Source: a virus (taxonomy: Duplodnaviria; Heunggongvirae; Uroviricota; Caudoviricetes). From it: DNA of 15,227 nucleotides. This document shows, one piece after another, positions 1 to 15,227 of the stretch. The stretch covers positions 1 to 15,227 of the IMG/VR virus record IMGVR_UViG_2740892422_000006, one strand, 5' to 3'. The notes under the pieces are model-generated. The model saw only the letters and a program-made list of their open reading frames with translations, searched no databases and was not told the origin of the DNA. Made by a program: the position numbers and the translations under genes. How positions within the stretch are numbered: the stretch's first letter is position 1; each line of letters begins with the position of its first letter.

Positions 1-7
1 CACTGGG

Positions 8-169
8 TTATCGCTCGCCACGGGAATATCTGCGGCAGCAGGCCAGTAATGGATTAAGTGATAACAGGTGTCTGGAAATATAGGGGCAAATCCAATCACG
101 TACAACAGCCCAACCCAGAACCCATCCCTGATTATCAGGATCAGCCTTCAGGTTATTTTCTACAAACAT
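8..169 (-). CDS. Hypothetical small protein (53 aa)
   Basis: ATG at 169 preceded by AAGGAG SD with 6-nt spacer; the ORF-track start at 199 lacks an SD. No recognisable motif. Confidence 0.3.
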   Translation of the reverse strand: MFVENNLKADPDNQGWVLGWAVVRDWICPYISRHLLSLNPLLACCRRYSRGER

Positions 170-212
170 AGTGTTCTCCTTTTGGGTACCCAGAGACATT
201 CTATGTCATTCA

Positions 213-434
213 TTAAACAGGCAACAACGTGGCTGTTACAATCTCCGCCATATTCGCGTTAAGATCACATTCAACAGAAATTTCTTCATCCGTGGCATCC
301 ACTTCATATGTCCGGGAATAACATTCCGTGCATTTACCACTGAAGATATCCTTAACCAGAACACGTCCACGCTGCAAAACCCTGAATGGAATCGTTCCGT
401 TAAAGGGCTTTACGGTTACCAGTAATCTCTTCAT
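213..434 (-). CDS. Hypothetical protein (73 aa), Cys-containing (CTECY...VEC)
   Basis: ATG at 434 preceded by GGAGGGG SD; the longer track ORF from 563 has no SD. Product not recognised. Confidence 0.4.
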   Translation of the reverse strand: MKRLLVTVKPFNGTIPFRVLQRGRVLVKDIFSGKCTECYSRTYEVDATDEEISVECDLNANMAEIVTATLLPV

Positions 435-595
435 ATCCCCTCCGGATAAAAATGCCCCTTGCCGCCCGGGCAGTTGCTTGATTCGGCAAGATTTAGAATG
501 AATAAGATAAAATTGGTACACGCAGCAGAATTTCATGCTTTCCGGACGCGGACACCCCTTCATTTTTCAGCAAAATATTCTGCTCTTACAGGCAA

Positions 596-778
596 TCAGT
601 TCTGCATACACTGCCGGACACTATCGACTATTTCACAAACCTGAGAGGCAGCATCAAAAAGCTGACGCGCCTTATCCAGACTGACGCATCCCGCCAATAA
701 AAAAGGCACCAGTATCGCTACCAGTGCCCATTTCGCCGCCGTTCGCGGCATCCTGTGTGTCCCGTACTTTTGCTTCAT
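596..778 (-). CDS. Putative small lipoprotein (60 aa)
   Basis: N-terminus MKQKYGTHRMPRTAAKWALVAILVPFLLAGC has a basic n-region, hydrophobic core and an LAGC lipobox; GGAGGA sits just upstream of the ATG at 778. Confidence 0.4.
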   Translation of the reverse strand: MKQKYGTHRMPRTAAKWALVAILVPFLLAGCVSLDKARQLFDAASQVCEIVDSVRQCMQN

Positions 779-904
779 ATCCTCCATCCCGGGGTCAGAA
801 CAGCAACAGCAGTCAGACACATTGCAATGCTGTTTTTCATATTCAATTACCATCTTTCACTGGGGGAAAAATAAAACAAAGCGATGTCCATGCCATGAAC
901 CACC

Positions 905-921
905 CTTAAGGATTCCTTAAG
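905..921 (+). promoter_or_regulatory. PmrA(BasR)-box-like direct repeat CTTAAG-N5-CTTAAG upstream of the Ais-like gene
   Basis: Two CTTAAG hexamers separated by 5 nt (GATTC), 54 nt upstream of the ATG at 975 and followed by an A/T-rich -10-like stretch (ATAAATAAT). Resembles the PmrA box consensus CTTAAT-N5-CTTAAT as I recall it. Confidence 0.4.
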
Positions 922-974
922 AATTGCCATAAATAATCCTGCATTTTATTTTTCCTCCCAACCGGATAATTCCA

Positions 975-1556
975 ATGAGAACTCAGGCCATAAAAAAATA
1001 TTTAGTCATATCTTTTCTCACAATTCTCACCGTAATTTCATACATAATCTTTGCCAGAACGCCGGTGATGCTTGATGGAAGTGATGTCACTAAAATCAGC
1101 AGGCAATATCCGGTTATTTTTCTCATCAGACATGGAGAAAGATGCGATCGCTCTCAAAACAAATGTCTGTCAGCCCACGAAGGGATCACTGTAAACGGAG
1201 CTAATAAAGCCCGGGAATATGGAAAAATATTCAACAACATGTTTCCATCATACGGTCTCTATTCCACAGATACCCTAAGAACCGTACAAACTGCCACTTA
1301 TTTTTCAGGTGGCAAAACACCGGTTATCCCGGAGATGTCAACTTGTGATGATGATGCAATAAATAACATTCTTAAAATTTCACAACAGAATAAAGTCACT
1401 GTGATTTTCACACACAATCATTGTCTGTCAAAAATCGCAAGAAAAATGAACGGATGGCGGTTAAAATCTGATTACCTCGAGACGCTGGTTCTGCACAGGG
1501 ACAATAATAACCTGATTCTCGACGGGGATTTAAAACTACACAACCTTCTCCACTGA
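975..1556 (+). CDS. Ais/PmrG-family histidine phosphatase (homolog of LPS core heptose(II)-phosphate phosphatase), membrane-anchored or secreted
   Basis: 193 aa with LIRHGERCDRS (RHG catalytic motif), FTHNHCL and YSTDTLRTVQTATYFSGGK blocks that parallel E. coli Ais as recalled; hydrophobic N-terminus; AT-rich relative to flanking phage genes. Confidence 0.75.
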   Translation: MRTQAIKKYLVISFLTILTVISYIIFARTPVMLDGSDVTKISRQYPVIFLIRHGERCDRSQNKCLSAHEGITVNGANKAREYGKIFNNMFPSYGLYSTDTLRTVQTATYFSGGKTPVIPEMSTCDDDAINNILKISQQNKVTVIFTHNHCLSKIARKMNGWRLKSDYLETLVLHRDNNNLILDGDLKLHNLLH

Positions 1557-1568
1557 TTCATTGCACCT

Positions 1569-1594
1569 CCCGACCATCATTACAAATGGTCGGG
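1569..1594. terminator. Stem-loop in the convergent intergenic region (Ais-like vs endolysin), likely bidirectional terminator
   Basis: Perfect 9-bp inverted repeat CCCGACCAT-N8-ATGGTCGGG followed by ATATATT on the plus strand. Confidence 0.4.
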
Positions 1595-1605
1595 ATATAT
1601 TCCTG

Positions 1606-2160
1606 TTATATCATCACACGCTCTTTCATCCAGCCATAGACAAAGGACTCGTTAGCCTCACGTTTCTCTGCCAGCGCCAGATAACGCTCACCCTGTGTAC
1701 AGTTCAGTGCTGTCAGCATCACCAGTTCGCCATCTTTACCGCGTTTTTCCAAGAATACGCGGAGTGCGTTAATGGTTCGGGGGCCGATACACCCGTCTGT
1801 ATCCATGTCCGGATACAGCATCCCCTTCTGGTTAAATACATTCAGCCAGCGCTGAAGCATCTTTGCCGCAACTGCCGGCCCCATGTTCACACCCGTGTCG
1901 CAAAGCTCTGCGGCAATGTCCGCAGACAGGTTTGCCACCTTGTCGAAATTCGGTCCGTACCAGTAGTCTGCCTCCAGAATTTCCAGCGCCCGCCCGCGGC
2001 TCAAATCACGCATATCGCCACGGTACCCATGTGACCGCGCCACTTTTTCAGTTATGCCCCACTTCGTTGCACCACCTGTATCGTCAGGGTGACTGACGTA
2101 GCCCCCCTCTTTTCCCAGGATTTCATCAAAAACTTCATCTCTCGATTTCATATCAGCCAC
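1606..2160 (-). CDS. Endolysin, glycoside hydrolase family 108-like N-terminal domain with C-terminal peptidoglycan-binding domain
   Basis: N-terminal EILGKEGGYVSHPDDTGGATKWGIT is the GH108 signature; C-terminal region resembles PG_binding_3. Start is GTG at 2160 or ATG at 2151; it overlaps the stop of the upstream holin-like gene. Confidence 0.75.
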   Translation of the reverse strand: MADMKSRDEVFDEILGKEGGYVSHPDDTGGATKWGITEKVARSHGYRGDMRDLSRGRALEILEADYWYGPNFDKVANLSADIAAELCDTGVNMGPAVAAKMLQRWLNVFNQKGMLYPDMDTDGCIGPRTINALRVFLEKRGKDGELVMLTALNCTQGERYLALAEKREANESFVYGWMKERVMI

Positions 2161-2431
2161 TCAGTAAGGCAAAAATTTTTGAAACATTACCGCGCGCACG
2201 CACCACCAGAACACCAAACACCAGGTTCAGCACCACCACCAGCCAGTCTGCCGGCAAGGGATGACCACACAGATAACTTAACGGCGTTATCGCATACAGC
2301 AGCATCAGACACCAGGCACACCACGATATCAGCGGTTTGTGTCGGGACGCTTTTCTGCGGTAGAAAAAAAGCGTCAGCACGATAACCGTACACAGCGCCG
2401 CATTCAGTAATCCGGGAAGATTATTTGCCAT
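2153..2431 (-). CDS. Holin or antiholin-like small membrane protein (92 aa, about 3 TM segments)
   Basis: ATG at 2431 preceded by GGAGGAGGTGGTGGTA; hydrophobic segments LLNAALCTVIVLTLFF, WCAWCLMLLYAITPL and WLVVVLNLVFGVLVV; sits immediately upstream of the endolysin. Confidence 0.5.
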   Translation of the reverse strand: MANNLPGLLNAALCTVIVLTLFFYRRKASRHKPLISWCAWCLMLLYAITPLSYLCGHPLPADWLVVVLNLVFGVLVVRARGNVSKIFALLSG

Positions 2432-2813
2432 TACCACCACCTCCTCCCCGCTGACGGGAGAACACACCGGACACCAGCGATGCAATATCCTGCTGGTGGA
2501 TGAACGAGAGAATCTTCACCGACACCACTGACACCAGCACTGCACACAGTGCGTCGACGGGAGCACCGTCAAACCCTGTATGCTTTACCAGCCAGGATGC
2601 CAGAACCTCTGCGCCCAGCACGCCGACAATGAACGACACCAGAAAATGCGCCGCCACACGCCAGGCTGAAAGCGCCTGCGGCATCGTTGCCACAAATAAC
2701 GCCCCGGCGAACGCACCAAACACAATCCCGAAATCCGTTCCGGTAAACAGCCCGAATACCGTCGCCCCGCCGAGCGCCGCAGCCGTGCCGGAACCGGATA
2801 AGGGTTCAGACAT
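2421..2813 (-). CDS. Holin-like membrane protein (130 aa, Gly/Ala-rich TM segments, poly-Gly C-terminus)
   Basis: ATG at 2813 preceded by AGGAGAAAAAGT; multiple TM-like segments; overlaps the next gene start; position in lysis cassette. The longer track ORF starts without an SD. Confidence 0.5.
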   Translation of the reverse strand: MSEPLSGSGTAAALGGATVFGLFTGTDFGIVFGAFAGALFVATMPQALSAWRVAAHFLVSFIVGVLGAEVLASWLVKHTGFDGAPVDALCAVLVSVVSVKILSFIHQQDIASLVSGVFSRQRGGGGGNGK

Positions 2814-2946
2814 ACTTTTTCTCCTGTAAATAAAAAAGGGCCACCAGCACACCATCTGCCAGCACCGACATCAGCCGTCCGGTGAAATCCACCACCACTA
2901 CCAGAAACAGCAGGATGGCAGCCAGTACAAGGCGCGCACTTTTCAC
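2806..2946 (-). CDS. Small hydrophobic ORF (46 aa, MKSARLVLAAILLFLVVVVDFTGRLMSVLADGVLVALFYLQEKKYV), possible lysis-regulatory membrane peptide
   Basis: GTG start at 2946 overlaps the TerB-like stop (GTGA); its TGA stop overlaps the holin ATG (ATGTCTGA). Not in the ORF track because it is shorter than 60 aa. Confidence 0.3.
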   Translation of the reverse strand: MKSARLVLAAILLFLVVVVDFTGRLMSVLADGVLVALFYLQEKKYV

Positions 2947-3368
2947 AGATACTGCTCCAGCGGTAACTGCAGCGCCTGAGCAATTTTCTTGAGCTGCGCT
3001 TCTTCATCCGGACCAATGCCGTCCTGGTCTGCGATATCCAGACACAGGCACAGCACATTAACTGCATCATCAGTACCTGCAACATCAGCCAGCTGACGAA
3101 GGGCTTCGGCATTGGCAGAACGCGGTGACGCTTCATAACGGGCGCGGATATTGGCGCTCATCTGGGCAATCTCACCGGAGAACGGCGCAAAGGACGGAAG
3201 CGCTGCAATGGTTTTCTCCAGTACCGCAATTTCTTTCGCGTCACAGGTGCCGTCAGCGTATGCAATGGAATACGCACCCCAGACGGTTGCCTCCACTGCG
3301 TCGCGGTTCTCCATCTTCTTCACTTCGGTAATGGCCTTGCGGGTTTTCTTTTTGAAAATACCAAACAT
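2943..3368 (-). CDS. TerB-like (tellurite-resistance TerB fold) protein, 141 aa
   Basis: Two ADG/DG-containing acidic helical repeats (SIAYADGTCDAKEIAVLEKTIAAL and LCLCLDIADQDGIGPDEEAQLKKIAQAL) typical of the TerB fold; ATG at 3368 with AAGGAA upstream. Confidence 0.5.
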   Translation of the reverse strand: MFGIFKKKTRKAITEVKKMENRDAVEATVWGAYSIAYADGTCDAKEIAVLEKTIAALPSFAPFSGEIAQMSANIRARYEASPRSANAEALRQLADVAGTDDAVNVLCLCLDIADQDGIGPDEEAQLKKIAQALQLPLEQYL

Positions 3369-3396
3369 CGTGACGTTTCCTTTTAGTGGGTGAGCC

Positions 3397-3485
3397 TCCG
3401 CCCTGGGGTGACCAGCCCACAGAGAAAGTCACACTGACCATCCCGTAAGCTCACCCCTGAAAGGCTCTGTGGTTTTTGATGTGCG
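3397..3485 (-). promoter_or_regulatory. Structured 5' leader upstream of the TerB-like gene with interleaved complementary segments (pseudoknot-like)
   Basis: Plus-strand GGGTGAGC (3397-3404) pairs with GCTCACCC (3461-3468), and CCACAGAG (3428-3436) pairs with CTCTGTGG (3478-3485), in A-B-A'-B' order. Confidence 0.25.
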
Positions 3486-3544
3486 CCGGGCGTGACGCAA
3501 AGAAATGAAATAAGAATTACCTGAAATTAAGGTTAATCTGAGGA

Positions 3545-3662
3545 TTTAAACCATTTTTAATGCTTAGTAATATAAATACGTCTCTCTGGAGGAGAGAGAT
3601 GCTTATTCTTCTTCATGGACTTTGTCCCGCGGCTTTAATCCGACAGCCGCGCCCTTTTTTCG
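3545..3662 (+). ncRNA. Candidate small plus-strand transcript: sigma70-like promoter, internal hairpin and intrinsic terminator
   Basis: -35 TTTAAA, 17-nt spacer, -10 TAATAT (3580-3585); hairpin TCTCTC-TGGAG-GAGAGA; terminator CGCGGCT-N10-AGCCGCG followed by CCCTTTTTTCG (about 3632-3665). Confidence 0.25.
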
Positions 3663-3695
3663 CCAATATAAACCGGGTTGAACTCATACAAAAAG

Positions 3696-3712
3696 CTCGC
3701 CGAAGCGAGCCT
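3696..3712 (-). terminator. Intrinsic terminator downstream of the tRNA-like gene
   Basis: GCTCGC-CGAA-GCGAGC hairpin, followed on the minus strand by TTTTTGTAT. Confidence 0.45.
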
Positions 3713-3738
3713 GTTAAAAGTATATTTACCGTTACAAA

Positions 3739-3820
3739 TGGACCGTCACCGGGGACTCGAACCCCGCACCACAAAACAACAATACGTGTTATGCACTCTT
3801 ACCCGATGAGTTAGTGACGG
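3739..3820 (-). tRNA. Degenerate tRNA-like gene or tRNA pseudogene (intact acceptor, D and T arms; aberrant anticodon arm)
   Basis: Minus strand reads CCGTCAC-TA-ACTC...GAGT...CGGGG-TTCGAGT-CCCCG-GTGACGG-T-CCA; acceptor and T arms are perfect, but the anticodon arm plus variable region is about 28 nt and does not fold canonically. Confidence 0.4.
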
Positions 3821-3879
3821 TTTTTTGTTCTGTGGGAATCCAGCCTGACGACAGAATTACTGGAACACCTTGCAAAAAA

Positions 3880-3905
3880 AGCCAGCCACCAGAGACTGGC
3901 TGGCA
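3880..3905 (-). terminator. Intrinsic terminator-like hairpin (minus strand)
   Basis: GCCAGCC-N10-GGCTGGC, followed on the minus strand by TTTTTTTG. Confidence 0.35.
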
Positions 3906-4082
3906 AATGACAGAGTTTAAATGATTCATCATACAATCGTCGTTACAGGGGAATCCTGCGGTGCAGCAAGATACAGAAATGTAAGCAAACTAACAATAAG
4001 CAAGCACAGCATATTCGGAATTAGTTATAATTTTAACGATGCAGTGCTTATTCAGCATGCAATTCTGCAAATTACCAAAAAA

Positions 4083-4100
4083 AACCGCCTGCTAAGGCGG
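4083..4100 (-). terminator. Intrinsic terminator-like hairpin (minus strand)
   Basis: ACCGCC-TTAGCA-GGCGGT, followed on the minus strand by a T8 run. Confidence 0.4.
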
Positions 4101-4465
4101 TGGTCAAATCAGTAAGTGCTGAAGAGTATTATTATAATACAAGTGAGGTGTCGGGTGCCTCCCGAAATACCTGACATTCCATCAGATACTGTAGTTTCCC
4201 GGCTAAACTACTTAAACCACCCCGCACATGGAGTTCACCTCATTTTGTGATGTTAACAACATCGGGATAGTGCATAATCAGCCCCTGCCAGGAAATATCA
4301 AAAATCCCACCAATAATGCACTATTCCGATAGCGTCAAAAAACACAGCACCGAAATCATAACTGGTCTCCGTTATAATTCGGGAGCGCGATAAGGGATAT
4401 ACGAGACCTTTTCCCGCGAGAAAAAAAACGCCAGTGCTGAAAAACCTGTACCTCATTTGTTTTGC

Positions 4466-4540
<75 letters not shown>

Positions 4541-4543
4541 ATA

Positions 4544-4619
<76 letters not shown>

Positions 4620-4621
4620 AC

Positions 4622-4698
4622 TGGACCGCCACCGGGGACTCGAACCTCGCACACTCAACTTAAAGGGTTGACGCTCTTTCCTGATGAGCTAGTGGCGG
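4622..4698 (-). tRNA. Atypical tRNA; anticodon loop CCUUUAA (UUU/Lys in canonical register, but C at position 33 and an A-C mismatch in the T stem)
   Basis: Minus strand CCGCCAC-TA-GCTC-ATCAGGAAA-GAGC-G-TCAAC-CCTTTAA-GTTGA-GTGTG-CGAGG-TTCGAGT-CCCCG-GTGGCGG-T-CCA; full cloverleaf, spaced 1-2 nt from neighbouring tRNAs. Confidence 0.5.
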
Positions 4699-4699
4699 T

Positions 4700-4775
4700 T
4701 GGTGGCCCTTGCTGGATTTGAACCAGCGACCTGGCGATTATGAGTCGCTCGCTCTCACCACTGAGCTAAAGGGCC
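4700..4775 (-). tRNA. tRNA-Ile2 (anticodon CAU, lysidine-type; Met identity not excluded from sequence alone)
   Basis: Minus strand GGCCCTTTAGCTCAGTGGTGAGAGCGAGCGACTCATAATCGCCAGGTCGCTGGTTCAAATCCAGCAAGGGCCACCA resembles ileX/ileY-type tRNA as recalled. Confidence 0.7.
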
Positions 4776-4896
4776 GGGCGCAGGATAATAACGTTACAAA
4801 ATCAATGTTGCAAGCATTCAAAAATCACCTGGTTAAAAATCCCCCTTGCTTCCTCCACCAGCGCATTCACCATGTCTATCCGAGATAAGTGGCACA

Positions 4897-4916
4897 AAAA
4901 ACCCGCATTTCGGCGG
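4897..4916. terminator. Bidirectional intrinsic terminator about 70 nt downstream of the Q-like gene (tR'-like position)
   Basis: AACCCGC-ATTTCG-GCGGGTT flanked by A5 upstream and TTTGTTTGCTTTT downstream. Confidence 0.5.
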
Positions 4917-4984
4917 GTTTTGTTTGCTTTTGCCATCACGTACAAAATCGGCAAAATATCAGATTTGCATGAAATATATGCCTT

Positions 4985-5674
4985 TCAATCTACTTTTGCA
5001 ACACTTTGCTTTGAAAATGCCGCCTTTTGTTTTGAACGCGTTCTCATTACAAACAATAAAGCCCCACTATCCAGTCGGTAAAAAATGTGTTTCATTGCAA
5101 CCCAGTGACGAGTAAATGTTTTGGACCAGTTTTTAGTTGTCACTCCCGCCAGTAATGCCAGCTCCTGGTATTCATAACCTTCCCCACCAAAAAGTTCTGC
5201 TTTTACTGCCTGCGCCGCCAGCCAGATTAATTTTTTCAGGCGTTCCTGCGTTTTCCCTGCAATTTTTCTGGTACCGGATTGAGTATTAAATTCATTCCAC
5301 GCCCACTGTGTTATCGCGATCTGATATTCCCAACAAATACTCCCGCTGTAACACCACAACAACCAGGCTTTATGATGTTCTTCAAGAGACAGAACAGCCC
5401 GCCGCCACGATGATGTCGAAAACTCAACCGGACTGACCAGAGGAATTGACGTCCCCTTCGCCAGCGATTGCTTTCCCGGAATTGGTGGATTATCCCGCGT
5501 TATCATTTTTCCAGTCACTTCATCGCGGTACCGGATTTTTTTTCGCCTGTAACGCCCTGTATCGAACATGGCATTCTCTTGCCAGGCTTCAAGCTGACCT
5601 TTTGTTGCCCCACTCAAATCAGCGGTGGCGATAATGAGCTGCTCACGCACAAACTGTAAATACTGGTTATTCAT
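4985..5674 (-). CDS. Late-gene antiterminator Q-like protein (QuuQ-like), 229 aa
   Basis: Directly downstream of RusA with ATGA start/stop overlap (ATG at 5674), followed by a tR'-like terminator and the late region; position and size fit Qin quuQ-type Q. Family assigned from context and memory. Confidence 0.55.
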   Translation of the reverse strand: MNNQYLQFVREQLIIATADLSGATKGQLEAWQENAMFDTGRYRRKKIRYRDEVTGKMITRDNPPIPGKQSLAKGTSIPLVSPVEFSTSSWRRAVLSLEEHHKAWLLWCYSGSICWEYQIAITQWAWNEFNTQSGTRKIAGKTQERLKKLIWLAAQAVKAELFGGEGYEYQELALLAGVTTKNWSKTFTRHWVAMKHIFYRLDSGALLFVMRTRSKQKAAFSKQSVAKVD

Positions 5675-6036
5675 GCGCACTCCAGTTCTGTGATTTTTAT
5701 CCCCAGCCGCCCACCAGGAACGAGCTGACCGCGCACAATATTGATTTCATCAAACTGCTCGTCGTCTATAAGTAGTCCGGCATGCGTCAGCGCATCCAGT
5801 GGTGCCTTCAGGATATTGTCCAGGTCGCGGCGGCGCTTATCCGGTGGCTCCGCAATAATCTTTATCGCCAGCCTTCCGGACAGGTTTAATTTCAACCGCT
5901 GCTGGCGAACAATTAGCGCCACATCATGGCGATAACGCTTTCCGGCCTCCGAGATGAAATACGTATTGCCATGACGTCGCCAGTAGGTATTCACCGTCGG
6001 CGGGTAAGGTAAAACAAATTCTATGCGTTCAGTCAT
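5671..6036 (-). CDS. rusA: Holliday junction resolvase RusA
   Basis: 121 aa with PPTVNTYWRRHGNTYFISEAGKRYR and the catalytic acidic cluster PPDKRRRDLDN, as in E. coli RusA (PDRRRRDLDN as recalled). Confidence 0.85.
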   Translation of the reverse strand: MTERIEFVLPYPPTVNTYWRRHGNTYFISEAGKRYRHDVALIVRQQRLKLNLSGRLAIKIIAEPPDKRRRDLDNILKAPLDALTHAGLLIDDEQFDEINIVRGQLVPGGRLGIKITELECA

Positions 6037-7092
6037 TCATGCTTTCCACTTCAGGACACCCGAATTTCTCGCGTGCATTAAAAAACGAATCAGCAACAAC
6101 AGCTGGCTGCCATGTTTTTCTTCAAAATCTTTTACCCCGGCGTGCAGTTCGTTATGACATTTACGGCACAGCGGAATAACAAACAAATCGTCAGCCTTTG
6201 TTCCCATCCCTCCAAGTCCATGACCAATGATGTGATGCGGATCATCTGCCTGATTGCCACACGTCATGCATTTCTGCGTTTTTACCCAACGCGTGTATAC
6301 AGGCATCTCTTCCCGTTGTGGTTTCTGGCGCTGGAGATACTGAGCCGGTGACTCCGGATCAACGGCAATGCTTACCACCGTCTTTTCCTGTGGCGGGTTT
6401 TGCTGGTGGGCGTGAGGCAGCGGCGCAAGATTTTTTGTGCGCTGCTTCAGTATGCTGGTGGCGGTCTGCTCTCCCGGCACGATGTCGCTTTCACGGTACA
6501 TTGAGCGGATTTTTTCCGCACGCAACCCCAGCGAACGACGTAATACCGCTTCCGGTAGCGCGTCCGCCACCTGATTGCGGACCGCCCACCAGGATAATTC
6601 AGCCAACGATAATTCCCGCTCCTGTGTGCCATTCATTGCGTGACGGATGACGTCAATCATCCATGCTGACAGGTTTTGTTGTGCAAGTTGCCCGAGTGAC
6701 TCTGATGTCTGGTCGCGCAGCTGGTTGTCACAGTGCCAGCACAATACCATCGCGCCAGTACCGTAACGATGTATGACGGTTTCACTGTGATGGTAGTCAC
6801 CATGAGGCCACTGGCAGGATTTAATATGACGCAGGAGCCAGTCAGACAATGCGCCTGCGCCGCCAGCAGCACGAATCACCCGTTCGTCGCTGAAAAATGG
6901 CAGTAATGATTTATCTTCCATCAGTGGCTGGCGAACGGCAGGAACAATCCCGGATGGCAGACCGCGCATGCTTTTCGGTTCCGGCTCCACCAGCACTCGA
7001 GGGTTATGAAATACCTGCATGGATTCACGGCCCGGCTTTAGCACCACCAGCCCAAGTTCCGGTACCGGAACAGGTCGAAGTAATACCCGCAC
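6037..7092 (-). CDS. DUF968 family prophage protein (YdfU-like) with C-terminal HNH-like zinc-finger motif
   Basis: 351 aa; C-terminus CMTCGNQADDPHHIIGHGLGGMGTKADDLFVIPLCRKCHNELH (CxxC...CxxCH); GTG start at 7092 with GGAGGT SD; same position relative to Q as ydfU in Qin. Confidence 0.65.
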   Translation of the reverse strand: MRVLLRPVPVPELGLVVLKPGRESMQVFHNPRVLVEPEPKSMRGLPSGIVPAVRQPLMEDKSLLPFFSDERVIRAAGGAGALSDWLLRHIKSCQWPHGDYHHSETVIHRYGTGAMVLCWHCDNQLRDQTSESLGQLAQQNLSAWMIDVIRHAMNGTQERELSLAELSWWAVRNQVADALPEAVLRRSLGLRAEKIRSMYRESDIVPGEQTATSILKQRTKNLAPLPHAHQQNPPQEKTVVSIAVDPESPAQYLQRQKPQREEMPVYTRWVKTQKCMTCGNQADDPHHIIGHGLGGMGTKADDLFVIPLCRKCHNELHAGVKDFEEKHGSQLLLLIRFLMHARNSGVLKWKA

Positions 7093-7093
7093 G

Positions 7094-7372
7094 TTACCTC
7101 CAGATCCGTTGCTGGAATGTGCGGGACGGACGCGGTGGGCGTTCGGAGTAAGGAAGCCTGACGGAGATTATCCAGTGACGATAATCGAGGCTGAGGGCTT
7201 TCTTAATCTCGTATCCGTGTCTGCGGTAGCACTGAATTAGCCATTCAGCTTGTTCTTCAGTACATGGGGGATGCTGGTACCAATCAGATTTAAATGCGTG
7301 AGAGCGCCGCCCGTGCCTGCTGGCAAAGACGGCTGAATTATCAGAATTGTGTAATTTGGTATCGTGCGCCAT
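7094..7372 (-). CDS. Hypothetical protein (92 aa), occupying the position of rem in Qin
   Basis: ATG at 7372; the longer track ORF (GTG at 7501) would run through an intrinsic terminator, so the shorter start is preferred. Stop abuts the DUF968 start. Confidence 0.35.
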   Translation of the reverse strand: MAHDTKLHNSDNSAVFASRHGRRSHAFKSDWYQHPPCTEEQAEWLIQCYRRHGYEIKKALSLDYRHWIISVRLPYSERPPRPSRTFQQRIWR

Positions 7373-7442
7373 CGGTTGTCTCTGCTGGCGCAGCAGGTGC
7401 CAGTTGTTCAGGCTGGCGTGCGAATTGTAAACCAGAATGCCA

Positions 7443-7476
7443 GGAAAAAACAAAACCCGCCGAAGCGGGTTAAGTG
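7443..7476 (-). terminator. Intrinsic terminator between hok and the downstream nin-like genes
   Basis: Minus strand AACCCGC-TTCG-GCGGGTT followed by TTGTTTTTTCC. Confidence 0.5.
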
Positions 7477-7539
7477 CGGGTGCGTTGAGGATGCCTGACA
7501 CATCAGAGGTGGCGAGGGATTTCTCCCCCGCCAGGTCTC

Positions 7540-15227: not shown

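Follow-up and report, generated by a model that had tools for sequence, protein, structure and literature searches.

A phiP27-type lysis cassette without an inner-membrane spanin subunit, and a small lipoprotein as the candidate factor for its outer-membrane step

The DNA considered here, a viral stretch of 15,227 nucleotides (IMGVR_UViG_2740892422_000006:1-15227) that we call the window, carries the late lysis genes of a phiP27-type lambdoid prophage of E. coli. The reading that we favour, to which we give a probability of roughly 0.6, is that of a phiP27-type cassette devoid of an inner-membrane spanin subunit (i-spanin), in which a small lipoprotein would be in charge of the outer-membrane step of lysis; its gene was displaced by the insertion of an Ais-like gene, and a TerB/DUF3927 pair was fused to the cassette by a deletion.

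Layout of the cassette

Assignment of the cassette genes to families with Pfam, PHROG and NCBIfam bore out the first-pass annotation as to a GH108 endolysin, two holin-like proteins and a TerB-like gene, all of them belonging to the families it had named. The features are as follows.

1-95, no strand: end of an IS2 element, which cuts the prophage off downstream of the cassette
213-434, minus strand: 73-aa ORF of a family of unknown function (phrog_2571), context outside the lysis function
596-778, minus strand: precursor of a small outer-membrane lipoprotein, 60 aa (phrog_7528, 2.4e-35; lipobox; Shine-Dalgarno site)
975-1556, plus strand: gene of an Ais/PmrG-like LPS core heptose(II)-phosphate phosphatase (NCBIfam PRK15416, 5.6e-61, 205.6 bits for a cutoff of 142)
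1564-1599, no strand: hairpin in the space separating the endolysin stop from that of the convergent Ais-like gene (-19.9 kcal/mol, z = -3.25; 0 of 200 shuffles fold as well)
1606-2151 (ATG start) or 1606-2160 (GTG start), minus strand: endolysin, GH108 muramidase with PG_binding_3 (Pfam 2.8e-24 and 2.3e-24; phrog_315)
2153-2431, minus strand: holin-like protein 2, Phage_holin_3_7, 92 aa (Pfam 3.6e-20; phrog_217, holin, 6.2e-35)
2421-2813, minus strand: holin-like protein 1, Phage_holin_8, 130 aa (Pfam 2.7e-22; phrog_198, holin, 8.5e-43)
2806-2946, minus strand: DUF3927 small membrane protein, TciB-like according to PHROG, 46 aa (Pfam 2.3e-10; phrog_1470, 8.5e-17)
2840-2848, minus strand: deletion junction, about 110 bp having gone from between two GCTGGTGGC repeats (window aligned with the related loci L001, L002 and L004)
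2943-3368, minus strand: TerB-like accessory gene, tellurite resistance according to PHROG, TciA-like (Pfam TerB 9.3e-08; phrog_632, 9.1e-65)

The TerB-like, DUF3927, Phage_holin_8, Phage_holin_3_7 and endolysin genes make up a minus-strand chain in which neighbours overlap, the endolysin being read from its GTG: the first two share 4 nt (GTGA), DUF3927 and holin 1 share 8 nt, the two holin genes 11 nt, and holin 2 and the endolysin 8 nt, a figure that becomes a gap of 1 nt with the ATG start. For Phage_holin_8 the start retained is M15 of a 144-aa ORF, where the Pfam match begins and where RefSeq places the start in L001; AGGAG lies upstream of this ATG. The protein has several hydrophobic segments and that of Phage_holin_3_7 has three, while a scan of the endolysin for such segments returned none, neither a signal nor a signal-anchor-release (SAR) segment. 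The combination that characterizes the phiP27-type cassette, namely Phage_holin_8, Phage_holin_3_7, an endolysin and a phrog_7528 lipoprotein on one strand downstream of Q, is present in its usual gene order, with the Ais insertion separating the third gene from the fourth. Beyond it, the 73-aa ORF often accompanies the lipoprotein gene on its 3' side, and IS2 interrupts an 81-aa phrog_4280 gene; cut off in this way, the prophage may be defective.

The lipoprotein and its place in related loci

A small lipoprotein gene had been reported some 800 bp beyond the endolysin, and this is indeed the gene at 596-778, whose ATG, preceded at 5 nt by GGAGG, lies 827 bp beyond the endolysin stop. A longer reading of 85 aa (596-853) extends the gene upstream by a stretch not shared with the rest of the family. 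The lipobox reads LLAG followed by the lipidated cysteine, residue 31, and the mature protein of 30 aa (CVSLDKARQLFDAASQVCEIVDSVRQCMQN), predicted to be helical, holds three invariant cysteines. With Val and no Asp at position +2, it carries an outer-membrane sorting signal, and the lipobox is invariant across homologues. The only hydrophobic segment is that of the signal peptide (residues 13-35), the C-terminus being polar; AlphaFold proposes a single helix at low confidence (pLDDT 64). The hydrophobic moment is about 0.4-0.58. The gene is under purifying selection: the pN/pS of the mature part is 0.16, and neither the lipobox nor the three cysteines vary. At least one prophage (L002) has a frameshifted copy.

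The databases call this protein only "hypothetical protein" or "lipoprotein". It had no match in Pfam at E <= 1, nor in NCBIfam or PADLOC, and an exhaustive profile search brought together only 22 representatives, each of them either a fragment or a short lipoprotein of this same family. A PHROG match to an "Rz-like spanin" was disregarded, as it was weak (E = 0.089) and covered the signal peptide and lipobox. In the literature searched we found no paper testing the phrog_7528 lipoprotein in lysis.

Comparison with relatives indicates where this gene belongs. Eighty IMG/VR loci with the same holin pair were fetched, of which 78 have a visible endolysin, and in these 78 the lipoprotein gene lies 3' of it. 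An M15 endolysin, a gap of 17 nt and then the lipoprotein gene follow each other in 28 of the 78; in a single one a GH108 endolysin overlaps the lipoprotein gene as ATGA; and in 48 nothing fills the gap but the gene of a 57-aa membrane protein, RWW (so called from its last residues), to which a 93-aa ORF is added in some. More distant homologues, with 42-53% identity, directly adjoin an M15 endolysin that has one lambda-S-like holin (Phage_holin_3_1) ahead of it, and in the related locus L092 Phage_holin_8, Phage_holin_3_7 and RWW are all absent. As the linkage survives changes of holin and the absence of RWW, the sole constant neighbour of the lipoprotein gene is the endolysin, and no particular membrane protein. 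By its synteny this gene is the normal fourth gene of the cassette, conserved in the slot of a spanin and displaced in the window.

The cassette family is common among prophages of E. coli, Salmonella, Citrobacter and Yersinia, and phages that carry Stx2e or Stx2k belong to it. Among 5426 complete E. coli genomes, the lipoprotein gene is present in 352 (544 places) and the holin pair in 374 (691 places); at about a fifth of the holin-pair places no lipoprotein gene matches. In two LT-II prophages, Rac-SA53 and SerU-LTIIb, the endolysin is followed directly by toxin genes and these by the terminase, with no lipoprotein gene; this absence beside the same holins and endolysin suggests that the gene may be dispensable. 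In phage GER2, Rz begins right behind the RWW stop codon, at exactly the point taken in phiSTEC1575-Stx2k by the start of the lipoprotein gene. Further downstream, GER2 and an O104:H4 prophage have a lipoprotein gene with three in-frame stops.

The search for a spanin

The first-pass annotation had seen no Rz/Rz1 pair at the endolysin, and this stands after a dedicated search. With lambda Rz and GER2 Rz as queries, tblastn against the window and 87 related loci gave matches only in GER2. A de novo scan of the same 88 sequences for i-spanins, that is for ORFs with one N-terminal transmembrane segment and at least 35 further residues, yielded no acceptable ORF, and as a positive control it did recover Rz and Rz1 of GER2. 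A lipobox scan of both strands over all 15 kb left 596-778 as the only credible lipoprotein; embedded and overlapping ORFs having been covered in this way, the window holds no canonical pair of i-spanin and o-spanin (the outer-membrane lipoprotein subunit).

Several candidates were set aside. A plus-strand lipobox ORF of 23-28 aa (7640-7726) has no Shine-Dalgarno site. An alternative-frame i-spanin candidate recurs on the minus strand at 2585-3136, over TerB, DUF3927 and holin 1; it is rich in Arg and Cys, matches no PHROG family, and owes its conservation to the real genes that it overlaps. In phiP27 itself, the i-spanin of Kongari et al. is a 64-aa ORF with a TTG start, without PHROG family and antisense to a 90-aa ORF of phrog_36812; the corresponding DNA segment is present in only 3 of the 5426 E. 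coli genomes, whereas 352 have the lipoprotein gene. ORF L31 of phiP27, overlapping the end of the endolysin gene, has no PHROG family either.

It is worth asking to what class the lipoprotein would then belong. As in an o-spanin, its signal peptide has a lipobox without Asp at +2, and in relatives its gene follows the endolysin within the lysis cassette, the window copy being the one displaced, by 827 bp. No cognate i-spanin gene, embedded, overlapping or adjacent, accompanies it in the window or the 87 loci, and with 30 mature residues and no partner there is no complex that would bridge the membranes. The C-terminal transmembrane segment that goes with an N-terminal lipobox in unimolecular spanins of the T1 gp11 type is missing, the protein is in none of the Pfam families of colicin lysis proteins or entericidins, and a charge of -1 and a lipobox set it apart from cationic amphipathic peptides without lipid anchor, of the disruptin type.

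Three explanations had been offered for the missing pair. Displacement of an o-spanin comes closest, inasmuch as a conserved lipoprotein of the spanin slot was moved by the Ais insertion. Spanin-independent lysis holds insofar as neither a canonical two-component nor a unimolecular spanin is present. Loss of a spanin through insertion of a moron is not supported: relatives without the insertion are equally without i-spanin, and what the insertion replaced was the RWW gene.

Two rearrangements of the window copy

The cassette was split by the insertion of a low-GC gene convergent to it (40% GC, with flanks at 52-57%). This gene does adjoin the endolysin, as had been noticed, the two stops being 49 bp apart. 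In its product a hydrophobic anchor is located at the N-terminus and the RHGE motif (IRHGER) is intact; by its PRK15416 match it belongs to the Ais/PmrG subfamily and is a predicted LPS core heptose(II)-phosphate phosphatase, although the score with the PmrG equivalog model is below its cutoff (115.6 for 170). A promoter scan placed a promoter-like site for the gene at 924-952, and the hairpin at 1564-1599 could be a bidirectional terminator. The insertion took the place of the RWW gene, which is present in 40 of 42 relatives of the GH108 type, so that the start of the lipoprotein gene is now 827 bp downstream. The arrangement recurs in just two further complete genomes.

The second rearrangement concerns the TerB-like gene, which is the first of a two-gene pair located between the Q/tRNA region and the lysis genes; it occurs in only a subset of related loci, its position being held elsewhere by Stx2e or EplAB toxin genes. 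The 46-aa peptide, taken at first for an extra mini membrane ORF of the lysis cassette, is the usual DUF3927 partner of the TerB-like gene in this accessory pair, and no lysis gene. In relatives, about 110 bp separate the end of the pair from holin 1, and this stretch has a terminator-like hairpin, GGGCCGCTGGTGGCCC, followed by TTTTTT. The deletion took the native 3' end of DUF3927, its stop codon and most of this hairpin, and the last 14 codons of the window gene are, from the alignment, new sequence that it created, the Pfam and PHROG matches covering only about residues 2-37. The fusion of TerB/DUF3927 to holin 1 by loss of the terminator is specific to the window copy, since the contiguous form was seen in 0 of the 87 other loci. 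The single operon described at first sight is thus correct as to the start-to-stop overlaps, and the joining of TerB/DUF3927 to the holins is peculiar to this copy. Literature searches on DUF3927, TciA and TciB returned only unrelated Trypanosoma papers.

A proposed role and its parallels

The lysis role of the lipoprotein and its mode of action are what we infer from sequence and gene order. The two holin-like membrane proteins would release the cytoplasmic GH108 muramidase, and the wall would be removed. Made late, via Q-antiterminated read-through, the lipoprotein would be sorted to the outer membrane as a lipid-anchored helix of 30 residues with two further conserved cysteines; it would weaken this membrane once the muramidase had been freed and the wall was gone, and would do so without a specific phage-encoded partner in the inner membrane.

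Several observations count against a lysis role. Thirty residues are too short to bridge the periplasm; the mature net charge of -1 makes the protein unlike the cationic, membrane-active disruptin of phiKT; in the window, expression requires read-through of the hairpin and of a convergent gene; and the lipoprotein is lacking at about a fifth of the holin-pair places and frameshifted in L002.

Stand-alone action of such a small protein has precedents. Colicin lysis proteins (bacteriocin release proteins) and entericidin B are tiny lipoproteins, with a mature part of about 27-35 residues, which permeabilize the envelope without a partner in the inner membrane. Their size and partnerless action make a similar role plausible for a lipoprotein of 30 residues, which differs from them in that no sequence similarity was found and that it sits in a phage late operon after the endolysin. 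A further parallel is disruptin (phiKT gp28), a cationic peptide that disrupts the outer membrane in a phage without spanin (bioRxiv 10.1101/515445). Here again a short peptide stands in place of a spanin, but the phrog_7528 lipoprotein is lipid-anchored, exported and of net charge -1.

The closest known system is phiP27, whose lysis region comprises the holins L28 and L29 and the endolysin L30, and which Kongari et al. (2018) described as a "separated two-component spanin", listing the homologue of our lipoprotein as the o-spanin, with 30 periplasmic residues; at 62 residues the pair is the shortest of all the spanin systems surveyed (PMC6139136). PhiP27 and the window have the same holin pair (95% and 74% amino-acid identity by tblastn) and a lipoprotein of the same family (83% identity), with a convergent ORF likewise between endolysin and lipoprotein gene. 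They differ in the endolysin (M15 peptidase in phiP27, GH108 muramidase in the window), in the inserted convergent gene (90-aa ORF against Ais-like phosphatase), and in the 64-aa i-spanin of phiP27, for which the window and nearly all other members have no equivalent.

Lambda Rz/Rz1 likewise come after the endolysin in the late operon, and Rz1, like the phrog_7528 protein, is an outer-membrane lipoprotein (no Asp at +2) with conserved periplasmic cysteine; depending on the phage, the junction behind the RWW gene holds either Rz/Rz1 or the lipoprotein gene. However, the lipoprotein has no inner-membrane subunit and cannot reach across the periplasm, and whereas Rz1 is a proline-rich, unstructured 40-mer, its own 30 residues contain no proline and are predicted to be helical. 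In GER2 and the O104:H4 prophage, finally, a homologue of the phosphatase gene (69% amino-acid identity) likewise faces the lysis genes and immediately precedes the lipoprotein sequence. There, however, it comes after an entire S-R-Rz/Rz1 cassette and beside a lipoprotein pseudogene, as opposed to a GH108 endolysin and an intact lipoprotein gene in the window.

Competing explanations

The phrog_7528 protein might be a lysogenic-conversion or exclusion lipoprotein, like Bor, Cor or Llp, merely located at the end of the late lysis genes; the phiP27-type cassette would then have no outer-membrane factor at all, and the outer membrane would yield to shear or to another factor. Its noncommittal database names would suit such a role, as would a length insufficient for bridging the periplasm, its absence from LT-II prophages with the same holins and endolysin, its frameshift in L002, and the fact that no spanin has been identified in about 13-15% of the phages infecting Gram-negative bacteria (PMC6139136; bioRxiv 10.1101/515445). 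A gap of 17 nt or an ATGA overlap on the same strand, with no terminator, nevertheless denotes an operon position rather than separate expression; the link with an endolysin persists, at 42-53% identity, whichever of two endolysin families and of two holin arrangements is present; and in GER2 it is Rz/Rz1 that replaces the gene at the same junction. We hold this explanation to be unlikely, if by no means negligible. A true two-component spanin with an unrecognized inner-membrane partner, be it the 64-aa ORF of phiP27, the RWW protein or the periplasmic loop of a holin-like protein, seems decidedly improbable. Kongari et al. did file phiP27 as a "separated" two-component system, spanin subunits typically have conserved periplasmic cysteines (PMC6139136), and in 48 of 78 loci the lipoprotein gene has RWW as its immediate upstream neighbour. 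Yet the 64-aa ORF lies on a segment seen in 3 of 5426 genomes, matches no PHROG family and runs antisense to an ORF that does have family support, while the hydrophobic segment of RWW is C-terminal, leaving about three residues outside the membrane, and RWW is absent from the window, from 29 minimal loci and from L090 and L092. Moreover, holin families vary among lipoprotein-bearing cassettes, so that no phage membrane protein consistently co-occurs with the lipoprotein.

It would be very surprising, lastly, if the window copy were a degraded cassette that once had a canonical Rz/Rz1 and lost it on arrival of the Ais-like gene or of IS2. An ancestor that could have lost Rz can be pictured from GER2 and the O104:H4 prophage, which combine Rz/Rz1, a convergent Ais-like gene and lipoprotein sequence, and the prophage also bears the IS2 insertion and the 110-bp deletion; nonetheless an Rz homologue is present in 0 of the 80 IMG/VR loci with the same holin pair, the window has no Rz remnant, and its lipoprotein gene is intact, the copies beside Rz/Rz1 being pseudogenes.

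What the cassette family may tell

The window itself is mostly ordinary: a known cassette was split by an inserted gene, and an accessory pair was fused to it by a deletion. The question that it raises belongs to the family, namely whether a lipoprotein of 30 residues can do the outer-membrane job alone. To our knowledge, among phages without a spanin the breach of the outer membrane has been worked out only for the disruptin of phiKT. One may venture, tentatively and with the odds somewhat against it, that the phrog_7528 lipoprotein represents an additional class of outer-membrane lysis factor in phages, namely a lipid-anchored helix capable of disulfide formation that acts without inner-membrane partner and replaces spanins, the two-component call in phiP27 being an artefact. 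If this were true, such a class would replace spanins in a cassette family of about 6% of complete E. coli genomes. Whether the lipoprotein does the job alone bears on the release of toxins and virions from lysogens, on the rules of spanin annotation and on the design of lysis cassettes.

Layout of the lysis region

The window is a piece of an E. coli lambdoid prophage whose lysis region reads on the minus strand. The gene identities put forward in the first-pass annotation were all confirmed with Pfam, PHROG and NCBIfam, and the coordinates bear out the run of overlapping or abutting genes that it described, from TerB to the endolysin:

5671-6036: RusA, upstream of the lysis region
4985-5680: antiterminator Q, upstream of the lysis region
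3739-4775, minus strand: five tRNA genes, between Q and the lysis region
2943-3368, minus strand: TerB-like protein
2806-2946, minus strand: DUF3927 protein, 46 aa
2421-2813, minus strand: Phage_holin_8 protein, 130 aa
2153-2431, minus strand: Phage_holin_3_7 protein, 92 aa
1606-2151/2160, minus strand: endolysin (GH108 + PG_binding_3), without signal or signal-anchor-release segment
975-1556, plus strand: Ais/PmrG-like phosphatase, convergent to the lysis genes
596-778, minus strand: lipoprotein, 60 aa
1-95: end of an IS2 copy, left edge of the window

Genes for a CI-like repressor, a Cro-like protein and replication lie further right than Q and RusA. In the tRNA cluster, Met, Lys, Thr and Gly genes are tightly packed, with an 82-nt tRNA-Val (anticodon aac) in addition; the sets differ among relatives (Arg/Ile or Gly/Thr, for example). 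Within 1-199, the IS2 end breaks an 81-aa phrog_4280 gene that is intact in strain C311, and the packaging genes expected past it are absent from the window; the prophage, cut off by IS2, may be defective. Elsewhere, at 8105-9599 on the plus strand, two overlapping genes encode a Ser/Thr protein kinase (Pfam Pkinase, 1.4e-31; PADLOC matches to the mad6, PD-T4-6 and Stk2 models) and a PP2C-type phosphatase. The pair is oriented opposite to the phage genes, in an island of 35-38% GC, and may be an inserted kinase-based anti-phage defence.

Search for spanins

Used as tblastn queries, lambda Rz and the Rz of phage GER2 found no match in the window, and an Rz homologue was absent from all 80 IMG/VR loci fetched and compared (out of 262 matching stretches). 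ORFs that combine a single N-terminal transmembrane segment with 35 or more other residues were also scanned for; the true Rz and Rz1 of GER2, the positive control, were recovered, but neither the window nor any of the 87 related loci yielded an i-spanin candidate. A scan for lipoboxes, run on either strand of the entire 15 kb, matched the 596-778 gene only. An Rz/Rz1 pair was looked for at the endolysin 3' end and none was found, so that the initial observation, the lack of such a pair beside the endolysin, stands.

The lipoprotein and its neighbours

The lipoprotein gene starts at the ATG at 778, with GGAGG 5 nt upstream; the predicted lipobox, LLAG|C, places the lipidated cysteine at residue 31 and leaves a mature product of 30 residues. 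A longer ORF of 85 aa (596-853) was rejected as the true form, its upstream extension being unconserved. Lipobox and three cysteines are invariant among homologues, and a pN/pS of 0.16 across the mature protein indicates purifying selection; a structure model was uninformative, and no experimental test was found in the searched literature. In the alignment, protein-level conservation is higher in the signal-peptide half (residues 1-30), with its long N-terminal stretch MxRKHWTHRxPRTAAKW, than in the mature half. Synonymous divergence is also lower there (pS 0.12 versus 0.22), which hints at a DNA/RNA constraint or at a function of the precursor.

Of 5426 complete E. coli genomes, 352 contain the lipoprotein DNA and 374 the holin pair. 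An exhaustive profile search retrieved only 22 cluster representatives, and the family is therefore narrow. Gene order, mapped by tblastn, was tallied for the 78 loci showing an endolysin.

Genes between endolysin and lipoprotein
M15 endolysin, nothing between (17-nt gap): 28 loci
GH108 endolysin, nothing between: 2 loci (one ATGA overlap, one 828-nt gap)
GH108 or M15 endolysin, 57-aa RWW gene (phrog_4493/phrog_1115) only: 41 loci
GH108 or M15 endolysin, RWW gene and 93-aa ORF (phrog_33497): 7 loci

The RWW gene, named after the terminal residues of its membrane protein product, thus directly precedes the lipoprotein gene in 48 of the 78 loci, and lies between endolysin and lipoprotein in 40 of 42 GH108-type relatives. 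The protein (50-57 aa, with a C-terminal hydrophobic segment; encoded, for example, at L006 3326-3499, L002 4258-4431 and, in GER2, L007 2121-2273) recalls Lcc6, a 65-aa membrane protein required for LambdaSo lysis (bioRxiv 10.1101/2024.01.23.576932). In the most diverged full-length homologues (42-53% identity to the window lipoprotein), the gene starts 0-3 nt from where an M15 endolysin gene ends, and a single Phage_holin_3_1 (lambda-S-like) holin precedes that endolysin, and related locus L092 lacks Phage_holin_8, Phage_holin_3_7 and RWW alike. Since holin families, endolysin family and RWW presence all vary, the endolysin is the one constant neighbour of the lipoprotein.

The phiP27 annotation

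Kongari et al. (2018) assigned to phiP27 a two-component spanin of the "separated" kind, shorter than any other in the 677 genomes surveyed and made of a 51-aa o-spanin (20706-20861; 30 periplasmic residues) and a 64-aa i-spanin (20348-20542; 32 periplasmic residues) (PMC6139136). Their o-spanin is a homologue of the window lipoprotein. We consider the i-spanin a false call, because it is a TTG-initiated ORF without PHROG family, antisense to a 90-aa ORF of phrog_36812, and its DNA segment occurs in 3 of 5426 genomes as against 352 for the lipoprotein. That 90-aa plus-strand ORF (3329-3601 of the phiP27 locus) is without annotation in GenBank and RefSeq, where ORF L32 is also given in a frame that differs from the conserved lipoprotein ORF (L003 3072-3260; record 20673-20861). 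Among Stx phages, Rz was reported in 277 of 279, and a two-member Stx2e cluster has a metallopeptidase endolysin and classical holin (Pinto et al., 2021, PMC8136144); the two Rz-less phages may be this Stx2e pair.

A deletion and an insertion in the window

The annotation had seen a single operon and an extra mini membrane ORF in the lysis cassette. The overlap is real, but the ORF is no lysis component: it is DUF3927 (PHROG: TciB-like), partner of the TerB-like gene (PHROG: tellurite resistance), to which a GTGA overlap couples it, and the operon is an artefact. The pair is present in only a subset of related loci, its slot being taken by Stx2e in phiP27 and by EplAB toxin genes in Rac-SA53. 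In relatives DUF3927 ends ~110 bp before the first holin gene, with a terminator-like hairpin then TTTTTT in the gap. At 2840-2848 of the window, a ~110-bp deletion between two GCTGGTGGC repeats (compare 6700-6980 of related locus L001) removed this hairpin and the DUF3927 3' end, so that the ORF now finishes in 14 new residues whose codons run over the holin start. Unique among the 88 sequences compared, this local deletion makes the continuous operon peculiar to the window copy; in the lysogen, transcripts of the accessory pair could as a result continue into the holin genes.

Compared with GH108-type relatives, the endolysin-lipoprotein stretch has been replaced by a 40% GC segment (flanks, 52-57%). 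On it lies the convergent Ais/PmrG-like gene, which scores 205 bits with NCBIfam PRK15416 (cutoff, 142) and has its RHG catalytic motif intact; there is a promoter-like site at 924-952, and a stable hairpin between the convergent endolysin and Ais stop codons. Among complete genomes this layout is otherwise found only in C311 and RM8082. In GER2 and an O104:H4 prophage the same phosphatase gene, likewise convergent, comes after a full S-R-Rz/Rz1 cassette and immediately before lipoprotein sequence. This is an unannotated pseudogene with three in-frame stops (L007 3480-3665 in GER2; L088 ~3000-3190 in O104:H4), downstream of Rz/Rz1 and the Ais-like gene. In GER2, moreover, Rz starts directly past the RWW stop codon, the place where the lipoprotein gene starts in phiSTEC1575-Stx2k. 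This shared junction, with the pseudogenes beside Rz/Rz1, would fit, in a single lineage, a view of the lipoprotein as the alternative to Rz/Rz1 in the same task. While the lack of a spanin pair is confirmed, its proposed interpretation is only partly supported: spanin loss through moron insertion is not borne out, and the displaced o-spanin survives as a displaced o-spanin-like gene.

Discussion

Judged from its sequence context, the lipoprotein is a member of the lysis cassette. Its main rival, an accessory gene unrelated to lysis, draws on two weaknesses of this reading, namely that about a fifth of holin-pair places, LT-II prophages among them, are without the lipoprotein gene, and that the gene is frameshifted in related locus L002; set against the constancy of the endolysin as neighbour, we hold it to be improbable, if well short of negligible. 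The LT-II prophages SerU-LTIIb and Rac-SA53 share this holin pair and the GH108 endolysin, with the LT-II toxin genes immediately after the endolysin and the terminase genes next; they show neither the lipoprotein gene nor an annotated spanin.

For a lysis role, we infer that after induction Q-modified polymerase would start at the late promoter, cross the tRNA genes and the accessory pair, and so reach the cassette. Its holin-like proteins would open the inner membrane, releasing the cytoplasmic GH108 muramidase. The lipoprotein would be exported and lipidated, settle in the outer membrane's inner leaflet by sorting, and weaken that membrane after wall degradation. In the window, its expression would also need read-through of the hairpin and the convergent Ais gene. 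With no consistent phage membrane partner, and unable to span the periplasm, the lipoprotein is favoured to act alone, in principle like colicin lysis proteins or entericidin B, to which it has no detectable sequence similarity; its net charge of -1 makes it unlike disruptin, which is cationic.

The window by itself is an ordinary case, with slight damage, of a cassette family that is common. More interest attaches to the family, in which a conserved outer-membrane lipoprotein of 30 residues fills the spanin slot and an i-spanin is lacking, contrary to the only published annotation, that of phiP27.

What the first reader, a model, noticed from the sequence alone, without database searches (positions are those of the whole stretch)
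905..1556. Prophage-encoded Ais/PmrG-like phosphatase with a PmrA-box-like promoter
An AT-rich gene encoding a histidine phosphatase similar to Ais (RHG catalytic motif, FTHNHCL) sits where spanin genes normally follow the endolysin. Its upstream region has CTTAAG-N5-CTTAAG, matching the hexameric direct-repeat architecture of PmrA boxes. Inference: a lysogenic-conversion gene that remodels LPS core phosphate under PmrAB control, which could affect polymyxin resistance or receptor availability for superinfecting phages.
Basis: partly seen in the sequence, partly recalled or inferred. Interest (0 to 1): 0.6.

Follow-up and report, generated by a model that had tools for sequence, protein, structure and literature searches.

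The report
Prophage Ais-like phosphatase with PmrA promoter
An E. coli prophage carries an extra, diverged copy of the cell-surface (LPS core) phosphatase gene ais/pmrG, whose promoter looks exactly like those switched on by the host's PmrA/BasR metal- and acid-sensing system, so the phage appears to have plugged a surface-remodelling gene into a host stress circuit.

Summary
ORF 975-1556 (+) encodes a 193-aa Ais/PmrG-family histidine phosphatase. It scores 205.6 bits on NCBIfam NF011945 (cutoff 142), all catalytic and family-specific residues are invariant, and the AF2 model (pLDDT 92.6) has a histidine-phosphatase fold. It carries an N-terminal export or anchor helix.

An exact CTTAAG-N5-CTTAAG lies at 905-921, followed after 10 nt by AATAAT. 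E. coli K-12 arnB, eptA and pmrR have the same layout. Five diverged lineages of this accessory gene (dS 0.4 to >1, dN/dS about 0.2) keep box, N10 and a -10 hexamer 64-71 nt before the ATG, while the flanks are unrelated. The composite pattern hit only these genes and known PmrA promoters in 362 kb.

The gene is AT-rich (39.5% GC) and convergent with the lysis cassette. It occupies the slot between the lysis genes and the terminase in several lambdoid prophages, including an E. coli O104:H4 prophage and Stx1 phage GER2. It does not replace spanins.

It is a second copy, 37% identical to chromosomal Ais, which nearly all E. coli have.

Verdict: a PmrA-wired prophage moron, probably dephosphorylating LPS core heptose. 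PGAP already names the protein. I found no paper on the phage context or the promoter. PmrA dependence, substrate and phenotype are untested.

The parts
905..921 (+). PmrA/BasR box: half-site 1 CTTAAG (905-910), 5-nt spacer GATTC, half-site 2 CTTAAG (916-921). The 11-nt units CTTAAGGATTC and CTTAAGAATTG are 9/11 identical.
   Evidence: Exact match. Consensus from PMC3973317 and PMC10570014. Same layout as K-12 arnB, eptA and pmrR, and conserved in five lineages of the accessory gene.
932..937 (+). Inferred -10 hexamer AATAAT, exactly 10 nt after half-site 2. The predicted transcription start is about 941-945.
   Evidence: The N10 spacing to an NANNNT hexamer is shared with K-12 arnB (TAAAAT), eptA (GAGCAT) and pmrR (CATACT), and with all accessory lineages (AATAAT, TATAAT, TATATT, AACAGT). 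No start site was mapped; this is an inference.
964..967 (+). Shine-Dalgarno-like GGAT, 8-11 nt before the ATG.
   Evidence: Read from the sequence. AGGA/GGGA sits at a similar position, about 8-11 nt before the ATG, in the other lineages.
975..1556 (+). CDS of the 193-aa Ais/PmrG-family histidine phosphatase (accessory, prophage-borne clade).
   Evidence: dN/dS is about 0.2. The exact protein occurs on 189 contigs named E. coli.
999..1055 (+). N-terminal hydrophobic segment (residues 9-27, YLVISFLTILTVISYIIFA) after a basic n-region. It is a Sec signal peptide or an uncleaved membrane anchor that would place the catalytic domain in the periplasm.
   Evidence: Kyte-Doolittle 19-residue mean up to 2.32. 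AF2 predicts a helix at residues 2-27. Chromosomal Ais has an equivalent N-terminal hydrophobic region. Whether it is cleaved was not determined.
1568..1595 (.). 10-bp GC-rich hairpin (CCCGACCATC...GATGGUCGGG) between the convergent ais-like gene and the endolysin gene. It is a likely terminator for the moron transcript.
   Evidence: Minimum free energy -17.5 kcal/mol, z = -3.55, and 0 of 200 shuffles fold as well. The T-tract is weak, so the terminator scan did not call it.
786..1645 (.). Approximate extent of the inserted cassette relative to an ais-less sister prophage (E. coli PEC41). Homology stops at about 785 and resumes at about 1646, inside the 3' end of the endolysin gene.
   Evidence: Pairwise alignment.
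1606..2160 (-). GH108 endolysin, the last gene of the lysis cassette, convergent with the ais-like gene. Holins lie at 2153-2431 and 2421-2813 on the same strand.
   Evidence: PHROG endolysin and holin hits. PGAP annotation of homologous loci.
596..778 (-). 60-aa lipoprotein gene (lipobox LLAGC) of unknown function, the conserved left neighbour of the cassette. It belongs to the phage backbone, not to the cassette.
   Evidence: phrog_7528, function unknown. Also present in the ais-less PEC41 prophage, where it is frameshifted.

Best explanation
This is a lambdoid-prophage moron: a self-contained, AT-rich cassette of promoter, gene and hairpin, inserted antisense between the lysis cassette and the packaging genes. 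It encodes a diverged paralogue of the LPS core heptose(II)-phosphate phosphatase Ais/PmrG. Proposed mechanism: in the lysogen, conditions that activate the host PmrB/BasS sensor (Fe3+, Al3+, mild acid) phosphorylate PmrA/BasR. PmrA then binds the CTTAAG-N5-CTTAAG box that takes the place of a -35 element and recruits sigma-70 RNA polymerase to the AATAAT -10 hexamer ten bases downstream. The transcript ends at the hairpin at 1568-1595. The protein is exported or anchored by its N-terminal hydrophobic helix. Using the RHG histidine, it removes a phosphate from the LPS inner core, most likely on heptose II, lowering surface negative charge together with the rest of the PmrA regulon. During lytic growth, Q-antiterminated late transcription reads through the gene in antisense. 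Shown here: family membership, intact catalytic residues, fold, purifying selection, the exact box and its geometry, conservation across lineages, and the genomic slot. Inferred: PmrA binding and activation, the transcription start, periplasmic location, the substrate, and any benefit to host or phage.
For: Protein: NF011945 scores 205.6 bits against a cutoff of 142. R52, H53, R56, C57, D58, R59, S60, C64, R102, H147, H149 and C150 are invariant across 44 family members, including chromosomal Ais/PmrG. The AF2 model has pLDDT 92.6 and matches SixA and other histidine phosphatases at Foldseek probability 1.00. dN/dS is about 0.2 between lineages. Promoter: the exact box is at 905-921. The published consensus is CTTAAG-N5-XTTAAT, and the box overlaps or replaces the -35 element (PMC3973317, PMC10570014). 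K-12 arnB, eptA and pmrR share the box-N10-(-10) layout, and eptA and pmrR are described as PmrA-box promoters in PMC8129183. Five accessory lineages keep the box, the N10 spacing and a -10 hexamer 64-71 nt from the ATG, although dS is 0.4 to >1 and the flanks are unrelated. The pattern NTTAAK-N5-NWTAAK-N10-NANNNT gave 19 hits in 362 kb; all 19 lie upstream of ais-like genes or at arnB, eptA or pmrR, and none lies elsewhere or on the opposite strand of the window box. Context: the gene sits in the same convergent slot after four different lysis cassettes, in an E. coli O104:H4 prophage, Stx1 phage GER2, ETEC prophages and others. GC is 39.5% against 53-56% in the neighbours. The hairpin is supported. 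Function of the family: PmrG dephosphorylates heptose II (PMC8129183, citing Nishino 2006), and pmrG is PmrA-activated in E. coli (PMC3140997).
Against: There is no experimental evidence for this gene: no mapped start site, no PmrA binding data, no enzymology. The protein is only 37% identical to K-12 Ais overall (up to 49% over the catalytic domain to enterobacterial Ais/PmrG) and forms a separate clade, so the substrate may differ. It falls below the NCBIfam PmrG equivalog cutoff (115.6 against 170), although K-12 Ais does too (145.8). A relative in the same accessory clade is named AfrS, a 'transcriptional activator', and plasmid relatives sit beside AraC-type regulators and a fimbrial operon, hinting at another role. 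The window box is also a near-perfect palindrome (16/17), which would equally suit a symmetric dimeric regulator. A sigma-70-like TTGCCA-17-TATTTT at 924-952 could give PmrA-independent expression. The host already has ais (5413 of 5426 genomes), so the added benefit is unclear.
Confidence: 0.62

Rival explanations
1. Same enzyme fold and probably the same regulation, but a different job. The accessory clade may act on another phosphorylated envelope target, such as heptose I phosphate or pyrophosphoethanolamine, lipid A phosphates, or a periplasmic phosphoprotein. It would then serve the phage (receptor masking or superinfection exclusion) or act as an AfrS-like signalling factor that changes gene expression indirectly.
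For: The accessory clade is separate from chromosomal Ais/PmrG and only 37-49% identical to it. It is carried in addition to a resident ais. A truncated relative is named 'transcriptional activator AfrS', and ETEC plasmid relatives follow two AraC-type genes next to a PefC/AfrB usher operon. The N-terminus looks more like a long anchor helix than the cleavable signal of Ais.
Against: All residues that are invariant in chromosomal Ais/PmrG, including the family-specific RH[GA]ERCDRS..C and FTHNHCL motifs, are kept. The promoter is wired like the other LPS-modification genes. No AraC or fimbrial genes are near the window gene.
Confidence: 0.22
2. The CTTAAG repeat is not a PmrA site. It could be a palindromic operator for some other (phage or host) dimeric regulator, or a chance repeat of an AflII-type palindrome. 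The gene would then be expressed constitutively from the sigma-70-like TTGCCA-17-TATTTT promoter at 924-952.
For: The 17-mer is self-complementary at 16 of 17 positions. The promoter scan finds TTGCCA-17-TATTTT just downstream of the box.
Against: Other lineages lose the palindrome (8-12 of 17) but keep TTAA/TAA cores in direct-repeat register and the N10 spacing to a -10 hexamer. The composite pattern is found nowhere else in 362 kb except at known PmrA promoters, and it fails on the opposite strand. The scan's promoter-like hits (3) equal the shuffle expectation (2.9), and TTGCCA-17-TATTTT is not conserved in the O104:H4-type sequence.
Confidence: 0.1
3. The gene is a decaying passenger with no function in a defective prophage.
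For: The prophage carries an IS3-family end at window 1-96. Some relatives are truncated or have IS elements directly upstream.
Against: The ORF is intact and its catalytic residues are invariant. dN/dS is about 0.2 across lineages with saturated dS. The exact protein occurs on 189 contigs. The promoter is conserved.
Confidence: 0.03

Closest known systems
Chromosomal Ais (E. coli b2252) / PmrG (Salmonella), the LPS core heptose(II)-phosphate phosphatase of the PmrA regulon
   Same: Same NCBIfam subfamily (NF011945). Same invariant RH[GA]ERCDRS..C, RT.Q.A and FTHNHCL motifs, similar size, and an N-terminal export sequence. A PmrA-type promoter is predicted here, and pmrG is PmrA-activated (PMC3140997).
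   Different: Only 37% identical to K-12 Ais overall (up to 49% over the catalytic domain to enterobacterial Ais/PmrG), in a separate clade. It is carried on prophages rather than beside the arn operon, and is present in about 1.6% of complete E. coli genomes against 99.8% for ais. The N-terminus looks like a long anchor helix, and the gene has its own dedicated box 70 nt from the ATG. The activity is untested.
PmrA/BasR-activated promoters of E. coli arnB (pbgP), eptA (pmrC) and pmrR
   Same: CTTAAG half-site 1, a 5-nt spacer, a TTAA-core half-site 2, then exactly 10 nt to an A2/T6 -10 hexamer, with no separate -35 element (PMC10570014).
   Different: Half-site 2 ends in G (CTTAAG) rather than T, and the extension after half-site 1 is GAT rather than GTT. 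The promoter sits on phage DNA. Binding is not demonstrated.
Lambda bor-type morons (lysogen-expressed genes placed antisense between the lysis genes and the packaging genes). This comparison rests on my own knowledge of lambda.
   Same: Same slot, opposite orientation to the late operon, own promoter and terminator, atypical base composition, and an envelope-targeted product.
   Different: Unrelated protein (an enzyme, not the Bor lipoprotein). The predicted control is by a host two-component system rather than a constitutive promoter.
   Same: Same accessory Ais-like clade, about 55-63% identical to the window protein.
   Different: Plasmid-borne, downstream of AraC-type regulators, with no PmrA box. 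The 'transcriptional activator' label does not fit an exported phosphatase and has not been reconciled with it.

Membership tests
Ais/PmrG family (NCBIfam NF011945, LPS core heptose(II)-phosphate phosphatase) | Whole-protein HMM score above the curated cutoff | tested here: met
   205.6 bits against a cutoff of 142, covering residues 6-187 of 193. K-12 Ais scores 391.9.
Ais/PmrG family | NCBIfam PmrG equivalog model NF052369 above cutoff | tested here: inconclusive
   115.6 bits against a cutoff of 170. K-12 Ais itself also fails at 145.8, so this model does not separate true Ais from paralogues.
Ais/PmrG family | Histidine-phosphatase catalytic core (RHG Arg and His, second Arg, C-terminal His) plus the family motifs ERCDRS..C and FTHNHCL | tested here: met
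   R52, H53, R56, C57, D58, R59, S60, C64, R102, H147, H149 and C150 are invariant in 44 sequences, including chromosomal Ais/PmrG.
Ais/PmrG family | Histidine phosphatase (branch 1) fold | tested here: met
   AF2 pLDDT 92.6 and pTM 0.86. Foldseek matches SixA 1ujb, the MutT1 histidine-phosphatase domain and phosphoserine phosphatases at probability 1.00. No solved Ais structure exists by sequence search.
Ais/PmrG family | N-terminal signal for export to the periplasm | tested here: met
   A basic n-region followed by a 19-residue hydrophobic segment, predicted as a helix at residues 2-27. Cleavage and actual localisation were not tested.
Ais/PmrG family | Removal of the heptose II phosphate of the LPS inner core | not testable with these tools
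   The function is known only for Salmonella PmrG (PMC8129183, citing Nishino 2006). It needs LPS mass spectrometry.
Ais/PmrG family | Orthologous chromosomal position, divergent from arnB | tested here: not met
   The gene lies in a lambdoid prophage between the endolysin and packaging genes. It is therefore a paralogue, not the ais orthologue.
PmrA/BasR-activated promoter | Two YTTAAK-type hexamers in direct repeat separated by 5 nt | tested here: met
   CTTAAG-GATTC-CTTAAG at 905-921. Consensus from PMC3973317 and PMC10570014.
PmrA/BasR-activated promoter | Box in place of the -35 element at fixed distance from a -10 hexamer | tested here: met
   N10 then AATAAT. K-12 arnB, eptA and pmrR have identical spacing. 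The literature places the box overlapping the -35 element (PMC10570014).
PmrA/BasR-activated promoter | Conservation beyond neutral expectation | tested here: met
   Five lineages with dS 0.4 to >1 keep box, N10 and -10 hexamer at 64-71 nt from the ATG, while the flanks diverge. The pattern is specific: 19 of 19 hits in 362 kb fall at expected sites.
PmrA/BasR-activated promoter | PmrA binding and PmrA-dependent, Fe3+- or acid-inducible transcription | not testable with these tools
   Needs a footprint or EMSA, reporter fusions or RNA-seq in basR mutants.
Phage moron (lysogenic-conversion cassette) | Autonomous cassette with own promoter and terminator, atypical composition, opposite or independent of phage operons, and present or absent among sister phages | tested here: met
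   39.5% GC against 53-56% in the neighbours. Convergent with the late genes. Hairpin at 1568-1595. Absent from the sister prophage PEC41 with defined boundaries. Found in phages with different lysis cassettes. Expression in lysogens was not tested.
Spanin (Rz/Rz1 or u-spanin) | Same strand as the lysis cassette, and either an inner-membrane TMD protein with an embedded or adjacent lipoprotein, or a lipoprotein with a C-terminal TMD | tested here: not met
   The gene is on the opposite strand and is a histidine phosphatase. In relatives it lies downstream of a Phage_lysis (Rz) gene.

The most novel reading that the evidence does not exclude
The prophage-borne clade may not be a redundant Ais. 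It could be a phage-evolved LPS-core (or other envelope phosphate) phosphatase with its own specificity, switched on by the host PmrAB system. Its effect would be to alter receptor availability for competing phages, to dampen PmrB's Fe3+ sensing at the surface, or, like its AfrS-named relatives, to alter adhesin expression. That would make it a host-signal-gated conversion factor carried by Stx and other lambdoid phages.
Probability: 0.2. Interest if true: 0.7.

Novelty: new member of a known kind. Interest (0 to 1): 0.5.

Why it matters
Phage-encoded LPS modification is well known for the O-antigen. To my knowledge, phage-encoded modification of the inner-core phosphates under control of a host two-component system has not been described. 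None of the paper searches run here found a description. If the prediction holds, some lambdoid prophages extend the PmrA/BasR regulon with their own enzyme; these include a prophage of the E. coli O104:H4 lineage, Stx1 phage GER2 and prophages of porcine ETEC. Surface charge, metal tolerance and possibly phage or peptide susceptibility would then differ between lysogens and non-lysogens only under PmrAB-inducing conditions such as those in the gut. It would also be a clean natural example of a horizontally acquired gene arriving with a ready-made host response-regulator site. The predicted site gives a directly testable promoter.

Tried and rejected
- Spanin replacement is rejected. The gene is on the opposite strand, and relatives have Rz upstream of it.
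- A bidirectional promoter also driving the lipoprotein gene at 596-778 is rejected. The N10/-10 pattern fails on the minus strand (and my reading of bases 889-904).
- A PDB sequence search found no solved relative, so the fold was tested with AF2 and Foldseek instead.
- The scan of one genome per species found only chromosomal ais (27-49% identity) and no prophage copy. The INPHARED phage set has a single carrier, GER2, whose annotation truncates the ORF.
- Non-prophage relatives were checked for the box and lack it: P0025 and the ETEC plasmid copy (AraC/fimbrial context), and P0031 and P0038 (EAL or autotransporter islands).
- I could not retrieve the PmrA motif paper of Marchal et al. or the AF/R1 afrS paper. 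One paper search was wasted on the ambiguous word 'ais'.
- I could not confirm the arnB, eptA or pmrR transcription start sites from the text. The -10 assignments are my reading of the sequences.

Full report
**What is there**

The window is the early-right to lysis region of a lambdoid E. coli prophage.
- The regulatory and replication genes are a cI-like repressor (12887-13525, +), cro-like and cII-like genes, an O-like replication protein and a Ren-like gene.
- Further along are hok/mok, a DUF968/HNH gene, RusA and antiterminator Q (4985-5680, -).
- Five tRNAs follow (3739-4775, -), then a TerB-like gene.
- The lysis genes are two holins (2421-2813 and 2153-2431, -) and a GH108 endolysin (1606-2160, -).
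- The first ~96 bases are the end of a multicopy IS3-family element.

The finding's ORF (975-1556, +, 193 aa) lies immediately beyond the endolysin but on the other strand, convergent with it. The exact protein occurs on 189 contigs labelled E. coli. NCBI's pipeline already names it 'lipopolysaccharide core heptose(II)-phosphate phosphatase'.

**The protein**

- It passes the NCBIfam Ais/PmrG subfamily model NF011945 (205.6 bits, cutoff 142) and Pfam His_Phos_1.
- It misses the 'PmrG equivalog' cutoff (115.6 against 170). K-12 Ais misses it too (145.8), so that test does not discriminate.
- In alignments of 16 and 44 family members, including K-12 Ais and Salmonella PmrG, R52, H53, R56, C57, D58, R59, S60, C64, R102, H147, H149 and C150 are invariant.
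- An AF2 model (pLDDT 92.6) has the histidine-phosphatase fold. Its best PDB matches are SixA, the MutT1 phosphatase domain and phosphoserine phosphatases. No Ais-family structure is solved.
- Residues 9-27 form a strongly hydrophobic helix after a basic N-terminus. This is a signal peptide or membrane anchor, consistent with periplasmic action.
- The protein is 37% identical to K-12 Ais overall, and up to 49% identical to enterobacterial Ais/PmrG over the catalytic domain. In a neighbour-joining tree it falls in an accessory clade separate from chromosomal Ais/PmrG.
- Between lineages of that clade dN/dS is about 0.2 while dS runs from 0.4 to saturation, so the protein is under purifying selection.

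**The promoter**

- CTTAAGGATTCCTTAAG is at 905-921 and is the only exact match in the window.
- The published PmrA box is CTTAAG-N5-XTTAAT, or XTTAAY repeats 5 nt apart. It overlaps or replaces the -35 element (PMC3973317, PMC10570014).
- I extracted the three K-12 promoters. Those of eptA and pmrR are described as PmrA-box dependent (PMC8129183), and the pbgP (arnB) operon is among those cited for the pmra-box in PMC10570014. In each, half-site 2 is followed after exactly 10 nt by a hexamer with A at position 2 and T at position 6: arnB TAAAAT, eptA GAGCAT, pmrR CATACT. The window has the same spacing to AATAAT at 932-937.

Upstream regions of diverged relatives keep this layout while the sequence on either side is unrelated:

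| Lineage | Box | -10 hexamer after N10 |
|---|---|---|
| Window and E. coli C311 | CTTAAG-N5-CTTAAG | AATAAT |
| O104:H4, GER2, E10 and IMG/VR contigs | CTTAAG-N5-CATAAG | AATAAT |
| PSJ-22 | ATTAAT-N5-CATAAG, with a third phased CTCAAG upstream | TATAAT |
| Plasmid pLD39-1 | ATTAAG-N5-TTTAAG | AACAGT |
| Porcine ETEC prophages | GTTAAG-N5-CTTAAT | TATATT |

- The distance from box to ATG is 64-71 nt throughout.
It gave 19 hits. All were either upstream of accessory ais-like genes or at arnB (E. coli, Salmonella, Citrobacter, Intestinirhabdus), eptA or pmrR. There were no other hits.
- The window box is also a 16/17 palindrome. The relatives lose the palindrome (8-12 of 17) but keep the direct-repeat register, which argues for a tandem-binding response regulator.
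- A sigma-70-like TTGCCA-17-TATTTT at 924-952 exists. Such hits are no more frequent than in shuffles, and it is not conserved.

**Context**

- The cassette is AT-rich: 39.5% GC against 53-56% for the lysis genes.
- It ends in a stable hairpin at 1568-1595 (-17.5 kcal/mol, z = -3.55).
- Against an ais-less sister prophage (PEC41), homology breaks at about 785 and resumes at about 1646. This defines an insertion of roughly 860 bp.
- The same convergent slot, after the last lysis gene and before the small terminase subunit, is used in phages with GH108, M15, lambda-type lysozyme plus Rz, and other cassettes. These include Stx1 phage GER2 and a prophage of E. coli O104:H4 str. 2009EL-2050, where the gene lies between a lysozyme/lysis-gene cassette and the terminase genes.
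- It therefore does not stand in for spanins. It occupies what in lambda is the bor position (my own knowledge). Late transcription must cross it in antisense.
- About 85 of 5426 complete E. coli genomes carry such a gene by DNA search, whereas 5413 carry chromosomal ais. The prophage gene is therefore an extra copy.

**Other contexts of the clade**

- Porcine ETEC plasmids carry relatives downstream of two AraC-type genes beside a PefC/AfrB-usher fimbrial operon. A truncated relative (P0064, strain UMNF18) is named 'transcriptional activator AfrS'.
- Other relatives lie near EAL-domain genes or a serine-protease autotransporter gene.
- None of these has the box.
- In a Salmonella contig and one E. 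coli contig, IS elements sit directly upstream of the ORF and have removed the box.

**Interpretation**

The best-supported reading is a prophage moron wired into the host PmrA/BasR regulon, encoding an exported Ais-family phosphatase. It probably removes the heptose II phosphate of the LPS core, which is the PmrG activity (PMC8129183, citing Nishino 2006).

- Family membership, the intact active site, selection, box identity and geometry, conservation and the genomic slot are shown.
- PmrA binding, the start site, localisation, substrate and phenotype are inferred.
Deleting pmrG in a PmrA-constitutive E. coli did not change polymyxin B resistance, and core modifications in general had no effect there (PMC8129183).
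- A different substrate or a phage-serving role is the main rival.

**Novelty**

The protein family and the promoter type are both known, and the gene is already machine-annotated. The searches I could run found no description of the prophage-borne clade, its conserved PmrA-type promoter, or its presence in the O104:H4 prophage and Stx1 phage GER2. I rate it a new member of a known kind, of moderate interest, with a directly testable prediction.

Noticed in passing
window 1-96: End of a multicopy IS3-family insertion sequence (19,046 places in complete E. coli genomes). Homology of the prophage to its closest relative starts only at base 96, so the IS interrupts the prophage between the lysis and packaging regions.
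   Followed up: partly
window 596-778 (-): A 60-aa lipoprotein gene (signal peptide with lipobox LLAGC, three Cys in a 30-aa mature part) matching phrog_7528 of unknown function. It is the conserved left neighbour of the ais-like cassette in several phage lineages and is also present, frameshifted, in the ais-less PEC41 prophage. No recognisable Rz/Rz1 spanin pair is present in this GH108-type lysis cassette.
   Followed up: partly
L066 4859-5344 and L039 3001-3585; P0064: Porcine ETEC plasmids carry Ais-like genes directly after two AraC-type regulator genes and next to a PefC/AfrB-usher fimbrial operon. A truncated homologue (P0064, strain UMNF18) is named 'transcriptional activator AfrS'. 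An exported histidine phosphatase labelled as a transcription activator is unexplained.
   Followed up: partly
L033 3900-3980: The PSJ-22 lineage has three hexamers in 11-nt phase (CTCAAG, ATTAAT, CATAAG) before the TATAAT. This may be an extended or double PmrA site.
   Followed up: no
L067 2604-3000; L038 1-125: IS elements are inserted immediately upstream of the ais-like ORF in a Salmonella contig (the PmrA box is lost and only the sequence from the -10 region onward is retained) and in an E. coli contig (IS1). These may re-wire expression.
   Followed up: no
L031 (phage GER2, MG710528.1) 6001-6582: The deposited annotation calls only the C-terminal 90 codons (6310-6582) as the phosphatase. 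The full ORF of about 193 codons, with the PmrA-type promoter upstream, is intact.
   Followed up: partly
window 8105-9599 (+): Two overlapping + strand ORFs, opposite to the surrounding early genes. One is Ser/Thr-kinase-like (phrog_2361) and the other matches phrog_5650 of unknown function. They may form another moron or an exclusion module.
   Followed up: no
window 2943-3368 (-) and 3739-4775 (-): A TerB-like 'tellurite resistance' moron lies just upstream of the holins. Between Q and the lysis genes is a cluster of five tRNA genes: four adjacent ones (Gly-TCC, Thr-TGT, Lys-TTT, Met-CAT) at 4466-4775 and an unusually long 82-nt tRNA-Val(AAC) call at 3739-3820.
   Followed up: no
L010 3519-4121 (K-12 ais): E. 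coli K-12 Ais itself scores below the curated cutoff of the NCBIfam 'PmrG equivalog' model NF052369 (145.8 against 170). That model evidently does not cover the E. coli orthologue.
   Followed up: no
L010 4122-4410 (K-12 ais-arnB intergenic region): Only one box (CTTAAGGTTAAGTTAAT, oriented toward arnB) was found between the divergent ais and arnB genes. No separate box with the N10/-10 layout was found in the ais direction, so how chromosomal ais obtains its PmrA dependence was not resolved here.
   Followed up: no

Follow-up and report, generated by a model that had tools for sequence, protein, structure and literature searches.

The stretch of phage DNA analysed here (15,227 nucleotides; hereafter the window) belongs to a lambda-like E. 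coli prophage, whose late region carries a real 82-nt tRNA-shaped gene at positions 3739-3820. Judged by its sequence, this element belongs to the argN tRNA family of lambdoid phages, as does the 'Lys' tRNA at 4698-4622. We tentatively favor the reading that its tRNA body is maintained and that the RNA acts as a non-decoding tRNA mimic, which would engage tRNA-binding factors.

On the minus strand, the tRNA reported by ARAGORN spans 3739-3820, in exact agreement with the original prediction. Read 5′ to 3′ on that strand, the element is CCGUCAC-UA-ACUC-AUCGGGUAA-GAGU-G-CAUAACACGUAUUGUUGUUUUGUGGUG-CGGGG-UUCGAGU-CCCCG-GUGACGG-U-CCA, where CAUAACACGUAUUGUUGUUUUGUGGUG is the 27-nt segment after the single G. 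Its parts are as follows.

3739-3820, minus strand: 82-nt tRNA-like gene, a derivative of the argN family with a rebuilt anticodon region (ARAGORN and our own covariance model)
3814-3820, minus strand: 5′ strand of the acceptor stem, CCGUCAC, pairing with GUGACGG at 3743-3749 (7/7 Watson-Crick)
3795-3811, minus strand: D arm, ACUC / AUCGGGUAA / GAGU, with G18G19 (4/4 pairs)
3793-3794, minus strand: 2-nt linker GC before the anticodon-like stem
3776-3792, minus strand: anticodon-like stem-loop, AUAAC / ACGUAUU / GUUGU, with C33, U37 and the 'anticodon' GUA
3767-3775, minus strand: 9-nt G/U-rich variable region, UUUGUGGUG (by comparison with the Arg(UCU) tRNAs L129/L141 and with the sister form L096)
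3750-3766, minus strand: T arm, CGGGG / UUCGAGU / CCCCG (5/5 pairs)
3739-3742, minus strand: discriminator U and encoded CCA

The acceptor, D and T stems together contain 16 pairs, every one of them Watson-Crick. This bears out the earlier description of intact acceptor, D and T arms with a perfect CGGGG/CCCCG stem, a discriminator and CCA. The core tRNA bases U8, A14, G18G19, T54-psi55-C56 and A58 are present, and the T loop is UUCGAGU. Across eight variants the acceptor stem is 100% paired, with a single change from U-A to U-G. The body has the 7/4/5-bp stems and the core bases of a canonical tRNA, whereas the anticodon region is not canonical, the anticodon is not conserved and the score lies below the Rfam threshold. 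The D and T stems are 28 nt apart in the element and 23 nt apart in its paralogue (4698-4622).

With the Rfam tRNA model (RF00005), the element did not reach the gathering score of 29 bits. Its top clan match at E<=10 was tmRNA, with 19.4 bits against a threshold of 47, over the acceptor and T-arm part. Since this was the best match in the clan, the tRNA score of the element must be less than 19.4 bits. The four neighboring tRNAs of the cluster scored 44-74 bits with the same tRNA model. With a covariance model built for the element class, the element scored 113 bits and the paralogue at 4622-4698 scored 71 bits; the tRNAs of the family scored 60-77 bits, and unrelated tRNAs at most 45 bits. 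Because of this family relationship, a chance resemblance to tRNA is excluded. The identity of the element as a tmRNA was rejected on the sub-threshold score, and ARAGORN reports no tmRNA. Other Rfam families gave only sub-threshold matches and were rejected as well.

The paralogue at 4622-4698 is annotated as tRNA 'Lys(UUU)'. Outside the D-to-T interval, it is identical to the element at 48 of 55 positions, which agrees with the paralogy proposed earlier. Four of the seven differences form two compensatory pairs, namely 4-75 (U-A/C-G) and 10-26 (A-U/G-C). The acceptor stem and the T arm of the element are identical to those of the tRNA-Lys of prophage L002 from a mouse E. coli. Across IMG/VR, the argN scaffold carries the anticodons UCG, UCU and UUU, and the anticodon loops are often irregular. 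In tRNA anticodon loops U33 is near-universal. In this family, CCUUUAA (C33) is the commonest loop, and CAUUUAA (A33) and the 8-nt loop CUUUUUAU also occur; members with these three loops are common and are annotated as tRNA-Lys.

Several further observations were made on the family. The tRNA-Lys(UUU) at 4622-4698, with the loop CCUUUAA, combines U73 with an A.C mismatch in its T stem and scored only 44 bits with the Rfam tRNA model. This form accounts for 67 of the 125 argN-family loci in IMG/VR, more than any other form. It is a candidate for a nuclease-evading tRNA-Lys. The 8-nt loop CUUUUUAU is found in tRNA-Lys genes of prophages from mouse and rodent E. coli (L002 4001-4078, L006 3001-3078 and L172 2501-2577), and a sister copy (L009) has the 7-nt loop CUUUUAU. 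The 8-nt loop may be a slip in the T-run or a quadruplet-type loop. In several prophages with the element, the 'Lys' tRNA at the second position of the cluster is degenerate (L004 674-750, from UMNK88, and also L057, L073, L098 and L116): G18G19 is lost, the D stem is weakened, and PGAP leaves the gene unannotated. An 89-nt argN derivative at L155 4568-4656 (minus strand) has an extended anticodon stem, CCAGCCU/AGGCUGG (possibly 9 bp), with a loop of about 13 nt. This looks like an independent expansion of palindromic character in a sequence that contains Ns. Furthermore, argN-like genes of 77-78 nt in Yersinia phage YeP1 (L158 1501-1578) and in L173-L178 share the AUAAC/GUUGU stem of the element. 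They carry an extra linker base and the non-U33 loops CAUUUAA, CAUUGCC and CCACAAG, and the annotation of YeP1 itself names its gene 'tRNA-Pseudo-TTG'. The copies in YeP1 and L173-L178 indicate that the argN-like family reaches beyond E. coli.

The window matches a prophage of E. coli RM10740 with 100% identity. In the orientation of the element, RefSeq annotates on the identical sequence DUF968, RusA, antiterminator Q, tRNA-Ile(CAU), and the Lys, Thr and Gly tRNAs. These are followed by 1.1 kb without annotation, which holds the element, and then by a TerB-family protein, DUF3927, two holins and an M15 endolysin. This gene order places the element in a lambdoid prophage's late operon, at the site that stx occupies in Stx phages. 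The features around it are as follows.

4985-5680, minus strand: Q antiterminator gene, the presumed source of read-through (ORF list; RefSeq 'bacteriophage antitermination protein Q')
4785-4813, minus strand: sigma-70-like promoter TTGCAA-17-TATTAT, 9 nt before the first tRNA (consensus match only)
4466-4775, minus strand: tRNA cluster Ile2(CAU), Lys, Thr(UGU), Gly(UCC) (ARAGORN, Rfam and RefSeq)
4622-4698, minus strand: paralogous argN-family tRNA within this cluster
4084-4465, minus strand: first of two non-coding units that separate tRNA-Gly from the element; it closes with a strong intrinsic terminator
3881-4083, minus strand: second such unit, also ending in a strong intrinsic terminator
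3881-3904, minus strand: intrinsic terminator upstream of the element (8-bp stem with 6 G-C pairs, T7 run)
3693-3712, minus strand: intrinsic terminator downstream of the element (scan for hairpins with T-runs)

The element lies 646 nt downstream of the tRNA cluster, which is itself 3′ of Q. Both its isolation from the cluster and its position between intrinsic terminators had been noticed before, and we found the two hairpins with T-runs on the same strand, at 3904-3881 and 3712-3693. A 60-nt leader (3821-3880) separates the upstream terminator from the element, and a 26-nt trailer follows at 3713-3738. Strain A10 retains the element with a leader shortened by 40 nt and without the downstream terminator, which a recombination breakpoint has removed. 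No sigma-70-like promoter was found in the 60-nt leader, and two strong terminators (4101-4084 and 3904-3881) precede the element. Since a promoter lies 5′ of the cluster and the element lies behind two terminators, the cluster tRNAs may be made in the lysogen, whereas the element would not be. The sister form L096 has an equal promoter layout (TTGCAG-17-TATTAT, about 890-925, minus strand).

Other RNAs may be encoded nearby. The units at 4084-4465 and 3881-4083 are candidate prophage sRNAs akin to the Pas sRNAs near Q. The first gave weak sub-threshold Rfam matches to STnc100 (27 bits) and GcvB (18 bits), and the second to VqmR and Qrr. Elsewhere in the window, the sok antisense RNA of a hok/sok-type module (7690-7864, minus strand, 112 bits) and DicF (14693-14744, plus strand, 77 bits) were detected; a RelE/ParE-ParD pair is annotated nearby on the identical RefSeq sequence. 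An 84-codon ORF at 3560-3814 (plus strand) with GGAGG upstream is antisense to the element and spans two terminator hairpins. We treated it as spurious on account of these hairpins and of its lack of annotation on the identical RefSeq sequence.

The anticodon region had been described as expanded and not folding canonically. This description held in part. The extra linker base, the 9-nt variable region (the canonical relatives carry the 5-nt UGGUG in its place), C33 and U37 are non-canonical, but a stem of canonical size, with 5 bp and a 7-nt loop, is still possible. This stem, AUAAC/GUUGU, can be extended to 6 bp and closes the loop ACGUAUU. It is 100% paired in eight variants (seven of the element and L096), with two pair-preserving changes. 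The alternative register, with a 7-bp stem and an 8-nt loop, would retain the canonical linker and a 5-nt variable loop. It was rejected, since it is only 85.7% paired, with a U.U mismatch in seven of the eight variants and an A.A mismatch in L096. Arm energies computed with ViennaRNA were -2 to -6 kcal/mol in every register; such weak and competing folds do not tell the registers apart.

The triplet in the loop differs among lineages. It is GUA in the window, AUA in four other lineages (L033, L066, L151 and L169) and CAG in L096, and ARAGORN correspondingly names the variants Val(aac), Tyr(ata) or Leu(cag). Among the identity features, the element has U73, C1-G72, G3-C70 (not G3-U70) and U20 (A20 is lost), without a long variable arm. 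The combination of U73 and C1-G72 without a long variable arm does not suit the identity rules for Tyr or Leu. Because the anticodon is not conserved and the Rfam tRNA threshold is missed, it is very unlikely that the element decodes. The RNA is expected to be uncharged, since it has no conserved anticodon and no synthetase identity set, and since C33, U37, the linker and the variable region are altered. Hence, its use by the ribosome is not expected either.

It has nevertheless to be considered whether the element is an unconventional decoder, which would read Tyr codons via GUA or, with the 8-nt-loop register, act as a frameshift or quadruplet reader. In such a case, the odd arm might serve the escape from an anticodon nuclease. 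The acceptance of the element as a tRNA by ARAGORN and the common non-U33 and 8-nt loops of the family would fit this explanation. In addition, retron-Eco7 PtuAB targets the anticodon GUA (PMC12445682). However, the change of the triplet from GUA to AUA in several lineages and to CAG in L096 speaks against a decoder, as do the mismatch with Tyr and Leu identity, the U.U mismatch of the 8-nt-loop register and an Rfam score far under 29 bits. Moreover, U37, C33, a linker of 2 nt and a variable region of 9 nt are not known from working tRNAs. We regard this explanation as highly improbable.

The element is rare and recurrent. It was found in 17 of 5426 complete E. coli genomes (0.3%), mostly of pig and mouse isolates, and 15 of the 17 copies are identical. 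None of the 17 carrier genomes has it annotated in RefSeq. It is also present in 13 IMG/VR contigs and in one metagenome contig, and no copy was found in the phage GenBank collection. Thus, the element is conserved in related prophages, a point on which the original prediction had been made to depend. In all carriers, about 650-730 nt separate the element from the Gly tRNA upstream of it, and the class comprises seven sequence variants. No intact 77-nt ancestor was found at this locus in the 5426 E. coli genomes, and the seven IMG/VR matches to the flank pattern all have the 82-nt form; so the comparison with related prophages failed to yield the ancestor that had been looked for. Gap-pattern scans of genome and metagenome contigs for further expanded variants gave unrelated tRNAs, except for one known variant (L167). 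A covariance-model search across all 183 loci gave no new expanded class.

Two related forms share the expansion. The sister form L096 is also 82 nt long with the same 28-nt interval, and lies inside a tRNA cluster, where it replaces the Lys/Arg tRNA. The second form, called P27-type here, has a 28-nt interval as well and lies between ileZ and argO in the Stx2e phage P27, whose GenBank record annotates ileZ and argO alone. It occurs in 1117 of the 5426 complete E. coli genomes and is mostly decayed. About 70 copies have an intact body and receive the PGAP label 'tRNA-OTHER'; in the common form, found in about 1000 genomes and unannotated, the T loop is replaced by GCGGGT. The P27-type loci read were L179 3001-3080, L180, L181-L183, L171 2501-2582 and L157 1588-1668. 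Their 27-nt arm, GACGACACGATAACAGGGTTGTTGGTG, is invariant in the seven variants read although the body decays, a count that megablast seeding may bias. RM10740, the genome that matches the window, also has a P27-type copy, adjoining stx2e. Both L096 and the P27-type occupy the second position of the cluster, whereas the element lies in the late region downstream of Q but outside the cluster. The arms of the three forms have an equal total length, with ACAC at an equal offset. From this agreement, we infer that the three classes descend from one expanded ancestor.

The next question is whether the element is maintained or decaying. Between the element and L096 there are 15 differences, five of them in stems. 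None of the 21 pairs is broken, and one change is a double compensatory change. In simulations of random substitution, all 21 pairs remained unbroken in 0.07-1% of runs (P about 0.001). At the D-stem pair 10-26 (A10-U25), the element class has A-U, whereas L096 and every canonical relative sampled have G-C. Since A-U at this pair is confined to the element class, it was not simply copied from a working relative. Summed over lineages, the element has 12 changes where about 26 would be expected from its flanks of 150 nt on each side, that is, about half. In strain A10, all five changes of the element are in unpaired positions, and the flanks are 16% diverged. On the other hand, variants v2 and v3 have one T-stem mismatch each (pair 56-70 is compensated in v2), and in the L003 lineage, a degraded prophage, the element has more changes than its flanks. 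When changes were counted as events within the element class, 4 of 11 fell in stems and two of these break pairs, which is not a significant departure from neutrality.

These results suggest that the tRNA body of the element is maintained, with the reservation that recombination with working paralogues could yield an equal pattern. The unbroken helices relative to L096 and the halved divergence relative to the flanks argue against plain neutral decay of the body. The original prediction had offered three readings without preference, namely a decaying tRNA, a regulatory RNA and a processing signal. Decay is thereby made less likely for the body of the element, and it does occur in the P27-type relatives. 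In the P27-type, an intact body (L181) is followed by forms with a deletion in the D loop and a T-stem mismatch (P27 and L183), and then by about 1000 genomes with a replaced T loop; the T-stem mismatch is present even in the inducible phage P27. Because the P27-type decays visibly, the expanded arm is compatible with a loss of function.

Accordingly, a neutral relic is the main rival explanation and has a substantial, if smaller, probability. An argN-type tRNA would have been duplicated, and one lesion would have rebuilt the anticodon region of the copy; the product may be transcribed and processed without a role. The perfect body would then result merely from recency or from refreshing by recombination with working paralogues. 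The P27-type series follows such a path. The tRNAs at the second position of the cluster are often degenerate, as in UMNK88 (without G18G19) and in forms with acceptor mismatches. The T-stem mismatches in v2 and v3, the rarity of the element (17/5426) and the near-neutral event count within the class are in line with a relic. Against a relic speak the 15 differences from L096 that break no pair (P about 0.001), a divergence about half that of the flanks, the lack of an intact 77-nt ancestor at the locus in E. coli genomes and IMG/VR, and an A10-U25 pair that is absent from all working relatives sampled. Weighing these points, we modestly prefer a maintained non-decoding tRNA-like RNA over a neutral relic, as a tentative judgement.

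Alternatively, the tRNA shape might serve as a processing handle, at which RNase P and RNase E would be brought in to cleave the long late transcript. Such a cut might part the sRNA-like units from the TerB-holin-endolysin mRNA, or it might free the trailer and terminator as an Hfq-type RNA like 3′ETS-leuZ. The element is isolated, with two terminator-bounded non-coding units on one side and the lysis cassette on the other, and the part that is kept strictly is only the acceptor/T domain, which is what RNase P requires. Over the trailer, there are weak Rfam matches, far under threshold, to the Hfq-binding sRNAs isrB and isrK. In contrast, A10 has kept the element without the trailer terminator and with the shorter leader; thus the trailer and terminator expected of a 3′ETS-type RNA are present in the window and lost in A10. 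Furthermore, L096 and the P27-type lie within tRNA clusters, where the neighbors already supply processing sites, and the D arm, which is dispensable for RNase P, is preserved as well, with a compensatory change. We consider the handle improbable.

The least probable of the explanations considered is that the tRNA body is the scaffold of an sRNA, which would use its exposed G/U-rich stretch UUGUUGUUUUGUGGUG as the seed for C/A-rich sites in mRNAs. GcvB-type seeds are G/U-rich, and the single-stranded segment of the element resembles them in composition. In the late regions of prophages, sRNA genes are known to occur near Q (bioRxiv 10.64898/2026.05.13.724894). However, no site complementary to UUGUUGUUUUGUGGUG was found in the window besides the element itself, the stretch differs in L096 and is missing from the P27-type, and a mature tRNA-like RNA would be without an Hfq-type 3′ end. 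Such a role is very doubtful.

We return to the preferred explanation, a tRNA mimic. The element is a diverged argN-type copy that has kept the full tRNA body and has probably lost a decoding-competent anticodon region. It would be transcribed chiefly in the late phase, by Q-modified polymerase reading through, because it has no promoter of its own and lies behind two terminators, downstream of Q and the cluster. Processing by RNase P and the 3′ trimming enzymes, to be expected from the intact acceptor/T domain, would yield a stable RNA about 82 nt long with CCA at its end. This RNA may accumulate uncharged, as a tRNA mimic that the ribosome does not use. In the most attractive version, the mimic would soak up or occupy a tRNA-cleaving defense nuclease. 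This version is attractive because the siblings in the cluster, Lys(UUU) with its altered loop and Thr(UGU), match known defense targets: AriB of PARIS cleaves tRNA-Lys(UUU), P2 OLD cleaves tRNA-Thr(UGU), and phage tRNAs rescue both (PMC12445682, PMC11464382, PMC10264068). A literature search on phage tRNA decoys and argN variants found nothing.

Taken further, lambdoid prophages may contain a selected class of non-decoding mimics with an argN body and a fast-evolving arm, which would be produced from the late transcript and shield phage growth by occupying or diverting immune nucleases directed at tRNAs. We regard this broader proposal as unlikely. Its targets might be PARIS/AriB, PrrC, OLD, HepS, retron-type effectors or another tRNA-binding factor. 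If it is true, the class would be the RNA decoy counterpart of the known nuclease-resistant replacement tRNAs.

The tRNA genes of phages have recently been reinterpreted as counter-measures to tRNA-cleaving defenses. A tRNA body without an anticodon, if proved to be selected, would extend this idea from replacement to mimicry. If the element is only a relic, it shows how phage tRNA genes die, with the anticodon arm lost first and the body later. Selection of the element would also mean that annotation pipelines overlook a recurrent prophage RNA gene: none of the 17 RefSeq carriers has it annotated, and about a fifth of the complete E. coli genomes contain its P27-type relative without annotation. 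The element is an unannotated phage member of the argN family, of the 'tRNA-OTHER' or pseudo-tRNA kind, and its novelty is modest unless the mimic reading is confirmed.

Among known systems, the nearest is argN of the Stx phages, which lies between Q and stx in the order ileZ-argN-argO. The element shares its scaffold (CCGYCAY-UA-GCUC...GAGC...CGGGG-UUCGAGU-CCYCG-RUGRCGG-U-CCA), C1-G72 and U73, and both genes lie in the late part of lambdoid prophages, downstream of Q. However, argN is a canonical 77-nt tRNA-Arg(UCG) with the loop CUUCGAA, whereas the element is 82 nt long, has C33 and U37 and no conserved anticodon, and is boxed by terminators 646 nt away from the cluster.

The P27-type 'tRNA-OTHER', found in phage P27 and in many non-Stx prophages, resembles the element in its argN body, in the exact 28-nt interval and in the offset of ACAC(G). 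In both, the 5′ strand of the arm is rich in A and C, its 3′ strand is rich in G and U, and the gene lies upstream of TerB-DUF3927 or stx2e. The P27-type differs in the sequence of the arm, for which a 9-bp hairpin with an AGG loop is predicted, and in its location in the cluster rather than alone. It is far commoner and mostly decayed through the replacement of the T loop, and its intact copies are annotated by PGAP, whereas the element is never annotated.

The likeness to tmRNA is confined to the weak alignment at the acceptor and T-arm part. The tag reading frame and the pseudoknots of tmRNA are missing in the element, which is 82 nt long as compared with about 360 nt. Other non-decoding RNAs of tRNA shape are also known. 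Species 1 and 2 of the T4 tRNA cluster (rnaC/rnaD) are stable tRNA-like RNAs that do not decode and whose function is unknown, and the pseudo-tRNA 'tRNA-Other' of Bacillus cereus is a non-decoding regulatory RNA beside real tRNA genes. The element resembles them as a probably non-decoding RNA of tRNA shape; they differ from it in organism and architecture and have no known sequence relationship with it.

The nuclease-resistant phage tRNAs have an altered anticodon arm on a preserved body, like the element. They include the T5 tRNA-Lys against PARIS AriB, a phage tRNA-Thr against P2 OLD, and tRNAs with mutations in the anticodon loop (PMC11464382, PMC12445682, PMC10264068). The cluster mates of the element, Lys(UUU) with an altered loop and Thr(UGU), add to this likeness. 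The literature searched contained no precedent for a phage tRNA acting as a mimic or decoy. The nuclease-resistant tRNAs decode and replace the cleaved host tRNA, whereas the element has no conserved anticodon; therefore, it could act against such nucleases only as a mimic or decoy.
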